A stretch of DNA of 64,000 nucleotides from positions 1 through 64,000 of the IMG/VR virus record IMGVR_UViG_3300033550_000002; one strand, 5' to 3'. The notes beneath the pieces are model-generated. The model was not told the DNA's origin. It saw only the letters and a program-made list of their open reading frames with translations, and searched no databases. Positions 1 to 64,000 of this stretch are shown one piece after another (positions within the stretch are counted from its first letter, which is position 1; the number at the start of each line of letters is the position of its first letter). This stretch comes from a virus. The translations under genes and the position numbers were made by a program.

Positions 1-491
1 CCGCCTGCACCACCCCAGGTCTTTCCAAGCGAAGCGCCCCCTCCTCCTCGGTGGTGGCGGGCGGGCCGCCGTGCGGCTCGCGCGCGCGTCACAGACGGAT
101 GGAGGAGGACGGAGTCCTCCGTAAAGACGTCTGTGGTTCTGTCCGGTGGGTGGGTGGACGTGAGGAGCGAAGCGACGAACGTGCACACACCCTGAGGACA
201 TGTACCTGTTCTTAGGCCGTGTATGCGCTGGTCGCCTAGATGCATCTCTGTTTTTTCCGAGAGTTGGCGGTCTTTGGCTGCCAATGGCAACCCCATCAAA
301 GTAGGACATACTGACCAACTTTTGGGCTACTTCTCGGGGACTGCCCACGAGGTGGACCCATAAGCCCCTGACCAGGTCTTTCTCTTCCGCTCTAGTGGTG
401 GGGGACTGGCAGAAATGCGCGTTGACCCTGGAAAAGTCGACTATTAATCGGGATTAATCGGACATCGATCGGGCCGGTCTACCATCACCCC

Positions 492-986
492 ATGGCCGCG
501 ATGACCTTTGTGACCGCCACGAGCGGCACCAGCGACACCGTCCCTCCGGACTTCACCACGGCGATCGGCCGCATCCGGGCGCTCATCCCCGACGTCGAGC
601 AGGTCGACTACACGGGCGAGGACGAGCCGGAGTACATGTTCTCCGACCTGCACCTGAGCGCCCTGTACGAGATCGCCCCCGGCGAGACGAATGCGCGGAT
701 CTACCGGGCCGCCGCCTCGGCGCTGCGGGCGCTCGCCGTCTCCGAGGGTCTGATCCAGAAGGTCATCCGGACGGAAGACCTCCAGACCGACGGCGCGAAG
801 CTGGCCTCGGCCCTGCTGGCCGCAGCCCGGCAGCTCGACGACCGGGCCGACCAGGTGGACGAGGACTCCGAGATCATGCAGATCGTGGACTTCCAGCCGC
901 TTCCGCAGGAGACCTTCCCGTACTCGCTGCGGGGCTTCCCCGCCGCGTACACGTACGGACTCACGGGTTTCAGGGGCTGGCTGTAG
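492..986 (+). CDS. putative head-to-tail adaptor
   Basis: 164 aa, first gene of the + strand virion module; 'IGRIRALIPD...AAASALRALA..E..I.KVIRT.DLQTDGAKL' resembles actinophage adaptors. Confidence 0.6.
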   Translation: MAAMTFVTATSGTSDTVPPDFTTAIGRIRALIPDVEQVDYTGEDEPEYMFSDLHLSALYEIAPGETNARIYRAAASALRALAVSEGLIQKVIRTEDLQTDGAKLASALLAAARQLDDRADQVDEDSEIMQIVDFQPLPQETFPYSLRGFPAAYTYGLTGFRGWL

Positions 987-1076
987 CCGGATCGGAGGGA
1001 TACCGGCCCGTAGGGCTTCTCATCCAGGGGAATCCGAGTAGGTTTCCTCGGATCTGCCGCGAGGGATGAGGCCCAG

Positions 1077-1265
1077 ATGGACGACCGCGAGTTCCTTCCC
1101 CCGATCACCGTGATCCGCGAGTCCGGAGCGATCCGGGTCACCTGCGACAGCGTCACGGCCGTGTTCGAGGAAGGAGGGGCGGAGCCCTCGGATGCTCCGC
1201 CCCTGCTGGTGCGCGTTTTCCGCGCCGTGATGGCGGATCTCCAGCCACCACTGCGTGCAGAATAG
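1077..1265 (+). CDS. small hypothetical protein
   Basis: 62 aa ORF filling the gap between virion genes, GAGG upstream. Confidence 0.35.
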   Translation: MDDREFLPPITVIRESGAIRVTCDSVTAVFEEGGAEPSDAPPLLVRVFRAVMADLQPPLRAE

Positions 1266-1269
1266 CTGC

Positions 1270-1815
1270 ATGGCCTCACTCAACCGTCGAACAGCCCTCG
1301 ATCCGCGCTGGCCGTGGCATCAGCGGTCTGCCGCGATCGGCCACATGAACGCCCAGGTGGAGATCTTCCGCCGACCCGAACAGGGTGGCGACTACGGATT
1401 CGATCCGGCGACGGGCGGCCTCACGATTCCCGACGGAGCGGGCGGGGAGAAGTTCCCCGAGCTGATCCTGCTGTACCGGGGTGACGGCCGGGTCGTGAAC
1501 AACAAGGACTGGCGCGCCCGCGTGCGTACGCAGCGCGGCGACATGGGCACCGTCCACGCGATCCGCGTCCAGGTCCCCATCGCGAAGTCTCCGCCGGTCC
1601 ACGCGAACGACATCATCCGGGTGATCGACAGTCCTCCGGACCAGGAACTGACCCACTACATTTTCCACGTACGCAACCCTCTGATGTCGTCGAACGCATG
1701 GCTTCGGAACTGCCTCTGCGACGTGGACGCGGCGCACCCGCAGACGCTTCCGCCGCCGTTCGAGGGCACTCCGGCCGTCGTCCTCCAGGACGGCCAGTGG
1801 GTGATCGGACCGTGA
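1270..1815 (+). CDS. putative head-to-tail stopper/closure protein
   Basis: MASLNRR start at 1270; position after adaptor; beta-rich 'VRVQVP..PPVHANDIIRVIDSP.D..L' pattern. Confidence 0.55.
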   Translation: MASLNRRTALDPRWPWHQRSAAIGHMNAQVEIFRRPEQGGDYGFDPATGGLTIPDGAGGEKFPELILLYRGDGRVVNNKDWRARVRTQRGDMGTVHAIRVQVPIAKSPPVHANDIIRVIDSPPDQELTHYIFHVRNPLMSSNAWLRNCLCDVDAAHPQTLPPPFEGTPAVVLQDGQWVIGP

Positions 1816-1834
1816 TGACGAGGCAGGGGTACGC

Positions 1835-2740
1835 GTGGGTCTGAAGATTGCTCTTCTGAGCAGGGACAACGGAGTTGGGCTCTCGCTCGACGTCGGGCTC
1901 CTTCGTGAGCTGTTCACCTCGGCCGGGCACGAGGTCGAGTTCTACGACTGGCAGTCCAAGACGATGCCGCGCGCGGATGTGGCGTTTCACCTGGAACTGG
2001 TGAGCCGGAATCTCGCGCAGAACGCGGCCAGGAACATCGCCATTCTGAACCTGGAATGGTTCCCGTCGGAATGGATGAAGTACCTGCCCGCCTTCAACCA
2101 GATCTGGGCGAAGAGCCGGTACGCGTACGACTTCTGCCGGATGCGGGGCGGCCGGGGAGTCACCCTGACCGGCTTCCTGGGCCAGGACCGCCTGGACGAG
2201 TCCGTGGAGCGCGAACTGCGGGTGCTGCACCTGCGCGGCCGGTCGACGATGAAGGGCACCGAGAAGGTCGTCGAGGCGTGGCGGACCAACCCGGACCTGC
2301 CCCCGCTCACGATCGTCTCCAAGGAGCCGCTGACGGTGCCGGACGGCGTGACGGTCATCGAGTCGCCCTCCGACAAGGAGCTGACCCGGATCATCAACCA
2401 GCACGCGATCCACCTGTGCCCCTCGACGGCGGAGGGGTGGGGGCACTACATCGTCGAAGGCATGTCGGCGGGGGCCGTGGTCATCACGACCGACGCCTCG
2501 CCGATGAACGAGCACATCCGGCCCGAGTGGGGCTACCTGGTGGGCGTGCGCTCGAAGTCGCGGCACCACATGTCGGAGCAGGTGTTCACCACGCCGGAGT
2601 TCATCGCGGAGGCCACCCGGAGGGCCGCCGCACTCCCCGAGCCCGTCCGGGCCGGGGTGGGGAAGCGGGCCAGGGATCACTTCCTGGCCAGGAACGAGGA
2701 GTTCAGCAGGATGGCGCTCGATCTGGTGGAGAAGGTCTGA
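1835..2740 (+). CDS. glycosyltransferase, GT-B fold (GT4-like)
   Basis: 'HLCPSTAEGWGHYIVEGMSAGAVVITTDASPMNE' is the GT4 EX7E motif; upstream 'KGT..VVEAW'. Confidence 0.85.
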   Translation: MGLKIALLSRDNGVGLSLDVGLLRELFTSAGHEVEFYDWQSKTMPRADVAFHLELVSRNLAQNAARNIAILNLEWFPSEWMKYLPAFNQIWAKSRYAYDFCRMRGGRGVTLTGFLGQDRLDESVERELRVLHLRGRSTMKGTEKVVEAWRTNPDLPPLTIVSKEPLTVPDGVTVIESPSDKELTRIINQHAIHLCPSTAEGWGHYIVEGMSAGAVVITTDASPMNEHIRPEWGYLVGVRSKSRHHMSEQVFTTPEFIAEATRRAAALPEPVRAGVGKRARDHFLARNEEFSRMALDLVEKV

Positions 2741-3591
2741 TGCGGCACGTGGTGCTCGTACCGGCCTGGCGGCGGCCGGACATGCTGTACGCCTGCCTGA
2801 GCCGCCTGGAGAAGGCGGCACGGCCGGGTGTCGAGGTGGTCGTCAGCCTGGACCGGGGCTACGACAAGGAGACGCGGGAGGTCGCGAACCGCTTCACCGG
2901 CCGCCTGCCGGTGCTGTACCTGCGGCTGATGCATCACCACATGTTCCGGGGGAACTCCTACAACGTCCTCTCCGGGCTCGCGGACTGCCTGAAGAGCAGC
3001 CCCGACCTCGTCCACGTGGTGGAAGAGGACATCATGGTGGCTGACGGGTACTTCGAGTTCCACGAGGCGATGCACCGCGCGGAGCCGGGCGCGTTCGCGG
3101 TGAGCGCCTGCCGGAACCAGAACGCACCCGCCACGGGTGCGGCGTACCTGCACCCGTCCTACCAGTCGCTCGGCGTCTCCATGCGGCCGGATGTCGTCGA
3201 GCGGCTGGCCAGGCACACCAACCCGGTGTACTTCGGCGACATGGTGATGTACTGCCGCAAGAATTTCCCCGCGAGCCGGATTCCGCCCGGCCATGCGGAG
3301 CAGGACGGCCTGATCAACCGGGTGCGCGAGAGCCTGGACGGGAAGACGGTCTACGCGGAACGCCCGCGTGCGTACCACGCGGGATTCCACGGCTACAACC
3401 GGACCGGCACCAAGCTCACGGAGGGGCCGTACTGGGAGAGGGCTGAGAGGATTCTCTCGATGACCTCGGACGACCTGAACGCGATGGCCGGGGAGATCAA
3501 GGACTACGAGGCGTTCGACCTGGACGAAGTCCTTCCGCTGGACCAGGAGGAGCGGGCCCTTTCGGCTGGACGTCCCTGGGTCAAACTGTAA
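2740..3591 (+). CDS. glycosyltransferase, GT-A fold
   Basis: TGATG-coupled to the previous gene; 'VLVPAWRRPDML..CL..L', 'VVVSLD', 'HVVEEDIMV' (EED acidic motif). Confidence 0.75.
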   Translation: MRHVVLVPAWRRPDMLYACLSRLEKAARPGVEVVVSLDRGYDKETREVANRFTGRLPVLYLRLMHHHMFRGNSYNVLSGLADCLKSSPDLVHVVEEDIMVADGYFEFHEAMHRAEPGAFAVSACRNQNAPATGAAYLHPSYQSLGVSMRPDVVERLARHTNPVYFGDMVMYCRKNFPASRIPPGHAEQDGLINRVRESLDGKTVYAERPRAYHAGFHGYNRTGTKLTEGPYWERAERILSMTSDDLNAMAGEIKDYEAFDLDEVLPLDQEERALSAGRPWVKL

Positions 3592-3609
3592 GAACCGAGG
3601 TGGACGCAG

Positions 3610-4023
3610 ATGGCTTACATCGGAATCAAGTACAACTACAAGTTCGGTGGCACGAACCGCTATTACGGCAGCGGTACGCCGAGCGGTGCCTTCGATGCGG
3701 GCCTCTCCGCGTTCGTCGTCGACCACCTCAACAAGTCCCGGCAGCAGCTCGTCCTGGAGATGTCGAACGCGCGCCGTCGCGGCGAGGGGCAGGTGCGCGC
3801 GAAGAGCCGGGTGGACACCGGGCTGATGAAGCGCTCCGTCACGGGGACCGGCGACTTCGGCACCGACATCCTGAAGATCAGCTTCGGCTGGGAGCACCGC
3901 GAGCCCTTCTACGCGCCCTTCCAGGAGTTCGGCACGAGGACCGGCATCACGCCGATGATGGCGGTTTTGGACGCCTTCAACCGCGTGACGACGGAACTCC
4001 AGGCCCGGATCGGCGGTCGCTGA
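3610..4023 (+). CDS. HK97 gp10-like tail completion protein
   Basis: 'RVDTGLMKRSV...YAPFQEFGT' motifs. Confidence 0.8.
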   Translation: MAYIGIKYNYKFGGTNRYYGSGTPSGAFDAGLSAFVVDHLNKSRQQLVLEMSNARRRGEGQVRAKSRVDTGLMKRSVTGTGDFGTDILKISFGWEHREPFYAPFQEFGTRTGITPMMAVLDAFNRVTTELQARIGGR

Positions 4024-4505
4024 TGGCTTCCCTGCTCGACTGGCAGCTCGACATCTTCCACCGGCTGGACACCGGCCTGCCGAATACGCCCGTGTATCTG
4101 GAGGGAGTTCCGGAGAACACGGAAATCGTGAAAGACCCCTCGGCCTTCTACAAGCCGAGCCTGATTCTGTGGTTCGGCCAGGCTTTCGACGTGTCGGGAT
4201 TCGGAGGACGAATCTCCATCTCCGATCTGTGCGGAAGCGGGGCGGATGGAGGTGTGACGAAGCAGGCGGCCTTCATCGTCGAGTCCGTCGCCCCCTCCGG
4301 CCTGTCGCTCCTCCAGCTCGCGCAGGCGGCCAGGGATCTGCTGCACGGGTACCGACCGGCCGGGCAGGGGGAGCTTTCCGAAGCGGGATCGGGCACCGTG
4401 CGAGACCCGTATCCGGTCGGTATCGGCGACACTCTCCGGTTCTATCTCGCGATCGGATACCGGGGCCTGATCAACGTCGGTCCGCATACGGAGCCGGGTT
4501 CCTGA
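4023..4505 (+). CDS. putative tail terminator
   Basis: TGATG-coupled, immediately upstream of the major tail protein; 'L.GYRPAGQGEL'. Confidence 0.6.
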   Translation: MASLLDWQLDIFHRLDTGLPNTPVYLEGVPENTEIVKDPSAFYKPSLILWFGQAFDVSGFGGRISISDLCGSGADGGVTKQAAFIVESVAPSGLSLLQLAQAARDLLHGYRPAGQGELSEAGSGTVRDPYPVGIGDTLRFYLAIGYRGLINVGPHTEPGS

Positions 4506-4601
4506 CCGCCAGAAGGTAACGTCTCCGACGAATGCCCCAGGTAACGCTTTCCTGGTTACACTCCCCCCGTAAGATCTTGCCTTCGGCCGGAGGTACCGAG
4601 C

Positions 4602-5168
4602 ATGGCAGCAGTGAAGAGCCTTCCGCCGTCGCTCACCATCTGGTGGGTCGACGAGTCCGACCAGACGTCCCTCGGTTACGAGGGCGTCTACGGTGCGGGC
4701 TTCGCCGACATCGACCACCCGACGGCGGCGGAAATCAACGCAGGGATCAACATCTCCTGCGCCCTCACGACCGACCTGACCCTGGGCTGGACGGATCGCG
4801 ACACCGACGACACTCGCGGACTCTGCGACGACTCGAACGTGGCGACCCCGACGGCCAAGAACTACGAGGGCCAGCTCAACGTCTTCATCGACCGCGACCC
4901 GAACAAGCTGGAGGAGTCGATCTACAACGACGTCCTCCACCTGTTCAAGAAGCCGCTCCGTTCCGGATACCTGGTGCAGCGCATCTCCAAGCACCCGGTG
5001 AACGACCCGGCGGCGGTCAACACGGACTGGGTCACGGTCTTCAAGTTCCTCAGCGGCGACCCGAACGTCATCAACGACGCGACGGCCCCGCTCCAGATGC
5101 AGCCGACGTTCTACGCGCAGGGCCGCTCCTCGGACGGTCTCGTGCAGGTCGGCAGCACCGGAAGCTGA
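4602..5168 (+). CDS. major tail (tube) protein
   Basis: 'PTAAEINAGINISCAL...LGWT..DT.D...LCD' typical of actinophage tail tube proteins; GGAGG RBS. Confidence 0.85.
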   Translation: MAAVKSLPPSLTIWWVDESDQTSLGYEGVYGAGFADIDHPTAAEINAGINISCALTTDLTLGWTDRDTDDTRGLCDDSNVATPTAKNYEGQLNVFIDRDPNKLEESIYNDVLHLFKKPLRSGYLVQRISKHPVNDPAAVNTDWVTVFKFLSGDPNVINDATAPLQMQPTFYAQGRSSDGLVQVGSTGS

Positions 5169-5193
5169 CGTACTACCCAAGGGACGGAACAGC

Positions 5194-6000
5194 ATGACGC
5201 AGGACACCGTGGGGGCGGGCATCCCGGAGCCCGGCCCCGACAACTTCGACTTCCAGGCATGGCTCTCGGACACGGCCTCCTTCCCCGAGTTCGACCACAC
5301 GGTCTACGTCGACCAGAAGAGCGGTGCCGAACTGGCCCGCGTGATCGACCAGATCGAGATCGTGACGCTGGAGGCCGAGCACATCGCGAAGCAGGTCGAG
5401 GAGCGCCGCAAGGGTGGCTCCGGCTCCTTCGTGGACCCCGTGCTCGACGATCTCCTCCGCCAACACGAGGAGGCGGCCAGTGAGGCGCAGGCGCTGATCG
5501 AGCGCAAGCGTGAGCTGAACGCGAACATCCTGGCCTCGGCCGTCACCCTCTCGTTCCAGGCGCGCACGCCGGAGGAGCTGGGCACGATCACCCGCGAGGC
5601 CACGCGGAACTTCCACCGCGAGAACCAGCAGTTCGCGAACGCCTCCGACGACAACCTGGACTACGTCACGCTGCGGACGCGGTACACCCTCACGGCCCAG
5701 CTCGCGCACTTCTGCACGGGCATGGAGGTCAGGGGCCGGAAGCTGCCGCCGCCGAGCCAGACCGACGCCGACGCCCTGCTGCGCAGGCTGATCACCTCCG
5801 AGACCATGCGGCTCATGGAGAAGATCGGCACCGAGCTGTCGGCGGCCCGCGACTGGACCGACAAGATCGATGCCGGGTTTCCTGGCGGAGGTGCTGACCT
5901 GGAAGACCGGGTCGTGGATCAGGCCGGTGCTGAAGGCGGCCCGGTCGTGGGGGGTTCCCCCGATGGTGATGCTGACCGGCGAGACGTCGGACTGGTCTGA
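5194..6000 (+). CDS. tail assembly chaperone (G-like)
   Basis: lies between major tail and tape measure genes; overlaps a second ORF. Confidence 0.75.
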   Translation: MTQDTVGAGIPEPGPDNFDFQAWLSDTASFPEFDHTVYVDQKSGAELARVIDQIEIVTLEAEHIAKQVEERRKGGSGSFVDPVLDDLLRQHEEAASEAQALIERKRELNANILASAVTLSFQARTPEELGTITREATRNFHRENQQFANASDDNLDYVTLRTRYTLTAQLAHFCTGMEVRGRKLPPPSQTDADALLRRLITSETMRLMEKIGTELSAARDWTDKIDAGFPGGGADLEDRVVDQAGAEGGPVVGGSPDGDADRRDVGLV

Positions 6001-6304
6001 CCAGAGGAACCGCAAGCTGGCCGTGGCGCTGGAGATCCTGGACGAGGAGACCTGCAAGGGGTGCGGGACTCCGGCCTGGATCGGACGGTCGACCAACAAC
6101 GAGATCATCTTCGACCTCAAAGGCACCGTCTGCTACGCCTGCGCCGAGCTGGAAAAGGACAAGGAAGCCCGGGAGAAGAACAGGGGCGGCGCACCCCGAC
6201 TCAAGGGCGAGACGAAGTATGCGCGAGCACGTAACGTATGGGGTGCTGATCGCCCGCTGCCTTCGCGGGCGCACGCGTACAGGAACGACATGCCGAATGA
6301 GTGA
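5870..6304 (+). CDS. tail assembly chaperone frameshift extension (T-like)
   Basis: overlapping ORF in the +1 frame with CxxC..CxxC ('CKGCG','CYAC'), ending just before the TMP. Confidence 0.65.
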   Translation: MPGFLAEVLTWKTGSWIRPVLKAARSWGVPPMVMLTGETSDWSDQRNRKLAVALEILDEETCKGCGTPAWIGRSTNNEIIFDLKGTVCYACAELEKDKEAREKNRGGAPRLKGETKYARARNVWGADRPLPSRAHAYRNDMPNE

Positions 6305-6325
6305 CCGGAACAGTGGAGGTCGGCC

Positions 6326-9300
6326 GTGGCAACCAGCTTCGACGCTACGGCCAGGATCAACCTCGACATCCGGGCATTCGCCCAGGGCGCTCAGGCCGTC
6401 ACCAAGCAGGGCGGCCAGATGGAGAAGGTCTTCCAGAACCTGAACCAGGTCATCGGCAAGGTGGCACTGGTCGAGGACGACCTCGCCAAGAAGCTGAAGG
6501 CGTCGCTGACCGTCTACAACCAGATCATCAGCGCGACGAAGAACTACGCGTCGGCCGTTCAGGCCCTCTCGAAGAACGAGCAGTCCGGTGCCAAGGGTGC
6601 CGAGCTGATGGTCAAGGCGTTCCAGCAGCTCCGAAGCGCACTCGCCCAGATCGCACCGCTGGGCGAGAAGGAGTTCCAGCGCATCCAGCGGACGATCGTC
6701 CTGTACGAGCGGATGGCCAAGGTCATCCAGACCCTGGCCTCCGCGCAGAAGAGCATGTCGAGCGTCACCCAGAACGCGATCACGGCCGAGCAGAAGGAGG
6801 CCGCCGCCCGGCAGAAGGCGGCGCAGGCTGCGGCCAAGCAGGCGCTCGACGAGCAGAAGCTGGCGCTCGCGAAGGAGCGCCTGGCGGCCTCCACGGCGGC
6901 CTCCACGCAGAAGATGGCCCTGGAGGAGCAGAAGCTCGCCCTGGCCCGCGAGAAGGCCGCCCAGGCCGCCCAGCGAAGCCTCACCGCAGAGGAGCGGACG
7001 GCGCAGACGCGGCAGCGTCTCGTCGCCTCCAACCGGCAGCTCGACCAGAGCCAGGTCTCGGTCTCCTCGTCGACCTTCGCGCTCCGCAACTCGATCGGCC
7101 AGCTTGAGCAGGGCTTCCAGAACCTTCTGAATGTTGTTCAGAAAATCCCCACCGCCATGGCCAGCGCCGCCATTTCGCAGGAGCAGGCGTTCGCCCAGGT
7201 GGCCCGAGTCGTCGGCGAGGCCGAGGCGGCCTCCGTCGGTCTCCTTGAGCGCTTCCAGGAGATCGCGCAGAGCGCCCCGATCTCCTTCGAGGAGGTCGCC
7301 CGCATCGGTCAGCTCGGTGCCGCGATCGGCGTCTCCGAGCAGAACCTCGGCGACTTCACCGACACGATCGTGAAGTTCTCGCTGACCACGGGCGTGGCAT
7401 CCGAAGAGGCGACGATCCTCCTCGGTCGTATCGCCCAGATGCAGAACGTGCCGATCTCGGAGATCGACCAGCTCGGCTCCGCGATCCTCGCTCTCGGTAC
7501 GGCCTCGGCCGCCACCGACCAGGAGATCCTGCGCGTCAATGCGTCGATCGCCACGGTCTCGAACCTGTTCGGTCTCACCGCACAGGAGACCGCCGGTCTG
7601 TCGGCGGCTCTCGCCACCCTCCAGGTCCGGCCCGAGCTGTCGCGTGGTGCCCTGACCCGTGTCTTCAACGAGCTGACCCTGGCCATCGCGGACGGCGGGA
7701 CCGAGCTGTCGAAGCTCGGCAAGGTCATGAACCTCACCGACGAAGAGGTGACCCGTCTCTTCAACAACCCTGCCATGCGGGGCGAGTTCCTTCAGCAGTT
7801 CATCCAGGGCCTGAGCCAGTTCGCGGGAGCGGGCGGTGACGTCCAGGGTGTTCTGCGCGAGCTGGGCATCAACGCGGTCCGCGACATCGACGTGTTCTCC
7901 CGCCTCGCGAACAACTTCGACATCGTCAAGGAGTCGTTCGAGCGCGCGAACACCGAGTTCGCCCGTGGCTCCGAGCTGAACCGGCAGTCGAAGGGCATCT
8001 ACGAGACCACGGCCGCCGAGATCCAGAACCTCTCCGACGCCTTCCAGACGCTGCTCGCCAACCTCGGCGGCCCGCTGGCGAAGGCGCTCGGCGGCGTGGC
8101 GTCCTTCATCGCCGACGAGGTGCTGGCCCCGATCGCCCACCTGGGGCCCGTGATCCCCATCCTGGGCACGCTCGTCACGGTCGTCACGGCGGCCGGTGCG
8201 GCCTGGCTGATCTACCAGATCGCCCTCTCGAAGACCATCTCGTCGATGATCGCGGCCCGGGAACTCCAGAAGAACCTCGGCGTCAGCACTCTCAACCTGC
8301 GCACCGCGTTCAAGGTCTTCCGGGGCGAGCTGGACTCGACGGTCGCCGCCGAGACGGTCATGGTCAATGCGACCCGGGAGCTGGCCGGGACCACCCAGAC
8401 GCTGGCCGGATCGCTCGCCCGTTCACAGGCCGGTATGCGGGCGTACGCCGCAGCGGCCGAGTCCTCCGCCCTCGGCCTCGGGACCCTGAGTGCCGCCACG
8501 GTGGCCGCCTCGCGCAACATGAACACGATGTTCCAGGCGGCGGCCACGCAGCGCGGCGTCCTGACGCAGCTCAACACGGCCGGGTCCGCGACGGCCCTGG
8601 CGATGACCGGGATCTCGGCGGCCAACATCAAGGCGGCCGACTCCCAGAAGCGCTTCGCCGACGCCTCCGGCCGGTTCGCTGGCCAGACCGCCCTGGCTGC
8701 CGGTGCCGTGAGCGGCCTGAACCGTTCGACGGTGCAGACCGTTCCGCTGCTGAGCGGCATGTCGACGAACATGCAGCGCGCGGCGCAGGCCGGTGCGTCC
8801 CTCGGCTCGGGCTTCACGGTGGCGGGTAACGCCGGACGCACGGCCGCGACGGCCTTCACGAACGTGGCGACGACCACGACCCGGGTCGGCCTGGCGGCCC
8901 GTGCGGCATCCTTCGCCTTCGGTCCGTGGGGCCTGGCGCTGACGACGATCGCGATCCTGCTCGGGCCGATGATCTCCGACATGGCGGCCTTCAGCTCGGA
9001 GGGCGAGCGCATCGCGGCTTCGGCCATGGAGGCGACCGGCGGCACGCAGGCCCTCGCGAACGCCATCAAGGCGGACACCGAGACCTTCAAGCAGACCGGC
9101 CAGGCGTACCGCACCATCTCCATCAGCGCCAAGGACATGGCGGACGCCACCAAGCGCAGCGCGGAGACGGCCCGGGACTCGGCGAAGGAGCAGCTTCGGG
9201 CGATCGAGTTGGTGAAGGGATCGTCCGCCGAGCTGGACAAGCAGGCCCAGGGGCACGACGAGGGCGCGCAGGCGGCCAGCCGGTACCTCCGGGAGATCGA

Positions 9301-11566
9301 CAAGGCCAGCGGTGTCGTGGAGCGCTCGACGGACGTGCTGAAGGAGAACACGGTCGCGATCGGCGAGCAGACGAAGCAGTGGCTGCTGGACACCGCGCAG
9401 GCCGCCGCCTCGTCCTCGAAGCTGGCTGACGGCAGCAAGCGGAGCCAGGAGGCGCTGAAGCAGCTCGGGGACACGAGTGTCGACGTCGGCGACGTGCTGA
9501 CCCGGTCTCTGGACGACCCGAAGGGTGCGACGAAGGAACTCGACGACGCAATCAAGCAGCTTGAGAAGACGATGGAGACCGAGGTCAAGGGCGGCATCAT
9601 GCTCAACTCGGGTCCCCAGCTCAACGAGACGGGTGAGGCCGCCCGGCGCGCCCGGGACTTCCTGGAGGCCCTGCGCGAGACCGTGGGGGCCCAGGAGAGC
9701 GAGCTGACGAAGAACGCCCTGGCGGCCGACCTCCTGAAGAACGCCCTGGACGACACGGGCAAGGCGGCCACCTCGATGAGCGGCAACGTCAAGCTGGGCC
9801 GCGAGTCGCTGGAGGAGCTGGACACCACCGCCGAGGCCGCGCAGACCGCGATCGACGAGCTGGCGAAGACCTTCGAAGGGTTCGGTACTCCGCTCACCGC
9901 ATTCAAGGCGGCGGCCGAATCGGCCTTCGAGGGCGCGGCCGACGCGGTCGGCCAGTTCTCGCTGAAGTCGAAGGGCGGCCTGGACGCCTACCTCAAGGAA
10001 CTGGACAAGATCTCCAAGGCGCAGCGTGACTGGTCGGCGAATCTGATCAAGATCGCCACCACGCTCGGGCCGGACGTCGCGGAGCAGTTCCGCAAGCTCG
10101 GTCCGGAGGCCGCGCCCGCCCTGGCCGAGCTGGTCGACCTGTCGGCCGAGGAGCTGGAGAAGCTGGGGCCGCGCCTGCGGGAGATCGGCTCGACGGCGAC
10201 CAGCGACCTGGCCGCCTCGATCATCGCGAACTCCGGCAAGGTGGAGAACGCCTCGATCCAGACCCGGAAGATCATCGCCGACGTCTTCGGTAACGCGATC
10301 GACGAGGCCAAGACCGCCGAGGACTTCGCCAAGGTCTCCAACCAGTACAAGCTGCTGGTGGAACAGCTCAACAAGTCGAAGATCAAGATCGACATCACGG
10401 CCGACCAGGCGAAGGCGCTCGACTCCCTCGACAAGGTCCGGGTCTTCATCGACCTGCTCAACACCAAGAGCATCAAGCCGGACGTGGCCATCGACATCGT
10501 CGGCGCGCTCGGTGACCTGACGAAGCTCCAGACCCTGATCGCGGAGGCCCAGGCGTCGGGCAAGCTCGACGCGACCGGCAAGGCGAAGCTGGACTCGATC
10601 CTCTTCCAGGCCCAGCTCACCCAGCTCTCGACCCTCGTGAAGGGTCTCCAGTCGCAGGGCCAGTTCGACGCCAACGGCAAGGCGAAGCTGGACGACACGG
10701 AGACGCGGACCAAGGTCGAAGAGCTGAAGGAGTTCCTGCGGAGCCAGGAGGGTCAGGGCCTGCTGAACCCGAAGGGCAAGGCACAGCTCAGCGACACCGA
10801 CTACCGCGCCCAGATGCAGGCGCTCGCCACCGCGATCCTCGGCAAGGAGGCGGCCGGGGCGTTCGACGTGAACGGCGACGGCATCCTGAGCGACGACGAG
10901 TTCCTGAAGCTGCTGCGGGGCCTGGAGGCAGCGACCCGGGCGACCAACCGGGGCAAGCTCGACGTCAAGGGCAAGGCCGACATGGCCAACTACCGGGGCT
11001 TCACCGGGACCCTCGACAACATGGTCCAGTACGCCTACGACTCCGGCCGCGCGATTTCGCGGAACCTCTCGACGAGCGCCACGGTCTCGGTGGGCTACTA
11101 CTACTACCAGAAGAACAGCCCCCCGGCGACGGCCTACGCGGCCAGCGGCGGCTGGATTCACGGGCCCGGCGGACCGACCTCGGACTCGATTCCGGCGATG
11201 CTCTCCGACGGCGAGTTCGTGGTGAACGCGGCAGCGGCCCGGCGCTTCGGTGCCCTGCTCCAGGTCATCAACGGGAGCGGCGGCCAGGGCATGGCCGGTG
11301 TGGCCCGGATGCTCGGGATGAACCAGGGGCCGAAGCTGCGCCCCATCCAGCTCGCGACCAACACGGGATCGGCGATGATGAACCGGGGCCTCGTGCAGCA
11401 GGCGACCCCGGAGCCGATCACGGCGACGGCCGGACCGTTCACGCCGCAGTCCTCCGGCGGCCCCCGGAACGTCTTCAACATCAACAACATGTACCCGCAG
11501 GCGGAGCCCACGTCGATGACCATCAACCGTTCGCTCGCCTACGCGGCCACGATCAGCGGGGTGTGA
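6326..11566 (+). CDS. tape measure protein
   Basis: 1746 aa Ala-rich helical protein with TP901-like core and C-terminal 'GGWIHGPGGPTSDSIPAMLSDGEFVVNA'. Confidence 0.95.
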   Translation: MATSFDATARINLDIRAFAQGAQAVTKQGGQMEKVFQNLNQVIGKVALVEDDLAKKLKASLTVYNQIISATKNYASAVQALSKNEQSGAKGAELMVKAFQQLRSALAQIAPLGEKEFQRIQRTIVLYERMAKVIQTLASAQKSMSSVTQNAITAEQKEAAARQKAAQAAAKQALDEQKLALAKERLAASTAASTQKMALEEQKLALAREKAAQAAQRSLTAEERTAQTRQRLVASNRQLDQSQVSVSSSTFALRNSIGQLEQGFQNLLNVVQKIPTAMASAAISQEQAFAQVARVVGEAEAASVGLLERFQEIAQSAPISFEEVARIGQLGAAIGVSEQNLGDFTDTIVKFSLTTGVASEEATILLGRIAQMQNVPISEIDQLGSAILALGTASAATDQEILRVNASIATVSNLFGLTAQETAGLSAALATLQVRPELSRGALTRVFNELTLAIADGGTELSKLGKVMNLTDEEVTRLFNNPAMRGEFLQQFIQGLSQFAGAGGDVQGVLRELGINAVRDIDVFSRLANNFDIVKESFERANTEFARGSELNRQSKGIYETTAAEIQNLSDAFQTLLANLGGPLAKALGGVASFIADEVLAPIAHLGPVIPILGTLVTVVTAAGAAWLIYQIALSKTISSMIAARELQKNLGVSTLNLRTAFKVFRGELDSTVAAETVMVNATRELAGTTQTLAGSLARSQAGMRAYAAAAESSALGLGTLSAATVAASRNMNTMFQAAATQRGVLTQLNTAGSATALAMTGISAANIKAADSQKRFADASGRFAGQTALAAGAVSGLNRSTVQTVPLLSGMSTNMQRAAQAGASLGSGFTVAGNAGRTAATAFTNVATTTTRVGLAARAASFAFGPWGLALTTIAILLGPMISDMAAFSSEGERIAASAMEATGGTQALANAIKADTETFKQTGQAYRTISISAKDMADATKRSAETARDSAKEQLRAIELVKGSSAELDKQAQGHDEGAQAASRYLREIDKASGVVERSTDVLKENTVAIGEQTKQWLLDTAQAAASSSKLADGSKRSQEALKQLGDTSVDVGDVLTRSLDDPKGATKELDDAIKQLEKTMETEVKGGIMLNSGPQLNETGEAARRARDFLEALRETVGAQESELTKNALAADLLKNALDDTGKAATSMSGNVKLGRESLEELDTTAEAAQTAIDELAKTFEGFGTPLTAFKAAAESAFEGAADAVGQFSLKSKGGLDAYLKELDKISKAQRDWSANLIKIATTLGPDVAEQFRKLGPEAAPALAELVDLSAEELEKLGPRLREIGSTATSDLAASIIANSGKVENASIQTRKIIADVFGNAIDEAKTAEDFAKVSNQYKLLVEQLNKSKIKIDITADQAKALDSLDKVRVFIDLLNTKSIKPDVAIDIVGALGDLTKLQTLIAEAQASGKLDATGKAKLDSILFQAQLTQLSTLVKGLQSQGQFDANGKAKLDDTETRTKVEELKEFLRSQEGQGLLNPKGKAQLSDTDYRAQMQALATAILGKEAAGAFDVNGDGILSDDEFLKLLRGLEAATRATNRGKLDVKGKADMANYRGFTGTLDNMVQYAYDSGRAISRNLSTSATVSVGYYYYQKNSPPATAYAASGGWIHGPGGPTSDSIPAMLSDGEFVVNAAAARRFGALLQVINGSGGQGMAGVARMLGMNQGPKLRPIQLATNTGSAMMNRGLVQQATPEPITATAGPFTPQSSGGPRNVFNINNMYPQAEPTSMTINRSLAYAATISGV

Positions 11567-11567
11567 G

Positions 11568-12410
11568 ATGGCGACCGCGTACTCGATCAACGGTTTCCTG
11601 ATCGGCGGCAACGCCGTCAGCACGGGCATCTACCTGATGGAGGGGACGGAGTACGCCCCGGCGCTCGCCCCGCGCCGTGCGGTCATCGAGGTGCCGAACA
11701 CGCACTACGCGATCCCCCAGTGGAACGACCCGCTCACCCAGATCACGATCGCCCTGAAGGTCCGCGTCTCCGGCTCCGACGCGGAGGACGCCGCCTCGCG
11801 GTGGAACACCCTGATGGGCCTGCTGGGGATGGGCACGAATCAGCCCATCACGCTCACCCGGCACCGGGGGTCCATCAGCGAGACCTGCGAGGCGCAGCTC
11901 GTCTCGATGGCGTCCCCCGACTTCTCGTGCCCGACGAGCCGGATCGACGCCACGATCATCTTCAGCTCCCCGCTGGGTGCCTGGCGGGGGCCGCAGACCG
12001 ACGTCGTCTTCTTCAACGGCGCGTCCAACACGCTTCCGAACGCACTCCTCTCCACGCTCCCCATCGCGGATTCCCTGCTGCTCCTGAAGGGTCCCTGCAC
12101 GTCTTTCGAGGTGACCGACAACACCTCCGACACCACCATCTTCTGGGGCGACGGAAGCTCGACGGTCAACTCCAGTCAGTGGCTCCTGATCGACCCCCGG
12201 TACATGCGCGCCCTCATCAAGACCTCTGCCAGCTTCAGCTTTTCGAGCGGTACCAACGTGACGGGTGCCCTCGAATTCCGGGACAACGGACCCCTCACCT
12301 TCACGTCACGCGGCTCCGGCGCTTTCGGGAACAGGACGGGCACTTTTGCCGTTACCACTGCTGGAGGAAACGCAGGAGTGACAGTCCGATCCCAGTACGC
12401 GGTGGTGTGA
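11568..12410 (+). CDS. distal tail protein (Dit-like)
   Basis: 280 aa immediately after the TMP. Confidence 0.65.
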   Translation: MATAYSINGFLIGGNAVSTGIYLMEGTEYAPALAPRRAVIEVPNTHYAIPQWNDPLTQITIALKVRVSGSDAEDAASRWNTLMGLLGMGTNQPITLTRHRGSISETCEAQLVSMASPDFSCPTSRIDATIIFSSPLGAWRGPQTDVVFFNGASNTLPNALLSTLPIADSLLLLKGPCTSFEVTDNTSDTTIFWGDGSSTVNSSQWLLIDPRYMRALIKTSASFSFSSGTNVTGALEFRDNGPLTFTSRGSGAFGNRTGTFAVTTAGGNAGVTVRSQYAVV

Positions 12411-12411
12411 G

Positions 12412-15400
12412 ATGAGCGAGAACACGCTTCGGGTCCGATTCCGTGCGTACGCGCCGAACGGCGCTGCCATCGGCATACTGCCGCACCCGCTTTCCTGGGA
12501 AGCCGGTCTTCCCTTCAACGACATGTCGTCGCTGACGATGACGTACCCCGACGGCTCGGAAGCGGCGGAACTTCTCAAAACTCCGTGTGAAGTCGCACTG
12601 GAACTCCAGAATCCGAAGACCGGAAACTACAACGAGTACGCCGGGTGCCGGTTCATCAACATCAAGCGTTCCGCGAACCTGGCCCAGCGACCCCGCGTTC
12701 TCTCCTTCACGATGCCTTCCTACGGGTGGCAGCTCAAGAAGGTCCGCTGGCTCAGCAAGGATAATTCCCGGCTAAACAAGGAAAACCGGATCGTCTACAA
12801 GACGAACGTCGGTCCGGGGCAGATTCTGAAGGATGTGCTGGACGAGTCCAAGGACCGGCAGAACATCCCCGGAATGTCCTACACCTTCAATGGCTCGGTC
12901 GACTCCGCAGGTGCGGCCTGGACGACGCTCGTCTCCGGCGACTACGACCTCGGCCAGGACGCCTGGTCGGTGATCGACGCGTTCGCCCGTCAGGGCATCG
13001 CCGACTGGTGGTTCAACCAGCGCGAGTTCGAAATCTTCCGGCCGGACACCGTCCTGCGGCGCACGCTCGACACCGACACCGGCATCAACATCCACTCCAT
13101 GCTGGCCACGTCCGAGGAGCCGGTGGAGCGGACGTGGGAGGAGAACGCGGGCAGCCTCCTGGTCATCGGCGACACCCGCACGAGCAGGCTCCTCACGGCC
13201 AGCCCGGCCGCCGACCTCCCCTGGGGCCCCTGGGACGAGGCGTTCTCGGCCTCGGGTGTCACGAACAGCAGCTACCTCCAGATCATCGGCACGCGGATGC
13301 TCCAGACGAAGTACAAGTCCAGGGCGCAGTTCACCAAGCGCCTGATCTGGACGGAGGGGGCACCGGTACCACTGGCCGAGTACCGGCAGGGCGACTACAT
13401 CCGCGCGATGGACGACACCGGGTCGCAGAAGGCGTCCATGCGCATCCATCAGATCACCCTCTCGGGGGTCGATCCGTACGGCGTCTCCATCGCGCTCACG
13501 CTGAACGACCGGTTCACCGACCGGGCCCTCCAGACGGAGCGCTGGGTCAGCCGCATCACGGGCGGCGGAGGGCCCGTGGGCGGCGGCGGAACGGGGGCCG
13601 GGCAGTCCAAGCCGCCGCCGCCCGCACAGGACAGCACGCCGCCGAAGGTGCCCGTCGCACCGGCCGTGCAGAACACGCCGTACTTCTCCGACCTCGGAGA
13701 GCCGGTGGCGATGGCGGACGTCTCGTTCGAGGTCGTCACCGAGGACATTCTGGACAACGACATCGAGGTGGTCCGCTACAACGTCGCGGCCCGCCGGTCG
13801 GACCACAACTTCCAGCAGGCCCGCGTCGTCCAGGTTCCGCAGCCCGCGTCGCCCTCGACCGGCCAGCGCATCCACGGATTCGTCCCCCTGCTGGACTCCG
13901 GCTTCACGTACTACTTCTCGGTGCAGGCGATCCGCCTGAGTGGCTACACCTCGGACTGGACTTCCGAGGTCGCCCAGGTGATGGCGTACCCGAACGAGGC
14001 ACCCGAGATCCCGTCGGCACCCATCCTGTCCTCGAAGCTGAGCACGGTGAAGGCCGAGTGGAACGGCCTGGACGAGAACGGCCTGCCGTACGAGGCGTCG
14101 TTCCGCGAGATCCAGGTCGAGGCGTCCACGAACAACTCCACCTGGTTCCACGTCGGCGACATCTTCTCCCCCGGCTCCTCCGTCATCCTGTCGGGCAAGG
14201 GCGGGCTTCCCACCTGGAACGTCGGGAACACGGTCTACGTGCGCTTCCGGGCCCGGAACAGCGCGGCGGTCATCTCGGCACCCGGAGCCACCGCCTCGAC
14301 CGTCGTCCTGGGTGTCTCCGGCCCGGACATCGCCGCGAACACCATCACGGCGAACAACATCGCCGCCGGTACGATCACCGCCGAGAAGATCAAGGCCCAC
14401 AGCCTCTCGGTCGACGTGCTGGCCGTCGGCAACCCGAGCAATCTGTTCATCGACCCGGGCATGAACTCGGCGACGCTCAACGCCTTCCGCATCCAGACCG
14501 CCCAGAACTCCTCGGCGAGTGCGAACGTCTGGAGCGTGACGTCGGCGGGCAACATCCGCTTCGACCACAACTACACGGCGACGAACAACTACAGCCGGTT
14601 CAACCTGGTCAACAACGTCAACCTGGACTTCCCCACACAGGACTTCCCCGGGCCGACGGTGCCGAACGTGGAGTACCTGACCCCGGTCATCCGGCCGAAC
14701 TCGGCCGACGGCACGGCGGGCAACATCAAGGGGCGGATGACCATCACGGTCACCGGCTGGCCCGCGAGCCCCGGCAGCGCCTTCCTCTCCGTGGCCATCC
14801 TGCAACGCCAGTTCACGCGGAACGGCGTGAGTACGCAGTTCGCCGGAGTCATCCGGCAGGATTTCCAGATCACCGCGAACGGAACCTTCGTCGTCGAGTC
14901 GGTCAACGGTTCGGAAATTCCTGCCGACGTCGTCGGCATCATTCCGTACATCTACATCCGGTCCGAGAACAGCGTTTCTCCGAACGTGGCGATCGAATTC
15001 TCCGACATCGAGATCTGGCAGGAGAACTCGGTATTCATCGGTGACGGCCGGATCACCGCTCCGCTCATCCAGGCGGACGCCATCGACGTCAACCGGCTCC
15101 GCGCGGACGCGATCACCTCGAAGCACTCGATCCGCTCCGCGTACTACGAGATGGTCAGCCAGTCGGGCGCGGTCACGATCAAGATCACGGAGAACGCCAA
15201 CTTCTCCGGCCAGTCGGGCATCCGATGGGACGGCCTGATCCCTGCCGGAGGCTCCGGCCCCCGTATCTTCCAGGTGGACTCCGGCGGCTCCGGCGGATGG
15301 GACGCACGAGGGTTCGTCCTCTGCGGCCCCGAGCAGGTGACGAACTCCTCCGGCCGCGTCGACCTCCAGTTCGCGTACGGGATCGCGAACACCTACATGA

Positions 15401-15729
15401 AGCGGAGCTACGGCAGCGAGACCTTCGCCGTGCAGGGCATCTTCTGGGACACCTCGGTCGCCCGCTTCCGCATCGGCGGCATGTTCAACACGGGTCACTT
15501 CACGAACGACATGATCCGCTTCGACCGGCTGTCGTTCCAGAACGGCACGTACACCTACGGTGCCATCACCACGCGGCAGTACTACCCCATCCTCTGCCCG
15601 AACGCCAGCTCCACCCCGGTCACCTCGTCCATCCAGGATTTCCCGAATGGAACCACGAACGGCTTCCGGTACGTTTCCAGTGCAGGAACCGATGAGGTTT
15701 TCTTCATCCTCTGCTGCGGAACCCCGTGA
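12412..15729 (+). CDS. minor tail / central fibre (hub + FN3-like + receptor-binding domains)
   Basis: 1105 aa; Gly linker; FN3-like 'GFTYYFSVQAI...SDWT'; 'IAANTITANNIAAGTITAEKI' tail repeats. Confidence 0.8.
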   Translation: MSENTLRVRFRAYAPNGAAIGILPHPLSWEAGLPFNDMSSLTMTYPDGSEAAELLKTPCEVALELQNPKTGNYNEYAGCRFINIKRSANLAQRPRVLSFTMPSYGWQLKKVRWLSKDNSRLNKENRIVYKTNVGPGQILKDVLDESKDRQNIPGMSYTFNGSVDSAGAAWTTLVSGDYDLGQDAWSVIDAFARQGIADWWFNQREFEIFRPDTVLRRTLDTDTGINIHSMLATSEEPVERTWEENAGSLLVIGDTRTSRLLTASPAADLPWGPWDEAFSASGVTNSSYLQIIGTRMLQTKYKSRAQFTKRLIWTEGAPVPLAEYRQGDYIRAMDDTGSQKASMRIHQITLSGVDPYGVSIALTLNDRFTDRALQTERWVSRITGGGGPVGGGGTGAGQSKPPPPAQDSTPPKVPVAPAVQNTPYFSDLGEPVAMADVSFEVVTEDILDNDIEVVRYNVAARRSDHNFQQARVVQVPQPASPSTGQRIHGFVPLLDSGFTYYFSVQAIRLSGYTSDWTSEVAQVMAYPNEAPEIPSAPILSSKLSTVKAEWNGLDENGLPYEASFREIQVEASTNNSTWFHVGDIFSPGSSVILSGKGGLPTWNVGNTVYVRFRARNSAAVISAPGATASTVVLGVSGPDIAANTITANNIAAGTITAEKIKAHSLSVDVLAVGNPSNLFIDPGMNSATLNAFRIQTAQNSSASANVWSVTSAGNIRFDHNYTATNNYSRFNLVNNVNLDFPTQDFPGPTVPNVEYLTPVIRPNSADGTAGNIKGRMTITVTGWPASPGSAFLSVAILQRQFTRNGVSTQFAGVIRQDFQITANGTFVVESVNGSEIPADVVGIIPYIYIRSENSVSPNVAIEFSDIEIWQENSVFIGDGRITAPLIQADAIDVNRLRADAITSKHSIRSAYYEMVSQSGAVTIKITENANFSGQSGIRWDGLIPAGGSGPRIFQVDSGGSGGWDARGFVLCGPEQVTNSSGRVDLQFAYGIANTYMKRSYGSETFAVQGIFWDTSVARFRIGGMFNTGHFTNDMIRFDRLSFQNGTYTYGAITTRQYYPILCPNASSTPVTSSIQDFPNGTTNGFRYVSSAGTDEVFFILCCGTP

Positions 15730-15735
15730 GGAACC

Positions 15736-16497
15736 ATGCCTGAAATCGAAGTGATCCGGCACGTCGTCCGGCCGCACCAGCACCGCAAGTCCGAGGAGTA
15801 CGACCCCTCCCAGGACATGCTGATCATCGTGCACAAGAACCCCAACGACCCTGACGATCCGACGGAGTTCGGGCACCACATGCGGATGGAAGGGCTGTCG
15901 TACCGCAAGGAGATGCTGGGCCTGGCCGAGTACGCGGACGTGATCGACCAGGAGATCCGGGACCTGGAGCGTTTCTACTTCTGGGACGCCCAGAAACATG
16001 CCGGGGCTCACCCGCTCGCGGACATCACCGAGCACTACTTCGAAGGCCCCCCGGAGCGCATGAGGAGCTTCGCGCCGGACTACCTGCTCGACCAGGCCGA
16101 CCAGCTCTCCGCCGTCGGGCGCATGACGACGGACGCCGCGATGCACATGGCGGCCGACGTCGTCCTCTCGGGCATCGCGGACGTCCGGAACTGCCTGGCG
16201 GCCAAGGAGGGGATGAAGTTCGCCTGCCGTGGCATGACGGGCCTCTCGCAGGACAGCGCGGAGAAGCGCGGCGTCGCGGTGGAGAGGATGGCCGCAGAGT
16301 CCTCGGGGGTGACCCTGAAGTCCACCAAGGGTCTCGACGACGTACGCCAGCTCCTGACCGACCGGGGTCACGAACTGGAGCCCAGCCGTGAGCGCTTCGT
16401 GGGGCACGCGCTCATGGAGTCCAATGTGCCCGCCCTGATGATGACCCGCGTGAAGCAGGCCGTCGAACGTCGCACCGGAAGGAAGCTCCCTTCATGA
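15736..16497 (+). CDS. hypothetical protein (tail module)
   Basis: 253 aa, GAGG RBS, GC3-biased. Confidence 0.6.
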   Translation: MPEIEVIRHVVRPHQHRKSEEYDPSQDMLIIVHKNPNDPDDPTEFGHHMRMEGLSYRKEMLGLAEYADVIDQEIRDLERFYFWDAQKHAGAHPLADITEHYFEGPPERMRSFAPDYLLDQADQLSAVGRMTTDAAMHMAADVVLSGIADVRNCLAAKEGMKFACRGMTGLSQDSAEKRGVAVERMAAESSGVTLKSTKGLDDVRQLLTDRGHELEPSRERFVGHALMESNVPALMMTRVKQAVERRTGRKLPS

Positions 16498-16733
16498 GCA
16501 CCCCCGTCAACCTGGCCTCCGTCTCGTCGGACGACGTGATCTCGTCGTACCGCGAGCAGCTTGCCGACGCGCACCACCAGATCGCGGTGCTGACCGCCCA
16601 GCTCTCCAAGGCCATTCAGATCATGAGGCAGGACCAGCAGAATGAGCTGGCCATGCAGACCGGAGACCGAGGAGAGACCGATGGCCGTAACACAGGTACC
16701 GCCCAGCGGCTGGATGCCCAGTCTGACGGGTGA
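16494..16733 (+). CDS. small coiled-coil protein
   Basis: ATGA overlap; 'YREQLADAHHQIAVLTAQL'. Confidence 0.55.
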   Translation: MSTPVNLASVSSDDVISSYREQLADAHHQIAVLTAQLSKAIQIMRQDQQNELAMQTGDRGETDGRNTGTAQRLDAQSDG

Positions 16734-17112
16734 CGTCCAGGCTCCGGCCGGAGCGTCGAGCGTGGGCGGGGTCCGGCTGACCGTGGCCTGGTCGGCGGAC
16801 CCGGTCGTCCTCGACGCCACGGTTCACCTCGGCGGCGTCGCGTTCACCAGCATGGGCGAGGCGCAGGCCAGCGGGAACGACCGGGTCTGGAGCTTCTACG
16901 GCCCCTCCCAGGTCGCTCCGGCGGCCGTCGCGGCCGGACTGTCCCAGGTGTCGAACGAGATGACGCCGGGCACCACGCTGACCGTCACCGCCGAGGGCGT
17001 GCAGCAGTTCTCGCCGGAGGGCGGCCTGGTTCCGGCGGGCGACCCGGTCGAGCTGGGCGTGCTCGAAGTCGTCACCTGGGAGGAGTGGCGGCGGCTCAAC
17101 GGCGGGGACTGA
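16681..17112 (+). CDS. hypothetical protein
   Basis: GAGGAGA RBS before ATG at 16681. Confidence 0.55.
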   Translation: MAVTQVPPSGWMPSLTGDVQAPAGASSVGGVRLTVAWSADPVVLDATVHLGGVAFTSMGEAQASGNDRVWSFYGPSQVAPAAVAAGLSQVSNEMTPGTTLTVTAEGVQQFSPEGGLVPAGDPVELGVLEVVTWEEWRRLNGGD

Positions 17113-17611
17113 CCGGCAGCCCGCCCTTCGGGTACGCCGCCCGCAGGACCGGCAGGTAGTGGCGCTTGAACAGGAGCGTCACGGCGTGCCGGAGCGAGTC
17201 GCGCACGTGCCGCTGGTGGTGCTGGTGCCCGAGGTGGAGCCCCAGCGCCTCCAGGTGCTCGTCGGCGACCGTGTGCTTGGCTTCGCCGGGGAGCTGCGTG
17301 ACCACCTCGTGGAAGATCGAGCGGTCGTAAAGCATCTGCTCGATCCCGCCGATCACCCGGAGCGCCGTGGTGTCGGTCGACGCGGCCTCCGGGGTATTGC
17401 GGATGTGGAAGTCCTCGTACACGAGGATGTGCTTGCCGGGGTAGTCCAGCGTCCACTCGATGAGCTGCTGGGTCGGCGGGGCCTCCTTCGGTGCCTCGTA
17501 GGGGATCGTGGAGTAGTCCAGCAGCTTGAACTCCTCGGGCTGGACGTGCAGCAGGCTCAGGCCGCTGTCGCCGCCGGGGTCGACGGCGTGCAGGAAGTAG
17601 TCGTGAATCAT
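17096..17611 (-). CDS. RuvC-like Holliday junction resolvase
   Basis: 'AVDPGGDSG', 'VYEDF', 'HVRDSLRH' RNase H-fold acidic residues. Confidence 0.75.
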   Translation of the reverse strand: MIHDYFLHAVDPGGDSGLSLLHVQPEEFKLLDYSTIPYEAPKEAPPTQQLIEWTLDYPGKHILVYEDFHIRNTPEAASTDTTALRVIGGIEQMLYDRSIFHEVVTQLPGEAKHTVADEHLEALGLHLGHQHHQRHVRDSLRHAVTLLFKRHYLPVLRAAYPKGGLPVSPRR

Positions 17612-17654
17612 GCGCCGATTCTACGCTTTTTCATGACGACTTCCTGCGTTTCCG

Positions 17655-19607
17655 TCAATCCTGGTAGCACCCGATCCAGCTCTGCGAGGCGGGGGACACG
17701 CCACAGGTGATCGGGACGCCCTGGAAGGTGGTGGTGAGCGCGTCCATGGCCCGCTGGCCGATCTCCTCCACGCGGTCCACGGGCACCTCCAGCACGATCT
17801 CGTCGTGGATGACCAGGCAGAGCATGGACAACGTCTCGGGGTCCATGCGGAGCAGGCCGTCGCACAGGAGGTCGCGGGTCGTCGACTGGCCGATCTGAGC
17901 CGGGGCCTGCGTGTACTCCTGGCCGGGGATGACACGCAGCGGGCGGCCCCACTTGCTGGCCACGAGCCCGGTCCGCACGGCGCGCTTGCGGATCTGGTCG
18001 CGCCAGCGGCACAGCACCGGAAAGGCCCGCTTCATCCCCTCGTCGAACTGCGTGGTGATCTCCAGCGACAGACCCGTCAGGGCGCTCGCCCCGGCCGGGC
18101 CCTGGCCGTAGTTCCAGGCGTGCGTGATCGCCTTGGCCTTCTTGCGGGACTCGTCGGAGCGGTCACCGAAGACGCGGAACGCGACCTCGCGGTGCATGTC
18201 CATCCCGGGGCGGGCGAGCTTCATGTACTCCGGGTCCTTGCACCATCCGGCGATGGCGCGGGCGTCGACCTGGTCGAGGTCGATCGCGATGAACACGTAC
18301 CCCTCGCGCGCCTTGAACATCGCTCGCTGAGCGAGCGCCGCCCCCCGCTTGCCGATGTTCGTGACCGACGGCTCGATGTGCGCCCAGCGACCGGACGCCT
18401 GGATGTCGCCGATGCGGGCGTGCACCCGGCCGTCGGGGCAGATGTTCTTCAGCACCTCCTCGGCCTTCGCGTTGGCCGAGGTGACCTGGATCGCGGCTTC
18501 GCACAGCTCGATCACGGCCGGGTTGTCGGCGTACTTGCGCATCAGGCCCGGCACGGACTCCTTGCCGCGCAGCCACGCCTCGCGCCCCAGCGCGTGCCTG
18601 GACAGGGCGAGGGAGCCCTTGAGGGTGTACGGGATGTCGCGGTCGCGGACGCCCGCCTCGCGCAGCGCCGCCTCGAACGCCGTCTTCCCCTCGGTCGTCA
18701 TGAGCGGAGAGGAGCTGATCGGCTTGACGCGCTTCTTGTAGCCGGTCCGCAGGTCGGGGCACGGCCGGTCGTACAGGTACTCGTACAGGTGCCGGATGCG
18801 CTTGCCCCGCTTCGTGGTGCGCGGGATGCGGACCTCGACCTCTTCCAGCCAGGTGATCTGGGACTCCGGGAGCGGGACCCCGGCCTTCTCGTGCAGGAAG
18901 GCGTAGGCGTTCAGGCGCTGGTTCTCAGTCGCCTCGACCTGCCGGTGAACCTCTTCGAGGTCGACACCCAGGCCCTTCATGTACATGCCGTTCTGGATGG
19001 CCGCGATGGCGACCTCGCGCCGGACGACACCGATCAGCCCCTTCGAGCGGGCCCGGCGGCCCAGCTCGAAGTAGACGGAGCGGGAGACCTCCAGGTCTCC
19101 ACAGAGGTAGGAGCGGTAGTCCGGGTCGTCGAGCGGGATGCGGTCCAGGCCGCCGTGCAGCGCCGCCAGACGCATGATGTCGTCGGTCTTGCCGCTCAGC
19201 CCGTAGCGCGCGGCGGTCGCGTTCAGGGAGTAGCCGATGCGCAGATCTGCGGGCTCCAGGCCCTTGTTCCGCAGCGCGTTCATGTTCAGCGCGACGCCGG
19301 GTCTCAGCTTCGGGTACGGAGGGTTGACGCTCCGCTCTCCCACGAGGGTGTCGACGCACTTGGCCGCGAGCTTCCAGTAGTCGGCCCCGCAGTGGACGGC
19401 CAGGGCGATCAGGTCGAAGCCCAGGATGTTGTGGCCGTAGATCACGTCGCTCGCGTACAGGACGTCGAGGAGTTCCTGCGGGTCGGTGGACACCTGCGGC
19501 TCTCCGCCGTCGGTGACCCAGCCGACCAGCCGGACGAAAGGTCCCTGGTGGCCGCCACGGTAGATCAGGTCCGCGTCGGCCGTCTCGATGTCGAATCCGG
19601 TGATCAC
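17655..19607 (-). CDS. polA: DNA polymerase family A with 3'-5' exonuclease
   Basis: ExoI 'FDIET', ExoII 'GHNILGFD'; motif A 'IDLDQVDAR', motif B 'RKKAKAITHAWNYG', motif C 'IHDEIV'. Confidence 0.92.
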   Translation of the reverse strand: MITGFDIETADADLIYRGGHQGPFVRLVGWVTDGGEPQVSTDPQELLDVLYASDVIYGHNILGFDLIALAVHCGADYWKLAAKCVDTLVGERSVNPPYPKLRPGVALNMNALRNKGLEPADLRIGYSLNATAARYGLSGKTDDIMRLAALHGGLDRIPLDDPDYRSYLCGDLEVSRSVYFELGRRARSKGLIGVVRREVAIAAIQNGMYMKGLGVDLEEVHRQVEATENQRLNAYAFLHEKAGVPLPESQITWLEEVEVRIPRTTKRGKRIRHLYEYLYDRPCPDLRTGYKKRVKPISSSPLMTTEGKTAFEAALREAGVRDRDIPYTLKGSLALSRHALGREAWLRGKESVPGLMRKYADNPAVIELCEAAIQVTSANAKAEEVLKNICPDGRVHARIGDIQASGRWAHIEPSVTNIGKRGAALAQRAMFKAREGYVFIAIDLDQVDARAIAGWCKDPEYMKLARPGMDMHREVAFRVFGDRSDESRKKAKAITHAWNYGQGPAGASALTGLSLEITTQFDEGMKRAFPVLCRWRDQIRKRAVRTGLVASKWGRPLRVIPGQEYTQAPAQIGQSTTRDLLCDGLLRMDPETLSMLCLVIHDEIVLEVPVDRVEEIGQRAMDALTTTFQGVPITCGVSPASQSWIGCYQD

Positions 19608-19620
19608 CCTTCTCCCCCTC

Positions 19621-20568
19621 TCACGATGTCCCGGTGGCTGCCGGGAGCATGTAGCGCTCTTCCCAGGTACGGAGACGTTCGAAGTATCGAGGCCCAAGAT
19701 CCTTGGCTCGGTGGAGTTTTGGGAGGCCAGGTATGCAAAGATGGTAGCATTCCTCGCCATTTCTGGGCACAGGCGTGGACGTGAAAACGTGCTCCTTGAG
19801 CAGCGCTTCCGGGAAGAGGTCCCGGACCCACTCCTGGCCGTGCACTCGGGGCATCAGGTCGCGGTCCTTCTCGCTGCTGACGCCCAGCCACATCAGGTAC
19901 TCCTCGCGCGAGCGCACCGAGAGGGTCGGGAGGTCCGGGCCCACAGGGGTGTACTGGACGCCCCAGCCGGGCTCCAGGAGGGCCGGAGTGGGCACCCCGG
20001 TCATCCGGGCCGCCATGGCCTGCGGGACGCCCTTGGAGCGCACGATGTCGGCCGCGAAGGACCGGAAGGCGGAGTCGCCCCGGGTGGCCGCCTCCAGCCC
20101 GAGGTGGATGATCCGCATGTCGCACGATCCGGTCACCCGGGAGGCGAGCATCCCCTCCGGCCGCGTCATCCACTTCGACACGGTCTTGTGGTGGATGTCG
20201 GTCATCTCCTCGAAGAACGAGGAGCTGAACAGCATCAGCGGGCTGAGGAGCGTGACGGCGGCCAGCCGCCTGCGGCGGGTCCAGTGCCTGCGGTTCACGT
20301 AGGCCCACCACGTGAACGACAGGATCTGGCCCCGCTCGACAGGGCTGTACACGTGCAGCAGGTCGACGTCCCTCGGGTTGCCGTTGTACGGACTCCGGAA
20401 GACGGTCTGGTTCGGCCGGACCATGACGCGGTCCACGGCCCGCAGGAGGTGCGGGAAAGAGGACACGGAAGGCAGGAGGGTCCGGGCCCTCGCGATCCTC
20501 TCCTGCGGCGTACCGGAGCGGTCTCCAGGAGGCCGCCCCGGAGGCCGCCCGGTGGGCTGTCGGGGCAC
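19621..20568 (-). CDS. hypothetical protein, possible HTH
   Basis: 315 aa; 'EMTDIHHKTVSKW' and 'VPQAMAARMTGVP' are HTH-like. Confidence 0.5.
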   Translation of the reverse strand: MPRQPTGRPPGRPPGDRSGTPQERIARARTLLPSVSSFPHLLRAVDRVMVRPNQTVFRSPYNGNPRDVDLLHVYSPVERGQILSFTWWAYVNRRHWTRRRRLAAVTLLSPLMLFSSSFFEEMTDIHHKTVSKWMTRPEGMLASRVTGSCDMRIIHLGLEAATRGDSAFRSFAADIVRSKGVPQAMAARMTGVPTPALLEPGWGVQYTPVGPDLPTLSVRSREEYLMWLGVSSEKDRDLMPRVHGQEWVRDLFPEALLKEHVFTSTPVPRNGEECYHLCIPGLPKLHRAKDLGPRYFERLRTWEERYMLPAATGTS

Positions 20569-20581
20569 GCCTTCCTCCGGG

Positions 20582-22861
20582 TCAGCTTCGGGCGATGGGG
20601 ATGTAGCGCACCCTTCCGCGCTCGGTGGTCCGGTGGATCAGACCGGCCTTCATGAGAACGTTCAGGTCCGACTCGATGTCCCGTTCCTGGACCTTCGAGC
20701 GGAAGCGCGAGTACAGATCCTGCTCGGTGACGCCTTCCTTCCGGCCCTGGATCGCGGTCAGGATCTCGTTCTGCCGGGCCGCCCATTCGGAGTGCAGGAT
20801 GCGCCCGGCGACCCGCGTTGTCGAGCGGTACCACTCCTCGGCCAGGTGCATTGCCTTGAGCAGGTGCGGCATCCGTACGATCTTCTCGCGCTCGGACATC
20901 GCCAGGACGATCGCGGCCTTCATCATCGAGTCGCCCATGCGAGTGGCGGTGGGCAGCAGAACCTCGCTCAGCTCGTGCCCGTCGGCCGCGTTGTGCAGCT
21001 CCCACTTCGCCTTCTGGAGCCGCGTCCAGGCTTCGCCCTCGAACGGGATCATCACCGTCTGGCCGGGCTCCGTGGTGTTCATCCAGAAGGCCCGTGCGGC
21101 CAGCAGGTCGTTGATCAGGCCCTGTCGCACCGGGTCGTCGCCCGGGGTCTGGCCGTCGAACTGTTCGGTGAACATCCGCTCCTCGGTGATCGGCGGCGGG
21201 TCGGCCTCCGCGATCAGGAAACGGGTCAGGTGGCCGGACTGGTAGTCCTGGATCGTCAGGGAGGCGGCGACCTGCTTCAGGGTGCCGCAGAGGAACGTGA
21301 TGAAGTTCGTCCGGATGACGGACATGTCGCGCTCTTCGTGCTCCTTCAGGTTCCCCACGCGAAGGGCGACGCGGACGCGGCCGGAGAACAGCTCCGTCAT
21401 GTGCTCCTTGACACCGGCCAGGTAGCGCTTGGCGGCCTGTTCGTACAGCAGGCCGTGAGCCTCGTCGCGGAAGAACACAGAGGTGCGCCCGTTGCGCTCG
21501 GGCAGAATCACGCTCAGCGCCTCGGACGTCACGTCGGAGCCGAGCAGGTAGGGGAACTGATCGCTGGAGGCGTCGTCCAGCATGTCGACCCACATCATCA
21601 TCGCGGTCGTCTTCCGGGCGCGCGTGGTGGGCCCGAGGATGAAGAACCACAGGGTGAGGTTGGTGTCGAACTTCGTCGGGCACTTGCCGAACTCGCCGAA
21701 GACCGCCGACAGGAGCGTGCAGGCACCGGCCCGGTGGTAGATCTCGGGGGCGTCGGTGCGCGTCCTGGCCCACTGGGTGTAGCGGTCGACGAAGGTATCC
21801 GTGGGGACCCGGTCGCGCTCGTCGGGCTTCAGGATCTGGACGGATTCGGCGAACGCCAGCAGCTTCTTCTCGGGGTTCTCCGTGCTCTTGTCGGCCTCCT
21901 TGCGGAATCCGACGTCGGAGAAGGAGTTGCGGACCGGCTGATTGTCGGGGTGGTCGTAGGCGCGGACGAGCTGCGTCCACAGCTCGCTCTCGTGGCGGCC
22001 GTCGATCTTGTACTTGTTGCACTTCGCGTCCCAGGCGATGTGCATGGCCGTCAGCCGGGACGTGTTCAGGCGCGCGAGCAGGCTGAGCAGCTTCCAGAGC
22101 GTCTTCGACCGGTCCTGGTCGGGGCGCAGGTCGGAGGCGTACAGGTCGTACACCTCGGGGCTGGACCGGAAGACCTCGGCGGACTCGCGGATCGACTGGG
22201 CCGAGTAGTACCACTCGTTCTTCGGGGGCATCTCGGAGCCGGTGGACGGCCGGTCCTGGGTGCTGAACGGCGGGTAGGGGCTCGCGAGCGCCTTGAGCGT
22301 GTACGTGGGGCCCATCTTCGGCTGCGGGATCTGCCAGCGGGGACGGCCGTGCCGGGCGTACTTGTTGTTCGAGGTGCCGGGGACGCGCAGGAGCTGGCCC
22401 GCATCCCAGCCGCCGGGGTCGCAGCCGTCTCCCCGGTGCTCCGTGGCGATCGACCGCGAGATGTCGACGAGCTGTGCCGGGTCGTCGGTCTCCGTGATCC
22501 AGTACAGGTGATGGCGGCCCTCGGAAGACTCGACGGCCATGGTCGGCTCGGCCTTCAGGCGGTCGAGCGGCAGCGTGTCGGCATCCGCGTACGCCGCCCA
22601 CTGGTGGGCGATGTTGCTGCCCTTCCGGCTGCTGCGGGACTTGAACAGGGCCGGGACGGTGTACACGTCCTTGTCGCTGTTGTGCAGGCAGAACGCGACC
22701 AGATCCTCCTCCTGGGAAGGCCAGGAGAAGAAGTGCGTCTGCGTGGGTCCGGTCTCCTCGTCGAAGACCCCTCCGGGATAGAGCGACAGGGCGACGAATC
22801 CGATGTCCTTTCCGTCGGGGTCCGTCTTCGGAAAGAGCGTGCGGAAGAACACGAAGCTCAC
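20582..22861 (-). CDS. primase (RepB/AEP-like) - helicase (DUF3987-like) fusion
   Basis: 'YADAD', 'VESSEGRHHLYW', 'LLRVPGTSNNK' primase motifs; C-terminal 'GPTTRARKTT', 'FRDEA'. Confidence 0.8.
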   Translation of the reverse strand: MSFVFFRTLFPKTDPDGKDIGFVALSLYPGGVFDEETGPTQTHFFSWPSQEEDLVAFCLHNSDKDVYTVPALFKSRSSRKGSNIAHQWAAYADADTLPLDRLKAEPTMAVESSEGRHHLYWITETDDPAQLVDISRSIATEHRGDGCDPGGWDAGQLLRVPGTSNNKYARHGRPRWQIPQPKMGPTYTLKALASPYPPFSTQDRPSTGSEMPPKNEWYYSAQSIRESAEVFRSSPEVYDLYASDLRPDQDRSKTLWKLLSLLARLNTSRLTAMHIAWDAKCNKYKIDGRHESELWTQLVRAYDHPDNQPVRNSFSDVGFRKEADKSTENPEKKLLAFAESVQILKPDERDRVPTDTFVDRYTQWARTRTDAPEIYHRAGACTLLSAVFGEFGKCPTKFDTNLTLWFFILGPTTRARKTTAMMMWVDMLDDASSDQFPYLLGSDVTSEALSVILPERNGRTSVFFRDEAHGLLYEQAAKRYLAGVKEHMTELFSGRVRVALRVGNLKEHEERDMSVIRTNFITFLCGTLKQVAASLTIQDYQSGHLTRFLIAEADPPPITEERMFTEQFDGQTPGDDPVRQGLINDLLAARAFWMNTTEPGQTVMIPFEGEAWTRLQKAKWELHNAADGHELSEVLLPTATRMGDSMMKAAIVLAMSEREKIVRMPHLLKAMHLAEEWYRSTTRVAGRILHSEWAARQNEILTAIQGRKEGVTEQDLYSRFRSKVQERDIESDLNVLMKAGLIHRTTERGRVRYIPIARS

Positions 22862-22979
22862 TGCGTGCCCTCCTTTTCTGTGCGACGTTCCAGTACGGAA
22901 AGGGCGGGGCCCCCGAGAGGACCCCGCCCTGTGGGGCTGGGCGGATTCGATCGTATCCGCCCAGCCCTTCCGGCTCACG

Positions 22980-24140
22980 TCAGCCGGTGTACTCGTCGGT
23001 GCCGCCGGACTGGCCGGGCACCTCGTTCCACTGCGTTCCGAGCCAGACCGCCGTGACGATCTCGCCCGTGCCCTTGAGCAGGACGTCGACCTTGGCACCC
23101 GCGTTCGCGCCGAGGGCGATGCCGCCCACGGTGTCCCACGTGATCTCGCCCTCGGCCTCCGAGCCGTCCAGCCGCTCGATGACGACCTTGCGCTCGGGGA
23201 CCGGCTGGAACGGCTGCCACATGCTCAGGTAGTCGTTGACCGGGAAGTACTTCTCCTTCAGGACGTCGGAGGAGTCGCCGTTGTCGCGGATGGCGTACTT
23301 CTGGTCGAGGACGTGCACCAGCAGGGCCTCGTTCACGTCGGCGACCTCGCCGGTCTCCGCGTAGACGTAGCCGCCGGACTCGTCGACCTTGACGACCAGC
23401 ACCGCGTCGCCCGTCTCCGGGTCCACCAGGACGTTGATCCGGTCGCCGTTCTCGTCGAGCCGGTCGCGGAACTTCGGCTTCTTCGAGGTGACGACGTTGA
23501 TCTGCGCCATGACGACCTGCTCGTCCATGCGCTCGGCGACCTCGTGCATGTTCGCCTTGTTCACGCGGTCACCGGCCGCCGTCGCGCCGGAGGCGACGCG
23601 CAGCGCACGGCCCTGCTCGTTCGGACCGCCGGTCCGGTTGCCCTGCGGCTTGAAGAACGCGGTCTTGATCGTGAAGACCGGGACCTCGATCTCGTAGTCG
23701 AAGCGGCGGCGGCCGAAGCGCGGGGCGACGTGGTTGGCCTGGACGATGAAGTAGGGCAGCGGGACCTCGGCGATCTTCTCCGTGGCACCGGCCTTCAGCA
23801 TCGCCTCGACCTGGTCGAACAGGACGTAGGTCTTGCCGTCCTTCTGGGCGATGCAGGTCTTCGAGGAGAGCCGGGGAACGAACTTCTCGTCGACCGTGGG
23901 GGAGGTCAGACGGATCGGCACCCACATCTTGTCCAGCAGGCCGACGTCGCGCGGGTCGCTGTAGACCTTGCGCTCGTCGCGGGCCTGGACGGCCTCGCCG
24001 GACTCCTCCTCGTCCAGCTCGATCTCGTCGAGGATGTCGTCGAACTCGCCGACGGCCAGGTCCTCGTCACCGCCGTCGAGGTCGATGGCGGGCTCCTCGG
24101 CCGGGGCGTCCCACGGGTCGAACGTCGTCTCGTCGCTCAT
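22980..24140 (-). CDS. acidic replication protein, possible SSB
   Basis: 386 aa with very acidic N-terminus, between recombinase and primase. Confidence 0.45.
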   Translation of the reverse strand: MSDETTFDPWDAPAEEPAIDLDGGDEDLAVGEFDDILDEIELDEEESGEAVQARDERKVYSDPRDVGLLDKMWVPIRLTSPTVDEKFVPRLSSKTCIAQKDGKTYVLFDQVEAMLKAGATEKIAEVPLPYFIVQANHVAPRFGRRRFDYEIEVPVFTIKTAFFKPQGNRTGGPNEQGRALRVASGATAAGDRVNKANMHEVAERMDEQVVMAQINVVTSKKPKFRDRLDENGDRINVLVDPETGDAVLVVKVDESGGYVYAETGEVADVNEALLVHVLDQKYAIRDNGDSSDVLKEKYFPVNDYLSMWQPFQPVPERKVVIERLDGSEAEGEITWDTVGGIALGANAGAKVDVLLKGTGEIVTAVWLGTQWNEVPGQSGGTDEYTG

Positions 24141-24176
24141 GTCTCGTTGCCTCTCGTCTCTCGTGTGTTCCGCGTG

Positions 24177-25334
24177 TCAGCGGAGGTCGGTGATGATGGA
24201 TTCCATGTGCGCGGAGAGCGTGGCCTCGCGGCCCCCCATCTCCACCATGGCCTCCGCCTTTCCGCTCTCCTGGGCCGCAGCGATGGCGGCCTGGAGGGCG
24301 GAAGTCTTCTGGTCGGGCGACGCGTCCTCGCGGCCCGCGATGCGCTGGGACCATTCGAGGATGCCCTCGGCGTCGAGCTTGTCGGCCATCTCCCGCATCC
24401 GGTTCATGACGCGGCCGTGGGCCTTGTTCTCGGTCTCGTCGGTGACGTTCAGGACGCGGCCCTCCAGGGGCGCTCCGGACTCGTCGACCTGGACGCCCAG
24501 CTCCTCCGGGGTGTACATGGCGTTCGCCATGGCCAGCTCGTCGTCGCGGTCGCCGGAGAACGTGACGCCCAGGGTGGACATGAAGTTCTTGATGCCGAGG
24601 ATCACGTCGGGCGCGCCGTCGCGGGTGACGCCGGACTTCGCCCGGCTCTTCAGCATCTCGGGGCCGTAGCTCTGCCAGGTGCCCTTGTTCGTGAGGCCCT
24701 GGATGGAGTTGGCCCGCTTCATGGTCCAGACGGACTCGAACCGGATGATCTTCGCAAGGTCGAACTTCGTCTCCGCGATCGTCGCACGCAGGGCGTCGAA
24801 GTCGTACTGGCCGTGCAGCTCGCCGAGCTGCTTGCGGAGGGCGGCGACCTCTTCCGTGGAGGGCTTCTCGTCCAGCAGGGCGAGTTCCTTCAGGTCGGAG
24901 ATCCGCTCCAGGAGCTGCCTGCGCTGGAGGTCGTACAGGTTCTGCGTCGACTCCAGCAGGTCGGTCTTCTGCCGACGCTCCTCGTCCCGCATCCGGCGGA
25001 AGTTGTCGAGGTCGTCCTGGCTGGTCCGGCGCACCAGGGTCGCCGTGGCCTTCAGCGCGTCACCCTCGACGTGCACCTTGTGCCCGGCGGCCAGCGCCAG
25101 GGCGACCATGAGGTGCGAGGAGATGCTGGCCTTCAGCACGCCCTTCGACTCGAAGACGTAGATGTGCTGCATGGCGGAGGCGGGGTCGATGCCGAGCGAA
25201 GCGCCGATGCGCATCATGTACTCGACGGAGGCCGGGTCCTTGTGGATGTGCTCCGGCATGAGCCTGGACTTGGCCAGGCGCTGAGCCTGGGCGGGGTCGA
25301 CCTCTCCGGTCGTGCGTCGCACCAGCTCTGACAT
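24177..25334 (-). CDS. RecT-like ssDNA annealing recombinase
   Basis: 'LAKSRLMP', 'G.SLGIDP..AMQHIYV', 'W..YGPEMLKSRA', 'YTPEELG'. Confidence 0.75.
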   Translation of the reverse strand: MSELVRRTTGEVDPAQAQRLAKSRLMPEHIHKDPASVEYMMRIGASLGIDPASAMQHIYVFESKGVLKASISSHLMVALALAAGHKVHVEGDALKATATLVRRTSQDDLDNFRRMRDEERRQKTDLLESTQNLYDLQRRQLLERISDLKELALLDEKPSTEEVAALRKQLGELHGQYDFDALRATIAETKFDLAKIIRFESVWTMKRANSIQGLTNKGTWQSYGPEMLKSRAKSGVTRDGAPDVILGIKNFMSTLGVTFSGDRDDELAMANAMYTPEELGVQVDESGAPLEGRVLNVTDETENKAHGRVMNRMREMADKLDAEGILEWSQRIAGREDASPDQKTSALQAAIAAAQESGKAEAMVEMGGREATLSAHMESIITDLR

Positions 25335-25416
25335 GGGCTTCCTCGTTTTTCGTCTCGTGTATCGCGTGTTTTCGTGTTCCGTCTCGTCGTGTTCTCGTAC
25401 CTCTAGCTTACCACAA

Positions 25417-26259
25417 TCAGCGGCGCAGCCTAGGCCGAATCACGCACGGGAAGCACTTGGGGTGCGGGCTCAGTTCGGACGCCCGGCCGTCGCGGACCAT
25501 CGAGGTCAGCTTCTCGGCCCTCCGGAGGACCCCCTCGGCCACGTCGTCCCTGTATGCACAGGACGTGACCCAGATGTCCTCCACGTTGTTCGAGTCGCGG
25601 GGGATGAAGACGAGCACCGCATAGTCCGCCTGACGGCCGGACCGACGCAAGCCCCGCAGGTAGAGCATGGTCTGGCCCATGTACTCGTCGGGCACGCCGC
25701 CCGACTGCTCGGCCGAGGCCGCGATCAGGCCCACCAGTCGGGCCATCTGCTCTTCCTTCAGCAGTCCGCCGCGCTCCAGCGCCCGTAGCTCATCCAGTTC
25801 CGCGCGCTCCTGGGCGGTCAGGCCCATGGTGTACGCGGAGGGGTTGGCTGAAGACCGGTACTCCTTCAGCTTCTTCAGGTCGGTGGTCTTCCAGTCGACG
25901 ATCGTGAGCTTCTTCGGCAGGTACAGGTCGATGTGCCCCTTGACCAGTCCGAGACCGGGAACTTCCGCCACCTCGACAGTGATCTCCTGCTCGGCGTGCG
26001 GGTAGATCCGGTCGAGGTCCCGCTCCAGCTTCTCGTGCACGGCTGTTCCCAGCCACGCCTTCAGGCTGAAGCCACGGTCGCCGCGTCCCTCGATGCCGAG
26101 AGAGCTGGCGATCTTCTTGGCCACGCAGACGTCGCACTTGTCGGCCAGATCACTGGGCCCGGGGGCCCGCTGGAGATCTCGCTGACTCGGTTGCGTGATG
26201 GCGGAGACTGCGACGCCCTCGACGAAAGTCCGAATATTTTTCTGATCTTCTGTGGTCAC
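25417..26259 (-). CDS. Cas4/RecB-like exonuclease
   Basis: 'GPSDLADKC', 'GTAVHE', 'GHID...IVDWKT', 'QTMLY', C-terminal 'CFPC'. Confidence 0.82.
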   Translation of the reverse strand: MTTEDQKNIRTFVEGVAVSAITQPSQRDLQRAPGPSDLADKCDVCVAKKIASSLGIEGRGDRGFSLKAWLGTAVHEKLERDLDRIYPHAEQEITVEVAEVPGLGLVKGHIDLYLPKKLTIVDWKTTDLKKLKEYRSSANPSAYTMGLTAQERAELDELRALERGGLLKEEQMARLVGLIAASAEQSGGVPDEYMGQTMLYLRGLRRSGRQADYAVLVFIPRDSNNVEDIWVTSCAYRDDVAEGVLRRAEKLTSMVRDGRASELSPHPKCFPCVIRPRLRR

Positions 26260-26978
26260 GTCGCAACCTTACACTCCGGCACTGACAGCCGGGCCAGGTC
26301 GCGCGCTTCCGCGAGCACCCCCTTCCATTCGCCGTGGATCTGGGCCTCCCGGTACAGGCGCAGGCGCTCCACAGAGGTCTCCGAGCCGACGTACCGGGTC
26401 TTCCTGGCGGGCTTCTCGTGCCAGAGGTGGTACAGCGGGGCGACGCCCCGCGCCGGAGGGCCGTACAGGCCGTTCAGCGCGAGGGCCCACGCTTCGTCCT
26501 CCTGCCCCCACCCGACGAAGCCCGGGTCGAGCGGGCAGTCCAGGTACACGTCCCGGCGCAGCACCGTCACGCCGCCGCCCTCGTAGCCCTTGTAGGGGTC
26601 CTGGTCGTACCAGATCCGGCGGCCGGTCAGGGAGCCGGGCTCGTCGCCCAGGTAGATGCGCTCGGTGGCCTGCGTGCCAAACCGGTACACCTTCAGGTGC
26701 GGCATGGCCCACGGCGCTCCGTTGCGTACCGCGCACACCGCCTCGGGGAGGCCGGGCACCAGGCAGTCGGCGTCGGCCACGATCACGATGGGTTCGCCGT
26801 TCGTCCTGGACAGGGCCGAGGCCACGGCCTGCGCCTTGCACCACGGTTCGGGCGAGTTCCCGATCAGAATCCTGGCGTTTTCCAGGTGATCGGAGTACCA
26901 GGCCGTTACGTGCTGAAGCGCTCGCCTGCGCCACGGTGTTCCGTTGGCGAACGGAATCAGGACAGCTATCTCATGCAT
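26256..26978 (-). CDS. glycosyltransferase GT-A (GT2/GT7 galactosyltransferase-like)
   Basis: 'VLIPF', DxD 'DADC', 'GGG...DPGFVGWGQEDEA', 'HLWH'. Confidence 0.85.
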   Translation of the reverse strand: MHEIAVLIPFANGTPWRRRALQHVTAWYSDHLENARILIGNSPEPWCKAQAVASALSRTNGEPIVIVADADCLVPGLPEAVCAVRNGAPWAMPHLKVYRFGTQATERIYLGDEPGSLTGRRIWYDQDPYKGYEGGGVTVLRRDVYLDCPLDPGFVGWGQEDEAWALALNGLYGPPARGVAPLYHLWHEKPARKTRYVGSETSVERLRLYREAQIHGEWKGVLAEARDLARLSVPECKVAT

Positions 26979-27047
26979 GGCCGTATCCTGACACGGAAGC
27001 CGGTCCGTGGGTGGGGACGCACGGACCGGCTTCCGCCGGGGCGGCGG

Positions 27048-27728
27048 CTACTGGAGGTAGAACTCCTCGCCGCTGCTGCGGGTGACGGCCTCCGTCAGGG
27101 CCGCGTTCTCGTGGTCCTTGTCGGTGGCCTTGCGGACCGTGAGGGTCCAGCCGTTGTCCTTCTGGCACTTGACCAGCTTCTCCGGCTCGTTCTCGAAGAC
27201 ACGGGCCGCGAGCGTGGCGTCGGGCTTCGGGAGCAGGATGCGCTGGAAGTCGACCGGGGTGAGGTTCTTGCGAGCGGTCGCCGCGTCGAACTTCCGGGCG
27301 GAGGACAGGATGACGGCGTTGTCGCCGTACACCCGGGTGCCGGACTCGACCGCGCGGCTCTTGATCACGGCCTTCGCCTTGTCCACCAGGTAGACGGCCC
27401 GCTCCTTCGCCTGCTGCTGCCGCTCGATGACCTCGGCCAGCTCCTCGTCGGTCATGCTGTCGAAGTGGTCGGCCATGTCCATGTCGTCGATCTCCGTCTT
27501 CATCGCGTGCGGGTGGTCACCCGGGAGGGTGTTGACCGGGGCGTAGCCCGTCTTGCGGGGCTCGCCGTCGGGTCCGAAGTAGTTGTCGTGGAACGCGTCC
27601 GAGCTGATCCGGCGCTTCCGGCCCAGGCCGTCCTCCTGGACGGTGGAGATCGTGACGACCGCACCTCCGTCGTTGACGACCTGCACCAGGTTGCCGGACC
27701 TGACGTTTACGAAGAGCTGCCCGTCCAT
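27048..27728 (-). CDS. hypothetical protein
   Basis: 226 aa, AAGGAG RBS. Confidence 0.6.
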   Translation of the reverse strand: MDGQLFVNVRSGNLVQVVNDGGAVVTISTVQEDGLGRKRRISSDAFHDNYFGPDGEPRKTGYAPVNTLPGDHPHAMKTEIDDMDMADHFDSMTDEELAEVIERQQQAKERAVYLVDKAKAVIKSRAVESGTRVYGDNAVILSSARKFDAATARKNLTPVDFQRILLPKPDATLAARVFENEPEKLVKCQKDNGWTLTVRKATDKDHENAALTEAVTRSSGEEFYLQ

Positions 27729-27848
27729 GTCTTTTCTCCTTTCCAGGGCCCCCTGTGGGGGCCTTGTAAGAACAACTCTACCACAGAATCGGGAAGTGTT
27801 GTTCTTTGATTTCGAGAAAGAAGACAGGGGCCCCGAAGGGCCCCCGTC

Positions 27849-28145
27849 TCACTGCTCGTCGCTCAGGATGCGCTCGACGTCCTCGGCGATCTCGCCCTTG
27901 ACCTGCTCGAAGAGATCCTGTCGTGCCTCACCGAGGGAGGCCCACAGGCTCGCGGCGTCCTGGTCGGCGGAGAACCCCGCCAGGTCGACGACCTGTCCCC
28001 TGGTGAGCAGCACGCGGCCGTGCGGAACGTACGCCGCCGCCCAGACGGAGATCTGGCAGTTCGCGTCCAGGTAGAGAACCGGGTCCTGGGCGAACGAACT
28101 CATCAGGGAGTCCAGGTCGCTCATCTCAAGGATCGGCTGAATCAC
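27849..28145 (-). CDS. hypothetical protein
   Basis: 98 aa in a tight operon. Confidence 0.5.
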   Translation of the reverse strand: MIQPILEMSDLDSLMSSFAQDPVLYLDANCQISVWAAAYVPHGRVLLTRGQVVDLAGFSADQDAASLWASLGEARQDLFEQVKGEIAEDVERILSDEQ

Positions 28146-28154
28146 GGTCGCCCC

Positions 28155-28811
28155 CTAGACGGCAACGACGCCGCTGGCGACTCGCACCGCGTGCGAGTGC
28201 TCCAGCAGGAAGTCGTGCACGACCTTGTCGTGTTCGGCGTCGCGAAGCGCGTGGTGCTGCCCGCGCGGGTCCTGCGCCGGAAGCTCCAGGCCGTTCGGCA
28301 GACGGCCCATGCGGACGCCGGAGATGTCCTCCAGGGTCGCGATGTCCTGGAAGGGCCGACGGGGCACCGAGGCGGGCATACGGCTCCAGTCGTTGTCCCA
28401 GAGGTTGTGCACCCGCTGCATGTCCTGCGTGCCGTGGTCCGCGATGAACCCGACGGACTCGCGGGCAGCCCGCCGGTTCGTCACGTCCTCGAAGTACATC
28501 GCCACGGAGTTCCGCAGGTCGGCGTACGAGACGACGTTGAGGTGCATCTGGTCCAGCGACCCGTCGGCGAGACGCGGCAGCTTCGACCAGACGTTCTCGC
28601 GACGCCACAGGCTTCCGGCGTCCTGGGCGTTGCGGATCTCCTCCTGGTTCATGTCGCCGTTGATCAGGTAGATGCTGCCGCGCGAGGAGTGCAGGGCCAG
28701 GGAGATCAGGCCCCTCGGCGTCATGTCGTGCGGGATGAACTCCGCGTCTCCGTAGGCGAAGAGGAAGTCCGGAAAGTGTGCGAGCAAGGTGATCTCCTGT
28801 CTCAGGTCCAC
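28155..28811 (-). CDS. DEDDh 3'-5' exoribonuclease (Rv2179c-like)
   Basis: 'DAEF...LISLAL', 'W.RENV..KL', 'HHALRDA'. Confidence 0.75.
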   Translation of the reverse strand: MDLRQEITLLAHFPDFLFAYGDAEFIPHDMTPRGLISLALHSSRGSIYLINGDMNQEEIRNAQDAGSLWRRENVWSKLPRLADGSLDQMHLNVVSYADLRNSVAMYFEDVTNRRAARESVGFIADHGTQDMQRVHNLWDNDWSRMPASVPRRPFQDIATLEDISGVRMGRLPNGLELPAQDPRGQHHALRDAEHDKVVHDFLLEHSHAVRVASGVVAV

Positions 28812-29236
28812 TGGCCGTTCAGGTAGGCGCGGGCCGCCCGGAAGACCTCCGGGGCCCGCCCCTCCTTCAGGGCCAGGATGGGCGACTCGTCGCCCAGGTG
28901 CGGGTTCATGCCGATGATCCAGGCGCGGGCCATCTCGTCGCCCTCTGCTTCGGCGATGAGGGTGAAGATCTCTCGGGCAGCTCGGAAGGTCTCGGCCGTC
29001 TCGCCGATCGACCGACCGTCGCTCACGTGGAGAACCATCTTGCGGCCCAGGTTCTCCACGAGGAAGTCGACGTTCTCACGCTGCGCCGAGAGCCACCGCT
29101 CCTGCTCGTCCAGCACGAGCTGGATCGTCCTGCGCAGGGAGCAGTTCGCCTCGTTCTTCCAGGGGCAGTCCGGCTCGATCGCCAGGTGCAGGGCCTTCGC
29201 CTGGTCGGTGATGTGGTACGGCCACTCAGCGGCCAC
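28802..29236 (-). CDS. protein with C-terminal Xre/MbcA/ParS-like antitoxin domain
   Basis: 'ARAWIIGMNPHLGDESPILALKEGRAPEVFRAARAY'. Confidence 0.55.
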   Translation of the reverse strand: MAAEWPYHITDQAKALHLAIEPDCPWKNEANCSLRRTIQLVLDEQERWLSAQRENVDFLVENLGRKMVLHVSDGRSIGETAETFRAAREIFTLIAEAEGDEMARAWIIGMNPHLGDESPILALKEGRAPEVFRAARAYLNGQWT

Positions 29237-29660
29237 CGTTCTCCTCCTTCTCCGTGGGGCGCTCGACGACGAAGTGCCTGCGCCGCGTTCCGTGGACGAG
29301 GACGAGCGTCGCGTCCCCGACGATGTTCCAGCCGTGGGTGATGCCGCCCGCGCCGTGCCGACGCCCCATGCACTGGCAGTTGCAGTCACGGCTCTTGGCG
29401 TTCCAGCACCGGGTGTCGCAGCGCTCGACGCACGTGAAGTCCACGTAGACGTCGATCCGGCCGAGACGCCTCGCGAGCGCTTCGACCACCGGCTCGAAGT
29501 GCGTCCGGGCGATCTCCCAGCGCTGCTCTTCCTTGTTCCAGTCGGGCCTGATGCTCTTGCCCAGGACCGCCTTCAGCCAGCTCCGGTTGTCCTTCGAGTA
29601 GGGCATCTTCAGGACCAGGCGGCCCCTCACGGGCCGCCAGACTCCGTACTGCGGTTTCAC
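29226..29660 (-). CDS. Cys-rich (putative Zn-binding) hypothetical protein
   Basis: 'CDTRCWNAKSRDCNCQCMGRRHG'. Confidence 0.6.
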   Translation of the reverse strand: MKPQYGVWRPVRGRLVLKMPYSKDNRSWLKAVLGKSIRPDWNKEEQRWEIARTHFEPVVEALARRLGRIDVYVDFTCVERCDTRCWNAKSRDCNCQCMGRRHGAGGITHGWNIVGDATLVLVHGTRRRHFVVERPTEKEENGGR

Positions 29661-30175
29661 GATGCCTCCTTCGTACCCCCGATGAAGGCACCGGGGATGG
29701 GAACGCCGTTCCGCTTGCTGCTCAGGTGGAAGGCCCGGATGTTCTCCTCGCACCGGTACGAGCGCTGCTCGGTGGTGCCGTACTCCTCGGAGAGCTTCCT
29801 GGCGTGCCTGCGGGCCCGTATCCCCGAACGGTGGATGATCTTCCCGCAGGCGCACATCGTGCGCTTGGCCTTCGCGCGGCCCACGTCCGTGCGCCCCGAG
29901 GACAGGAACTCCTCGAAGGCGGTGCGGTCGCACCGCAGCCACTCCGGCTGCCCGGCGGGCAGAGCGTAGAACCTCCACACGATCGAACCCTGTGCGCCCA
30001 TCCTGACGGTCACGAGAGCTTCGTCGACACCTCCGTCCGCGAGGCGGCGGATGTGCTCGTAGAAGACCTCTCGGCGTGCTTCCCGGACGATCCCCCGGGA
30101 GAGCCAGCGGCGCTGGCGGAACTCGTCGTGCAGTTCCGCCAGCGCCACCGTCAGGGACTTCTCGTCAGGCGACAC
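29657..30175 (-). CDS. hypothetical protein with Zn-ribbon-like C-terminus
   Basis: 'CACGK...YRC....FHLSS'. Confidence 0.5.
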   Translation of the reverse strand: MSPDEKSLTVALAELHDEFRQRRWLSRGIVREARREVFYEHIRRLADGGVDEALVTVRMGAQGSIVWRFYALPAGQPEWLRCDRTAFEEFLSSGRTDVGRAKAKRTMCACGKIIHRSGIRARRHARKLSEEYGTTEQRSYRCEENIRAFHLSSKRNGVPIPGAFIGGTKEAS

Positions 30176-31667
30176 GGAACTCGGGCTCCTGGACCGGCGC
30201 GGGGTAGCGGTCGATCCAGGCGAGTCCGGAGCGGTCGAGGTGACGCTTGGCGCGGGTGACGGCCACGTAGTGGATCATCGCCTCGTGCCGGTCGATGGTG
30301 CCGGGCTCCAGCTCCATCGTCAGGGGGTTCTCGAACGGGCGGGGCTCGAAGAAGTCGTCGCCGAGCTGGACCCGGTCCCACTCCAGACCCTTGATCGAGT
30401 GGCAGGTGGTGACCGCGACGTCGTGCTTCGGGTACCGGTCGCTGTACTCGACCATCTGCTTGCACGCGTCGATCAGGGGGCTGATCTTGTACGCCTGGAT
30501 GAGCTTCACGATCGACTTGAGGTGGCCGCCGCCCGGCTCCTCCGTGTAGTCGACCAGCTCCTGCCAGTTACTGAAGGCGCTCAGCTCCAGGCTGCGCGGC
30601 TTCTCGCCCTTCATGAGGCTGGACGCCGCGTAGGCGATGTCCAGGATCTGCTTGGTGCCCTTCACCATCGCGACCCGCTTGCCCGCCATCAGGTAGCTGA
30701 TGGCGTACTCCATCGCTCCGGCGTTGGTCCGGGTCAGAACCACGTCGGGGTCGGGCATCTCGCCCTCGGTGACCCGGTCGTTGATCGAGTCGAGACCCTT
30801 GATCGTCACGCCGGTCAGCGTGTGCGGCAGGTGCTTCATGGCCTCCTCGGCCACCGCGTTGCCGAAGCGGAAGGACTGCGTCAGGTACAGGCGCTCGCCC
30901 TCGAACTTCAGGATCTGGTCGGAGGCACCGCGCCAGGCGTACAGGGCCTGGCTCGGGTCGCCGATCAGGACGCCCTGCGCGCCCTTCTGGTTGGACAGGA
31001 ACTTCATCGTGCAGTCGTTACTGTCCTGCGCCTCGTCGATCAGGACGGCCTCGTAGCCGAAGTTCCGGCCGCCCTCGGCGACCAGCTTGAAGGCGTGGGT
31101 CATCGTGAAGGGGAGCCACGAGCCCGGCTGGATCGCCTCCAGCCAGATCCGCCAGGCGAGCTTCGCGATGTGGATGCGGGACGCCTCCATGCTCGTCTGC
31201 TCGACACCGGCCACCGCGAAGTACACGTCCTTCTCGGTGATCTTCTTGTGGTCGGAGTTGCAGAACCGGTTGATCGCCTCGGCGGCCAGGCGGGCCTGCG
31301 TGAACCCGTCGAGCATCAGCCCGCTGCCGAAGTCGACCGGCTTGATGCCGAGGCGCTTGGCGATGGCCGAGGCGGGCACGTGCGGCGCGTCGATCCTCAT
31401 GCGGTCCGCGTGCGTGTCGGCGTACGAGCGCCAGGCCATCTGGCTGGTGGTGCGCACGTCCACCCAGGGCATGTCCTTGAACTTGCGCTCCGCCTCCTTG
31501 CGGGCGGCGGTGTTGTAGACCAGGTAGAGCGTCTTCTTGCCGCGCATCTGGTGTGCCATGCCGACGGCGGTGGCGCTCTTGCCGGAACCGGCGGGCGCGA
31601 TCAGGGAGAACGACACCCCCTTGGCGGCCAGGTCGATCGCGGCCTGCTGCTCCTCCGTGAACTTCAC
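30165..31667 (-). CDS. UvrD-like (SF1) helicase
   Basis: Walker A 'APAGSGKS', 'IDEAQD', 'GDPSQALY.WRG', 'LTQSFRFG', 'HSIKGLEW', 'YVAVTRAK'. Confidence 0.92.
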   Translation of the reverse strand: MKFTEEQQAAIDLAAKGVSFSLIAPAGSGKSATAVGMAHQMRGKKTLYLVYNTAARKEAERKFKDMPWVDVRTTSQMAWRSYADTHADRMRIDAPHVPASAIAKRLGIKPVDFGSGLMLDGFTQARLAAEAINRFCNSDHKKITEKDVYFAVAGVEQTSMEASRIHIAKLAWRIWLEAIQPGSWLPFTMTHAFKLVAEGGRNFGYEAVLIDEAQDSNDCTMKFLSNQKGAQGVLIGDPSQALYAWRGASDQILKFEGERLYLTQSFRFGNAVAEEAMKHLPHTLTGVTIKGLDSINDRVTEGEMPDPDVVLTRTNAGAMEYAISYLMAGKRVAMVKGTKQILDIAYAASSLMKGEKPRSLELSAFSNWQELVDYTEEPGGGHLKSIVKLIQAYKISPLIDACKQMVEYSDRYPKHDVAVTTCHSIKGLEWDRVQLGDDFFEPRPFENPLTMELEPGTIDRHEAMIHYVAVTRAKRHLDRSGLAWIDRYPAPVQEPEFRVA

Positions 31668-31676
31668 GGGCTTCTC

Positions 31677-31985
31677 CTATTCCGTCTTTTCTTCATCCTG
31701 GCGGCCCGGGACGAAGTCTTCGGGCCACATTCCGAAGAAGTCGGCGAGCCGGTCGAGGTCCCTGGAGTCCCAGGTTCCCGCCTGGATCTTCCGGGGCATG
31801 TACGCCTCGGAGACTCCCAGGTGATCAGCCAGCTCGCGCAGCTTCCTCGTGTACACCTTCCGGACCGTGCTCCCGGTGAGGGATTCTCGGTCCTCGCTGA
31901 CCTTGAGGGCCAGCATGTTCTCGACGGTCTGACTGATCGTCGCGCCTGTATTTTTCGCCACGGTCTCTCCTCGTGATTGCCTCAC
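31677..31985 (-). CDS. HTH DNA-binding protein
   Basis: 'RELADHLGVSEAYMPRKI...W...DLDRLADFFG'. Confidence 0.7.
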   Translation of the reverse strand: MRQSRGETVAKNTGATISQTVENMLALKVSEDRESLTGSTVRKVYTRKLRELADHLGVSEAYMPRKIQAGTWDSRDLDRLADFFGMWPEDFVPGRQDEEKTE

Positions 31986-32045
31986 TTAAAGATACCGCCG
32001 TTTTCCCTTCTTCTGTGATTCTAGCACAGAAGAACTTCAACTTGC

Positions 32046-32609
32046 TTACAGGCTACGGAGGTAGTCGCCGAGGCGGATCGGCTTGTCCTCGATCACCACG
32101 ACCTGGTCGGAGAGGCCGGAGTTGTCGGCCTCCTCGATCAGCTTCTTCTTGTGCGCCTCGACCTTCGCCACCCTGGCCTGGCGCACCAGGCCCATCGCGC
32201 GGTCGTGGCGACCCTTCTCGATGAGCCTGCGGGCCGCGTTCTGCTGCGGCGGCGTCTCCCGCTGAACCTCCGTCGGCACCTCGGCGGGCTTCACCGGGGC
32301 GGGCGGCTCGGCCACGGGTGCGTCGACCACCTCGGACCGCTGTACCCCGGCCGACGGCTCACGCAGCTCCACCTCCTGGGTGACGCCCTCCGCCTGCTGG
32401 GCGGCCACGGCGTCCTGGTAGTACTTCAGTGCGGCGTCTGATCCGCTGCGGATGTACGCCTCAACCATGTCGGCGGAGAACAGGAAGTCCTCGAAGGCTC
32501 CTCCGCCCATCGCGCCCATGTACTGCCCGGCGGCCTGTGCAGCCGCCGCACGGATCTCGATGTCGTCCACGTTCCCCCTCTTTTCAATTCCAGGGCGGGA
32601 GTTCGCCAT
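32046..32609 (-). CDS. hypothetical protein
   Basis: 187 aa ORF; true start may be internal. Confidence 0.5.
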   Translation of the reverse strand: MANSRPGIEKRGNVDDIEIRAAAAQAAGQYMGAMGGGAFEDFLFSADMVEAYIRSGSDAALKYYQDAVAAQQAEGVTQEVELREPSAGVQRSEVVDAPVAEPPAPVKPAEVPTEVQRETPPQQNAARRLIEKGRHDRAMGLVRQARVAKVEAHKKKLIEEADNSGLSDQVVVIEDKPIRLGDYLRSL

Positions 32610-32709
32610 GCACCAGGAAGTACAGCAGCCCGTAGACCGCCGAGAGGACGATCAGTATGACCGCACCCTGGAGCAGGGCGATTCCCAGGTTTCTGAAGTT
32701 CTGCTTCAC
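32584..32709 (-). CDS. small membrane protein
   Basis: 'LGIALLQGAVILIVLSAVYGLLYFLV' hydrophobic helix, overlapping starts/stops. Confidence 0.45.
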   Translation of the reverse strand: MKQNFRNLGIALLQGAVILIVLSAVYGLLYFLVHGELPPWN

Positions 32710-32954
32710 CGGTACATCCGGCGGACCGCTTCGACGTCGTCGGCGCGGTACCCGAGACCGTTCCAGGTGCGCACCGGGCGGATGCCGTTGCGAACCAGGA
32801 CGTTGCGGGTGCGGCGGGCGTTCAGGCCCAGCCGGACCGCCGCCTCGTGGAGGGGGATGATCGGGTCGACGCTCTGCGGCGTGCTCTCGCCGCGTGCGCG
32901 CCTGCGCTCCTCGCGCTCGCGCTTCACGTCGGACCACTTGGTGTGCGGGTTCAT
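32706..32954 (-). CDS. excisionase/MerR-like HTH protein
   Basis: 'LHEAAVRLGL...GYRADDVE'. Confidence 0.6.
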   Translation of the reverse strand: MNPHTKWSDVKREREERRRARGESTPQSVDPIIPLHEAAVRLGLNARRTRNVLVRNGIRPVRTWNGLGYRADDVEAVRRMYR

Positions 32955-33103
32955 TCCCTCTCCCTCTTGCGCCGTCGAAGTTCAGCCAGGCCCAGGATTC
33001 GGATGGTGTCCGCGAGGCTCCGGCTGTCCTTTTCCGAGAAGTCCTGGAACTCGGACTTCTCCTCCTTCGTCAGCCGGATCGTAACGCGTTCGTCGCGTGC
33101 CAT
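32951..33103 (-). CDS. ribbon-helix-helix protein
   Basis: 'RVTIRLTKEEK..F......RSLADTIRIL'. Confidence 0.6.
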   Translation of the reverse strand: MARDERVTIRLTKEEKSEFQDFSEKDSRSLADTIRILGLAELRRRKRERE

Positions 33104-33111
33104 GCCCGCCT

Positions 33112-33330
33112 CTACGAGTGGTCGATGCCGCTGACCGCGCTGCTGCCGGGCCCCTCGGCGACGGCGGGGCCGGTGTTGCGGACGGTGATCCGGGTACCGG
33201 GGCGGGGCGCGGGGCCGGAGTAGCCGGAGACCGCCCGGCCGCCGCCCGACTGCACGGCGGGGCCGGTGTCCTGGATCTTCACGTTGCTCCGGCGGCGGAG
33301 CCGCGCCCACATGCGCTCGACGGTTTCCAT
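33112..33330 (-). CDS. small Gly-rich hypothetical protein with internal repeat
   Basis: two copies of 'TGPAV..G...AVSG'; GAGGT RBS. Confidence 0.5.
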   Translation of the reverse strand: METVERMWARLRRRSNVKIQDTGPAVQSGGGRAVSGYSGPAPRPGTRITVRNTGPAVAEGPGSSAVSGIDHS

Positions 33331-33392
33331 GAACCTACCTCTCTGTTCGGTAAGTTCAGTCTACGGCAGACTTTGGCTGCCAATCAAGTCCC

Positions 33393-33770
33393 TCAGGAGC
33401 GGCCGGGCGAGCAGTAGAGGGCGAACCCCACGGCCACGGCCGTCACCAGCAGGCACGGCAGGGAGAACGTGAGGAACGTCGAGACGGCACCGACTCCGGC
33501 CACGATCCACATGCCCAGGTAGAGGCGCTGATCGTGCACCACGTGCTCGACCACGCGCTCGACGCCCTCCTGTTGGATGTAGGGCGACTCCTGCTGGATC
33601 TTCACGATCCGGTGGTAGGCCATGTCGGCCGCCCGCTCGTGCGCCTCCGGCCCGAAAGCGCCGATCCCGTCAGGGGTGGGAGATCCCGCGCGAGCGCGCT
33701 CGGCAGGAGGGTGCGCGAGACTCCGGCGTCGAGCCGTGGAGCCGAAGATCTCGTCCTTGTCGTAGCTCAC
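33393..33770 (-). CDS. membrane protein
   Basis: C-terminal hydrophobic segments. Confidence 0.5.
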   Translation of the reverse strand: MSYDKDEIFGSTARRRSLAHPPAERARAGSPTPDGIGAFGPEAHERAADMAYHRIVKIQQESPYIQQEGVERVVEHVVHDQRLYLGMWIVAGVGAVSTFLTFSLPCLLVTAVAVGFALYCSPGRS

Positions 33771-33845
33771 CGAAACCGCATCACCTTTCCCTCCACTTCC
33801 ACACCCGATTGTGCGGTACGTTTCGCCTTTTTGGCCAGCACGAAA

Positions 33846-33869
33846 AGGGCCCGGCCGAAGCCGGGCCCT
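33846..33869 (-). terminator. UUCG-capped intrinsic terminator
   Basis: AGGGCCCGGC-TTCG-GCCGGGCCCT then TTT on - strand; similar hairpins at 47421-47450 and 61442-61473. Confidence 0.7.
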
Positions 33870-33872
33870 CGT

Positions 33873-34604
33873 CTACAGGGTCAGGAACAGGAGCAGTCCG
33901 TTCATCGCGAGTGCGACGGCAAGAGCCGGACCCTTCTCCTCCTTCTGACCGGACTTCACGTAACTCCCGAGAAGGCGGAAGTTCCACCACCGCTTCCCGC
34001 TGAACTTCACCGGCCACAGGGCGGGGACCCCGGAGGTGGTGCACCCGTCCGCGATCACGTGGCTCAGGTAACCGCCGCCGACGGCCAGGGCCATCAGCCA
34101 GGGCGTCATGTACAACCCGGCGGCGTACGAGACCGCGACCGCACCGAGGAAGCAGACCGCCATGGCGATCCGGCGGGAGACCTTGCCCTTCTTCCGGTAC
34201 ACCGGCCAGAGCAGGAACACGCCCAGGCCGGTCACCAGTCCGCCCAGGGTCGCCGTGTCGGCGAGGTAGGCGAGCGCCGAGAGCGCCAGCGTCACCAGGA
34301 CGGTGTGGGTGAGCGTCCGGTGCACCGGGTCTTGCCGGTTGATCCGCTTCCAGTTCGCATGGCTGACGTCACGGCCGGTCGAGGTGGACGTCAGGGCCGC
34401 CCGGCTGACCCGGTGGACCGCACGGTGCGCGAGCGGTCCGACGGCCTGGCTCGCCAGGGAGTTCGGACTGTCGATGTCGGGCAGCAGGGAGAATCCGGCC
34501 GAGACGGCCGCCATGATGACACCCTGCGGGATCGACACGGCCCCGGTCAGGGTCACCCCTGCGGGGACGGAGACCCCGATGGCCGCGTGGACGGTCCCCT
34601 TCAC
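33873..34604 (-). CDS. membrane-bound metal-dependent hydrolase (YdjM-like)
   Basis: 'G.VH', 'SLLPDIDSPNS', 'HRTLTHT', 'GYLSHVIADGCT..GVP.LWP'. Confidence 0.85.
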   Translation of the reverse strand: MKGTVHAAIGVSVPAGVTLTGAVSIPQGVIMAAVSAGFSLLPDIDSPNSLASQAVGPLAHRAVHRVSRAALTSTSTGRDVSHANWKRINRQDPVHRTLTHTVLVTLALSALAYLADTATLGGLVTGLGVFLLWPVYRKKGKVSRRIAMAVCFLGAVAVSYAAGLYMTPWLMALAVGGGYLSHVIADGCTTSGVPALWPVKFSGKRWWNFRLLGSYVKSGQKEEKGPALAVALAMNGLLLFLTL

Positions 34605-34951
34605 TCGACGGCCCTCACGATCGCCTGGACATCGACGGAGCGGACGTCCTTGAAGCCGCGCAGGGCGTTCTCGATGTGCGACCGGCACAGGGTCGGGATC
34701 TCTCCGGCGTCGTAGTACGTGCCGTCGAAGAGGATTTCCGCCGACACGTACGCGCGGTTCCGGGTGCCTTCCGGCACGACCGGGAGCGAGTCGCCCCGGA
34801 GGGCCGCCCGGAGCCGCCTGGAGGCGATGCGCAATCCGGGCCGGTAGCGGTCGTCGGTCTTCGCGTCGTCGTGCAGGGCGTCCATCTCCAGCGCCATGGA
34901 CTCCAGCAGCTTGCGCTCTTCCTGGTTCATCGTTTCCTCTCTCGTGGACAT
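34601..34951 (-). CDS. hypothetical protein
   Basis: ORF in operon. Confidence 0.5.
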   Translation of the reverse strand: MSTREETMNQEERKLLESMALEMDALHDDAKTDDRYRPGLRIASRRLRAALRGDSLPVVPEGTRNRAYVSAEILFDGTYYDAGEIPTLCRSHIENALRGFKDVRSVDVQAIVRAVE

Positions 34952-34995
34952 GCCGACGGCCGGGGCCCTTGCGGACCCCGGCCGTCAGGTCGTTC

Positions 34996-35469
34996 TCAGA
35001 TGCCGTTCTCCAGGGCCTCGACCCAGATCTCCTCGAAGCCCTTCTCGGCGCTCTCGTCGATCATCACCTTCGTGATCTCCTCGATCGTCTTGCCCTCCTT
35101 GTGCATCCGGACGATCCGGACGCAGCGCTCGGCCGACTTCATCCCGAGCTTGGCGCGGATCGAGAGGGCCGTGACGGGGTCCTGGCCGCCGACCACGGCC
35201 TCGTCGTTGTACGTGACCCACTCGGGCAGCTTCTTGCGGTAGCCCGCCTCGGCCAGCTCGACGGCCTCGGGGGTCGCGTCCTGGATGTCGCGGTGGAGCA
35301 GGCGGATCAGCTCCTGCTTGAGGTCCGCCTCGCTTTCGGTCTTGGCGCGCAGGGCCGCCTCGAAGGTCCGGACCGAGATGTAGATCGCGGCGTCCCGGCC
35401 GACGCCGAGCTTCTGCATGGTCTCCGACAGCATGTCCTGCGGGGAGCCGGGGTTCGTCGCCTTGGCCAT
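34996..35469 (-). CDS. hypothetical protein
   Basis: 157 aa, GAGGAAA RBS, GC3 bias. Confidence 0.6.
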   Translation of the reverse strand: MAKATNPGSPQDMLSETMQKLGVGRDAAIYISVRTFEAALRAKTESEADLKQELIRLLHRDIQDATPEAVELAEAGYRKKLPEWVTYNDEAVVGGQDPVTALSIRAKLGMKSAERCVRIVRMHKEGKTIEEITKVMIDESAEKGFEEIWVEALENGI

Positions 35470-35494
35470 GTCTCTTTTCCTCTCCTCGGTCGGG

Positions 35495-36160
35495 TCAGGA
35501 GACCCGCGTCGCGCCGTAGTAGTCGCTCATGTAGCTGATCTTGTCGAAGCGGATCTTCGACCTGCTGTTCGGGGCGTGCAGCATGTACCCGCTGCCGACG
35601 TACAGCCCGACGTGGTGGATGCCGCGTTCGGTCTGGCCGTAGAACACCAGGTCGCCGGGACGCAGCGCGCTCTTCTTCGGGTGGACGTTGGTCGTCGCGT
35701 ACTGGTCGTTCGCCACGCGCGGGAGCTGCACCCCCGCCTTGGCGTACGCCGCCTGCATGAGGCCCGAGCAGTCGAAGCCGCCCTCCTCGTCGGACTCGCC
35801 GCCCCACACGTACTTGTGACCCAGCTTGGTCTGGGCCCAGTTGATCGCCGTGGCCCAGGCGGGTATCTCCTGGGAGCGGGCGGCCGGTGCCATGTCGTTC
35901 CGGGTTCCGACCGGGTCCTTCTTGGCCTTTTCGCCGGAGACCTTGGGCTTCTCCGGCTCCTTCGGCTTCGTGCGGTCCGCCCGGTCGGGGGCGGGTCGGG
36001 GGGCTCCGTCGGCGTAGGAGTTGACCTCCTGTATGGCCGGATTCTTGTTCGCCTTGGCGTTGCTGACCGGCGAGTCGCCGAGCGATCCGCAGCCCGTAAG
36101 GGCGAGAGCGGACAGGCTGGCCGTTGCGGCGGCCAGCGCCGCCCGGTGTCGCACCTTCAC
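35495..36160 (-). CDS. NlpC/P60 peptidoglycan endopeptidase lipoprotein
   Basis: lipobox 'LTGC'; 'YVWGG...FDCSGL', 'PGDLVFY', 'HHVGLY'. Confidence 0.92.
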   Translation of the reverse strand: MKVRHRAALAAATASLSALALTGCGSLGDSPVSNAKANKNPAIQEVNSYADGAPRPAPDRADRTKPKEPEKPKVSGEKAKKDPVGTRNDMAPAARSQEIPAWATAINWAQTKLGHKYVWGGESDEEGGFDCSGLMQAAYAKAGVQLPRVANDQYATTNVHPKKSALRPGDLVFYGQTERGIHHVGLYVGSGYMLHAPNSRSKIRFDKISYMSDYYGATRVS

Positions 36161-36780
36161 TGCTCGAACCTCCCTGCCCGCTCGAAGATCAGGCGGACGT
36201 AGTCTCGGGTTTCCCTGTAGGGCGGGACGCCCTGGTACTTCTTCACCTTGTAGGCCCCGGCGTTGTACGAGGCCAGCATGTTCCTGCGCGGGTCACCGGG
36301 TACGTTCCTGACGTAGCTGGCCACCTTGCAGTCGTACACGGCGGCCGAGGGGATCGCGTCGGCGGGGTTGAGGATCTGCCTCTTTCCGTCGCCGTTGGCG
36401 TCGATCCCGTGATCGGCCCACGTTCCGGGCATGAACTGCGCGATGCCGCGCGCTCCGGCCGGAGAGTCCTGCTGACCGGAAACGACTTCCGGCTTGAATG
36501 CGATGCTCTCCTGGTAGAGCTGCGAAGCCAGAAGTGCGGGGGTCAGGGAATCACACAGGTTTCCCCACTTGTTGAAGAGGGCTTCCCACTCCTTCTTCGG
36601 AACGGAACCGGGCCGGATCGGCCCGCCCTTTCCGGAGAACTTGTAGCTCTTCTCCGTGGACTCGTTGGTCTGAGTGTTCGCGCTGGCAACCGTCTGCGGC
36701 GCGTCGCCGGTATCCGTCAGGGCGAAGTAACCGCCCGTCAGGAGAAAGCCGACAACGAACACGCCTCCTGCTCTTCGCAT
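36157..36780 (-). CDS. soluble lytic transglycosylase
   Basis: N-terminal TM; 'QES', 'SPAGARGIAQFMPGTW', 'ASYNAG', 'PPYRETRDYV'. Confidence 0.9.
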   Translation of the reverse strand: MRRAGGVFVVGFLLTGGYFALTDTGDAPQTVASANTQTNESTEKSYKFSGKGGPIRPGSVPKKEWEALFNKWGNLCDSLTPALLASQLYQESIAFKPEVVSGQQDSPAGARGIAQFMPGTWADHGIDANGDGKRQILNPADAIPSAAVYDCKVASYVRNVPGDPRRNMLASYNAGAYKVKKYQGVPPYRETRDYVRLIFERAGRFEQ

Positions 36781-36887
36781 CTCTCCTCCTTCCGTGATTC
36801 CACCGTAACACTGACCTAGGCCATGTTCAACCCCCAGTTTTCCCCCAACAAGCCGAAACGGCCGGACCCCTTGAGGGGTCCGGCCGT

Positions 36888-37520
36888 TCAGCCGACCTGG
36901 AGAAGCTGCGGAATCCACTGCCCGATCGCGAAGGTCACGTCGGCGAACCAGCCACCGCCGAGCGGCCACAGGAAGCCGCAGATCGCGCCGTACATCAGGT
37001 CCTTCATGTCGTCGTCCCGGCTCCGCATCGCCATGCCGAGCAGGAAGAAGCACAGGCCCGCCGCGCCGATGTCGGCGATGATGGGCCAGTCGGCGATGCC
37101 GAGGACGATGCCCTGGAACCACTCGACGATCGAGAGGATCGCGCCCGGCTGGCTGCTGACGATCGCCGTCATGCCGAACGCGCCGAAGCCCCAGGTCATG
37201 AGGGACTTCCAGTCGATGCCCTCCATGTCGTCGCGCTTGGACCACTTGTCGAGCATCCGCTTCGTCGGGTCGGTGATGAGCCGGTCTCCAACGGAGACGA
37301 TCAGCGGCCCCCACGGACCCATCGAGACGATCTCGCCGGAGCCCTTGCGCTTACGACCACGGATGCACCAGGCCGAGAAGACCAGCATCACGATCCCGAC
37401 ACCGGCCATCGACATGTGGCCGACCCAGGAGTTCTGCGGGACGTCGATCTGCTGCTGCTGAAGTGCGAGAATCACCTTTCTTCTCCTCTTCGTGGGTTCT
37501 CTTCCAGGTGGACGAGCCAC
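36888..37520 (-). CDS. multi-pass membrane protein (putative spread/transfer)
   Basis: about 5 hydrophobic segments; in the operon divergent from GntR. Confidence 0.55.
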   Translation of the reverse strand: MARPPGREPTKRRRKVILALQQQQIDVPQNSWVGHMSMAGVGIVMLVFSAWCIRGRKRKGSGEIVSMGPWGPLIVSVGDRLITDPTKRMLDKWSKRDDMEGIDWKSLMTWGFGAFGMTAIVSSQPGAILSIVEWFQGIVLGIADWPIIADIGAAGLCFFLLGMAMRSRDDDMKDLMYGAICGFLWPLGGGWFADVTFAIGQWIPQLLQVG

Positions 37521-37578
37521 CAGTACCCCCGGCCGATTTGACTCGGCTGACCCGACTCGCGGCGGGGGCCCTTGTGCA

Positions 37579-38541
37579 TCACCAGGCTGCGTCCGGTGCG
37601 TTGAGCAGGAAGCCGGTGACGATGGAGGCCAGCGGCATCATGAGCAGGATGTGCGTGGCCCCCAGGGGAAGCCGCTTCTCGACGCGGTCGAAGACCCACA
37701 TCGTGAAGTAGTACGCGGTGCAGAACAGTCCGGCGACCCAGATGAGCCACCACTCCAGGACCCACGGCCCCCCGAACATCGCGGTCACCTGGTCGGGGTA
37801 CGAGACCCCGGTCAGGAAGACCAGCGGGACCAGGTAGGGGAGCCGGTTGAGCCAGCGGAGGGCGAAGCCGCCCAGCCTGCTCACGTGCGTCGCCTGACCC
37901 AGGTAGTTGGTGCTGATGTTCCGGATCGACAGGATGAGCATCGGGAGGAGCCCGATGATCACGGCCCAGATGAGCGAACCCATCCGGCCGGTCTCCCCGG
38001 CCATGACCAGGGTGTCGCGGAACCAGCGACCGGGTCCGTTCATGATTCCCCACTCGGAACCCTGCCCGGCGGCCAGAACGCTGGCATCGTGCGCCGGGGC
38101 AATCAGGGTTCGTCCGGAGAGAAGAACGATCCGGTCGTAGGCCGCAACGAAGAGCTGCGGTCCGGCCGCCCAGGAGAGCGCCGACGAGAGGAGGAAGGAG
38201 GTGACGTAGGGCTTGGTCCGTCCGTTCCTCAGGTCGAGGACTCCTCGCATGGACCCGATGACCTTCAGGACCGGCTCGACGACTTCACCGGCCAGCTTCT
38301 TCTCCTCGGCGACCCGTTCCTTCACGGGCTCCAGAATCTCTGCGGCGTCCTTTCGGACTTCCGCTTCCTTGGACTTCGCCGCCTTGCGACCCTCGGCCCA
38401 CTTGGAGCGAGCCGAGTTCGCCTTTTCCTTCAGCTTCCGCAGGTCGCTTTTCAGCGTCCTCGGCGGCTTGCGGCTGGCCCCCTTGAGGTGCACGGTGGGG
38501 GCCTTCTTCGGCTTGGGGGGTACCCCGGTCGAAGTTGCCAC
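37579..38541 (-). CDS. multi-pass membrane protein with basic coiled N-terminus (putative spread/transfer)
   Basis: Lys-rich N-terminus, 4-5 TM segments. Confidence 0.55.
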   Translation of the reverse strand: MATSTGVPPKPKKAPTVHLKGASRKPPRTLKSDLRKLKEKANSARSKWAEGRKAAKSKEAEVRKDAAEILEPVKERVAEEKKLAGEVVEPVLKVIGSMRGVLDLRNGRTKPYVTSFLLSSALSWAAGPQLFVAAYDRIVLLSGRTLIAPAHDASVLAAGQGSEWGIMNGPGRWFRDTLVMAGETGRMGSLIWAVIIGLLPMLILSIRNISTNYLGQATHVSRLGGFALRWLNRLPYLVPLVFLTGVSYPDQVTAMFGGPWVLEWWLIWVAGLFCTAYYFTMWVFDRVEKRLPLGATHILLMMPLASIVTGFLLNAPDAAW

Positions 38542-38553
38542 GGTTCTCCTTCG

Positions 38554-38709
38554 CTACGGCTTCCCGTCGGACGCCAGCCCGATGGTCTCCACCACGCGGT
38601 CCTCCACGCGCTGGATATCCTGGGAAGAGCTGTAGTCCGTCAGGGTCGAAAGCTCCGCCTGGGCGACGGAGTTCTGCTGGGCGTTGCTGTCGTTCTGCGC
38701 CATCGTCAT
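38554..38709 (-). CDS. 51-aa small protein (not in ORF track)
   Basis: MTMAQNDSN...GKP; AGGT RBS; first gene after the GGCCTAGGCC promoter. Confidence 0.5.
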   Translation of the reverse strand: MTMAQNDSNAQQNSVAQAELSTLTDYSSSQDIQRVEDRVVETIGLASDGKP

Positions 38710-38756
38710 CACCTACTTTCCTGGCTGGCGCTTGTGACTTCAGCATGACACAATAC

Positions 38757-38766
38757 GGCCTAGGCC
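38757..38766. promoter_or_regulatory. palindromic operator GGCCTAGGCC in the divergent promoter region
   Basis: perfect palindrome upstream of gntR; variants recur at several other promoters. Confidence 0.65.
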
Positions 38767-38789
38767 ACAAGTGGAGACGAGGAGAAAAC

Positions 38790-39524
38790 GTGACCGACCA
38801 GATTCCCAAGTACCGCGTCATCGCGGGCATTTACCGGGGGCAGGTGACCTCCGGTGCGCTGGAGCCGGGGTCTCCGCTGCCGTCGCGGCGCAAGCTGGCG
38901 AAGCTGCACGAGACCTCGCGCGTGACGATAGACCGCGTGGTCGAACTTCTGACGGCCGAGGGCGTGCTGGAACCGTCGGACGGCAATCGCCCTCCGGTCG
39001 TGGCCGACATCACCCAGCGGACGGCGACGATCCAGAACCGGATCGAGAACGCTGCCGCGACCGGACGCGCGCTGGGCGAGAAGGAGACCTCGAAGATCCT
39101 GCGGATCGAGGAGGTTCCGTGCCCGGCCGACATCGCTCCGCTGCTCGGCGTCAAGACCGGCGAGCCGGTCGTCTGCCGGGAGCGGCTGAACCTCATCGAC
39201 GGGGAACCGGTCGCCACCGGCCGTTCGTACTACCCGCCCGAGGTCACCGACCTGACGCCCGAACTGCGGCAGCCGGTCTCGATCCCCTCCGGCTCCCGCG
39301 AGCTGGCGGCCGAGCGGATGGGCTCGAACCAGAAGGACGTGATCACGATCATCACGTCCCGCCTGGCGAACGACCGCGAGCGGAAGCTGCTGGAGCTGGC
39401 CAGCCCGTTCAGCGTCGTGACGCAGGCCGCCCGCAGGGTCCTGCTGGCCAACGGCCGGGTCATCGAGGTCGCCCTGAAGATCGGAGAGGGCTCTCGGCCG
39501 CAGTCCTTCTACACGGCCCTGTGA
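38790..39524 (+). CDS. GntR/HutC-family regulator with UTRA domain (KorSA/TraR-like)
   Basis: 'PKYRVIA...G.LEPG.PLPSRRKLA....SRVT'; UTRA-like 'RLNLIDGEPVA...SYYP'. Confidence 0.9.
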   Translation: MTDQIPKYRVIAGIYRGQVTSGALEPGSPLPSRRKLAKLHETSRVTIDRVVELLTAEGVLEPSDGNRPPVVADITQRTATIQNRIENAAATGRALGEKETSKILRIEEVPCPADIAPLLGVKTGEPVVCRERLNLIDGEPVATGRSYYPPEVTDLTPELRQPVSIPSGSRELAAERMGSNQKDVITIITSRLANDRERKLLELASPFSVVTQAARRVLLANGRVIEVALKIGEGSRPQSFYTAL

Positions 39525-39537
39525 GGACCCGATGCAG

Positions 39538-39582
39538 AAACGAAAATCCCCCGCTCCTCTCTGAGGGCGGGGGATTTCGTTT
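39538..39582. terminator. bidirectional terminator
   Basis: AAACGAAAATCCCCCGCTC...GGGCGGGGGATTTCGTTT inverted repeat between convergent genes. Confidence 0.7.
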
Positions 39583-39585
39583 TGC

Positions 39586-39867
39586 TCAAGAGCCGTTCTC
39601 CAGCGTTCGGCGAAGCAGGGTATCCTCCCTCGCATCCTTCTTCCGCTGAAGCGCGTTCCTGCGTCTGGGCTCCTTCACGTAGACGTGCCACCATCCGCAC
39701 GCCTTGTGCGGGAGGGCCTGGTGGATGTTCCCCTGGAAGGACGGCGTCCGACGTGCTTCCTTGCGGGCCTCGCCCTCGTACAGGCAGGGCAGGAGGTCCG
39801 ACTCGCAGGTCTCCGCGTGGACGTACACCCTCGGAGCCGGAACCTCGTACCGCTCTTTCCGGCTCAT
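39586..39867 (-). CDS. hypothetical protein
   Basis: 93 aa; 'C...WWHV'. Confidence 0.45.
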   Translation of the reverse strand: MSRKERYEVPAPRVYVHAETCESDLLPCLYEGEARKEARRTPSFQGNIHQALPHKACGWWHVYVKEPRRRNALQRKKDAREDTLLRRTLENGS

Positions 39868-40502
39868 CCGGCCGTCGCCAGGACCAGACCCTCGAAGTCC
39901 GCCAGAACCACCTGGGCGGCCTTCTGGCGGCCTGCGAACTCGACGGTGCCGGTCACCTCGCCGCCGGGCGGGATGATCCGCGAGCCGGGCGCGAGCGTGC
40001 CCTCTCCGACCATTCCGGTCCGGCCGTCGGCCATGAACAGGTTGGCCGTCACCGTGACCGGCTTGTCGGTGCCGTTGCGGACGGTCAGCTCGATGAGGAT
40101 TCCGGTCCGGCCGGTGCCCGCGTCGCGCCGGGTCATCTCGATCCGGCCCGGAGCCTTCTCGTCCGCCGTGACGCCCTCACGGGCGTCCACGCTGGCCGCC
40201 TCCTGCGGGCCGCCGCCCGCAGCCGGGAACAGCTCCTGCGGCTGCCCGGCCTCCTGCGGCCCGGCCTTCGGCTCCACCGGGGAATCGGGGGCGACGGCCC
40301 ACAGCGTGCCCGCCACGGCCACGGCAGCCACGGCGGTGATGACCAGACCCTTGCGGGACCGCTTCTTCCCGGCCGCAGCCTCCGTGACCGGCGGCACGGG
40401 CGGCGCGGGCGGCGCGGGCGGCATGGGCTCGGGGTCGTGCCAGGGCTCGGCCGGGCGCTCGCTCTCGGCGTCCGGCATGTCCTGCCTCCACCAGTCGGTC
40501 AC
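39864..40502 (-). CDS. single-TM protein with extracellular Ig-like (DUF4352-like) domain
   Basis: Pro-rich N-terminus, TM, 'IELTVRNGTDKPV...IPPGGEVTGTVEF'. Confidence 0.55.
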   Translation of the reverse strand: MTDWWRQDMPDAESERPAEPWHDPEPMPPAPPAPPVPPVTEAAAGKKRSRKGLVITAVAAVAVAGTLWAVAPDSPVEPKAGPQEAGQPQELFPAAGGGPQEAASVDAREGVTADEKAPGRIEMTRRDAGTGRTGILIELTVRNGTDKPVTVTANLFMADGRTGMVGEGTLAPGSRIIPPGGEVTGTVEFAGRQKAAQVVLADFEGLVLATAG

Positions 40503-40711
40503 TTCTTTCCTCCGCTCCTGAGCATCTTCACGATCTTCGGCGCGGCACCGCTCACCGCTCCGGCCGCGACCGCCCCCGCACCCGGCAGCCCCATCGCCTT
40601 GAAGGCCGCGCTGTCGAGCGCCACGCCGACCAGCGCGGCGGTCGCCACGCTGTCGTCCACCTCGTCCTCCACGACCTTCTGCAAGGCCCACCCCACGACC
40701 TTCTCGATCAC
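40499..40711 (-). CDS. small hydrophobic protein
   Basis: 70 aa, overlapping start/stop. Confidence 0.5.
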   Translation of the reverse strand: MIEKVVGWALQKVVEDEVDDSVATAALVGVALDSAAFKAMGLPGAGAVAAGAVSGAAPKIVKMLRSGGKK

Positions 40712-41019
40712 GGCAGCAGGCCCGTCATCTCGTGGACACCGAGGACCGCCAGGTACTCGAAGCTCCAGAAGGTGACGCTCTCCCCGTCGCCGTCCTCCAC
40801 CATCGAGCCCTTGACGACGGTGTAGCGGATGCCGGTCCGGTCCCGGTACACGAACCCCGGCGGCATGATCGGAAGGGTCGGTGCCTGGTTGTCCCCCCAG
40901 GGGACCACCCGGATCACCACGTACTGCATGGGGTTCGCGGGGTCGTTGTCCACGACCGGCTGGATGGTGACCCGGTTCTGGGCCTGGTCGCTGGATGAAG
41001 TCTCAAGTCGCCAGCTCAT
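40708..41019 (-). CDS. hypothetical protein
   Basis: 103 aa, GAGGAG RBS. Confidence 0.55.
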   Translation of the reverse strand: MSWRLETSSSDQAQNRVTIQPVVDNDPANPMQYVVIRVVPWGDNQAPTLPIMPPGFVYRDRTGIRYTVVKGSMVEDGDGESVTFWSFEYLAVLGVHEMTGLLP

Positions 41020-41107
41020 CTCGTTCTCCTCTCCTCAATACATCCAGAATACAGGGAAGTTGAAAAGCCGGAAGCCCCCTCCGCAGAGGGGGCTTCCGTG
41101 TGTTGCG

Positions 41108-42274
41108 TCACGCGTCGTCGCCGAGCCAGTCGACGAGGTCGTTCTCCTCGAACCAGTCGAGCGGGAACCGGCGGGTGGCCTCGGAGAGGCGCGGCGGCCG
41201 GATGCGGTTGGCCTCGCAGAACGACGCCTTCGTGATGCCGCCGGTCACGTGGTTCGCGGCGTAGTACTGCCGGGCCATCGCGAGCTGCTTCATCTCGCCG
41301 TCGCTCAGGGAGAGACCGGCGTTCTGGGCCAGCTCGCGAACCGGGGCCGCGACCGGGGCGGAGGAACCGCCGGAGAGGACTTCGCCACGGATCAGCATCG
41401 GCTGCCGGAGGGCGATCTCGGCCTCGGCGTCCAGACGCTCCAGCGTGATCTCCTGCCGCGAGCGCATGGTGTCGATCGCGAGACGGGAGTCGAGCTGGGC
41501 CTTCATGAGCTTCAGGTCGTTCGAGCGCCGCAGGGCGTCGGTTTCCAGCTCGTGCTTCAGCTCGGCCTCCAGGCGGTCCTTCTCGGCCTTGGCGCGGGCC
41601 GCCTCGATCTCGGCCTCGTTCTTCGCCTTCTCGTCGGCCAGCTCCGCCGCGTGCTTCGCCTTGCGGTCGGCCATCTCGGCCTCGTGCTTGCGGCGCTTCG
41701 CGGTCATGTCGGCCTCGTGCTCCTCGGCCGTGGCGTCGGCCTGGGCCGCCTTGCGCCGGGAGGCCCGGTGGGTCTCGGCGATCTCCGCCTTCTCCTCGTC
41801 GGTCAGGTCGTACGGGTCCTTGAGGTCCGCCATGGCGAACATCCAGGCGACCCGGGTGAGGAGCGGAAGGACCGCCGCGAACGCCGCTTCGCCGCCGCCC
41901 ATCCGGCTGCCGTGGTAGGCGAGCAGCGAGACGAGGAACAGCACTTCGAGCCAGCCGATGATCGGGACCAGGTTCACGGGCTTCTTGCCCTTGCCCCGGC
42001 GGTTGAACATCAGGCGGACGCCCCGGTACTCGGCGTACAGCGTGGCGCTCCAGGCGATGTCGGCCGTGGCCGCCGCCGAGAGGGCGATCGGGCTGACCTC
42101 GCCGAGGTTGTTCATGTCCAGGCCGCCGGGCTGGTACAGGTCCAGCAGCGAGTACGTCGACCAGATGATGGAACCGAGGGAAAGCAGCGAAGCCAGCAGA
42201 ACGAGGAAGGTGAACTTCCGCCTCTCGTTCGCCTCCACCGATTCCGCCGTTTCGGCCTTCTTGAACTCCGACAT
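41108..42274 (-). CDS. SpdB-like spread protein (TMs + coiled coil + HTH-like tail)
   Basis: four N-terminal TM segments, 'LTDEEKAEIA' coiled coil, C-terminal 'ITKASFC....IRPPRLSE'; architecture of Streptomyces plasmid Spd proteins. Confidence 0.65.
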   Translation of the reverse strand: MSEFKKAETAESVEANERRKFTFLVLLASLLSLGSIIWSTYSLLDLYQPGGLDMNNLGEVSPIALSAAATADIAWSATLYAEYRGVRLMFNRRGKGKKPVNLVPIIGWLEVLFLVSLLAYHGSRMGGGEAAFAAVLPLLTRVAWMFAMADLKDPYDLTDEEKAEIAETHRASRRKAAQADATAEEHEADMTAKRRKHEAEMADRKAKHAAELADEKAKNEAEIEAARAKAEKDRLEAELKHELETDALRRSNDLKLMKAQLDSRLAIDTMRSRQEITLERLDAEAEIALRQPMLIRGEVLSGGSSAPVAAPVRELAQNAGLSLSDGEMKQLAMARQYYAANHVTGGITKASFCEANRIRPPRLSEATRRFPLDWFEENDLVDWLGDDA

Positions 42275-42316
42275 GTTCTTCTCCGTCTCCGAGGCCCCCC
42301 GTGGGGGCGATACGCA

Positions 42317-42347
42317 TGACTCTTCCAGTCGGCCTAGGCCATGTCAA
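42317..42347 (-). promoter_or_regulatory. promoter TTGACA-N17-AAGAGT with GGCCTAGGCC operator in the spacer
   Basis: read directly upstream of the spdB-like gene. Confidence 0.6.
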
Positions 42348-42534
42348 GCCCGGATCGGCGTTTTCCTCAAATCGGCCCTCCAGGAAACACGTTCGTCCGA
42401 TTTGGGACCCTTCGCCCCGAAGGTCTCCGATGTCGCTCCAGAGTGCGGTGATTCGTCCGATTCGGTAGGAGAAGAACCAGGTTCCCCGGCGGACTTCCAG
42501 CAGTCTGGAAGCCCGCCCGAACTTCTGGAAGGTG

Positions 42535-42930
42535 TCAGGGGCGGCTCAGGAGGGACCGGAGCCATCCCTTCCTGGCGTGGCGCGGACCCGAAGATGCCGG
42601 AAGAACTTCTTCGGGTGCCGAACGCTGTTCGGGAACGACCGGCTCCACCGGGTCCTCCGCGCACGGCGGCTCCAGCAGGCACATGTTCAGCACGTACACG
42701 TTGGGCCCCCGGAGTCCGTTCGCGGAGAAGCCGGGCTCCGTGCGCAGGAGCTGGTGCCGCACAAGCTCCCCGCGTGCCCGCGTCAGGCCGCCCTGCGTCA
42801 GCTTCGTGGAGCCCAGCAGCACCGAGGTCGGCACCTGGGTCCTGCCGACCTCGTTGACCCGCTTCAGCAGCTCTTCCAGGAGGCGCACAGCCTCGTGGCC
42901 CAGCACGCTCCGGTCGAAGGTCTCACTCAT
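42535..42930 (-). CDS. winged-helix protein
   Basis: 'L...TKLTQGGLTRARGELVRHQLL...NVYVL'. Confidence 0.55.
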   Translation of the reverse strand: MSETFDRSVLGHEAVRLLEELLKRVNEVGRTQVPTSVLLGSTKLTQGGLTRARGELVRHQLLRTEPGFSANGLRGPNVYVLNMCLLEPPCAEDPVEPVVPEQRSAPEEVLPASSGPRHARKGWLRSLLSRP

Positions 42931-43021
42931 CGCCGTTCCTCTCGTAAGGCTCCGTTCTGGCCCACAGGGTACGGCGAAGGGGCCCCGGAGTGGCATCCGG
43001 GGCCCCTTCTGGTAGGCCATC

Positions 43022-44533
43022 TCACTCTTCCGTCGGCGTGGCCCACGGGTCCGCGTCCAGCCACCGGGAGACCGTCGACCGGTTCACTCCCAGCATCCTG
43101 GCGATCTCCGCCTGGCTGACCCGCTGGGCGTTCACCTCTCCGCGAGCCCAGCGGACGACTTCCAGCCGCGCCGTCTCCTTGTCCTGGTCGGACGCCGACG
43201 ACATCGCCTGCACCGCGAGGTACCGAACCGCCTGCGGCGGCAGCCGCACGCCTCCGACCTCGACCGTGCCCTCGGGGGCTTCGGCGGGGGCTTCGGGCCC
43301 GGGGATCTCCGGCTCGATGACGGGAGCGTCCTCGGCGGCCTTCGGCTCCTCCTCCGTGGGCCCGTCGGGCTTCACCAGCCACCAGTCCTCGGCGACAGGC
43401 TCCGACGTGACGAGGTAGGGGCCCGAAGCCGCGACTTCGGTCTCCAGGACCAGCGGCAACGGTTGCTGCAACGCGCCCTTCAGGCCCTCGACCTGCGGTT
43501 CTTCTGTTGCGGAGGGGGTCTCGTGCACGGCGGTCTGCAACACCTCGGCCTCGGCCGCGTCGGGGGCGTTGCGGGACCCGTTTTCGTCACTCTCCGTGCT
43601 GTCCGTTTCGATGGGGATTGCCTCACCGAAAGCGGCCTCTTCGACCTCCTCCTGCAACGGCGTTGCAGGCGTCTTGACCAGGGAGTATGCGGTCTCAGGA
43701 GTGGCCTCGTGCGGCGGCCCCCAGGAGGGCTGTGCAACACCTTCGGCGGAATCGGACGAAAGGGGGTCCGGTTCCTCCGTGTTTGCACCGTCCGTAGTGG
43801 CCTTCTGCAACGCGTTGCGCAACGGGCCGAAAAGGCCCTTCCGGCCTTCCGTCGCCTCGATCTTCGGCTCTTCGGAAATGGCCTGGTGCTCCATCTCCGG
43901 AACCGTCTCGGCTTCGATTCGCCCGTTTTCTTCCTTTTCGAGAACTTCATCCCCGGTGTTGCGCTCGACCTCGGAAGGCTCCGGGCCGCTGACCTGCGGC
44001 TTCTCCAGGACAGTGGTCGGGGCCTCGCTCGTGGGCTCCACGAGCGTCTTGGGCTCCGATTCGTCACTCTCGGTGCCCAGATCGGGCAGCTTCAGCCACG
44101 GCTCCTCGCGCCCCGCCTTGCGCTCCCTCGCGGAGAACCAGGCGAGTTCCGCCAGGGTCACGACCAGGGCCATCACGATCGCCCGGCCCACGCCCATCTG
44201 CTGCCCGCCCCGCTCGGGCCCCCCGGTGGCGGCGCTCAGCACGATCCAGAACGGCGCGAGGGCCACCAGCATCCGCAGGGTCTTGCCGCCGGGTCCTCGC
44301 GGGGTTCCGTCGGCCTCGGGCTCCAGGGCCCAGTTCTTCACTCCGTGCAGACCCCGGCGCAGCATCAGGCCAGCTCCACGCCGGGCGTGACGCACTTCCA
44401 GGGACTGCCTCACCGCCTTCGTGCCGGTGCGGCGCACCTTCTCCTTCGCAGGCATGTCCTGTCCTTTCCGAGGACGGCCGGACCAGGCGGGTCCGGCCGT
44501 CGAGACTCTTTCGATGTGGCCCAGCCGGGCCAT
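43022..44533 (-). CDS. membrane-anchored protein with long acidic linker and C-terminal HTH
   Basis: 2 TM helices, Glu/Pro-rich region, 'VSQAEIARMLGVNRSTVSRWL'. Confidence 0.7.
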   Translation of the reverse strand: MARLGHIERVSTAGPAWSGRPRKGQDMPAKEKVRRTGTKAVRQSLEVRHARRGAGLMLRRGLHGVKNWALEPEADGTPRGPGGKTLRMLVALAPFWIVLSAATGGPERGGQQMGVGRAIVMALVVTLAELAWFSARERKAGREEPWLKLPDLGTESDESEPKTLVEPTSEAPTTVLEKPQVSGPEPSEVERNTGDEVLEKEENGRIEAETVPEMEHQAISEEPKIEATEGRKGLFGPLRNALQKATTDGANTEEPDPLSSDSAEGVAQPSWGPPHEATPETAYSLVKTPATPLQEEVEEAAFGEAIPIETDSTESDENGSRNAPDAAEAEVLQTAVHETPSATEEPQVEGLKGALQQPLPLVLETEVAASGPYLVTSEPVAEDWWLVKPDGPTEEEPKAAEDAPVIEPEIPGPEAPAEAPEGTVEVGGVRLPPQAVRYLAVQAMSSASDQDKETARLEVVRWARGEVNAQRVSQAEIARMLGVNRSTVSRWLDADPWATPTEE

Positions 44534-44536
44534 TTC

Positions 44537-44878
44537 TCAGCGGCCCGAGAGCCAGTTCTTCGGGTCGTTGTGCTCCTCGACCGGGGGCACGACGATGGCC
44601 TCCCCGTGGACGGTGTGGCCGATCACGGTGCCCGGCTTCAGCAGCGGGTTCCCCTTCGAGGGGCCCTGGCAGCTCAGGCACGGGTCGCCCTCCTGGCGGC
44701 CGTGCTCGCAGCGGTGCAGGTCCAGCATCATGCGGCCGAGTCGGGAGATCCTGACGGCCTCCTCGCTGCGCCGCAGCTCGGCCTGGGCCTCCATGTAGAA
44801 CCCGTCGAGCATCTTGACCAGATTGGGGTTCTCCGAGTCCGCCAGCGCCAGCTCCAGCGCGTTTCGGTAGTCACCCAC
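44537..44878 (-). CDS. hypothetical protein
   Basis: 'DLHRCEHGRQEGDPCLSC...GNP'. Confidence 0.55.
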   Translation of the reverse strand: MGDYRNALELALADSENPNLVKMLDGFYMEAQAELRRSEEAVRISRLGRMMLDLHRCEHGRQEGDPCLSCQGPSKGNPLLKPGTVIGHTVHGEAIVVPPVEEHNDPKNWLSGR

Positions 44879-45068
44879 GGCTGGCCTCCTGCCGCTTCGA
44901 AACGGGCGAATCGGCCTGAACTTCCACGAACACCTTGCAGGCGCAGCGCAGCTTGCGGCCGATCTCCTGCTTGCACATCGTCCGGTGCCCCTCCTCGTGG
45001 TTCCCGGTGTGCCGGTGGCGGGGGTGGTTGCACCGCCCGCAGAGCATCTTGTCGTAGAGGCTCATCAT
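44871..45068 (-). CDS. small Cys/His protein
   Basis: 'CGRCNHPRHRH...C...CACKVF'. Confidence 0.5.
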   Translation of the reverse strand: MMSLYDKMLCGRCNHPRHRHTGNHEEGHRTMCKQEIGRKLRCACKVFVEVQADSPVSKRQEASRG

Positions 45069-45382
45069 CCCTCCTCGTTCCAGACGTTGCCGAAGTAGTC
45101 CTTGTGCGGGGTGGCCGGGTAGTGGCGGACCTCCTCCTCGCACTGCTTGTAGCCCTCCTCGGCTCCGCAGGTCTCCACCACGCCGACCTCGCGCAGCGCC
45201 TCGCGGGCCGGGGAGTCGGCCGCCAGGAGGGCGACGTTGGCCTCGCCGACGTCCCAGTCCTCGTCCCTGAGGGCCCTGATCAGGGAAGCCATGACCTGCT
45301 TCGCGCTGACCTCGCCACGGTCCCGGGCCTCTACCGCCCCGACGACCGCCTCGAAGACGCGTCGCCCTCCGTGCCAGCTCAT
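45065..45382 (-). CDS. hypothetical protein
   Basis: 'MSWHGG..VF...LI.AL.DEDWD'. Confidence 0.55.
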   Translation of the reverse strand: MSWHGGRRVFEAVVGAVEARDRGEVSAKQVMASLIRALRDEDWDVGEANVALLAADSPAREALREVGVVETCGAEEGYKQCEEEVRHYPATPHKDYFGNVWNEEG

Positions 45383-45436
45383 CCGTTCTCTCTTTCCGCT
45401 TTCGCTGCGTGGATTCGCCTTGTAATCGAAGGCGAA

Positions 45437-45652
45437 TCAGATCGCTTCCACTCGGGTCACGTGGTAGCGGGTCTGGTAGATGTCACGGACATCCTCCACC
45501 CGCATTCCGTCGAGATCGACCGCGAAGGTGTGGTGTTCGCCCGTCACGTCGGTGCAGGGCTCTCCGTTCACCGGGCACGGGCCGGTCTTCTTGTCGCGCG
45601 GGTTGTGCTCCGGGTTCTTCGGGAGCTTGACGGTCACCAGGTGGCTGGCCAT
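45437..45652 (-). CDS. hypothetical protein
   Basis: TGATG-coupled; 'GPCP...CTDVTGEHHT'. Confidence 0.5.
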   Translation of the reverse strand: MASHLVTVKLPKNPEHNPRDKKTGPCPVNGEPCTDVTGEHHTFAVDLDGMRVEDVRDIYQTRYHVTRVEAI

Positions 45653-46125
45653 CAGAACCGGCCGTAGTAGGCGTGACGGCCGCTGTACAGGTACTCGTTG
45701 ATCGGGGCCAGCACGACCTTCCTGCCCCGGTAGCTTCCGCTGTTGGCGTTCCACATCCACGCCTTGCCGGACCAGTACCCCGCGTAGATCCCGATGTGCT
45801 TGATGTTGCCGGTCGAGGTCCCGATGGCGACGATGTCGCCCTTGGTCCGCGACTGCCAGGACAGCTTCTTCGAGGCGTTGTACTGCTGCTGCGCCGTGCG
45901 CGGGAGCGTCTTGCCCACCTTGCCGAAGGAGTACTTGACCAGGCCGGAGCAGTCGAACGCGTTGGGCCCCGTCGCGCCGCTGACGTAGGGGTCGTTCTTC
46001 TGTCCGGCCGCGATACTGAGCGCCCTCACCCGTATCGAGGTCGCGGCCTCGGCCTGCGGGGCCAGGCCGACCGCCAGGGTCGCGCCGACGACGGTCGAGA
46101 CGGTGACGCCGAGGATCTTCTTCAT
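45652..46125 (-). CDS. secreted NlpC/P60 hydrolase
   Basis: signal peptide (AEA); 'PYVSGATGPNAFDCSGL', 'HIGIYAG'. Confidence 0.9.
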   Translation of the reverse strand: MKKILGVTVSTVVGATLAVGLAPQAEAATSIRVRALSIAAGQKNDPYVSGATGPNAFDCSGLVKYSFGKVGKTLPRTAQQQYNASKKLSWQSRTKGDIVAIGTSTGNIKHIGIYAGYWSGKAWMWNANSGSYRGRKVVLAPINEYLYSGRHAYYGRF

Positions 46126-46181
46126 GGATTTCCCTGCTTTCTGGGTTCGTTCGGAGGATTCGCCTTGTAATCAGAGGCGAA

Positions 46182-46598
46182 CTACCACTTGAGTCCGTGG
46201 GGGCTGAAGAACACCTTGATCTCGGCCTTCCGGGCCCTGCGGACGCAGTCGGCCGTTCCGTGGGAGGCGTGAAGGCCGGGAGGGCACCAGCGGGTCCGCC
46301 TGCGGCAGGGGAGTGCGAACGCGAGGACCAGGTCGGCCCCGGACTGCACCATCTGCTCGTTGCGCATGAAGCCCGCCTGACGCCCGTGCTTGTCCCAGTT
46401 GGCCGGGAAGCCTACCTCGGAGACGAGTCCGGTCCTGGAACGCATCGTGACCCACTGGTGCGCCATGTGGTCGGCACCGGTCGGACAGAGCCCCTGGAGA
46501 ACCGTCACGCGGCCGGAACGCCGCAGGATGTTGTCCAGGGCCTGATTCACCGAGGAAGCCCTCAGCCAGTCCCTGGACCCCGTCACGAGCACTCTCAC
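46182..46598 (-). CDS. SLOG/YspA-like (DUF2493) protein
   Basis: 'RVLVTGSRDW', 'G.CPTGAD', 'PANWDKHGRQAGFMRNEQMV', 'SHGT.DC'. Confidence 0.85.
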   Translation of the reverse strand: MRVLVTGSRDWLRASSVNQALDNILRRSGRVTVLQGLCPTGADHMAHQWVTMRSRTGLVSEVGFPANWDKHGRQAGFMRNEQMVQSGADLVLAFALPCRRRTRWCPPGLHASHGTADCVRRARKAEIKVFFSPHGLKW

Positions 46599-46739
46599 GC
46601 GTCTTCCCTTCGCTCTGTGCGTCGATATGCCGGTCCACCTGCGGCGACACCCTCAACATCCGGGCGGATTGCGCTTCTTGGCGACTGGCCTAGGTCAAGA
46701 CTACACCCGGCCTACCTCTCGGGGTAGGCCACTTCTCGA

Positions 46740-47060
46740 AATCACCCTTGTGGCGGTTCGACCGATTCCGCCCGTTTAGAATCAGCCCGAATTCGGACAA
46801 ACGGTCACCGCTAGGCCGACGAATCGGTGGAACATCGCCAGATTTGCCACCCGAATCAGGGTGAACCGGACATTCGGCTTCGGGCGAATCAGGACATTCT
46901 CATCATTCGCCCAGCTCAGTGCGGGTTCGTCGATTCGTCTCCGAATATCCGATTCGCGCAGAATGAACCAGGCTGGCAGTCCGATCTGTCCCGGTTTGAT
47001 CCGAGAGCCCTTCGGCTGATTCTTCCAGGGATTCGGCGGGCTTCCAGCCGTCTTCCCGGT
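46740..47060. repeat. non-coding region with roughly 10-bp-spaced GAAT(C)/(G)ATTC motifs
   Basis: about 20 short A/T cores in 320 bp; no credible ORF. Confidence 0.5.
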
Positions 47061-47162
47061 TACCTACAAGTAGCTTCTTGTGTGTTCGTGAACCGAAGGA
47101 AAGCTACCGAACGGTAACCAGGTGGCACGAAGAAGGCCCGCCACGGCAGGGCGGGCCTTCGG

Positions 47163-47405
47163 TCAGACGAGCCAGGACGGGATCGCGTCGTCCGGCGGGT
47201 GAACGGTGAACTCCTCCTCCTCGGGTGAGCCGTCCTGTCCACGGACGATCGCCCCGGAGGAGTCCCGGACGAACCGGAAGAGCGTGACGGCTCCGTTCTC
47301 GTTCGTGATCGGCGTGTCCAGCGGGATGTCGTGCGGGTCCACCCCGCACGCCTTGAGCATCTTCACCGCGTCGAGGCGGTACTGCTCGTTCTTGAGCACC
47401 TGCAT
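47163..47405 (-). CDS. hypothetical protein
   Basis: GAGGAG RBS before MQVLKN. Confidence 0.55.
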   Translation of the reverse strand: MQVLKNEQYRLDAVKMLKACGVDPHDIPLDTPITNENGAVTLFRFVRDSSGAIVRGQDGSPEEEEFTVHPPDDAIPSWLV

Positions 47406-47449
47406 GACTCTCCTCACGCGAGAAGGGCGGGGCCGAAGCCCCGCCCTTC

Positions 47450-47860
47450 TTACAGTTCCACCTTCGACCCGTCGGGCCACAGAAGCAGAGCGACCTCCTT
47501 GCGGACGCCCTCCTCGTCGGAGACGACGCGCCAGACGTCGCCGCCGAAGTCCTCCGAGTCGACGACCAGCTCGCCCCGGAACACGTGGTCCGGGAACGCG
47601 GCCACCAGCTCCGCCACGTCGTCCTCCATCTGGCGGGCGTCGTACGGGGTGTCGCGGAGCGGGCCGACCGTGCGACAGGTCAGGACGGTGTTCACGCCCT
47701 CGTCGGTCTCCCTGTCGTCACGGTCGACGCACATGGCGATCCTGGGCGTCCCACGGCCTACGGCCTTGTTCTCGATGAAGAACTTGCTGTCCTTGATCTG
47801 GGACCACTTCATCGGCGGCTTGACCGACAGGTAGCCGGTGACCCTTCCGGTGTAGCTCAC
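47450..47860 (-). CDS. hypothetical protein
   Basis: 136 aa, GC3 bias. Confidence 0.55.
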   Translation of the reverse strand: MSYTGRVTGYLSVKPPMKWSQIKDSKFFIENKAVGRGTPRIAMCVDRDDRETDEGVNTVLTCRTVGPLRDTPYDARQMEDDVAELVAAFPDHVFRGELVVDSEDFGGDVWRVVSDEEGVRKEVALLLWPDGSKVEL

Positions 47861-47951
47861 CCTCTTCCCCTTCCAGCGGTGATCGAGATGACGATGGCCA
47901 TCAGGCCGACGAAGACCATGGAGGACATCAGGGCGTGGGAGAAGAGGCTCA

Positions 47952-48530
47952 TCAGCCCTCCGTGCAGGCGGGGAAGTCGGACTTCTCCGGGCACCGGTCG
48001 TAGTCCACGCGGCGCACGTCCTGCTCGAACAGGCCGTCGGCGTTGCGGATGAACAGCTCCGGCTCCTCCTTGCACCCGGCGAGGGAAAGCGGGAGGGCGG
48101 CCTTCAGGAACTTCGGGATCTTCACCGGCTTCGCGGGCTTCTTGTCCAGCTCGACGCCCTTGGACTTCTTCACCGGCCGCTCGGTCCGGACCGGCGCGCT
48201 GCTGGCCGGTGCACTCCGGCCCGGCGCACTGCTGGCCGCCTTCGAGGGAGCCGTGGAGGGGGTCCGGTTCGACGAGCGCGGGGCCTCGGCGGTGTCGGGG
48301 GTGTCGCTGGTGCTCGTGCTGGACCTCGGCGGCGGCTTCGGCCTTCCGGCGACGGCCGCCTGGAATCCGATCGGGGCCATCGCGACATCCTCGCCGGGGC
48401 AGTCGTAATCGATCTGCCGGGCCTCGACGACGCCGGAAACCTCGTACCGGTACGAGTCACCGGCACACCCTGCCACCAGCGAAATTGCGCCGATGGTTGA
48501 AGCCAGGATCAAACTGCTCTTTTTCTTCAC
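47952..48530 (-). CDS. lipoprotein
   Basis: 'MKKKSSLIL...LVAGC' lipobox; AAGGAG RBS. Confidence 0.7.
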   Translation of the reverse strand: MKKKSSLILASTIGAISLVAGCAGDSYRYEVSGVVEARQIDYDCPGEDVAMAPIGFQAAVAGRPKPPPRSSTSTSDTPDTAEAPRSSNRTPSTAPSKAASSAPGRSAPASSAPVRTERPVKKSKGVELDKKPAKPVKIPKFLKAALPLSLAGCKEEPELFIRNADGLFEQDVRRVDYDRCPEKSDFPACTEG

Positions 48531-48639
48531 GTTGAATCTCCTTTCCAGTTACTAGTGTTGCAGAAAACCGTGTTTCTGTCGAGCTGAATCTTCGTAGATC
48601 TGTGCGAGGCTAGCTTCATCACTACGGAAGGAGAGGGCC

Positions 48640-49722
48640 TTGGCCACACCTCCGAGCGCAACCGCCTTCGCAAACGCACTGCGGGCGGAAGGCTGCAAGG
48701 TCGTCGAAGTGGGCGACTGGGAGCACCACAACCGCAACCACAAGGGGCCGTGGGGCCCGGTTTACGGCGTGATGATCCACCACACCGTCACCCGGGGAAC
48801 GGCGAACACCGTACGGATCGTGAAGGACGGGTACTCCGGCCTCCCCGGTCCGCTCTGTCACGGCATGATCGCCAAGGACGGAACGATTCACCTCGTCGGC
48901 TACGGCCGCACGAACCACGCCGGTCTCGGCGACGACGACGTGCTGCGCGCGGTCATGACCGAGAGCGCACTGCCGGTCGACAACGAGGCGAACACCGACG
49001 GCAACCGCGCCTTCTACGGCTTCGAGTGCGAGAACTGGGGCGACGGTTCGGACCCCTGGCCCGCCGCCCAGCTCGAAGCGATCGAGCGTGCCTCGGCCGC
49101 CCTGTGCCGCCTGCACGGCTGGAAGGCCGAGAGCGTCATCGGGCACCGCGAGTGGCAGCCGGGGAAGCCGGACCCCAACGGCTTCACCATGTCCTCCATG
49201 CGCGCACGCGTACGCGCGAGGCTGGCGCACGCGCCGAACGTCCCCACGCCGCCCACCAACGGCTCCACGTACACCGTGAAGCCGGGCGACACGATGGCGG
49301 GCATCGCGAAGGCCCTCGGCGTCACCGTCGAGGCCCTGTTCGCGGCCAACCGGGACCGCGTGAAGGACCCGGACGAGATCTTCCCGGGGCAGGAACTCGT
49401 GATCCCGCCGCCGAAGACCCCGCCGCCGCCGAAGAAGCCGGTCGTCGACCTGTCGCGACTCGTCTCGGCCGCGCGCAACGATCCGTCGAAGAGCGGAACG
49501 CCGGTCAGCTACAGCGGTGTTTCGATCCTCGAAACCGCGCTGGTCGACGCGGGCCTGCTCGCCAAGAAGTACCGCGACGGCCACTACGGATCGAGCACGG
49601 TCTCCGCATATGCCGCCTGGCAGCGCAAGTGCGGCTACCGTGGCACCGATGCCGACGGGATTCCGGGTATGACCAGCCTGAAGAAGCTGGGCGACACCCA
49701 CGGATTCACCGTCGTCGCCTGA
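48640..49722 (+). CDS. endolysin: Amidase_2 + LysM + peptidoglycan-binding domain
   Basis: 'VMIHHT', 'NHAG', 'GFECEN', 'IGHREWQPGKPDP'; LysM 'YTVKPGDT...IFPGQELVIP'; 'DGIPG..SLKKLG'. Confidence 0.93.
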   Translation: MATPPSATAFANALRAEGCKVVEVGDWEHHNRNHKGPWGPVYGVMIHHTVTRGTANTVRIVKDGYSGLPGPLCHGMIAKDGTIHLVGYGRTNHAGLGDDDVLRAVMTESALPVDNEANTDGNRAFYGFECENWGDGSDPWPAAQLEAIERASAALCRLHGWKAESVIGHREWQPGKPDPNGFTMSSMRARVRARLAHAPNVPTPPTNGSTYTVKPGDTMAGIAKALGVTVEALFAANRDRVKDPDEIFPGQELVIPPPKTPPPPKKPVVDLSRLVSAARNDPSKSGTPVSYSGVSILETALVDAGLLAKKYRDGHYGSSTVSAYAAWQRKCGYRGTDADGIPGMTSLKKLGDTHGFTVVA

Positions 49723-49743
49723 CCCTCGAAGGAGGAAATCCTG

Positions 49744-50010
49744 ATGTCCGACCTCGACCTTCCCGACGGCGAGACCGTCGTCAAGACGGCCGCGATCTAC
49801 GCCAAGGATCTGGCGGAGCGCGTCGTGGCCACCTTCGTCGTCACGGCGGCCGGTGTCGCCGTGGCCGCCGGACCCGGTGACATGTTCTCCGCCTCCTTCT
49901 GGGAGACGGTGGCCGCCGCCGGTATCGCCGCCGCCGGTTCCCTGCTGAAGGGCATGGCGGCGCGGGCGTTCGGCACCAAGAACAGCGCCTCCCTGGTCAA
50001 GGGGGCCTGA
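49744..50010 (+). CDS. holin (r1t-like)
   Basis: 'KDLAERVVATF', 2 TM segments, 'SASL' C-terminus; follows the lysin. Confidence 0.75.
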   Translation: MSDLDLPDGETVVKTAAIYAKDLAERVVATFVVTAAGVAVAAGPGDMFSASFWETVAAAGIAAAGSLLKGMAARAFGTKNSASLVKGA

Positions 50011-50441
50011 TGCGCACGGCGGTCCGCAGGATTCAGAAGCTGCTGGGCCGCCGTGGCGCTGCGCTCCTTCTTCTCGGGGTGTCTCACGTGTGCTTCGGGC
50101 TGGGCTACGTCGTCCAGCCCGAGGTCACTTCCCCCGGCCTCGTCGTGCTGACCCGCTGGGCCAGCCTGTACTGCTGGACGTTCGTCTGGCTGACGTGCGG
50201 GCTGGCCGCGTTCGGGTCGGCATGGCTCCGGGTCGGAAGGGACTGGCTCGGCTTTTTCGCCGCGCTGATACCGCCGTTCCTGTGGGGATCGGCGTTCTTG
50301 TGGAGCGCATTGACCGGCGACTACCCGCGTGGACTGGCGGTCGCGGCCTGGTACGTGATCGGGCACGTTGGACTGATTCTGTGGGCTGCGACGGTTCCCG
50401 AGTTCTCCCTACCCCGTCCAGTCCGGAGGGAGCGGAGATGA
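50010..50441 (+). CDS. 4-TM lysis-cassette membrane protein
   Basis: hydrophobic, TGATG-coupled to the holin. Confidence 0.65.
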   Translation: MRTAVRRIQKLLGRRGAALLLLGVSHVCFGLGYVVQPEVTSPGLVVLTRWASLYCWTFVWLTCGLAAFGSAWLRVGRDWLGFFAALIPPFLWGSAFLWSALTGDYPRGLAVAAWYVIGHVGLILWAATVPEFSLPRPVRRERR

Positions 50442-50812
50442 CCGAAGACTGGGGGGCCCTGGTGCCCATCGTCGGAGCAGTGCTGGGGGCGGTGGCCCTT
50501 CTCGGGTCCGGCCTGTTCGCGGCTCGGGCGACGAGGGCGGCGGCCCGCATGACGACGGAGGCGCAGCGCGCCACCGCGCTGGCTTCCGCAGAGCCCGCGC
50601 AGCGCCAGGCCGACCTGGCGACGTTCCGGGAGATCCGGGACGGGCTGGAGCGGAAGCTGGACCAGCAGGAGAGGCGCGTGGACAGCCTCACGTCGCTGGT
50701 GCGGGCCTTCTCCTGGTACGTGTCCGAGTTGACGGGACACATGAGGGGCCAGGGCATCGATCCGCCTGCGCCCCCTGAGCGCATCCAGGAGTACAACCGC
50801 TCGGGCGTCTGA
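50438..50812 (+). CDS. TM + coiled-coil lysis-cassette protein
   Basis: N-terminal TM, coiled coil, 'GIDPPAPP'. Confidence 0.65.
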   Translation: MTEDWGALVPIVGAVLGAVALLGSGLFAARATRAAARMTTEAQRATALASAEPAQRQADLATFREIRDGLERKLDQQERRVDSLTSLVRAFSWYVSELTGHMRGQGIDPPAPPERIQEYNRSGV

Positions 50813-50844
50813 GAAGAGGGGCACCGGGCTGGGGTGCCCCTCTC

Positions 50845-52335
50845 TCACTTGTCCCCGTACAGCGAGGACATCCGCGACCGCTTGGTGAGGTTGTTCAGCT
50901 CCACGTCGAAGTCGATGGTGCCCTCGGTGAGCAGACGCCACCGCTGGACCGGGGACTTCTGGCCGGGCCGGTACAGACGGCCTTCTGCCTGCTGGTTCGC
51001 CACCGTGTCCTCGGTGGCCGAGGCGATGATCTCGCACCGGCAGACGTCCTTGATCCAGTCGACGCCTTCCGCGAGGGACTGGGTCTGTGCGATCAGGACG
51101 CGCCACTCCTTCCCGAAGCCGGTCTCGATCTTCTTCCTCTTGGCTGCCGTCGTCTTCATCGTCCACGAGACAGCCTGGCTTCCGATCGCCTGCTCCGCCA
51201 TGCGGGCCCACTTCGCCGACGACGTCCACAGCAGGACGGGCTCGTCGGGCGGGAGGTCGCGCAGGATCTCCAGGACCGCATCGATCTTCGGCTGCGGCAT
51301 GTCGGGGTTGTAGGAGATGTCAGGCTTGTACTTCCCCTCGACCTCCGTGGCCAGGAGAGTCCCGAGCGCGGCCTGCCGGAGCCTGGTCCGCTGCTCGATC
51401 GGGAGGGACGCACCCACGGGCATGTCGTTGATCCAGGCCAGGGACTGCTTCTTGAAGTCGGCGTACTGCTCGGCCTGCTCTTCGCCCATCGACACCACGA
51501 CCTGGCGTTCGACGATCGGAGGCATGTCGGCGACGACCTCCTCCGTGCGATAGCGAACCACGGCGGGAATGCCCCGCCAGACCGCTCCCGGGAACTTCTC
51601 CTTTCCGATCTTCTTGACCGACTTCTTCTGGCCGCCGGAGTAGTAGGAGTCGTCCTCGATCTCGAAGTGCTTCTCCGCCCACTGCCAGAAGTTCGGGAAC
51701 AGGTTGGGCCAGATCAGGTTCAGGAGAGCCCACAGGCCCTCGGGACGGCCGCCTCCGGGCGTGGCCGACAGGGCCAGCATCTGGGTCGCCTTGATGCACT
51801 TGAGCACCTGACGTGGCACGCCCTCGCGGTTGCAGGCGCGGTGCGCCTCGTCGAGGATCACCAGATCCCATGTTCCGGTCCGGCTCCATGGCGGCACGGT
51901 GCCCTCACGCATGGCGCGCAGAGCGGACGCCTTGGTGGCCTTGGGCTCCTTGCGGATGCGGTTGCGGCCCTTCGACGCCTTGCGCCGGATGTCCTCCGGG
52001 ATGCCGCCGTGCATCGCGTTCCAGCTCATGATGAACACGCCCGGCTGCTTCTTGAGGATCAGCCCCCAGTTCTCGGTGTCGGTCCGGTGTGTGCCCGTGA
52101 TGTGCAGCAGGCCCCGGTCGCGAAGGGCGGGGAACTGCTCGGCGAACGTAGCCTCCCACTGCCGGGGCATCGTCGCGGGGGCGATCACCAGGACGCGCGG
52201 GGCGCGGCCGAGGTCCAGCACGCGGCACGCCTCGACCGAGGTGACCGTCTTACCGGCACCGAGGCCCGAGGCGTTGATGCCGCCCCGGGCCAGAATGCCG
52301 ACCGTCTCCACCTGGTACGGCCTGAGCTTCTTCAC
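50845..52335 (-). CDS. SNF2-like SF2 helicase
   Basis: 'LRPYQ', 'GLGAGKT', 'DEAH', 'SATP', 'EGVD', 'QAEGRLYRPGQ'. Confidence 0.9.
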   Translation of the reverse strand: MKKLRPYQVETVGILARGGINASGLGAGKTVTSVEACRVLDLGRAPRVLVIAPATMPRQWEATFAEQFPALRDRGLLHITGTHRTDTENWGLILKKQPGVFIMSWNAMHGGIPEDIRRKASKGRNRIRKEPKATKASALRAMREGTVPPWSRTGTWDLVILDEAHRACNREGVPRQVLKCIKATQMLALSATPGGGRPEGLWALLNLIWPNLFPNFWQWAEKHFEIEDDSYYSGGQKKSVKKIGKEKFPGAVWRGIPAVVRYRTEEVVADMPPIVERQVVVSMGEEQAEQYADFKKQSLAWINDMPVGASLPIEQRTRLRQAALGTLLATEVEGKYKPDISYNPDMPQPKIDAVLEILRDLPPDEPVLLWTSSAKWARMAEQAIGSQAVSWTMKTTAAKRKKIETGFGKEWRVLIAQTQSLAEGVDWIKDVCRCEIIASATEDTVANQQAEGRLYRPGQKSPVQRWRLLTEGTIDFDVELNNLTKRSRMSSLYGDK

Positions 52336-52601
52336 CTGACGACCTTCCGGTCCCCTCGGGTCCGGGTGTAGACACGGACGTTGTCCGCCGCGTTGCGGCG
52401 CTGGCCCATCAGGTCGCTGGAGACCTCGCCGTCCGTCGTCACCCAGCCGAAGGAGCCGGTGGCGATGTACCCGCTGTCGATCGGGACGAAGAAGGTCCAG
52501 CCGGAGATCTCGTCGCTGAAGCGCCGCGCCTTGACCGGCCGGAACTCCTTGGCCGTCGGGAACTTCTCCAGAACCGCCTGCTCGTGGATCACGCCCTTCA
52601 C
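52332..52601 (-). CDS. hypothetical protein
   Basis: overlapping operon gene. Confidence 0.5.
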   Translation of the reverse strand: MKGVIHEQAVLEKFPTAKEFRPVKARRFSDEISGWTFFVPIDSGYIATGSFGWVTTDGEVSSDLMGQRRNAADNVRVYTRTRGDRKVVR

Positions 52602-52909
52602 CCTTCCTTCCCGAGACGCCTGCGGGCGACCTCTCGCCGCGCGGCGGTCACGTACTTGCGGCCCCAGCGGGCTGCGGTCATCGAGATGAACTGGTCCAGC
52701 CGGTCGCGGATCTCGATCGCCTCGGCCAGACTCAGGTGCGGGTCCATGGCCTTGACGGTCGGCGACTCGCCGACGAAGAGCCAGACGTGCGGCCCCTCCG
52801 CCGACGACGACTCCTGCACGCGCACGGAGTGCCCGTACGAGGTCTCCACGGCGTCACCGCCGTAGATCAGGAAGCCGCGCTGCGTCTCGACCGGGTCCGG
52901 GGCGCTCAA
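52598..52909 (-). CDS. hypothetical protein
   Basis: 'RGF...YGHSVRVQESSSAEGPHVWL...HLS'. Confidence 0.55.
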   Translation of the reverse strand: MSAPDPVETQRGFLIYGGDAVETSYGHSVRVQESSSAEGPHVWLFVGESPTVKAMDPHLSLAEAIEIRDRLDQFISMTAARWGRKYVTAARREVARRRLGKEG

Positions 52910-53157
52910 CTCACCACCCCGATCACGCGGGCCGCCTCGGCGTCGGTCGCGTAGCCCTGCTCGGCCGCGTACTCGGCGATGTCGACCGGCCAGCGCTTGT
53001 CGAAGAACCCGATCACGACCGTCTGGCCCTCCAGCTCGACCGTGTTCGACTTGCCCGCCCCGAAGTAGTCCTTGTGCTCCAGGTAGACGGCTTCCGCCGC
53101 ATCCTGACTCAGGCACTCCAGCCGGACCTCGTTCAGACCGTTCTCACCCTGCTGCAT
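52906..53157 (-). CDS. hypothetical protein
   Basis: AAGGAG RBS. Confidence 0.5.
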   Translation of the reverse strand: MQQGENGLNEVRLECLSQDAAEAVYLEHKDYFGAGKSNTVELEGQTVVIGFFDKRWPVDIAEYAAEQGYATDAEAARVIGVVS

Positions 53158-53169
53158 CCCAGCTCCTTC

Positions 53170-53388
53170 TCAACGCCATCCCACGACCGCGCGGCGCGCG
53201 GACGAGAGGAAGTGCGCGACGGTGTTCCACGGCTTTCCGCAGAACAGGCACCCCTTCAAGGTCGGGGTGAACCAGTGCGGGGTGTCCTTGACTCCGGCTT
53301 CGGCCGAACTGCGGTGCTGGCTCTCGGTCGCACCGCAGTTCGGGTAGAGGCAGGCGTTCTCACCCCTGAAGACGTGATCCTTGATCAC
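53170..53388 (-). CDS. small His/Cys protein
   Basis: two H..C..C..H repeats. Confidence 0.45.
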   Translation of the reverse strand: MIKDHVFRGENACLYPNCGATESQHRSSAEAGVKDTPHWFTPTLKGCLFCGKPWNTVAHFLSSARRAVVGWR

Positions 53389-53600
53389 TTCGTCGACCTG
53401 TCCACCGCGTTGATCGCGCGGTTGACGGCGCGGCGCACCGGCTTGGTGTACATCACGGCCGCTCCGACCGCGAGGGTCGTGGCGGCGGCAAGGCCGCTGG
53501 CCGCAGCCGAGTCGGTGGCCAGCTCCACGCCGACGGCACTCACGGCGGCCGTCGCCAGGATCACCGCGTCGTGGGCGACCAGGTGCGCGTCCTTGTCCAT
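53385..53600 (-). CDS. small membrane protein
   Basis: 2 hydrophobic helices, AAGGAAGAG RBS. Confidence 0.5.
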   Translation of the reverse strand: MDKDAHLVAHDAVILATAAVSAVGVELATDSAAASGLAAATTLAVGAAVMYTKPVRRAVNRAINAVDRSTK

Positions 53601-53628
53601 CTCTTCCTTCTCCGTTTCCTCCGCGAGG

Positions 53629-53931
53629 TCAGACCTCGAAGAACTTCCCCTGCCCCTGCGGGACCTGGGGGGCGTTGCCCTCGTCGACCTCACGCCAGTG
53701 GCGCAGGGACTGCTCGGGCGAGTGGGTCAGCCGGGCGCTGAGCCATGCCCGGAGTTCCGGAAGCTGCTCTTCGCGCCAGGCGGGCTGGCCCTCGATTCTG
53801 CCCGGGACGTCGTAGAAGGTGTCCTCGGGCATCGGGAAGGCGGCCGTCGGTCGGTCCACCCAGTTCAGCACGGTCAGTCTCGTCACTCCGAGGTGCCGGG
53901 CCACGTGCCCAGCGCCGAACAGCTTCAGCAT
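53629..53931 (-). CDS. HTH DNA-binding protein
   Basis: 'GAGHVARHLGVTRLTVLNWVDR...FPMP'. Confidence 0.7.
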   Translation of the reverse strand: MLKLFGAGHVARHLGVTRLTVLNWVDRPTAAFPMPEDTFYDVPGRIEGQPAWREEQLPELRAWLSARLTHSPEQSLRHWREVDEGNAPQVPQGQGKFFEV

Positions 53932-54018
53932 GGTTCGCTCCTTTCGACCTAGGCCAAGCCTAGCACGAATCGGAAGATCGAAGTTCCAACATTGCTGCTG
54001 AATGGCCGACTTGGAGAA

Positions 54019-54396
54019 TCAGTCGGGCTTGTGCGCTTCGAGAACCGCGATGACGCCTTCCAGGGCCTCGTCGGGGTACCCGCGCATCGACCCCAGACCG
54101 TCGGAGCGAGTCGGCATCAGGCCCAGGTCGAAGATCCGGCCGAGCAGGGCCTCGCGCTTCCTGACGGCCGCGACCTCGGTCTTCGTGCGGAAGTACCGCG
54201 TGTAGCCGTAGTTCTTCTCCGTGTCCACGCGATCGGTCATCGAGAAGGCCGACTCTCGGCCACGCACCTCGATGTAGATGCGGCGGGTACCGATCCGGGT
54301 CACCTCGCAGTTGTCGTACTCACGGCCGTCGTAGACGACGACCTTGCTGCCGGGCCGCAGGACTTCCCCGCCGACCTTGAACTCTCGCTCCTTCAT
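54019..54396 (-). CDS. hypothetical protein
   Basis: downstream of a TAGAAT -10 element. Confidence 0.5.
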   Translation of the reverse strand: MKEREFKVGGEVLRPGSKVVVYDGREYDNCEVTRIGTRRIYIEVRGRESAFSMTDRVDTEKNYGYTRYFRTKTEVAAVRKREALLGRIFDLGLMPTRSDGLGSMRGYPDEALEGVIAVLEAHKPD

Positions 54397-54508
54397 GCAC
54401 TTCTCCGTTTCCTCAACTAACCCCATTCTAGCGAAAGTTGAGAACGCGGGCAAGGAGGGCACGAGAAGGGCCCCCCACCTCCGGAGAGGTGAGGGACCCA
54501 GGCGGGGC

Positions 54509-56083
54509 TCAGGTGAGCCACGGCCACTTCTCGTCGTACCCGGCCTCCAGCGCGAGCACCTGGGCGAAGACCTGGTCGGTCAGTCCGCCGAACTCGTACC
54601 AGCCCTTCAGGCGGGTGTCGATCACGGTCGAGGCGTACCCGACCGGACTGACGCCGTAGAGCTTCACGCCGTCCGGCACCGGCAGGCTCCCGACGCGGCA
54701 CTGCATGTCCGAGATCACGAACACGCGGTCGTGGCCGTCGAGACGGTTGCGGATCGCGCCCGAGATGTTCGTGCCGTGGCCGACCTCACCGGTCCGCTGG
54801 ACGAAGTCGCGGGCCGCCGACAGGACGCCCTGGCCCGGCTTCACGTTGTGCCGGAACTCGCTGTCCGCGAAGCCGAACAGGTCCACCCGGCCCTGGTTGC
54901 GCTGGGCCAGCGTGACGCCGAAGATCGAGGCGACCTCCGACATCATGACCGTCGACTTCTGCGACATCTTCGTGTAGGTCATCGACGCCGAGGTGTCGAT
55001 GAGCACGAGCGTGCGGCCCGGCAGCTCCGGGACGGACTTCAGCGAGCTGTTGATCGCGTCGTCCAGGGCCTGCTTCCAGCGGTCGCTCGGGGCCTCGCGG
55101 TACGCCGTGTAGAACCGGAACGGGAACTGACGGCTCTTCGCCACCTCGGCCGGGTCGGCCAGCCGGTCGGCCAGCGCGCGCGCCCGCTTCGGGTCGATAC
55201 CTGCCTCGTCCATGTTCCGCAGGTTCCGCAGCGCGGCCATGTACGGCAGGTGCGGGGCCATGGCGTCCCAGACCTTCTTCGCGCCGACGCGCGCCTTCAG
55301 GTCCGAGACCGCGTTCTCCCACGTGATGCCCGCATCCGTGAAGGCGGAGCCGTCGGCGAGGGACGCGAGCTTGCGCTGGTCGTCCAGGCCGTACCAGCGC
55401 TTGCGGGCCGCGATCATCGGGACCGTCGAGATGTCGCCGTCGCCGTGGTGCCGCTCGTCGAGCAGGTACTTGAACAGGGCACCCTGCCAGTCGCCTTCAC
55501 CGCGCTCGGTGCGCGGCTTCGGGTGGACCAGCTCCAGCACGTCCGCGAAGCGCAGGCCGCGCGCGTCGGAGTCCCACTTCAGCACGTTCCGCTCGGTGAA
55601 GAGGCGGCGGATCGCCATCCCCAGACCGGCGCGGACCGCGTTCGGGAGCGCCCGGCCGAAGGTGAGCTGCCAGTACGCCAGGAACTCGGTGATCTCCTCA
55701 CCCCGCTGGATCACGGAGTCGATCAGCTCGGCGTTGCCGTCGTGCTGGCCCGCCTTGAGCCGGGCGCTGACCGCGTGCGCCGCCCCGGTCAGGGAAGCGG
55801 TGCGGATGTTCGCGTCCGAGCGCAGCCAGCGCAGCAGGCCGCGCAGCCACTCCCAGTCGCCGACCGCGTGCAGCTCCACGAGGTTGTTGTAGCGGGCGTC
55901 GCGGCTGGTGCCCTTCTCATGGAAGGTGTCCTGGCCGACGAGGTTCACGGCCGCGAGGCTGTACAGCTCGCCGCGCAGGCCGTGCCCGAAGGCCGGGGCT
56001 CCCTGGTGGTTCACCGTCGCGCCCTTGACGACGTCCTTCGGGCGTCCGGTCGCCCGGACACCTGCGTTGTTGAAGCGTGCCAT
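54509..56083 (-). CDS. rsr: TROVE-domain RNA-binding protein (Ro60/Rsr ortholog)
   Basis: 'MARFN', 'EL..LAAVNLVGQDTFHE', 'PYMAALRNLRN', 'KSRQFPFRFY.AY', vWA MIDAS 'LIDTSASM', 'GHGT', 'ISDMQ'. Confidence 0.93.
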   Translation of the reverse strand: MARFNNAGVRATGRPKDVVKGATVNHQGAPAFGHGLRGELYSLAAVNLVGQDTFHEKGTSRDARYNNLVELHAVGDWEWLRGLLRWLRSDANIRTASLTGAAHAVSARLKAGQHDGNAELIDSVIQRGEEITEFLAYWQLTFGRALPNAVRAGLGMAIRRLFTERNVLKWDSDARGLRFADVLELVHPKPRTERGEGDWQGALFKYLLDERHHGDGDISTVPMIAARKRWYGLDDQRKLASLADGSAFTDAGITWENAVSDLKARVGAKKVWDAMAPHLPYMAALRNLRNMDEAGIDPKRARALADRLADPAEVAKSRQFPFRFYTAYREAPSDRWKQALDDAINSSLKSVPELPGRTLVLIDTSASMTYTKMSQKSTVMMSEVASIFGVTLAQRNQGRVDLFGFADSEFRHNVKPGQGVLSAARDFVQRTGEVGHGTNISGAIRNRLDGHDRVFVISDMQCRVGSLPVPDGVKLYGVSPVGYASTVIDTRLKGWYEFGGLTDQVFAQVLALEAGYDEKWPWLT

Positions 56084-56098
56084 GGAACTTCTCCTCTC

Positions 56099-56860
56099 TC
56101 AGCCGATGTTCATGGTTCGCCGGTAGTCGGCGAAGCGGGCCTTGCGGATGACCGATCGGTCGGCGCTCCGGAAGACGATGCCTTCCGGCGAGCCGTGCCC
56201 CTTCTCGTCGAGTGCGACGCGGGTCTGGGGCAGGGTGTTGCTCAGGAACCGGTGGGTCCCGAAGTGGGTCTCGGGCATCTCGTAGCCCATCACGGTGCAC
56301 AGGTGCGGCACGCGCGGGATGCCGGTCAGGCGGCTGACGTCGTCGAGCTGTTCGACCGACAGGAAGGTCTGGCCGCCGTTCTCACGCCACCGGGAGATCG
56401 TTTCCCGGTCCCACTCGAAGGGCTGGGTGCCCTCCGTCAGGACGTCGAACATGCGGTGGCCGCGCGATCCGCTGCCCGTGTACTGCTTCGCCTGGCCGCC
56501 GATCTTCGAGCCGTAGACCTCCAGGTACACCGCGACCACGCCGAGTTCCGGGGACAGCTCCGAGATCTGGCACAGGCTCTCCGCGACGGGGCGCAGCTCG
56601 GTGACGATGTCGTGGCTGACGCCGGTCGACGGGACCACCCGGTCACCCTTCGCGTGCAGCAGCTCCTCGCGGGAGCCGATGAAGTAGTCACCGCCGGGGA
56701 GCAGGACGATGCGGCCGTTCGTGCCGTCGACCTTCTCGTAGCCGAACACCTCTCCGGTGAACGGTGTCACCTTGTCGGTGAGCCGACCCTTCTCGCCGAG
56801 GACGTGGTAGGTCTCGATCGATGGGTACTTCGTGACGGAGTTCAGGATTTCCAGGTTCAC
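56099..56860 (-). CDS. ATP-dependent RNA ligase (Rnl2-like nucleotidyltransferase)
   Basis: 'KYPSI', motif I 'EKVDGTN', 'GSR', 'EVYG', 'FDV', 'EGIVFR', 'K.R'. Confidence 0.88.
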   Translation of the reverse strand: MNLEILNSVTKYPSIETYHVLGEKGRLTDKVTPFTGEVFGYEKVDGTNGRIVLLPGGDYFIGSREELLHAKGDRVVPSTGVSHDIVTELRPVAESLCQISELSPELGVVAVYLEVYGSKIGGQAKQYTGSGSRGHRMFDVLTEGTQPFEWDRETISRWRENGGQTFLSVEQLDDVSRLTGIPRVPHLCTVMGYEMPETHFGTHRFLSNTLPQTRVALDEKGHGSPEGIVFRSADRSVIRKARFADYRRTMNIG

Positions 56861-56879
56861 GGTTCTCTCCTTTTCCGGG

Positions 56880-56910
56880 AAAACAAAAACCCCCTCCGAC
56901 TGGAGGGGGC
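56880..56910 (-). terminator. intrinsic terminator after the Y RNA array
   Basis: GCCCCCTCC-AGTC-GGAGGGGGT followed by TTTTGTTTT on - strand. Confidence 0.8.
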
Positions 56911-56916
56911 GCGATA

Positions 56917-57078
56917 TGCACAGACGTACCGGCCGGTTCACCAGAGCAACTGCGGTTTTTGGAGACCATTGCTCTACCAATTGAGCTACCCAGCTTTTCA
57001 AGGCCGGGACTGGAATTGAACCAGCAACCCACGGTTTGAAGTAACCGCCGTCTTCGCACCGGCCGGTGCGTCCGTGCA
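56917..57078 (-). ncRNA. YrlA-type Y RNA, unit 1 (permuted tRNA-Trp-like domain)
   Basis: paired ends; GGUGCGA...UACUUC / GGUGAACC scaffold; T arm GCUGG-UUCAAUU-CCAGU precedes a loop-closed acceptor stem and D arm GCUC-AAUUGGUA-GAGC; adjacent to the ligase-TROVE operon. Confidence 0.85.
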
Positions 57079-57080
57079 CA

Positions 57081-57252
57081 TCACAGGAATCCTGGAGCCG
57101 CCTGGTTCACCGAGATCGCGACGGGGAACGTTGCGCGTGCTGCCAATTACACTACCGGGCTTTCGCCTTCGCCTGGACTTGAACCGGACTACGCCCTCCT
57201 GAAGGGGAAGTATCCGTCACTGTCGCACCAGACGACACCAGGATTCCTGTGA
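57081..57252 (-). ncRNA. YrlA-type Y RNA, unit 2
   Basis: 15-bp terminal stem; same scaffold; T loop UUCAAGU, GGC-GAAA-GCC closed acceptor mimic, D arm GUGU-AAUUGGCA-GCAC. Confidence 0.8.
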
Positions 57253-57255
57253 ATT

Positions 57256-57333
57256 GCGCCCCCCGGTTCACCGGAACGACTGCGGAGAGTTTCATTACCA
57301 GTGAAGTATCCGCTGTCTTCGCACCGGGGGTGC
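57256..57333 (-). ncRNA. minimal Y RNA, unit 3 (scaffold + anticodon-like stem-loop only)
   Basis: GCACCCCCGGUGCGAAGACAGCGGAUACUUCACUGGUAAUGAA...CCGCAGUC...GGUGAACCGGGGGGCGC. Confidence 0.72.
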
Positions 57334-57340
57334 AGGAAAA

Positions 57341-57370
57341 ACATTACGGGATGCTGCGACGAGGTCGCAA
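57341..57370 (-). promoter_or_regulatory. sigma70/HrdB-type promoter for the Y RNA array
   Basis: TTGCGA-N18-TAATGT; predicted start coincides with the 5' G of unit 3. Confidence 0.7.
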
Positions 57371-57375
57371 CTCCT

Positions 57376-57849
57376 TTACGCGTAGACCGCGCAGAGCAGC
57401 CAGGAGGCCGTCGTCTGCTGCGGGGTCATCTCCAGCCGCTCCAGCGCCCGGCTCAGCCTGCCCTCCGCGAGGAGGTACTGCGCCGGGGTGAACGTGAGCG
57501 GGTCGATGGCCTGGGGAACGGTGCCGGAAGCCTTGAAGGTCATGCCGGAGGCGACCAGGGAGATGTGCGTGTACTCCAGGTGCCCGGTCCAGCAGATGTC
57601 GATGCCGAGGTGCTTCGCCATGAGCGCGGACAGCGAGTACTCGGCGGAGTCGATCTCCTCCTGGCTCACGTTGCCCGCGCGCAGGAGCCGCCTGCGCATC
57701 TCGTTCTCGTAGTCCGACTCGATGTCGGCCATCCAGTGGCCGTCGAGAAGGCTGCCGTACTCGTCGACCTCGTCGACCTTCCAGGAGCCCTCGTCGGGAC
57801 AGCCCAGGTAGAACCCGTACGCGAGGCGCGCACTCGACCCCATCGGCAT
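57376..57849 (-). CDS. hypothetical protein
   Basis: 157 aa; 'MG.S.ARLAYGF.LG', 'WLLCA.Y'. Confidence 0.6.
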   Translation of the reverse strand: MPMGSSARLAYGFYLGCPDEGSWKVDEVDEYGSLLDGHWMADIESDYENEMRRRLLRAGNVSQEEIDSAEYSLSALMAKHLGIDICWTGHLEYTHISLVASGMTFKASGTVPQAIDPLTFTPAQYLLAEGRLSRALERLEMTPQQTTASWLLCAVYA

Positions 57850-57881
57850 ACCATTTCCCCTCTCCGGAACAAGACCGCGCG

Positions 57882-58004
57882 TCAGTACGCGCCGGACTCC
57901 TCGTACATCATCGTGATCTTCTGCTCCCGGTAGGCTTCCAGCTCCTCCGGGGACAGGAAGGTCATGCCGTCCTCGATCGCGATAAAATCGGCCGTGTCGG
58001 CCAT
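57882..58004 (-). CDS. 40-aa acidic small protein (not in ORF track)
   Basis: MADTADFIAIEDGMTFLSPEELEAYREQKITMMYEESGAY; AAGGGAG RBS; strong GC3. Confidence 0.55.
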   Translation of the reverse strand: MADTADFIAIEDGMTFLSPEELEAYREQKITMMYEESGAY

Positions 58005-58027
58005 CTTTTCTTCTCCCTTCCCTTGCG

Positions 58028-58145
58028 TGTACACGATGGGATTCGAACCCACGGACCGCACGGAATCACCAGTTCCGCCCGGTCGCCTGCCCCTGTCGCT
58101 GGGACGACTTCAGCAGGCACCCTTTGGCCACTCGGGCACGTGTAC
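58028..58145 (-). tRNA. atypical class II (Leu-like) tRNA with 24-nt anticodon loop and long variable arm
   Basis: 7-bp acceptor GUACACG/CGUGUAC, discriminator A, D arm CCC-GAGUGGCCAAA-GGG, T arm GUGGG-UUCGAAU-CCCAU. Confidence 0.7.
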
Positions 58146-58254
58146 TGCCGGACCTCGAACGGTTACCGGCCCAGATTCCGCCTACGGGGGTCAATGTGGC
58201 CATACGGCTCATCTACGCGGAATCAAGGAGGCTCTTCTGCCACCCCCACCTCAG

Positions 58255-58325
58255 AACCTGTGACGGGATTTGAACCCGCGCCGCCGACACCCTCACGTCG
58301 GAGTGCTGCGCTACACCACACAGGC
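58255..58325 (-). tRNA. tRNA-like gene with 8-nt anticodon loop and no D-loop GG
   Basis: GCCUGUG/CACAGGU acceptor; CCGAC-GUGAGGGU-GUCGG; GCGGG-UUCAAAU-CCCGU. Confidence 0.65.
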
Positions 58326-58437
58326 CGGAATCCAGGAGCGGAAGCGTGGAGCCGCCGCTGTGCCTTCCTGGATTCCTTGTTGGTTCAAAAAGGACCGAGG
58401 GCTGTGCTGTGCCAACAGGGTGCAACCCCCGGTCCAG

Positions 58438-58511
58438 TCGACGGAGAAGGACTTGAACCTTCGACCTCTGGTTTATCAGACCAGTGCTCTACCGAACTGA
58501 GCTATCCGTCG
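58438..58511 (-). tRNA. tRNA-Ile(GAU), CCA not encoded
   Basis: canonical cloverleaf; CUGGU-CUGAUAA-ACCAG; discriminator A. Confidence 0.92.
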
Positions 58512-58622
58512 TTCCTCGCCAGGGGTGGTCGGATCACCCCCGGCGAAGGGTGCGCCGAGGAGGGCCAAATCAACCTCGGTGCGGGTGTTCTCAGGTGGTC
58601 GGACACCCTCGAACTAGTTATT

Positions 58623-58652
58623 ACGTTACCGGAGTTGAGGGCAGGGTGTCAA
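58623..58652 (-). promoter_or_regulatory. strong sigma70/HrdB-type promoter for the tRNA/ncRNA cluster
   Basis: TTGACA-N18-TAACGT. Confidence 0.75.
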
Positions 58653-58662
58653 CTTCCTGCGA

Positions 58663-59970
58663 TCAGACCGCGAGGCGGAAGTACTCCCCGTCCGGCTTCA
58701 GGATTCCGTCGCGGGTGAAGGACCGCAGGAATCCCGTCGCCTGCTGGGTCCCGCAGCCCGTCCAGGAAGCCAGGATCTCCGGCGTCCAGAAGCCGTCCGG
58801 CTGGCTCCTGAGCGCCCGCAGGGCGACGTCCCGGGGAAACTGCCCGACACCGTTCTTCGGGTACGCCAGGAGGCGCACCATGTCGTCGGTGACCGTCCAG
58901 GTGCGGATCAGGTTCCGGCCGTGCACGTTCAGGTACCCGTGCCCCCGGAAGCGCGTTCCGCGCGGGAGCGTGTGCGGCTCCACGCCGGAGCCGTCGCCGA
59001 GCACCGTCGTCGTGTTCTGCGAGGTGTTCACCCGCAGGCAGAAGGAGTAGTCGAAGTTCGAGCGGATGCCCGAGGTGATACCCCGGTCGTCTCCCGTGCG
59101 CAGCGGGTTCTGCGTCATCCACATCAGGATGACCTCGCGGGAACGCCCCTGGCTGGACAGCTCGGTGAGCTTCTGCATCACCGACTTGTCCGGGCCCTCC
59201 TGGAAGGTGTACTCCTCACCGTCCTGGTTCTTCGGGGCCTTGCCGCGCCGCTTGTCCTCCTCGATCACCGCGCAGAGGACCGAGTACCCCTCGTCGATGA
59301 CGATGAGCTTGCGGGGCCCGAGCTGGAAGTCCCACTTGCTCAGGCCCTTCTTGGCCATCAGGGCGGCCCGCTCTTCCATCTTGGCGTGGGCGGACTCGAT
59401 GGCCTCGATGATCTCCTCGTGGGCGACCGCGCAGCGGCAGATGCCGCGCCAGACCGTGGCCTCCTCGCCCTTCCCGTCGATGAACCAGTCCAGCTCCTCG
59501 TCGGGGTGCACGACGGCGCGGGCCATCAGGGACCGCGTGGACCAGCTCTTGCCGGAGCCCGAGGCCCCGCCGACCAGGATGCGCTCGTTGCGCGGTACGT
59601 CGACCTCCTCGCCCGTGACGGTGTCGCGCCCCAGGGTCGTGATGCCGGGGTGCCAGAACATGTCCAGCTCGTCGGTCACGTACCGGGTCCGGATCGCGTA
59701 GAGCACTCGCGAGGACCGGCCGGAGGGCGACAGGTCGCTCAGGTCGGCGTCGAGGACGTCGAGCATGACGCGCAGCTTCTGGTGCCCGCGCTCCAGCTCG
59801 GTCAGGGTGTCGCGGTCGTTGAGTCCGAGGGTCGCCACGACCCCGGACTCGGTCAGGGCGGCGTTGACCAGGCTCACGCCACGGAAGCCGCGCTTGCGGG
59901 ACTCGACTTCCCACCAGGCGGGCTGGAGGAGGTCGAGGAGGCGCAGTTCCTCATCCGTCGGCTTCAGCAC
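58663..59970 (-). CDS. FtsK/SpoIIIE-family conjugative translocase (TraB/TraSA-like)
   Basis: Walker A 'GGASGSGKS', 'IDGK', Walker B 'IVIDEG', 'QGRS', 'TQNP', 'IRSNF', C-terminal wHTH. Confidence 0.85.
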   Translation of the reverse strand: MLKPTDEELRLLDLLQPAWWEVESRKRGFRGVSLVNAALTESGVVATLGLNDRDTLTELERGHQKLRVMLDVLDADLSDLSPSGRSSRVLYAIRTRYVTDELDMFWHPGITTLGRDTVTGEEVDVPRNERILVGGASGSGKSWSTRSLMARAVVHPDEELDWFIDGKGEEATVWRGICRCAVAHEEIIEAIESAHAKMEERAALMAKKGLSKWDFQLGPRKLIVIDEGYSVLCAVIEEDKRRGKAPKNQDGEEYTFQEGPDKSVMQKLTELSSQGRSREVILMWMTQNPLRTGDDRGITSGIRSNFDYSFCLRVNTSQNTTTVLGDGSGVEPHTLPRGTRFRGHGYLNVHGRNLIRTWTVTDDMVRLLAYPKNGVGQFPRDVALRALRSQPDGFWTPEILASWTGCGTQQATGFLRSFTRDGILKPDGEYFRLAV

Positions 59971-60277
59971 GGCGCTCCTCCGGGGTGACGTCGATGAAGG
60001 GCTCCGTGTGCAGGCGCAGGACCAGGCCGGTCTCGACCGCGATGTAGGCGCTGTACGGGGGCACGTGCTGGCAGATGGCGGCGGCCCTGTCGAGGGCGTC
60101 ACGGCCCTCCAGGCCGTCCCGGAGGAACCACACGGCCATCGTGTCGGCCGGTCCGAGACCGAGCGACAGGGCGGCGTTGTGCGGGTTCGTGGCGAGAACG
60201 GCGTCCCCGCTGTAGACGTTGTAGGTCAGGTCGCGGCCCCTTCGCCGCGCCTTCACCGCGTAGTACTGGTTGAGCAT
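59951..60277 (-). CDS. hypothetical protein
   Basis: 108 aa, AAAGGA RBS, overlaps the traB-like start. Confidence 0.55.
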   Translation of the reverse strand: MLNQYYAVKARRRGRDLTYNVYSGDAVLATNPHNAALSLGLGPADTMAVWFLRDGLEGRDALDRAAAICQHVPPYSAYIAVETGLVLRLHTEPFIDVTPEERRAEADG

Positions 60278-60363
60278 TCCTTTCTCCTTTCACGACGAAG
60301 GCCGGTCCGGGCGCGAGGGGATCTCGCCCGGACCGGCCGGTCCTTGGTGCGCCGGAGCGCGGG

Positions 60364-60897
60364 TCAGAAGGTGCTGCCGACGGAGACGGCCTCGGCGGCC
60401 TCGTCCTCGTCGTCCTCGTCGATCTCCGCCTCGATCAGGTCCTCGTCGAGGCCCGCCTCGGCGGCGACGGCGTCGGCCTTGCGGATGTCGTCGACCAGCG
60501 CCTGCGCCTCGTCGGCGGAGAGGTTGGTGTCGAGGACGATCGCCGGGACCGGGTCGACGCCGGAGGCGTCGGCGCGCTGGACGATCGGCTTCACGACGTT
60601 GTCGCGGACCGAGTTCTTCAGGCTGACGGCCCAGTCCTCGCCGTTCTTCGCGGCCTCCTGGAAGGCCAGGTCGGCGAAGGCGAACAGGTCGTCGTCCTTG
60701 GTGGTGGAGCTGGGGTTGTCGAGTGCTGCTTCGACCTGGACGCGGATGTAGCTGCGCAGGTCGGCGTCGGCCGCACCCGGGAACTTCAGCTTGGCCTTGC
60801 GGGTCAGGGACCGGATCGTGGTTCCGAGCGACACGGGTTTCTTCCTCTCCTCAACAGCTTTCAGGTTCTGCGCTGTTCTCTGTGAACAGCTTAGCAC
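60364..60897 (-). CDS. hypothetical acidic protein
   Basis: GC3-biased ORF; true start probably near 60833. Confidence 0.55.
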   Translation of the reverse strand: MLSCSQRTAQNLKAVEERKKPVSLGTTIRSLTRKAKLKFPGAADADLRSYIRVQVEAALDNPSSTTKDDDLFAFADLAFQEAAKNGEDWAVSLKNSVRDNVVKPIVQRADASGVDPVPAIVLDTNLSADEAQALVDDIRKADAVAAEAGLDEDLIEAEIDEDDEDEAAEAVSVGSTF

Positions 60898-60913
60898 GAA
60901 ATGGCCTGGGCCA

Positions 60914-61273
60914 CTACTTCTGGGCCGGACCCTTCGGGCGCTTGCGGATCGTGGCCGCCGCCGGGTCGTCGGAGTTCGCGAAGTCCGTCAGCCGGGCCGA
61001 CGGGACGAACTTGATGACGTACCGCTCCGGCACCAGAACGCGCTCGCCGGTCTGCGGGTTGCGGGCGTACCGGGCGGGCCGCTTGACGCGGGTGAAGGTG
61101 CCGAAGTTCGTGATGGAGGTCGAGCACCCCTGCGCGGCCCGGTTCGCGACGATGTCGAAGACCGTTTCCGTCGCCTCGTAGGCGGCGGACTGAGTCATCG
61201 AGTTGCGGTCCGCGACCTCGTGCGCGAGGGAGAGCTTGTTCAGATTCGTGACGTTCTTGTCGTCCTGGGTCAC
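60914..61273 (-). CDS. HU/IHF-like histone-like DNA-binding protein
   Basis: 'ITNFGTFTRVKRPARYARNPQTGE....P......F.PS'. Confidence 0.9.
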   Translation of the reverse strand: MTQDDKNVTNLNKLSLAHEVADRNSMTQSAAYEATETVFDIVANRAAQGCSTSITNFGTFTRVKRPARYARNPQTGERVLVPERYVIKFVPSARLTDFANSDDPAAATIRKRPKGPAQK

Positions 61274-61486
61274 GTCGGTTTCCTTTCCTCAACTAGGCCA
61301 AGCATACCACTACTTGGGCAACTGCGCAGCAGGGTTGGCCCGATTGGGCGCAAGGAGTGGTAGCGGAGTGAACAACGGTACGCCGACAGGCGTGTTTCCG
61401 TCACATCTTCCAGGCGGAAAACCGACCTGAATCGGAACGGAAGGAGGGGCCCGGCCGAAGCCGGACCCCTCCTGGGTTCCTCGACG

Positions 61487-61780
61487 TCACCGTCCTCGGC
61501 GGAACCAGCCGGTTGTGGACTTCGCGTCGCGGTCGGCGAAGGACTCGCCTCCGCCGTTGTCGGATGCGGCCCGACGGCTCGCCCGGCCCAGAAGGCGGGA
61601 CTCCGAGGACCGGGGTGCCGCGATGAGCTGACGCATCGCGTCCTGCGTGCTGAGCCCGGTCGCCGACGGCGCGCTGTCGCGCGTCTGCCGCTCCGCCGCC
61701 TTGCGCCGGTTCCGGTCGCTCGCCGACTCCTTGCCCTTCGCCGCGTACTTCGCGGCCAGTCGCTCGTCCCGCTTGCTCAC
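61487..61780 (-). CDS. basic hypothetical protein
   Basis: 97 aa. Confidence 0.5.
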   Translation of the reverse strand: MSKRDERLAAKYAAKGKESASDRNRRKAAERQTRDSAPSATGLSTQDAMRQLIAAPRSSESRLLGRASRRAASDNGGGESFADRDAKSTTGWFRRGR

Positions 61781-62160
61781 GTTCCGTTCCTCTCTTCGAT
61801 GTGGAGGGACACGGTGATGCCCATCCGGGACTTCGGGGTCCTGTCGTGCGGGTCGTACGCCTTGCTCTCCGCGATGAACACGCAGGCCATGTCGGCGTCC
61901 AGCGCGTCCTCCGGAAGAAGCGTCGAGCGGGCGGTCAGGCTGACCGACCCGATTCGGAACGAGATCGATCCGGGCCGGACCGTCACCAGGCCGTCACCGG
62001 CCGGGGGCACCGGACCGTTCGGGAAGTCGCCGCCCTTGCCGCCGGACTGGGTCATGGCCAGCTCGCACTCGAACCGGTCCGAGGTGTCCTCGTGCGCCAG
62101 GACGGCGATGACCGCCCCGACCTTCCGGTCCACCCAGGAGGTCACGTTGACCTGGCCCAT
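61777..62160 (-). CDS. hypothetical protein
   Basis: TGATG-coupled operon gene. Confidence 0.5.
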   Translation of the reverse strand: MGQVNVTSWVDRKVGAVIAVLAHEDTSDRFECELAMTQSGGKGGDFPNGPVPPAGDGLVTVRPGSISFRIGSVSLTARSTLLPEDALDADMACVFIAESKAYDPHDRTPKSRMGITVSLHIEERNGT

Positions 62161-62272
62161 CACGCGGCCCCGAGGTTGTCGGGGTCGAGCGCCACGCTCT
62201 CGCCGATCCGGCGGCCGACCAGCATGGCCAGCACGGCGGCCACGGTCACGCACGCCCACGTTCGCATCTTCC

Positions 62273-62482
62273 TCATGCCTGCTTCTCCTCCTCTTCCTTC
62301 TTGCCCTTGAGGTGCCGCTCCAGCGGCCTGGAGGCCGTGATGACCAGGGCCTCGCTCGCGATCAGGGCCGCCAGCGGCCAGCCGTCCACGTCCGCCGCGC
62401 CGACCGCCGTGAGCCAGAGCGCCGCACCAGTGGCGCTCATGACCAGGTAGACCGCGAGGGCCTTGCCCGCCTTGCCGCCCAT
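62273..62482 (-). CDS. small 2-TM membrane protein
   Basis: hydrophobic helices. Confidence 0.5.
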   Translation of the reverse strand: MGGKAGKALAVYLVMSATGAALWLTAVGAADVDGWPLAALIASEALVITASRPLERHLKGKKEEEEKQA

Positions 62483-62769
62483 CAGGCCGTCGCGACCTTC
62501 GCCTGGCGGATCTCGGCCAGCTTGGCGATGACCTCCTGCGCCCAGCCGCCGCGCTTCCGGTTCCGCGCGGCACGGCGGAGGCGGGAGTTCAGCGTGTTCA
62601 GGGCGGCCGAGTCGTTGTAGTCGTACCGGCTGGCGATGTCCTTGACGAGGCCGATCAGGTTGTCGGTCGCCTCACGGGACAGGCCCATCGTCAGGAGGAC
62701 TGCGGCGGTCTCGAAGCCGACCGGCTTCACCTTGCCGTTGCGACCGTTCTCGATGATCGTGGTGGCCAT
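62482..62769 (-). CDS. hypothetical protein
   Basis: first gene after a TTGACG promoter carrying the operator variant. Confidence 0.55.
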   Translation of the reverse strand: MATTIIENGRNGKVKPVGFETAAVLLTMGLSREATDNLIGLVKDIASRYDYNDSAALNTLNSRLRRAARNRKRGGWAQEVIAKLAEIRQAKVATA

Positions 62770-62888
62770 GTTCTTCCCCTTTTCCGAAGCCGCCTTTTCG
62801 GCGTTGAGACCACTCTTTCAGAAAGTGGCCCAGGCCGTCAAGCGTGCCTGGTGACGCTATGATTGACGGAAGGAAAGGAGGTGGTGGG

Positions 62889-63350
62889 GTGACGGGAGAC
62901 CTTCACGAGCAGATCCAGATCCCGGCCGACTGGCCCCTCACGGAAGAACCGGTCACCGAACCCAGGGCCGGACCCGAGGGTCGGCTCTCGTTCACCCAGG
63001 TCCCCGACTGGGTGATCATCTGCGAGCGCATAAACGCAACGGCCTTCAGGCTGTGGAGTGTTCTGCGGTCGATGCAGTTCGAGAACGAGGGGCCCGGGAT
63101 ACCCCCGCTGACGCTCGACGAGGTCTGCTGGCTGCTGCCGGGGATCAACGGGAAGCCGACGTCGAAGTCCCGGGCCAGGCAGGCGCTGGACGACCTGCTC
63201 GAAGAGGGGATTCTGGAGGACGTCAGCGAGCCGGGGCTCGGGCGGGCTGCCGCCCGGAGCTATGTCACGCACGACCGGCCGGTGAAGTCCCTCGGGCACA
63301 GCAGTGCACGCAGGAAGCTGCGAAGGTACTGGCCGGGCTGGCGCAAGTAA
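62889..63350 (+). CDS. winged-helix protein resembling plasmid replication-initiator N-terminal domains
   Basis: 'FTQVPDWV....NATAFRLWSVL...ARQALDDLLEEG.L'; AAGGAGG RBS. Confidence 0.55.
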   Translation: MTGDLHEQIQIPADWPLTEEPVTEPRAGPEGRLSFTQVPDWVIICERINATAFRLWSVLRSMQFENEGPGIPPLTLDEVCWLLPGINGKPTSKSRARQALDDLLEEGILEDVSEPGLGRAAARSYVTHDRPVKSLGHSSARRKLRRYWPGWRK

Positions 63351-63520
63351 CAGAACAGCCGCCCCTCCGGCGGGGGGGATACCGGAGGTGCGGCTGCCTG
63401 GAGCCGGGCTCCTCGGCTCTCCCTCAAAAGGTACAGGGAGAGTCGGGGATTCGCAGCAGGAACCTCTGAACTTCCTCAAGCCGGGTTCCAGTCCGGCCGC
63501 GACGGGAGAAGATGCCAGGC

Positions 63521-63733
63521 ATGACACTCAAGAAGAAGCCGCAGCAGGCGGCCAAGAAGAAGCCCGGCTCCTCCTCGACCGCGCAGACTCCCGCGTCGTC
63601 GCCGTTCGACATCCTCCAGTCCGCCGCGTCGAACGGCTCCTACACCTCGTCCTCCTGCGACAGCGGTTCCAGCTCCAGCTCGTGCGACAGCGGCTCCAGC
63701 TCCTCGTCGAGCTGCGACAGCGGCGGGTTCTGA
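63521..63733 (+). CDS. small Ser-rich protein with SSSCDSG repeats
   Basis: three TGCGACAGCGG repeats. Confidence 0.5.
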   Translation: MTLKKKPQQAAKKKPGSSSTAQTPASSPFDILQSAASNGSYTSSSCDSGSSSSSCDSGSSSSSSCDSGGF

Positions 63734-63734
63734 C

Positions 63735-64000
63735 TCAGAACGTGAACACGTTGCTGAAGTACGGCGTCGTCGCCGGGTCCGTCACCGAGCCCGGCGACAG
63801 GTGCCAGTACCGGCCCCGGTAGGTCGTGTCGTTGAAGTTCACCGTGTACGGCCCGACGTCGGTCCGGCTGGCCGAGATGCCCGTCGGCGTCACCGAGACC
63901 TCGAAGGTCATGGGGACTCCGGCGACCGGAGCCACCGTCGTCGTGGTGGCGAGCTGCGTCCCGGTGGTGACCCCGGCGGTGTGCCGGTAGAGCTGGAGAT
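63735..64000 (-). CDS. 3' end of a gene truncated by the window edge
   Basis: open frame runs to the end of the window. Confidence 0.45.
   Translation of the reverse strand, partial: LQLYRHTAGVTTGTQLATTTTVAPVAGVPMTFEVSVTPTGISASRTDVGPYTVNFNDTTYRGRYWHLSPGSVTDPATTPYFSNVFTF

What the first reader, a model, noticed from the sequence alone, without database searches (positions are those of the whole stretch)
56917..57078. Y RNA unit 1 contains a complete circularly permuted tRNA-Trp(CCA) opened at the anticodon loop
Seen: the 3' half (AA-ACCGU-GGGUU-GCUGG UUCAAUU CCAGU-CCCGGC) comes first. An 8-nt linker CUUGAAAA closes the acceptor stem. The 5' half follows (GCUGGG-UA-GCUC AAUUGGUA GAGC-A-AUGGU-CU CCA AA). 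Joining CUCCA to AAACCGU rebuilds a near-canonical tRNA-Trp with loop CUCCAAA, and the D-arm/anticodon sequence matches bacterial tRNA-Trp as I recall it. Inference: either a recent capture of tRNA-Trp into a Y scaffold, a mimic of an anticodon-cleaved tRNA, or a precursor that the neighbouring ligase could circularise and mature, as with permuted tRNA genes in red algae and archaea.
Basis: partly seen in the sequence, partly recalled or inferred. Interest (0 to 1): 0.85.

Follow-up and report, generated by a model that had tools for sequence, protein, structure and literature searches.

The report
Phage Y RNA with tRNA-Trp relic
This is an ordinary YrlA-type Y RNA of a Streptomyces jumbo phage (a Ro-protein partner RNA that mimics a tRNA); unusually, its tRNA-like part still spells out the anticodon arm of tRNA-Trp, which says something about where such RNAs came from but does not make it a working tRNA gene.

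Summary
The sequence is exactly as described, on the minus strand at 56917-57078. That call is not diagnostic. Every possible join, in every homologue, is called some tRNA.

The T arm, closed acceptor stem, D arm order is the published YrlA architecture. The literature already describes YrlA as resembling a circularly permuted tRNA. Unit 1 lies 834 nt upstream of a phage Ro/TROVE gene. Rfam YrlA matches it at E=4e-7, below the gathering score. Seven homologues support the 5'/3' anticodon stem and a covarying Levitt pair.

The link to tRNA-Trp is real. BLAST of the unit returns tRNA-Trp genes. The 5' half without the loop still hits phage tRNA-Trp best, at 30/32. The 3' strand also continues like tRNA-Trp past the anticodon.

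The acceptor stem has 6 bp, with an A·C mismatch at 1:72 and U at position 73. Maturation into a working tRNA is therefore unlikely.

Verdict: a new member of a known kind, carrying a tRNA-Trp footprint that fits the dimeric-tRNA origin model. First readers noted the same stretch twice in overlapping windows.

The parts
56917..57078 (-). Y RNA unit 1 (YrlA class), 162 nt, last of three tandem units
   Evidence: Rfam RF02553 40.8 bits, E = 4.4e-7. Fold z = -5.7. Seven-homologue alignment A1: 86% of cells paired, 25 pairs with compensatory change, 0/500 shuffles reach this.
57058..57078 (-). 5' strand of the long basal helix; pairs with 56917-56937
   Evidence: Helix 1: 90.5% paired, 13 pairs changed on both sides.
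57052..57060 (-). GGUGCGAAG, the presumed Ro-contact motif
   Evidence: Direct reading. Present in all three units. Matches 6/7 of the vertebrate GGUCCGA. One position off the YrlA motif GNCGAAN0-1G quoted in PMC4201824.
57036..57044 (-). 5' side of the 9x9 internal loop, UUACUUCAA. Holds the conserved YUAY (UUAC) and ends in AA, the equivalents of tRNA positions 37-38
   Evidence: UUACUU is invariant in A1. YUAY is a conserved YrlA feature (PMC4201824). The last two bases are R-A in all 7 homologues.
57031..57035 (-). ACCGU, 3' strand of the anticodon-like stem; pairs with 56965-56969
   Evidence: Helix 3: 100% paired, 4 of 5 pairs compensatory.
57009..57030 (-). Variable loop GGGUU and T arm GCUGG-UUCAAUU-CCAGU
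   Evidence: T stem 100% paired with 3 compensatory pairs. U48 pairs with A15 (Levitt pair), which covaries with G15:C48 in Kradal, L150 and L184. The only natural variant inside unit 1 is A57 to G57 of the T loop (57017).
56989..57008 (-). Closed acceptor-like stem: CCCGGC, linker CUUGAAAA, GCUGGG (6 bp including one G·U)
   Evidence: Helix 5: 97.6% paired, 3 compensatory pairs. Flanking bases are A and C (no 7th pair), followed by U at the discriminator position.
56970..56988 (-). U8-A9, D arm GCUC-AAUUGGUA-GAGC, A26
   Evidence: D stem invariant in 7 homologues. Matches the Rfam YrlA consensus.
56965..56969 (-). AUGGU, 5' strand of the anticodon-like stem
   Evidence: helix 3.
56956..56964 (-). 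3' side of the internal loop, CUCCAAAAA. Carries C32-U33-C-C-A-A-A of a tRNA-Trp anticodon loop
   Evidence: C32 is conserved in all 7 homologues, but U33 and CCA occur only here.
56937..56955 (-). 3' strand of the lower stem and Ro helix. Begins CCGCAG-UUGC, which continues the tRNA-Trp sequence (anticodon-stem 3' strand, variable loop, start of T stem)
   Evidence: ACCGCA-GUUGC against actinobacterial tRNA-Trp ACCGCAGGUUGC: 11/12 with one gap, reached by 7/1000 shuffles. The BLAST matches to tRNA-Trp run to unit position 133.
56889..56910 (-). Intrinsic terminator directly after unit 1
   Evidence: 9-bp GC-rich stem plus T run. Conserved in Kradal, Kela, L150 and L158.
57081..57252 (-). Y RNA unit 2, tRNA-like, with a hairpin whose loop is UUCAGGA
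   Evidence: Same scaffold; Kradal, L150 and L184 have the homologue.
57256..57333 (-). Y RNA unit 3, scaffold plus one hairpin with loop CUGGUAA; no T or D arm
   Evidence: Direct reading. Homologues in Kradal, L150 and L158.
56099..56860 (-). ATP-dependent RNA ligase gene (253 aa)
   Evidence: Pfam PF09414, E = 9.8e-11. phrog_548 'RNA ligase'. The Kela homologue is annotated RNA ligase.
54509..56083 (-). Ro60/TROVE gene with a vWA domain (524 aa)
   Evidence: PF05731, E = 5e-17. phrog_850, E = 4.5e-40. Annotated 'Ro-like RNA binding protein' in Kradal and Kela.

Best explanation
Unit 1 is a YrlA-class Y RNA of a Streptomyces jumbo phage related to Kradal, Satis and Kela.

Anatomy. It is transcribed with two other Y RNAs as a ~420-nt array, which ends at a terminator just before the phage's RNA-ligase and Ro60 genes. 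The long basal helix carrying GGUGCGAAG is the Ro-binding part. The distal part folds like the L of a tRNA: T arm, acceptor stem closed by an 8-nt loop, D arm, and an anticodon-type stem made from one 5' and one 3' strand.

Function. As in other YrlAs, the distal part is the module that a tRNA-binding effector would recognise while Ro holds the stem.

The two halves of the former anticodon loop are not joined. They form a 9x9-nt internal loop between the anticodon-like stem and the Ro stem.

The anticodon region of this copy derives from tRNA-Trp. The cause is either a relic of the tandem (dimeric) tRNA from which YrlAs are proposed to have arisen, or a short patch copied later from a tRNA-Trp gene. 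The RNA is not matured into a decoding tRNA-Trp.

Shown: the sequence, the fold supported by covariation, the Ro and ligase neighbourhood, the similarity to tRNA-Trp, and the lack of conservation of the anticodon. Inferred: Ro binding, effector recruitment, co-transcription, and the evolutionary route.
For: Context: Ro/TROVE and RNA-ligase genes lie on the same strand, with Ro starting 834 nt downstream of unit 1. The window is ~74% identical to Streptomyces phages whose Ro gene is annotated.

Family: Rfam YrlA matches at E = 4e-7 here, and also in Kradal (43 bits) and Kela (36 bits).

Fold:
- anticodon-like stem formed between the 5' and 3' strands, 100% paired, 4/5 compensatory
- T stem 100% paired
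- acceptor stem 97.6% paired
- D stem invariant
- basal helix 90.5% paired, 13 compensatory pairs

The rival model of two local hairpins is no better than shuffles. The Levitt pair 15:48 covaries, A:U against G:C. The YUAY motif is invariant.

Literature: YrlAs lie next to Ro in 254 bacteria and 22 phages (PMC4201824). The closed acceptor stem, the missing anticodon loop, the 'circularly permuted tRNA' description and the dimeric-tRNA origin model are in bioRxiv 10.1101/312249.

tRNA-Trp origin:
- Whole-unit BLAST and the loop-free 5' half both point to tRNA-Trp.
- 44/47 identical to phage JoeDirt tRNA-Trp across the join, and 52/60 to the Nocardia-type tRNA-Trp.
- The 3' strand continues as tRNA-Trp for 11/12 nt after the anticodon.
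- The 5' strand carries GCGGU, the tRNA-Trp anticodon-stem 5' strand.

Against maturation: 6-bp acceptor stem, A·C at 1:72 and U at 73. Homologues keep C32 and R37-A38 but not U33 or CCA.
Against: - The Rfam score (40.8 bits) is below the family's gathering score (69).
- The 5' motif is one base off GNCGAAN0-1G.
- No RNA data exist for this phage, so expression, ends, Ro binding and the absence of processing are all inferred.
- The body of the module outside the anticodon arm is only weakly Trp-specific. With loop and acceptor masked, the best of 373 phage tRNAs is a tRNA-Trp at 44/51, but an Asn reaches 42. The T-arm half alone shows no Trp preference.
- Relatives show no Trp preference at all, so a dimer relic and a later patch cannot be told apart.
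- M. smegmatis YrlA is cut by RNase P and receives CCA (PMC4201824), so some processing of some YrlAs is real.
Confidence: 0.8

Rival explanations
1. Functional mimic or decoy of tRNA-Trp, or of a tRNA-Trp nicked in its anticodon loop. The split loop would present the tRNA-Trp anticodon arm to a host anticodon nuclease or to the repair machinery. Ro plus the adjacent ATP-dependent ligase would then act as a phage counter-defence or tRNA-repair platform.
For: - The chain break falls at A36-A38 of the Trp loop.
- Actinobacterial VapC25/29/33/37/39 cut tRNA-Trp(CCA) at A36-A39, mainly A37|A38 (PMC5175351).
- Ro, a Y RNA and an RNA ligase form a known RNA-repair operon that responds to cleaved tRNAs (PMC7790460; PMC7824862).
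- Units 2 and 3 and many phage YrlAs carry anticodon-loop-like hairpins.
- The neighbouring tRNA cluster contains aberrant tRNA-like genes.
Against: - The closest relatives keep the Ro and Y RNA array, and the Kela type also keeps the ligase, without any Trp anticodon.
- No Streptomyces nuclease specific for tRNA-Trp was identified here.
- No experimental data exist.
- Sequence retention may be neutral.
Confidence: 0.1
2. Permuted pre-tRNA-Trp. The Ro-stem extension would be excised, the ends joined by the neighbouring ligase into a circle, and the acceptor loop opened by RNase P/Z, giving a decoding tRNA-Trp.
For: - The re-joined sequence is cloverleaf-perfect and called tRNA-Trp.
- A ligase gene lies 57 nt downstream of unit 1.
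- M. smegmatis YrlA is cut by RNase P and gets CCA.
- Wang et al. raised this possibility for YrlAs in general.
Against: - The acceptor stem has 6 bp, and a 7-bp stem is the stated determinant of RNase P cleavage.
- A1·C72 is a mismatch and position 73 is U, whereas bacterial TrpRS uses G73 (established knowledge).
- There is no bulge-helix-bulge motif, and no bacterial or phage splicing endonuclease is known.
- Six homologues lack U33 and CCA.
- Kradal carries a normal tRNA-Trp gene elsewhere and has no ligase at this locus.
- ARAGORN calls any join a tRNA.
Confidence: 0.05
3. The tRNA-Trp look is coincidence. A-rich 3' loops are typical of this YrlA subtype, and two or three chance bases would complete CUCCAAA.
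For: - Relatives have CAAAUAGUC, CAAAAUGUCA, CCCAAAAGC, CAAAAAGC and similar loops.
- With the loop masked, the Trp preference is marginal.
- The T half shows no Trp signal.
Against: - 22 of 25 nt around the loop match tRNA-Trp, including 11/12 after the anticodon, where only pairing and not identity is constrained.
- The loop-free 5' half still hits tRNA-Trp best, 30/32, E = 1e-5.
- Whole-unit BLAST returns tRNA-Trp and no other isotype among the top 60.
Confidence: 0.05

Closest known systems
YrlA, the tRNA-like bacterial and phage Y RNA (Rfam RF02553; Chen et al. 2014, PMC4201824; Wang et al. 2018, bioRxiv 10.1101/312249, PDB 6CU1)
   Same: - Encoded next to Ro60 and on the same strand.
- Long basal helix with a GGUCCGA-like motif.
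- Conserved YUAY.
- Order T arm, closed acceptor-like stem-loop (6 bp, as in Salmonella), D arm.
- Anticodon-like stem made from the 5' and 3' parts.
- Levitt-pair covariation.
- Several Y RNAs per locus.
- An RNA ligase in the operon.
   Different: - Scores below the Rfam gathering threshold.
- Both halves of an anticodon loop are still legible and spell tRNA-Trp.
- The 3' strand carries a second copy of the tRNA-Trp anticodon-stem 3' strand and variable loop.
- Phage-borne three-unit array.
- The ligase is an ATP-dependent PF09414 enzyme, not RtcB.
Circularly permuted tRNA genes of Cyanidioschyzon merolae and Thermofilum pendens (Soma 2007; Chan 2011, as cited)
   Same: - The 3' half precedes the 5' half.
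- The acceptor stem is closed by an intervening linker.
- The termini pair.
   Different: - Those precursors carry a bulge-helix-bulge motif cut by the splicing endonuclease, are circularised and become decoding tRNAs.
- Here the termini run into a ~35-bp Ro-type helix through a 9x9 loop.
- The acceptor stem is 6 bp with a wrong 72/73.
- The anticodon is not conserved in homologues.
tRNA-Trp(CCA) of actinobacteria and actinophages (for example phage JoeDirt gp108; the Nocardia, Rhodococcus and Saccharopolyspora type)
   Same: - 44/47 identical to JoeDirt over acceptor 5' strand, D arm, anticodon arm and variable loop.
- 52/60 identical to the bacterial type, including the T arm.
   Different: - Permuted order.
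- Closed 6-bp acceptor stem.
- No G73 or CCA end.
- Not detected as a tRNA in its native order.
Dimeric-tRNA origin model for YrlA (Sim and Wolin 2018, as described in bioRxiv 10.1101/312249)
   Same: - T arm from a first tRNA and D arm from a second.
- The remaining anticodon-arm strands of the two copies cross-pair. Here GCGGU pairs with ACCGC, and ACCGU with AUGGU.
   Different: - It is a model, not a family.
- Only this lineage shows the Trp footprint, so a later patch from a tRNA-Trp gene explains the data equally well.

Membership tests
YrlA (RF02553) | Within 4 kb of a Ro60/TROVE gene and on the same strand (criterion of PMC4201824) | tested here: met
   Unit 1 ends at 56917 and the TROVE gene starts at 56083, both on the minus strand.
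YrlA (RF02553) | T-like arm, then a closed acceptor-like stem-loop, then a D-like arm | tested here: met
   T stem 100%, acceptor stem 97.6%, D stem 100% paired in 7 homologues.
YrlA (RF02553) | Anticodon-like stem formed by the 5' and 3' parts, leading into the Ro-binding helix | tested here: met
   helix 3: 100% paired, 4/5 compensatory. The local-hairpin alternative is not above shuffles.
YrlA (RF02553) | Conserved YUAY upstream of the variable region, and tRNA tertiary pairs such as a covarying Levitt pair 15:48 | tested here: met
   UUAC is invariant in A1. A15:U48 in the window, Kela, L158 and L194; G15:C48 in Kradal, L150 and L184.
YrlA (RF02553) | 5' motif GNCGAAN0-1G | tested here: inconclusive
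   The sequence reads GGUGCGAAG. The CGAAG part fits, but the first G of the motif is U. It matches 6/7 of the vertebrate GGUCCGA (motif).
YrlA (RF02553) | Rfam gathering score (69 bits) | tested here: not met
   40.8 bits, E = 4.4e-7. Kradal scores 43 and Kela 36 bits.
YrlA (RF02553) | Bound by Ro60; pseudouridine 55 and dihydrouridine made by TruB and DusA | not testable with these tools
   No RNA holder was listed for this stretch.
Circularly permuted tRNA genes (algal and archaeal) | 3' half upstream of the 5' half, with the acceptor stem closed by a linker | tested here: met
Circularly permuted tRNA genes (algal and archaeal) | Bulge-helix-bulge motif at the paired termini, for the splicing endonuclease | tested here: not met
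   The anticodon-like stem is followed by a 9x9-nt internal loop and then a 7-bp and a long helix. There is no 3-nt bulge, 4-bp helix, 3-nt bulge arrangement.
Circularly permuted tRNA genes (algal and archaeal) | Matures to a decoding tRNA, which needs a 7-bp acceptor stem, a proper discriminator and a conserved anticodon | tested here: not met
   6 bp plus A·C, and U at position 73. The anticodon is absent from 6 of 7 homologues.
Circularly permuted tRNA genes (algal and archaeal) | Circular intermediate or junction reads | not testable with these tools
   Only DNA-type contigs hold the stretch. No joints were seen in them.
tRNA-Trp(CCA) | Detected as a tRNA in its native order | tested here: not met
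   ARAGORN found no gene in unit 1. RF00005 gave only a 16.6-bit partial match.
tRNA-Trp(CCA) | Sequence similarity to tRNA-Trp beyond the anticodon | tested here: met
   30/32 without the loop. 44/47 and 52/60. With loop and acceptor masked, the top hit is Trp but by a small margin.

The most novel reading that the evidence does not exclude
Unit 1 is a deliberate mimic of tRNA-Trp cut in its anticodon loop, the product of VapC-type anticodon nucleases known from actinobacteria. Together with phage Ro and the adjacent ATP-dependent ligase, it would form a counter-defence device, acting as a decoy for the nuclease or as a sensor or guide for repair. The three Y RNAs and the neighbouring aberrant tRNA-like genes would then present a panel of different anticodon arms.
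Probability: 0.1. Interest if true: 0.8.

Novelty: new member of a known kind. Interest (0 to 1): 0.4.

Why it matters
YrlA RNAs are proposed, without sequence evidence, to have evolved from tandem tRNA transcripts. This copy still carries legible pieces of two tRNA-Trp anticodon arms that cross-pair exactly as that model requires. It is therefore a concrete specimen for testing the model, or else an example of a Y RNA being patched from a tRNA gene.

It also adds a Streptomyces jumbo-phage locus of Ro, an ATP-dependent ligase and three Y RNAs to the known Ro/Y RNA/RtcB repair operons. This phage is common in soil metagenomes.

For annotation, it shows that a 'permuted tRNA' next to a TROVE gene should be read as a Y RNA, not as a tRNA gene.

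Tried and rejected
- The search for related loci with the Ro protein in IMG/VR: no confirmed relative.
- IMG/VR pattern for T arm, 15-45 nt, D arm, GGUCUCCAAA: 119 stretches, of which 117 contain a tRNA-Trp gene called by ARAGORN, mostly preceded by another tRNA-like element; the other 2 got no call. No Y RNA of the window's type was seen.
- IMG/VR pattern GGUGCGA-N6-CGGUUACUUC...T arm: 4 contigs, all of the hairpin-carrying subtype, with no intermediate relative of unit 1.
- Metagenome and genome scans for GAGC-N3-GGUCUCCAAAAACCG (five A's): 85 and 7 stretches. Most are tRNA-Trp genes with an extra A, many from long-read assemblies. A few are unrelated sequence. None is a Y RNA.
- Kradal's own tRNA-Trp as donor of the Trp patch: only 54/70 identical with gaps, so rejected.
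- T-arm half alone against phage records: hits Arg, Phe, Met and Pro tRNAs, E >= 3e-3, with no Trp signal.
- Local-hairpin fold (GCGGUU...AACCGU and UGGU...ACCG): not supported by covariation.
- phmmer of the ligase against PDB sequences: no match at E <= 0.01.
- Sequencing runs: no RNA holder was listed. Contigs from four studies were laid and show no joints.
- Sigma-70 scan: no promoter call. The conserved TTGCGA-N18-TAATGT upstream of unit 3 is my own reading only.
- The Annual Review on Ro60 and Y RNAs (PMC10870794) is not held.

Full report
**What is there.**
The feature lies on the minus strand. Reading 57078 down to 56917 gives, in order:
- a long 5' helix strand containing GGUGCGAAG
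- ACGGCGG
- a 9-nt stretch UUACUUCAA
- ACCGU, then GGGUU
- a T arm, GCUGG-UUCAAUU-CCAGU
- CCCGGC, the linker CUUGAAAA, then GCUGGG
- UA, then a D arm GCUC-AAUUGGUA-GAGC, then A
- AUGGU
- a 9-nt stretch CUCCAAAAA
- CCGCAGU
- the 3' helix strand with GGUGAACC

The unit folds much better than shuffled sequence (z = -5.7).

**Genomic setting.**
The window is a 64-kb piece of an 80-kb IMG/VR virus record estimated 42% complete. It is about 74% identical to the ~186-kb Streptomyces phages Kradal, Satis, Quantum and EhyElimayoE. It is also related to Kela and JustBecause.

On the minus strand the order of features is:
- an FtsK-like gene
- tRNA-Ile(GAU)
- two aberrant tRNA-like genes
- a small ORF
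- three tandem Y-RNA-like units (57333-56917)
- a strong terminator (56910-56889)
- a 253-aa RNA ligase (PF09414, phrog_548)
- a 524-aa Ro60/TROVE protein
- a phage ProQ-like protein

In Kradal and Kela the corresponding ~520-580-bp gap next to the Ro or ligase genes is unannotated but holds the same three units.

**Family.**
Rfam YrlA (RF02553) matches 56943-57051(-) over its full length at 40.8 bits, E = 4.4e-7. This is below the curated 69 bits. The Kradal and Kela units score 43 and 36 bits.

I aligned seven unit-1 homologues: the window, Kradal, Kela and four IMG/VR contigs. I then counted pairs for the YrlA-type fold.
- The anticodon-like stem formed between the 5' and 3' parts is paired in all seven, with compensatory changes at 4 of 5 pairs.
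- The T stem is 100% paired and the acceptor-like stem 97.6% paired.
- The D stem is invariant.
- The basal helix is 90.5% paired, with 13 compensatory pairs.
- No shuffle of 500 reaches the observed covariation.

The alternative of two local hairpins is indistinguishable from shuffles. The Levitt pair covaries: A15:U48 in the window and the Kela group, G15:C48 in Kradal, L150 and L184. UUAC, the YUAY motif of Chen et al., is invariant.

These are the features by which YrlA was defined (PMC4201824). That paper already reported YrlAs next to Ro in 254 bacteria and 22 phages. The structure paper (bioRxiv 10.1101/312249) makes several statements that bear on this finding:
- YrlA has a closed acceptor stem and lacks the anticodon loop.
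- Most YrlAs 'resemble circularly permuted tRNAs'.
- It compares them with algal and archaeal permuted tRNA genes.
- It cites the model that YrlAs arose from dimeric tRNA transcripts.

The topology that made this finding look exceptional is therefore the known YrlA layout.

**Is it specifically tRNA-Trp?**
ARAGORN calls the re-joined sequence tRNA-Trp(cca), but this is not a test. The two loop strands can be joined in eight ways to give a 7-nt loop. For the window these give Glu, Gly or Trp. For the six homologues every join is also called a tRNA: Ala, Val, Ile, Thr, Phe, His or Pro.

The independent evidence runs as follows.
1. BLAST of the whole unit against 50,697 phage records found the four Kradal-type Y RNAs full length. 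It then found annotated tRNA-Trp genes in 53 of the best 60 records, and no other isotype. These matches cover unit positions ~88-133 contiguously: D arm, anticodon stem, CUCCAAA, and on through ACCGCAG-UUGC.
2. The 32 nt without the loop (acceptor 5' strand, D arm, AAUGGU) still hit mycobacteriophage tRNA-Trp best, at 30/32 and E = 1e-5.
3. The re-joined sequence is 44/47 identical to phage JoeDirt tRNA-Trp across the join. It is 52/60 identical to the tRNA-Trp shared by Nocardia, Rhodococcus and Saccharopolyspora, T arm included.
4. Right after the anticodon the 3' strand reads ACCGCA-GUUGC. Actinobacterial tRNA-Trp reads ACCGCAGGUUGC. That is 11/12 with one gap, reached by 7 of 1000 shuffles.

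Some evidence limits the claim.
- The T half alone shows no Trp preference.
- With loop and acceptor masked, the best of 373 phage tRNAs is a Trp at 44/51, but an Asn reaches 42.
- The homologues show no Trp preference.

The Trp signal is real but concentrated in the anticodon arm of this one lineage.

**A footprint of two tRNA-Trp anticodon arms.**
The unit contains two copies of the tRNA-Trp anticodon-stem 3' strand and variable loop: AAACCG-UGG-GUUGCU in the 5' part and AAACCG-CA-GUUGCU in the 3' part. It also contains both 5' strands, GCGGU and AUGGU.

In the supported fold they cross-pair. GCGGU pairs with ACCGC, which is the native tRNA-Trp stem. AUGGU pairs with ACCGU. The two substitutions, G27 to A and C43 to U, favour the cross-paired form over the local hairpins.

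This is what the dimeric-tRNA model predicts. The relatives lack the footprint, and Kradal's own tRNA-Trp is not close. A later short patch from some tRNA-Trp gene fits equally well. I cannot decide between the two.

**Why it is not a tRNA gene.**
- The acceptor-like stem has 6 bp. The next bases are A and C, so there is no pair. The discriminator position is U, whereas real tRNA-Trp here has A1:U72 and G73.
- Chen et al. attribute RNase P cleavage of M. smegmatis YrlA to its 7-bp stem, and saw none for the 6-bp Salmonella RNA.
- There is no bulge-helix-bulge motif.
- All seven homologues conserve C32 and R37-A38, but U33 and CCA occur only in the window.
- Kradal has a normal tRNA-Trp gene elsewhere and no ligase at this locus.

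**Population data.**
The 481-nt array is held nearly unchanged by runs from 11 studies of soil, plant, groundwater and invertebrate-gut metagenomes. I laid contigs from four of these studies. They differ at 2-7 positions. Only one change falls within unit 1, and it turns A57 of the T loop into G57, a purine-for-purine change at a position that is a purine in tRNAs. No RNA data are available.

**Wider family (outside the finding).**
The motif CGGUUACUUC followed by a T arm occurs in at least 120 IMG/VR contigs. Of 124 distinct sequences, 71 carry a 5-bp, 7-nt hairpin directly before the variable loop.
- Its loop has the anticodon-loop signature: pyrimidine 80%, U 83%, three variable bases (32 different triplets), purine 89%, A 80%.
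- In a set of 66 such sequences, the two inner pairs of this hairpin covary in cis.
- The two outer positions of its 3' strand covary with C-Y-U right after the D arm (0/500 shuffles each).
- This suggests a composite anticodon stem with the chain break at about 29/30 and an intact anticodon-like loop.

Chen et al. call this hairpin 'V' and equate it with the variable arm. Unit 2 of the window fits the composite model. Unit 1 and its clade belong to a minority subtype in which the break lies in the loop itself.

**Mechanism and odds.**
- About 0.8: a Ro-bound Y RNA whose tRNA-shaped module recruits a tRNA-binding effector, with the Trp sequence an evolutionary footprint.
- About 0.1: a functional tRNA-Trp or nicked-tRNA mimic in a Ro and ligase counter-defence. 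This is attractive because actinobacterial VapCs cut tRNA-Trp at A36-A39 (PMC5175351) and because Ro, Y RNA and ligase operons respond to cleaved tRNAs. It is untested.
- About 0.05: a permuted pre-tRNA.
- About 0.05: pure coincidence.

Noticed in passing
IMG/VR loci L128-L247 (for example L143, L196, L131); window unit 2 at 57081-57252 and unit 3 at 57256-57333: In 71 of 124 distinct phage YrlA-like RNAs, the hairpin upstream of the T arm (the 'V' stem-loop of the literature) has a 5-bp stem and a 7-nt loop. The loop has the anticodon-loop signature Y-U-NNN-R-A, with 32 different triplets. In a set of 66 of these, covariation suggests a composite anticodon stem: the outer pairs are made with C-Y-U after the D arm and the inner pairs in cis. 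These RNAs would then be tRNAs permuted at about 29/30 with an intact anticodon-like loop. This may be more interesting than the finding itself.
   Followed up: partly
L156 (IMGVR_UViG_3300037420_002271), minus strand, around 3563-3603: A distant phage YrlA-like RNA carries UUCGG-CUCCAAA-CCGG(U), a complete tRNA-Trp-type anticodon arm, on its 5' side. After its D arm it carries CCGGU-CUCGAAAAGU. This is a second case of two Trp-like anticodon arms in one Y RNA.
   Followed up: partly
window 58255-58325 (-) and 58028-58145 (-): Two aberrant tRNA-like genes lie upstream of the Y RNA array. One has an 8-nt anticodon loop (RF00005 43.9 bits; ARAGORN 'tRNA-???'). The other is a 118-nt match (35.3 bits). 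A normal tRNA-Ile(GAU) lies at 58437-58511. Earlier notes of the scan treat them separately.
   Followed up: no
L127 (Streptomyces phage Francob, PP537961.1), about 1500-1590: An unannotated module with T arm, closed stem and D arm, and an ACCGC/GUGGU stem, sits inside a tRNA array between tRNA-Ile and tRNA-Ser. It is a YrlA-like RNA embedded among tRNA genes. I did not check whether Francob encodes Ro.
   Followed up: partly
window 56099-56860 (-) compared with L001 (Kradal) and L002 (Kela): The RNA ligase between the Y RNA array and Ro is present in the window and in the Kela and JustBecause type, but absent from the Kradal and Satis type. There the array abuts Ro directly. The ligase is therefore an optional part of the module.
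   Followed up: partly
window 57341-57370 (-): A TTGCGA-N18-TAATGT element lies just upstream of unit 3. It is conserved in Kradal, Kela, L150 and L158. It is the likely promoter of the three-unit array, although the consensus scan did not call it.
   Followed up: partly
L250-L368 (IMG/VR, mostly sample 3300045988): In 81 of 119 phage contigs, a tRNA-Trp gene is preceded at ~20 nt by a conserved element that has a T arm and terminal pairing (GCCGCC...GGGCGGC). ARAGORN does not call it a tRNA. It may be an unrecognised tRNA-like RNA.
   Followed up: no
L459 (Streptomyces anulatus NRRL B-2873 contig34.1), about 3253-3274 (-): A tRNA-Trp-like gene with an 8-nt anticodon loop (CUCCAAAA) and an encoded CCA end, in a Streptomyces genome. 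It could be a prophage tRNA or an assembly error.
   Followed up: no
window 56880-57360: The Y RNA array is found almost unchanged in runs from 11 studies of soil, plant, groundwater and invertebrate-gut metagenomes. This phage lineage is widespread.
   Followed up: partly

Follow-up and report, generated by a model that had tools for sequence, protein, structure and literature searches.

Hairpin Y RNAs without a tRNA-like domain have been described from S. Typhimurium (YrlB), M. smegmatis (YrlB) and D. radiodurans (Yrn2), and the Y RNAs of M. smegmatis are cut from one precursor (PMC4201824). In the larger RNA YrlA, a conserved YUAY sequence opens a stem-loop termed 'V' (Chen et al., PMC4201824), which was published as a variable arm; the paper on the structure of YrlA states that this RNA 'lacks the anticodon loop'. 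A CGAA motif has been tied to Ro binding (PMC4201824, PMC12135203). For the Thermus phage phiLo, binding of the phage RNAs by Ro was established by gel shift and cryo-EM, together with recruitment of the host PNPase, and tRNA-like or anticodon features are nowhere mentioned in that paper (PMC12135203). For the half of a bacterial Y RNA that does not bind Ro, the published view is mimicry of the tRNA elbow, with no anticodon loop.

The window analysed here, a stretch of 64,000 nucleotides, is part of a 79.7-kb IMG/VR virus record. Judged by its sequence, the record is that of a Streptomyces phage carrying a hairpin Y RNA beside a Ro protein gene. Its closest named relatives are the 185-200-kb Streptomyces phages Satis, Kradal, Quantum and EhyElimayoE, with which it shares 62% identity in the Ro protein (annotated in Satis as 'Ro-like RNA binding protein') and 76% identity in the DNA of the Y array; JustBecause, Kela and Frankenweenie are more remote kin. 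The locus lies on the minus strand in the order promoter-like element, 78-nt unit, unit 2, unit 1, terminator-like hairpin, RNA ligase gene and Ro60 gene (Table 1). The Ro60 gene begins 1.2 kb downstream of the 78-nt unit on the same strand, within the few kilobases expected of a Y RNA.

Table 1. Features of the Y RNA locus, with coordinates in the window.
Feature	Coordinates	Strand	Basis or remarks
Promoter-like element	57341..57370	-	-35 TTGCGA (57370-57365), 18-nt spacer, -10 TAATGT (57346-57341)
Hairpin-type Y RNA, 78 nt, first of three-unit array	57256..57333	-	Fold and match to covariance model R2
UGCGAAG, CGAA-type motif in bulged lower stem, presumed Ro-binding region	57317..57323	-	Motif likeness
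AUACUUC, local form of the [A/U]UACUUC motif ahead of the apical hairpin	57303..57309	-	Likeness to published YUAY of YrlA
Apical hairpin UUCA-CUGGUAA-UGAA	57291..57305	-	Helix 57305-57302 with 57294-57291; loop 57301-57295
Y RNA unit 2	57081..57252	-	~170 nt; same scaffold, hairpin after UACUUC, T-like and D-like arms
Y RNA unit 1	56917..57078	-	~160 nt; YrlA-like, permuted tRNA-like domain
Intrinsic terminator-like hairpin closing the Y array	56889..56910	-	9 pairs, 7 of them G-C, then T run TTTTTGTTTT
RNA ligase gene (257 aa)	56099..56872	-	Pfam PF09414, E 1e-10; PHROG 548, RNA ligase
Ro60 orthologue (TROVE and vWA, 524 aa)	54509..56083	-	Pfam PF05731, E 5.4e-17; PHROG 850, E 4.5e-40

An earlier note, made by a model from the letters of the window, had described the first unit as a 78-nt RNA with the apex UUCA/CUGGUAA/UGAA, built on the scaffold of units 1 and 2 and devoid of D and T arms. 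The sequence, its position on the minus strand and its apex are as described, and the unit folds as one hairpin (-33.8 kcal/mol, z = -2.84), only 2 of 200 shuffled sequences folding as well. The common scaffold was likewise borne out: over 26 nt of its 5' arm the unit shares 92% identity with unit 1, and each of the three units contains the motifs GGUGCGAAG, GG(A/U)UACUUC and GGUGAACC. Inside 57256-57333 the tRNA and YrlA models of Rfam gave no match even at E <= 10 and ARAGORN called nothing; we conclude that the unit has neither a T nor a D arm, and it does not present the T-like, acceptor-like and D-like arms that form the tRNA elbow of RF02553.

The triplet GGU of the apical loop occupies 57299-57297. 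The loop, CUGGUAA, has the seven nucleotides of an anticodon loop, with a pyrimidine at position 32, U33 and a purine at 37. Its helix has four pairs (U-A, U-A, C-G, A-U) followed by a C.A mismatch and is thereby shorter than the 5-bp stem of an anticodon arm; in relatives there are 4-6 pairs. With pair probabilities of 0.49-0.57, and a free energy in isolation of ~0 kcal/mol, the apical helix is only marginally stable. Lower in the stem, GGUGCG(N)AG is invariant in alignment A5, although the UGCGAAG of the 78-nt unit falls outside the strict pattern G.CGAA.?G (published as GNCGAAN0-1G). All Y units that we examined, in phage and genome loci alike and including the three of the window, have [A/U]UACUUC ahead of the tip.

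The promoter-like element ends 7-8 nt ahead of position 57333. The arrangement TTGCG(A/G)-spacer-TA(A/G/C)T(G/C)T is kept in all related phage subclades (Satis, JustBecause, Frankenweenie, L052, L054, L037, L063-L065); a scan of the window for the sigma-70 consensus did not call a promoter, and the element is put forward from its conservation only. A transcription start near 57333 is plausible because the element is conserved in three phage subclades. A scan of viral contigs with the promoter pattern returned mostly chance matches, the only relatives among them being loci L011, L029, L037 and L044. The spacer carries an inverted repeat, GCGAC...GTCGC; in the more general form GCGA(N)...TCGC it covers 57347-57370 (minus strand), overlaps the -35 hexamer and the spacer, and is kept in all subclades. 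It could be an operator.

Unit 2 follows after a gap of 3-6 nt. It has a long basal stem, CACAGGAAUCCUGG / CCAGGAUUCCUGUG, and is kept in Satis and in L063-L065. The Rfam YrlA family RF02553 matches unit 1 at 56943-57051, with a score of 40.8 bits (E 4.4e-7) that does not reach the gathering threshold of 69. The region of unit 1 from D arm to anticodon, ~40-46 nt, is 87-95% identical to the tRNA-Trp genes of 33 mycobacteriophages, which fits an earlier reading of a permuted tRNA-Trp inside this unit. The terminator-like hairpin is kept in relatives.

The array as a whole (promoter-like element, minimal unit, two composite units and terminator) is kept in Satis, JustBecause and Frankenweenie, in ten uncultivated relatives (L011, L029, L037, L044, L051-L056) and in L063-L065, and an orthologous first unit is present in all relatives of the window. 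Near-identical copies of the array (window 56880-57400) occur in soil, plant, groundwater and invertebrate-gut metagenomes from 10 studies, so that the phage lineage is evidently widespread; among the public runs that hold the array sequence there was no RNA run. The RNA ligase gene is found in JustBecause, L044, L051 and L063 and is missing from Satis and Frankenweenie, which retain the array; a functional tie between the ligase gene and the anticodon-like unit was accordingly dropped. NCBIfam gave no match for the ligase, the Ro protein or a 157-aa upstream open reading frame.

Further Ro loci, more than 900 candidate stretches, were gathered with an alignment as query; a single Ro protein used as query had returned no related loci. 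The layout is standard in most of them (L057-L142): in the region about 190-260 nt upstream of Ro, a hairpin Y unit of ~70-76 nt is followed by a composite unit of ~135-140 nt that abuts the Ro gene.

The gathered loci and the surroundings of the array in the window contain other RNA genes. In several actinophages Ro is located within a large cluster of tRNA genes. At 58254-58325 (minus strand) the window has a tRNA gene with an 8-nt anticodon loop, to which ARAGORN assigns the 4-base anticodon 'gagg' (Rfam tRNA, 43.9 bits); the homologous position is annotated as tRNA-His in Satis and as tRNA-OTHER in JustBecause and Frankenweenie. A tRNA-like stretch of ~118 nt with a good T arm, at ~58028-58145 (minus strand), is called by neither ARAGORN nor Rfam. 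Matches to manA RNA (RF01745) that stay below the gathering score of 55.2 lie between tRNA-Lys genes downstream of Ro in two Streptomyces phages, BRock (L060:4579-4742, 49.7 bits) and Alone3 (L062:4467-4699, 47.8 bits).

In order to place the 78-nt unit, we used a covariance model (R2) of 35 hairpin units drawn from actinomycete genome assemblies (20) and distant IMG/VR contigs (15), with the window's own clade excluded. The structure of the model was written by hand; RNAalifold applied to MAFFT alignments gave the basal stem only. In the window R2 matched 57259-57331 with 51.3 bits (E 1.7e-9) over model positions 1-73 of 73, and on the strength of this full-length match we regard the 78-nt unit as a member of a widespread family of hairpin Y RNAs, ~70-80 nt in length, in actinomycete genomes and their phages; the model's match to the scaffold of unit 2 was weak (57107-57235, E 0.1). 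The search recovered 141 units in 93 sources. Of the 141, 74 are of hairpin length; typically there is one such unit, immediately followed by the final composite unit ahead of Ro.

[quoted passage not shown] In A6, the pairing figures of which lean towards structure because the alignment was fitted to the model, 91.2% of cells pair, compared with 76.7% in shuffles and 38-53% for slid partners, and 12 pairs are changed on both sides. Folding gives a concordant picture, in that 34 of 36 minimal units form single hairpins, with 23 different yet complementary basal helices. Compensation extends to the apical stem, where UUCA/UGAA is replaced by UUCUU/AGGAA and the closing pair is A-U in 27 units and U-A in 21. 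In the Satis subclade the apex register is thermodynamically ambiguous, since for Satis-type units RNAalifold chose UUCU-GCAAA-AGGA and not UUCUU-CUGCAAA-AGGAA. Together, the conserved array, the R2 match, the covariation and the independent single-hairpin folds place the 78-nt unit, by context, architecture and homology, in the Ro-linked class of Y RNAs, with Ro binding presumed.

A 7-nt loop with U at its second position and a purine at its sixth is not rare by chance, and the likeness of CUGGUAA to an anticodon loop therefore called for a comparative test. We surveyed 135 non-redundant phage and IMG/VR units for hairpins starting at UUC whose stem has 4 bp or more and whose loop has 7 nt. 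Such hairpins were present in 69 of the 135 units, compared with 22.6 +/- 4.1 in shuffled sequences, and seven was the commonest loop length. Among these 69 loops, 54 have C or U at position 32, 53 have U at 33, 55 have a purine at 37 and 48 have A at 38; positions 34-36 hold 0.09, 0.00 and 0.16 bits. Loops of the exact form CU-NNN-AA occur in 30 units, where 0.06 +/- 0.25 are expected from 500 shuffles, an enrichment of ~500-fold. The profile matches that of the real tRNAs in these loci (n = 104; C32 72%, U33 92%, A37 77%, A38 74%, CU-NNN-AA 58%). Actinomycete genome assemblies gave an equivalent result: 79 of 144 units have such a hairpin, with U33 in 64 of the 79 and CU-NNN-AA in 28.

The composite units provide a second line of comparison. 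There a 4-6-nt spacer (mode 5, often AGGUC or UGGUU) separates the hairpin from a T arm, which gives these units the layout that a class-I tRNA has from position 27 on. Such units are labelled as tRNAs both by ARAGORN and in deposited genomes (JustBecause gene 137, VanLee gene 125, Alone3 gene 36). Because of the loop profile, the composite geometry and these tRNA calls, we take the hairpin for an anticodon arm and not for a variable arm, a choice to which the topology of the minimal unit is neutral.

Four phage genes that carry UACUUC and sit in Y units are deposited as tRNAs: JustBecause 137 (tRNA-Cys), Frankenweenie 148 (tRNA-Pro), VanLee 125 (tRNA-Arg(tct)) and Alone3 36 (tRNA-Ser(gct)). 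The Y RNA sites annotated 'tRNA' are L002:1835-1905, L003:2745-2835, L057:2204-2275 and L062:2274-2347. From the motif and their setting, these genes are probably Y RNA modules and not decoding tRNAs, which flags a routine mis-annotation.

Anticodon-like tips are confined to a part of the hairpin family. Among 71 distinct hairpin-length matches, 18 have a strict anticodon-like tip and four more have one behind the variant UUCCUUC, together ~30%; the remaining ~70% end in 3-6-nt loops or in loops of the AUUUGGC type. An anticodon-like tip is thus not required for a hairpin Y RNA. Where such a hairpin is the sole cargo, the lineages are independent: besides the window (CUGGUAA) they include the Satis group, L063-L065, the Gordonia phage VanLee and L099 (all CUGCAAA), L082 (CUGCUAA), L095 (CUCGCAA), L109 (CUCGAAA), L126 (CUCGUAA), L136 (CUUCCAU), Actinomadura L156 (CUGGUAA, the loop of the window), Planotetraspora L160 and L174 (CUCCAAA), Actinokineospora L176 (CUGUAAA) and Streptomyces L219 (CUCUCAA). 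As the same design is found in actinomycete genome assemblies, which may contain prophages, its distribution indicates that the anticodon tip is a property of the actinomycete Ro/Y system and not a phage invention.

There is a second recurrent tip, UUC(A)-A(A/U)UUGGC-(U)GAA, with the variants AUCUGGC, AUUAUGG and AUUUGC and a shared UUGG core. It is found in the first units of JustBecause-type phages (L002:1730-1808 and others) and in L122, L099, L059 and L058, and may be a different effector module.

If the tip mimics one particular tRNA, its triplet should be conserved; if it mimics the loop in general, the frame alone should be. The orthologous units distinguish between these patterns. In Satis, Kradal, Quantum, EhyElimayoE and L063-L065 the loop of the first unit is CUGCAAA (triplet GCA), and a near-identical metagenomic genome (X17 contig) differs from the window at 57298 (C>T on the plus strand), giving CUGAUAA, a change at position 35 that turns the triplet into GAU. 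In JustBecause, Frankenweenie and their clade, the first unit has a 6-nt loop or one of the form AU-NNN-GC. The window's own clade keeps the frame but not the triplet, which is GGU, GAU or GCA. Across near-identical contigs from four public metagenome runs there is one variant site in the 78-nt unit, compared with five in unit 2 and up to nine in unit 1.

To quantify this variation, units were clustered at >=80% identity regardless of loop, and the minimum number of changes per site was counted in the 13 clusters with at least one canonical loop. The counts were 22 of 39 at positions 34-36, 6 of 52 at positions 32, 33, 37 and 38, and 216 of 832 in the other columns. Fisher tests on the change counts gave p 6.8e-6 and 1.3e-4, and for the flanks against the other columns p 0.02. 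By position there were nine changes each at 34 and 35, four at 36, three at 37, none at 38, one at 33 and two at 32, so that in close relatives the triplet changes ~5 times as often as the flanks of the loop. The smaller number of changes at 32, 33, 37 and 38 than at the triplet or elsewhere argues that the loop frame is under purifying selection and that positions 34 and 35 are free. We do not claim diversifying selection on the triplet, because the least constrained columns nearby change at a rate that positions 34-35 do not clearly exceed; the fast change at 34-35 may be plain lack of constraint.

Taken together, these data bear on what the 78-nt unit might do. We consider it probable that the unit is a hairpin-type Y RNA the tip of which copies the frame of an anticodon arm and presents a generic anticodon-loop shape to a protein. 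A transcript would probably extend from the promoter-like element as far as the terminator, with this unit as its first product and the two tRNA-like Y RNAs behind it. By homology, the lower stem with its bulged UGCGAAG is the presumed binding site for the ring of the phage Ro60 protein, and the upper part would consist of AUACUUC followed by a small hairpin in the anticodon-arm frame, with its 7-nt loop, C32, U33, A37 and A38. Published Y RNA biology suggests a division of labour, with Ro bound by the lower stem and a second factor contacted by the upper module. Such a factor would read the generic shape of the loop, namely the U33 turn, the A37-A38 platform and perhaps position 36; candidates are an enzyme modifying position 37 or positions 38-40, a nuclease acting on anticodon loops, or some other protein that binds tRNA. 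The RNA could then act either as a tether of this partner to Ro or as a sponge or decoy that occupies it. In phages a role in conflict is plausible because tRNA-directed defences and phage tRNA countermeasures are established (PMC10264068, PMC11555353), although the presence of the design in actinomycete genome assemblies means that a phage counter-defence decoy is not the sole natural reading.

A broader proposal is that the Ro60 RNPs of actinomycetes and their phages are programmable baits, sensors or sponges, with an anticodon arm as cargo, either alone or inside a complete permuted tRNA, that is directed at anticodon nucleases (of defence systems or toxins) or at enzymes modifying position 37; positions 34-35 would be diversifying under selection and phages would have taken the system over for infection. 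We regard this as speculative and, in its entirety, rather doubtful.

The principal alternative to a generic anticodon-loop display is that the tip merely closes the hairpin, its likeness to an anticodon loop being a relic of tRNA-derived composite units or chance, and that the RNA works only by way of the stem that binds Ro, for instance as a gate to the Ro cavity. Small-loop hairpin Y RNAs are indeed known, most hairpin units have tips that are not anticodon-like, the JustBecause-clade orthologue has AU-NNN-GC or 6-nt loops, the apical helix is marginal and the triplet is unconstrained. A tip without a role of its own is, however, difficult to reconcile with the low number of changes in the frame relative to average columns, with the compensated changes in the stem, and with the recurrence of the exact CU-NNN-AA loop, so far above shuffled expectation, in many deeply diverged lineages that have the anticodon hairpin only. 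We therefore think this explanation unlikely, while granting it serious weight. Still less can be said for the view that the element is a structured 5' leader of the Y precursor, protecting the 5' end or guiding processing and discarded on maturation. Its position at the presumed transcription start, a few nucleotides from unit 2, would suit a leader, as would the single precursor of M. smegmatis Y RNAs; yet the element is a complete Y scaffold with both UGCGAAG and UACUUC, the hairpin units of the family are mostly mid-array elsewhere (for example at ~2240-2310, just before the last unit), and among near-identical genomes it is the most conserved of the three units. We find this reading barely credible.

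The earlier note had gone further and taken CUGGUAA as a Thr(GGU) anticodon loop, from which follows the view of a Ro-tethered decoy specific to tRNA-Thr(GGU), drawing off Thr-directed anticodon nucleases or t6A enzymes during infection. The loop is of the canonical Thr(GGU) type (a real phage tRNA-Thr(GGU) has UUGGUAA), an RNA ligase gene is adjacent, U36-A37 tends to persist in clusters, and the tRNA-targeting defences cited above supply a context. Against such specificity stand the GCA of the Satis-type phages and L063-L065, the GAU of the near-identical genome, the occurrence of the same design in actinomycete genome assemblies and the lack of the ligase gene in Satis and Frankenweenie despite their arrays. 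With positions 34 and 35 free and the frame conserved, the match to Thr(GGU) is best seen as incidental, and we hold a Thr-specific decoy to be very improbable. What survives of the note is the displayed anticodon loop, which has a profile far beyond chance in many lineages. Its remark that it knew of no described Y RNA of this form is qualified by the published hairpin Y RNAs (YrlB, Yrn2) and the 'V' stem-loop; our searches of the full-text literature found no description of anticodon-loop display by Y RNAs. The 78-nt unit is an ordinary member of a widespread subclass that has apparently not been described before.

The generic anticodon-loop shape is of interest for the question of what Y RNAs contact beyond Ro. 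In statistical terms, the hairpin behind YUAY looks like a real anticodon loop in a large set of Y RNAs from actinomycetes and phages, and it is the sole cargo of ~30% of the hairpin-type RNAs. The distinction between frame and triplet offers an easily mutated handle on the partner protein, which could show whether Ro particles connect to tRNA modification, to tRNA damage or to anticodon-directed nucleases; the recurrent pairing of Ro with an RNA ligase already hints at such a link to tRNA.

Among known systems, the tRNAs that phages deploy against tRNA-targeting defences resemble the 78-nt unit in that anticodon loops are encoded by a phage in a conflict over anticodon-loop cleavage; those tRNAs, however, are complete, decode and replace cleaved host tRNAs, whereas the 78-nt unit, lacking acceptor, D and T arms, is unable to decode. 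The operator of the E. coli thrS mRNA is a free-standing, anticodon-like 7-nt hairpin that ThrRS binds as it does the anticodon arm of a tRNA. It requires the Thr anticodon letters, whereas the triplet of the 78-nt unit is not conserved. Thermus phage phiLo shares a phage Ro60, small Y-like RNAs (Yrl1 and Yrl2) upstream of it and a CGAA motif in a bulge, but its Ro protein is only 24.5% identical to that of the window. YrlB and Yrn2 are similar in lying next to Ro60 beside a tRNA-like Y RNA, in forming a long hairpin from their 5' and 3' ends and, outside the strict pattern in the case of UGCGAAG, in having a CGAA-type motif near the 5' end; as described, they are set apart by a small pyrimidine-rich loop in place of the 7-nt loop in the anticodon frame, and YrlB of M. 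smegmatis has a possible T arm, which the 78-nt unit does not. YrlA (RF02553) shares the type of locus and the scaffold, and its YUAY stands ahead of a less conserved hairpin upstream of the T arm, much as AUACUUC stands ahead of the tip in the 78-nt unit; it differs in having T, D and acceptor-like arms. Compared with the 'V' hairpin of YrlA, that of the actinomycete and phage units has the profile of an anticodon loop and, in composite units, a tRNA-like variable loop of 4-6 nt. [quoted passage not shown]

Follow-up and report, generated by a model that had tools for sequence, protein, structure and literature searches.

A tRNA(Tyr)-derived RNA with two extended arms, conserved in a lineage of Streptomyces phages and probably not used in decoding

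Introduction

Ro60 proteins with tRNA-like Y RNA partners are established in bacteria and phages (PMC4201824, PMC12135203). Ro60/Rsr binds Y RNAs of the YrlA type (RF02553), which mimic tRNAs (Chen et al. 2014, PMC4201824) and of which there is an example in a phage (PMC12135203). RNA repair in jumbo phages has likewise been linked, in comparative work, to TROVE proteins and their tRNA-like partners (PMC7824862).

The tRNA genes of phages are commonly interpreted as a codon supply or as spare parts for anti-defence. In T4, Pnkp and Rnl1 repair the damage done by PrrC, and the tRNAs of T5 act against PARIS and retron effectors. Phage tRNAs are described as countering host defences that cleave tRNAs (PMC11455837, PMC7824862). 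As for archaeal and eukaryotic pre-tRNAs, their introns are characterised by a bulge-helix-bulge structure and are handled by EndA/Sen plus RtcB/Trl1 (PMC4090602).

Here we describe an RNA gene found in a 64,000-nt stretch of viral DNA (hereafter the window), which corresponds to positions 1 to 64,000 of the IMG/VR record IMGVR_UViG_3300033550_000002, a 79.7-kb fragment from an uncultured virus. No earlier account of this RNA came up when we searched the literature. We propose that it is probably a stable look-alike of tRNA(Tyr) that does not decode.

Results

A cloverleaf-shaped RNA gene of 118 nt

The minus strand of the window carries at 58145..58028 a cloverleaf-shaped RNA gene of 118 nt, in which a tRNA core is combined with two extended arms (RNA position p is window coordinate 58146 - p). 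Its minimum free energy fold reaches -60.4 kcal/mol (z = -3.7), and none of 200 shuffled sequences was as stable. ARAGORN made no call on 58145..58028, nor was the RNA called by Rfam with default filters; in a lenient search with the tRNA family RF00005 it scored 35.3 bits, for a cut-off of 29.

The 5' strand of the acceptor stem, GUACACG (58139..58145, minus strand), pairs with 58029-58035 into seven base pairs that are paired in 100% of cases, three of them with compensatory changes. It is completed by a discriminator A at 58028, and the CCA end is not encoded in the gene. The D arm (58120..58136) has a 3-bp CCC/GGG stem and a loop with G18 and G19, and the T arm (58036..58052) consists of the stem strands GUGGG and CCCAU around the loop UUCGAAU, with compensatory changes in three of its five pairs. 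Core tertiary nucleotides of tRNAs are retained, namely U8, A14, the G15/C48 couple, G18G19 and the T loop. The intact acceptor, D and T arms and the discriminator A recorded in the first-pass annotation are therefore borne out by the fold, by covariation and by RNAalifold. With respect to RF00005, the RNA has the cloverleaf and the conserved tertiary nucleotides of the family; what it lacks is the 7-nt anticodon loop with a conserved anticodon, the place of which is taken by a covarying rod of 24 nt.

A family found in one phage lineage

The relatives of the virus are Streptomyces phages of approximately 185-200 kb, Satis, Quantum, Kradal, EhyElimayoE, JustBecause, Kela and Frankenweenie. All seven have a homologue of the RNA at the same place, after an FtsK-like gene, a tRNA-Ile gene and a second, odd tRNA gene. 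Of the cultured carriers, Satis, JustBecause and Frankenweenie grow on Streptomyces lividans or S. scabiei. By scanning IMG/VR and metagenomes with sequence patterns, and with a covariance model built from the alignment, we arrived at a set of 11 distinct versions from related Streptomyces phages and soil contigs. A loose pattern for the extended anticodon arm was useless in IMG/VR, where it gave more than 119 chance matches, and tighter patterns worked. All family members belong to one phage lineage, and none was found in the Ro60-bearing actinophages GiJojo, Atuin and VanLee.

Across relatives, the RNA is approximately 71-80% identical. In a model-guided alignment of the 11 distinct sequences, 98.7% of the cells are paired and 20 of the 36 pairs show double-sided, compensatory changes, a number that none of 500 shuffles reached. 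RNAalifold applied to a plain MAFFT alignment of nine orthologues returned the same structure; of the 38 pairs that it predicted, 20 show compensatory changes. Pairing is also kept in all three natural strain variants that fall in the RNA (U-A to U.G, G.U to G-C and C-G to U.G).

Decay of a former tRNA gene might have been suspected, given that standard tRNA finders miss the RNA and that the GenBank annotations are inconsistent. Nevertheless, the compensatory changes across the helices, the invariant loops and a length that stays constant over some 20-25% of sequence divergence make a decaying pseudogene extremely improbable; conserved pairing with compensatory changes in effect excludes decay. 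It had been argued from the intact stems alone that the gene was not simply decaying, and covariation confirms this.

In the GenBank records of the relatives, the RNA is annotated as nothing at all, as a hypothetical protein CDS or as a truncated 'tRNA-Ser'. In Kela (gp140, L005:2515-2760) and Quantum (gp139), a 'hypothetical protein' CDS is drawn over the tRNA-like RNA; these are probably over-extended calls of the small ORF that lies downstream.

Near-identical DNA, defined as at least half of the sampled 31-mers of 56000-59000 in the window, is present in 18 public sequencing runs; if partial occurrences of this interval are counted too, the number rises to 20 runs, which come from 11 studies. 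They are soil, plant, groundwater and invertebrate-gut metagenomes, which indicates that the phage lineage is widespread. Two runs labelled 'metatranscriptomic' behave like DNA, one of them with an 89.7-kb contig. The four runs that we examined as contigs are almost certainly DNA; they contain no splice joints, and they speak neither for nor against splicing or expression. In the single oligo-dT RNA run, coverage is confined to 57777-58009, outside the RNA gene, at a depth of 3.4.

Two long arms in place of a decoding end

The extended anticodon arm, which we call hairpin A, spans 58085..58118. Its outer stem of 6-7 bp is invariant in sequence, with no double changes among the 11 versions, and it leads to an internal loop that is invariant as well, with UGAA on the 5' side and RGRG on the 3' side. 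Further up, the sequence of a 5-bp inner helix varies freely yet stays paired, four of its five pairs showing compensatory changes. The apical loop contains a CCAG (58099..58102) that does not change in the alignment of the 11 versions. The GCCUG/CAGGC stem noticed earlier around 24 nt with an inner GUCG/CGAC helix is thus present, the outer stem reading GCCUG(C)/(G)CAGGC and the inner helix GUCGU/GCGAC. Relative to a 7-nt anticodon loop, the arm has an 'insertion' at RNA positions 38-54 (58092..58108) that measures exactly 17 nt in every member (11/11), and the comparison of orthologues shows it to covary, with no random disruption. If the additional U.G pair proposed by RNAalifold is included, hairpin A comprises 7 bp, three purine-purine oppositions (3x3), 5 bp and a tetraloop. 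So modelled, the anticodon arm would be a continuous rod of approximately 15 layers and not a loop.

We also compared the internal loop by eye with the consensus motifs of K-turns, hammerheads and hairpin ribozymes and rejected all three, as the GA, CUGANGA or GUC positions that they require are not conserved. Rfam, searched at E <= 10, gave no ribozyme or intron match in the 118-nt RNA.

Hairpin B, at 58054..58084, is an oversized variable arm built of two 5-bp helices with a 2x2 loop between them and a terminal loop of 7-8 nt, and it is directly followed by a single C at 58053 that corresponds to C48. Eight of its ten pairs have compensatory changes, and the arm is lengthened to approximately 12 layers. 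The first-pass annotation had described it as a paired arm of about 30 nt (GACCG..CGGAA/UUCCG..CGGUC), which holds, with a length of 32 nt. Among the relatives, its loop of 7 to 9 nt always starts with CUGG (58069..58072 in the window), and the next bases vary (U, A or G).

All 11 versions have the same CCAG in loop A and the same CUGG in loop B, and these two motifs are complementary. This is suggestive of a kissing clasp between the tips of the two arms. The flanking pair 43-78 is C-G in five versions, U-A in Satis, A-U in the version L279 and a mismatch in 4 of 11, and this covariation is weak, being matched by 36 of 500 shuffles.

Hairpin B as such could be mistaken for an anticodon arm, with hairpin A as the extra arm and Thr (GGU) as the identity in the window. 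The second base of its 7-nt loop CUGGUGA is a U and the sixth a purine, and ARAGORN reports a 72-nt tRNA-Ser on the 3' part of the RNA in JustBecause, which is the reading behind the 'tRNA-Ser(GGA)' of GenBank. However, the would-be anticodon is GGU, GGA or GGG and hence shifts between Thr, Ser and Pro among close relatives, which indicates that hairpin B is not decoding. In addition, the loop has 8-9 nt in some relatives and a U at 'position 37' in Satis, the hairpin sits at the site of the variable arm with C48 directly after it, and its stem reaches 10-12 bp. As for the tRNA-Ser call in JustBecause, it ignores the covarying 5' acceptor strand and D arm. We consider a decoding tRNA of this kind very improbable.

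A body of the tRNA-Tyr type

The segment from U8 to G25, which includes the D arm, is identical to that of Streptomyces tRNA-Tyr(GUA), and when a genome collection was scanned with the D-arm sequence, all 16 loci that we checked were tRNA-Tyr genes. Searched with the family model, two Streptomyces genomes gave tRNA-Tyr as the best match (45.6 bits), ahead of tRNA-Ser (39.6 bits) and, lower, a tRNA-Leu; in the Arthrobacter phage Atuin, the best match is that phage's ordinary tRNA-Tyr. A73, C32-U33-G34 and C48 also fit Tyr. From these sequence comparisons, the body of the RNA is of the Tyr type, class II. The Leu-type identity initially assigned to it is not supported, given that the D arm is that of tRNA-Tyr and that the family model ranks Leu below Tyr and Ser. 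The register CU-GAG-GG on which the proposal of a Leu(GAG) anticodon was based is not conserved either, with GAG in Satis and the window and GAA in JustBecause.

What the RNA thus has in common with the class II tRNA-Tyr(GUA) of Streptomyces is the U8-G25 segment, A73, C32-U33-G34, a canonical T loop and a variable arm that is long and ends in C48. In contrast, it has neither a 7-nt anticodon loop nor the GUA anticodon: C-U-G-A-A is read at this place, without U35, and the 17-nt helix-forming insertion follows. The variable arm is also much longer, 32 nt compared with 13, and the acceptor and T stem sequences differ.

Is the insertion a mini-intron?

It had been proposed that the RNA is either a tRNA with a mini-intron or a non-decoding mimic. 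As we would formulate the first case, the 17-nt hairpin would be removed by two cuts in the internal loop and the halves joined by the PF09414 ligase of the phage or by the RtcB of the host, giving a class II tRNA with the loop CUGAAGG and the anticodon GAA. The conservation of C32 U33 G34 A35 A36 and of G37 G38 (11/11) is in keeping with this idea, as removal of positions 38-54 leaves a conserved, canonical 7-nt loop. CUGAA|GG is the only register that produces the same loop in all members. Moreover, an RNA ligase gene is located nearby in the window and in the JustBecause group; the distance of about 1.2 kb given for it initially is correct, with a gene start approximately 1.17 kb downstream (GTG at 56860).

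However, the structure is not that of an intron of the archaeal or eukaryotic type. No bulge-helix-bulge is found, the two helices of hairpin A being separated by a symmetric 3x3 or 4x4 purine loop; positions 32-35 have no conserved pairing with the insert, and it is the alternative rod structure that covaries. The tip of the supposed intron, CCAG, is invariant and complementary to a loop of the supposed exon. The invariant outer stem, internal loop and CCAG, together with the covarying inner helix, instead point to a functional structural element, not to a discarded intron. A self-splicing element does not fit either. The catalytic core of group I introns comprises at least approximately 200 nt, compared with an insert of 17 nt here, and Rfam offers no ribozyme or group I intron for this RNA.

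The splicing endonuclease domain PF01974 is absent from the record that contains the window and from five complete or nearly complete relatives, in a search with positive archaeal controls. These relatives are Satis, Frankenweenie, JustBecause and two IMG/VR genomes of ~100% completeness, and RtcB is absent from the same five, the search having covered phage genomes only. We know of no tRNA splicing endonuclease in bacteria. The PF09414 ligase is present in one of the five, JustBecause, and Kela, which is close to JustBecause, has an annotated RNA ligase at the same position. Satis, Frankenweenie and the two IMG/VR genomes lack the ligase and nevertheless keep the RNA with its 17-nt hairpin. 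The would-be product also raises difficulties: the regular tRNA cluster of the relatives already has a canonical tRNA-Phe(GAA), no synthetase is an obvious candidate for charging a Tyr body that carries a GAA anticodon, and no insert-free version is found among the 11 sequences.

The mini-intron half of the proposal is therefore weakened by the missing bulge-helix-bulge, the absence of PF01974 and RtcB and the presence of the ligase in only one of five relatives, and we regard it as unlikely. The other half, the non-decoding mimic, has gained from the covarying hairpin and variable arm and from the nature of the neighbouring gene. Quite improbable, in our estimate, is a true mini-intron processed by cutting and rejoining without a bulge-helix-bulge, in which a host nuclease or another phage nuclease would act with host RtcB or an Rnl2-type phage ligase to produce a Tyr-bodied tRNA with the loop CUGAAGG. 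If it did exist, it would be the first case in a bacterial virus of a tRNA intron spliced by proteins, and its product might be a recoding tRNA that reads Phe codons.

A second tRNA-like RNA without a stable anticodon region

The RNA is the third of a trio of genes on the same strand. The first is a canonical tRNA-Ile(GAU) at 58437..58511, found by ARAGORN and by Rfam (75.1 bits). The second, tRNA2 (58254..58325, minus strand; ARAGORN, Rfam), ends 110 nt upstream of the 118-nt RNA, and its homologues are located at L003:2343-2412, L002:2314-2399, L004:432-517, L130:5196-5280 and L131:6375-6446. Its acceptor, D and T arms are kept and covary across relatives. The anticodon region is a GUG triloop of 3 nt in Satis, has 7 nt in L131 and is the 8-nt loop GUGAGGGU in the window; in JustBecause, Frankenweenie, L129, L130 and L132 it amounts to 18-19 nt and includes a CUGG/CCAG hairpin. 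A decoding or spliced tRNA could not tolerate such hypervariability, which indicates that the locus maintains tRNA-shaped RNAs devoid of an anticodon. The CUGG:CCAG helix occurs in cis in the 18-19-nt forms of tRNA2; in the 118-nt RNA it would form between the tips of the arms.

The labels given to tRNA2 are diverse: tRNA-His in Satis, a 4-base anticodon 'gagg' by ARAGORN in the window, and tRNA-OTHER, or Pyl by ARAGORN, for the five forms of 18-19 nt. When tRNA2 was compared by BLAST with two Streptomyces genomes, its T arm was the only part to give a match. A 94-nt 'tRNA-Tyr' called by ARAGORN in L126 was taken as a false positive, as RF00005 did not confirm it.

Small ORFs, Y RNAs, ligase and Ro60 downstream

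Downstream on the same strand follow, in this order, a 40-aa ORF, a 157-aa ORF, a Y-RNA-like array, a terminator and the genes of an RNA ligase, Ro60 and a ProQ-C-like protein. The 40-aa ORF (57882..58004), directly 3' of the RNA, is conserved in relatives as an ORF of about 40-46 aa (L002:2620-2760, L004:721-858). In the window, it starts 23 nt past the discriminator and has a ribosome-binding site. Its annotated start lies 2 nt past the discriminator in JustBecause and Frankenweenie, and the spacing is +26 nt in Satis. In JustBecause and Frankenweenie, 3' processing of the tRNA type could create a leaderless mRNA for the small ORF.

This arrangement brings up another function, in which the tRNA shape would be a cutting signal for RNase P and RNase Z between the tRNA cluster and the mRNA of a small protein, perhaps a leaderless one. 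That a conserved small ORF follows at once speaks for such a processing or stability element. Its spacing is not conserved, though, as the case of Satis illustrates, and the proposal leaves the invariant internal loop, the CCAG and CUGG tips and two covarying long arms without explanation, since a plain tRNA would suffice. We hold it to be unlikely.

The 157-aa protein belongs to no Pfam or PHROG family; it has one near-identical relative in databases and is 30% identical to gp137 of Satis. The Y-RNA-like array (putative boundaries 56917..57334, minus strand) comprises tandem units with the ends GGUGCGA... and ...GGUGAACC. Unit 1 corresponds to an Rfam YrlA match at 56943-57051 (40.8 bits, below the gathering score), and YrlA matches recur in the relatives. 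In unit 3, which is short, the apical loop is the 7-nt CUGGUAA (57301..57295), which has its CUGG in common with hairpin B. Two tRNA annotations of the relatives, a 91-nt 'tRNA-Pro(tgg)' in Frankenweenie (L001:2339-2429) and a 71-nt 'tRNA-Cys' in JustBecause (L002:3342-3412), lie beside Ro60 or the ligase at the position of the Y-RNA array and are probably tRNA-like domains of Y RNAs, not tRNAs.

The array is followed by a strong terminator at 56910-56889 and by the RNA ligase gene (PF09414, phrog_548; 56099..56860, minus strand). We place the start of the 253-aa ligase at the GTG at 56860 on the basis of this terminator and of a ribosome-binding site in front of the GTG. The mechanically predicted ORF of 326 aa (56099-57079, minus strand) overstates the protein: the Pfam domain begins at residue 110, and the upstream part overlaps Y-RNA unit 1. 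The next gene encodes a Ro60-like protein with TROVE and vWA domains (54509..56083, minus strand), and directly downstream of it is the gene of a phage ProQ C-terminal-like protein (54019-54462, minus strand; PF24203, E = 2.9e-13), a further candidate for RNA binding in this block of genes.

The Ro60 protein of the window is 62% identical to those of the Satis group and only 34% to those of JustBecause, Kela and Frankenweenie. With Ro60 identities of 34-62% and RNA identities of about 71-80%, the RNA is the more conserved partner. From these sequences, it seems that Ro60 either was exchanged or evolves much faster than the RNAs. In other actinophages, GiJojo and Atuin, Ro60 sits amid tRNA arrays. 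The 118-nt RNA adjoins Ro60 in the members whose locus can be inspected, which all belong to one lineage, so that the linkage does not count as independent evidence.

Discussion

Our study suggests that the 118-nt RNA descends from a class II tRNA-Tyr, is stable, does not decode and acts as a look-alike of tRNA(Tyr), a reading to which we give a probability of about 0.6. The gene would be transcribed together with tRNA-Ile and tRNA2, and the RNA would be cut out by RNase P and 3' end-processing enzymes and receive its CCA as a tRNA does. The CCAG and CUGG tips may then pair and clasp the two long arms. With the elbow and the acceptor end kept, recognition by tRNA-handling proteins would be kept as well, while presenting an anticodon on the ribosome would be impossible.

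It is tempting to speculate that the look-alike binds, occupies or recruits a protein that recognises tRNAs, as a decoy, a sponge or an adaptor in a module of Ro60, Y RNAs and tRNAs. Candidate partners might be host defences that target tRNAs, TyrRS, modification enzymes or the Ro60/Y RNA particle that the phage would encode 2 kb away. As for TyrRS, in the complex from T. thermophilus its C-terminal domain recognises the cleft that separates the variable arm from the anticodon arm. As for Ro60, no Ro-binding stem is recognisable in the 118-nt RNA; it could work alongside the permuted tRNA mimics, the Y RNAs of the YrlA type, of the same locus. Should the partner be a synthetase, Ro60 or a host defence aimed at tRNAs, this would be a new way for a phage to manipulate the tRNA biology of its host. 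In this phage lineage, clear purifying selection maintains a tRNA-Tyr body in which the decoding end is rebuilt as two long arms.

Among the known systems, the intron-containing pre-tRNAs of archaea and eukaryotes (PMC4090602) are similar in having a helix-forming extra sequence in the anticodon loop near positions 37/38, and a ligase is nearby in some members of our family. The phage RNA differs from them in that it has no bulge-helix-bulge and no phage endonuclease, its insert has an invariant tip and the ligase is not conserved along with it. With the phage tRNAs involved in counter-defence, the RNA shares its tRNA type, its origin in a phage genome and the vicinity of RNA-repair genes. By analogy, a counter-defence role is conceivable; those tRNAs decode, whereas the 118-nt RNA cannot, and it would have to be a decoy or a binder.

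The YrlA RNAs offer the closest parallel. They too are derived from tRNAs, do not decode, have an intact D/T elbow and are encoded beside a phage Ro60 gene, and here a YrlA-like RNA is found 1 kb away. In YrlA, which is circularly permuted, the two ends make up the Ro-binding stem, in which there is a CGAA bulge, and a loop closes the acceptor; the phage RNA is unpermuted and has a free acceptor end with a discriminator. RF02553 gave no match on the 118-nt RNA, the ends of which form a 7-bp acceptor stem and not a permuted domain. The RNA would thus work like the YrlA class of tRNA mimics without being a member of it. If so, the known repertoire of tRNA mimicry would comprise, besides the permuted YrlA RNAs, an unpermuted RNA for which charging is still conceivable.
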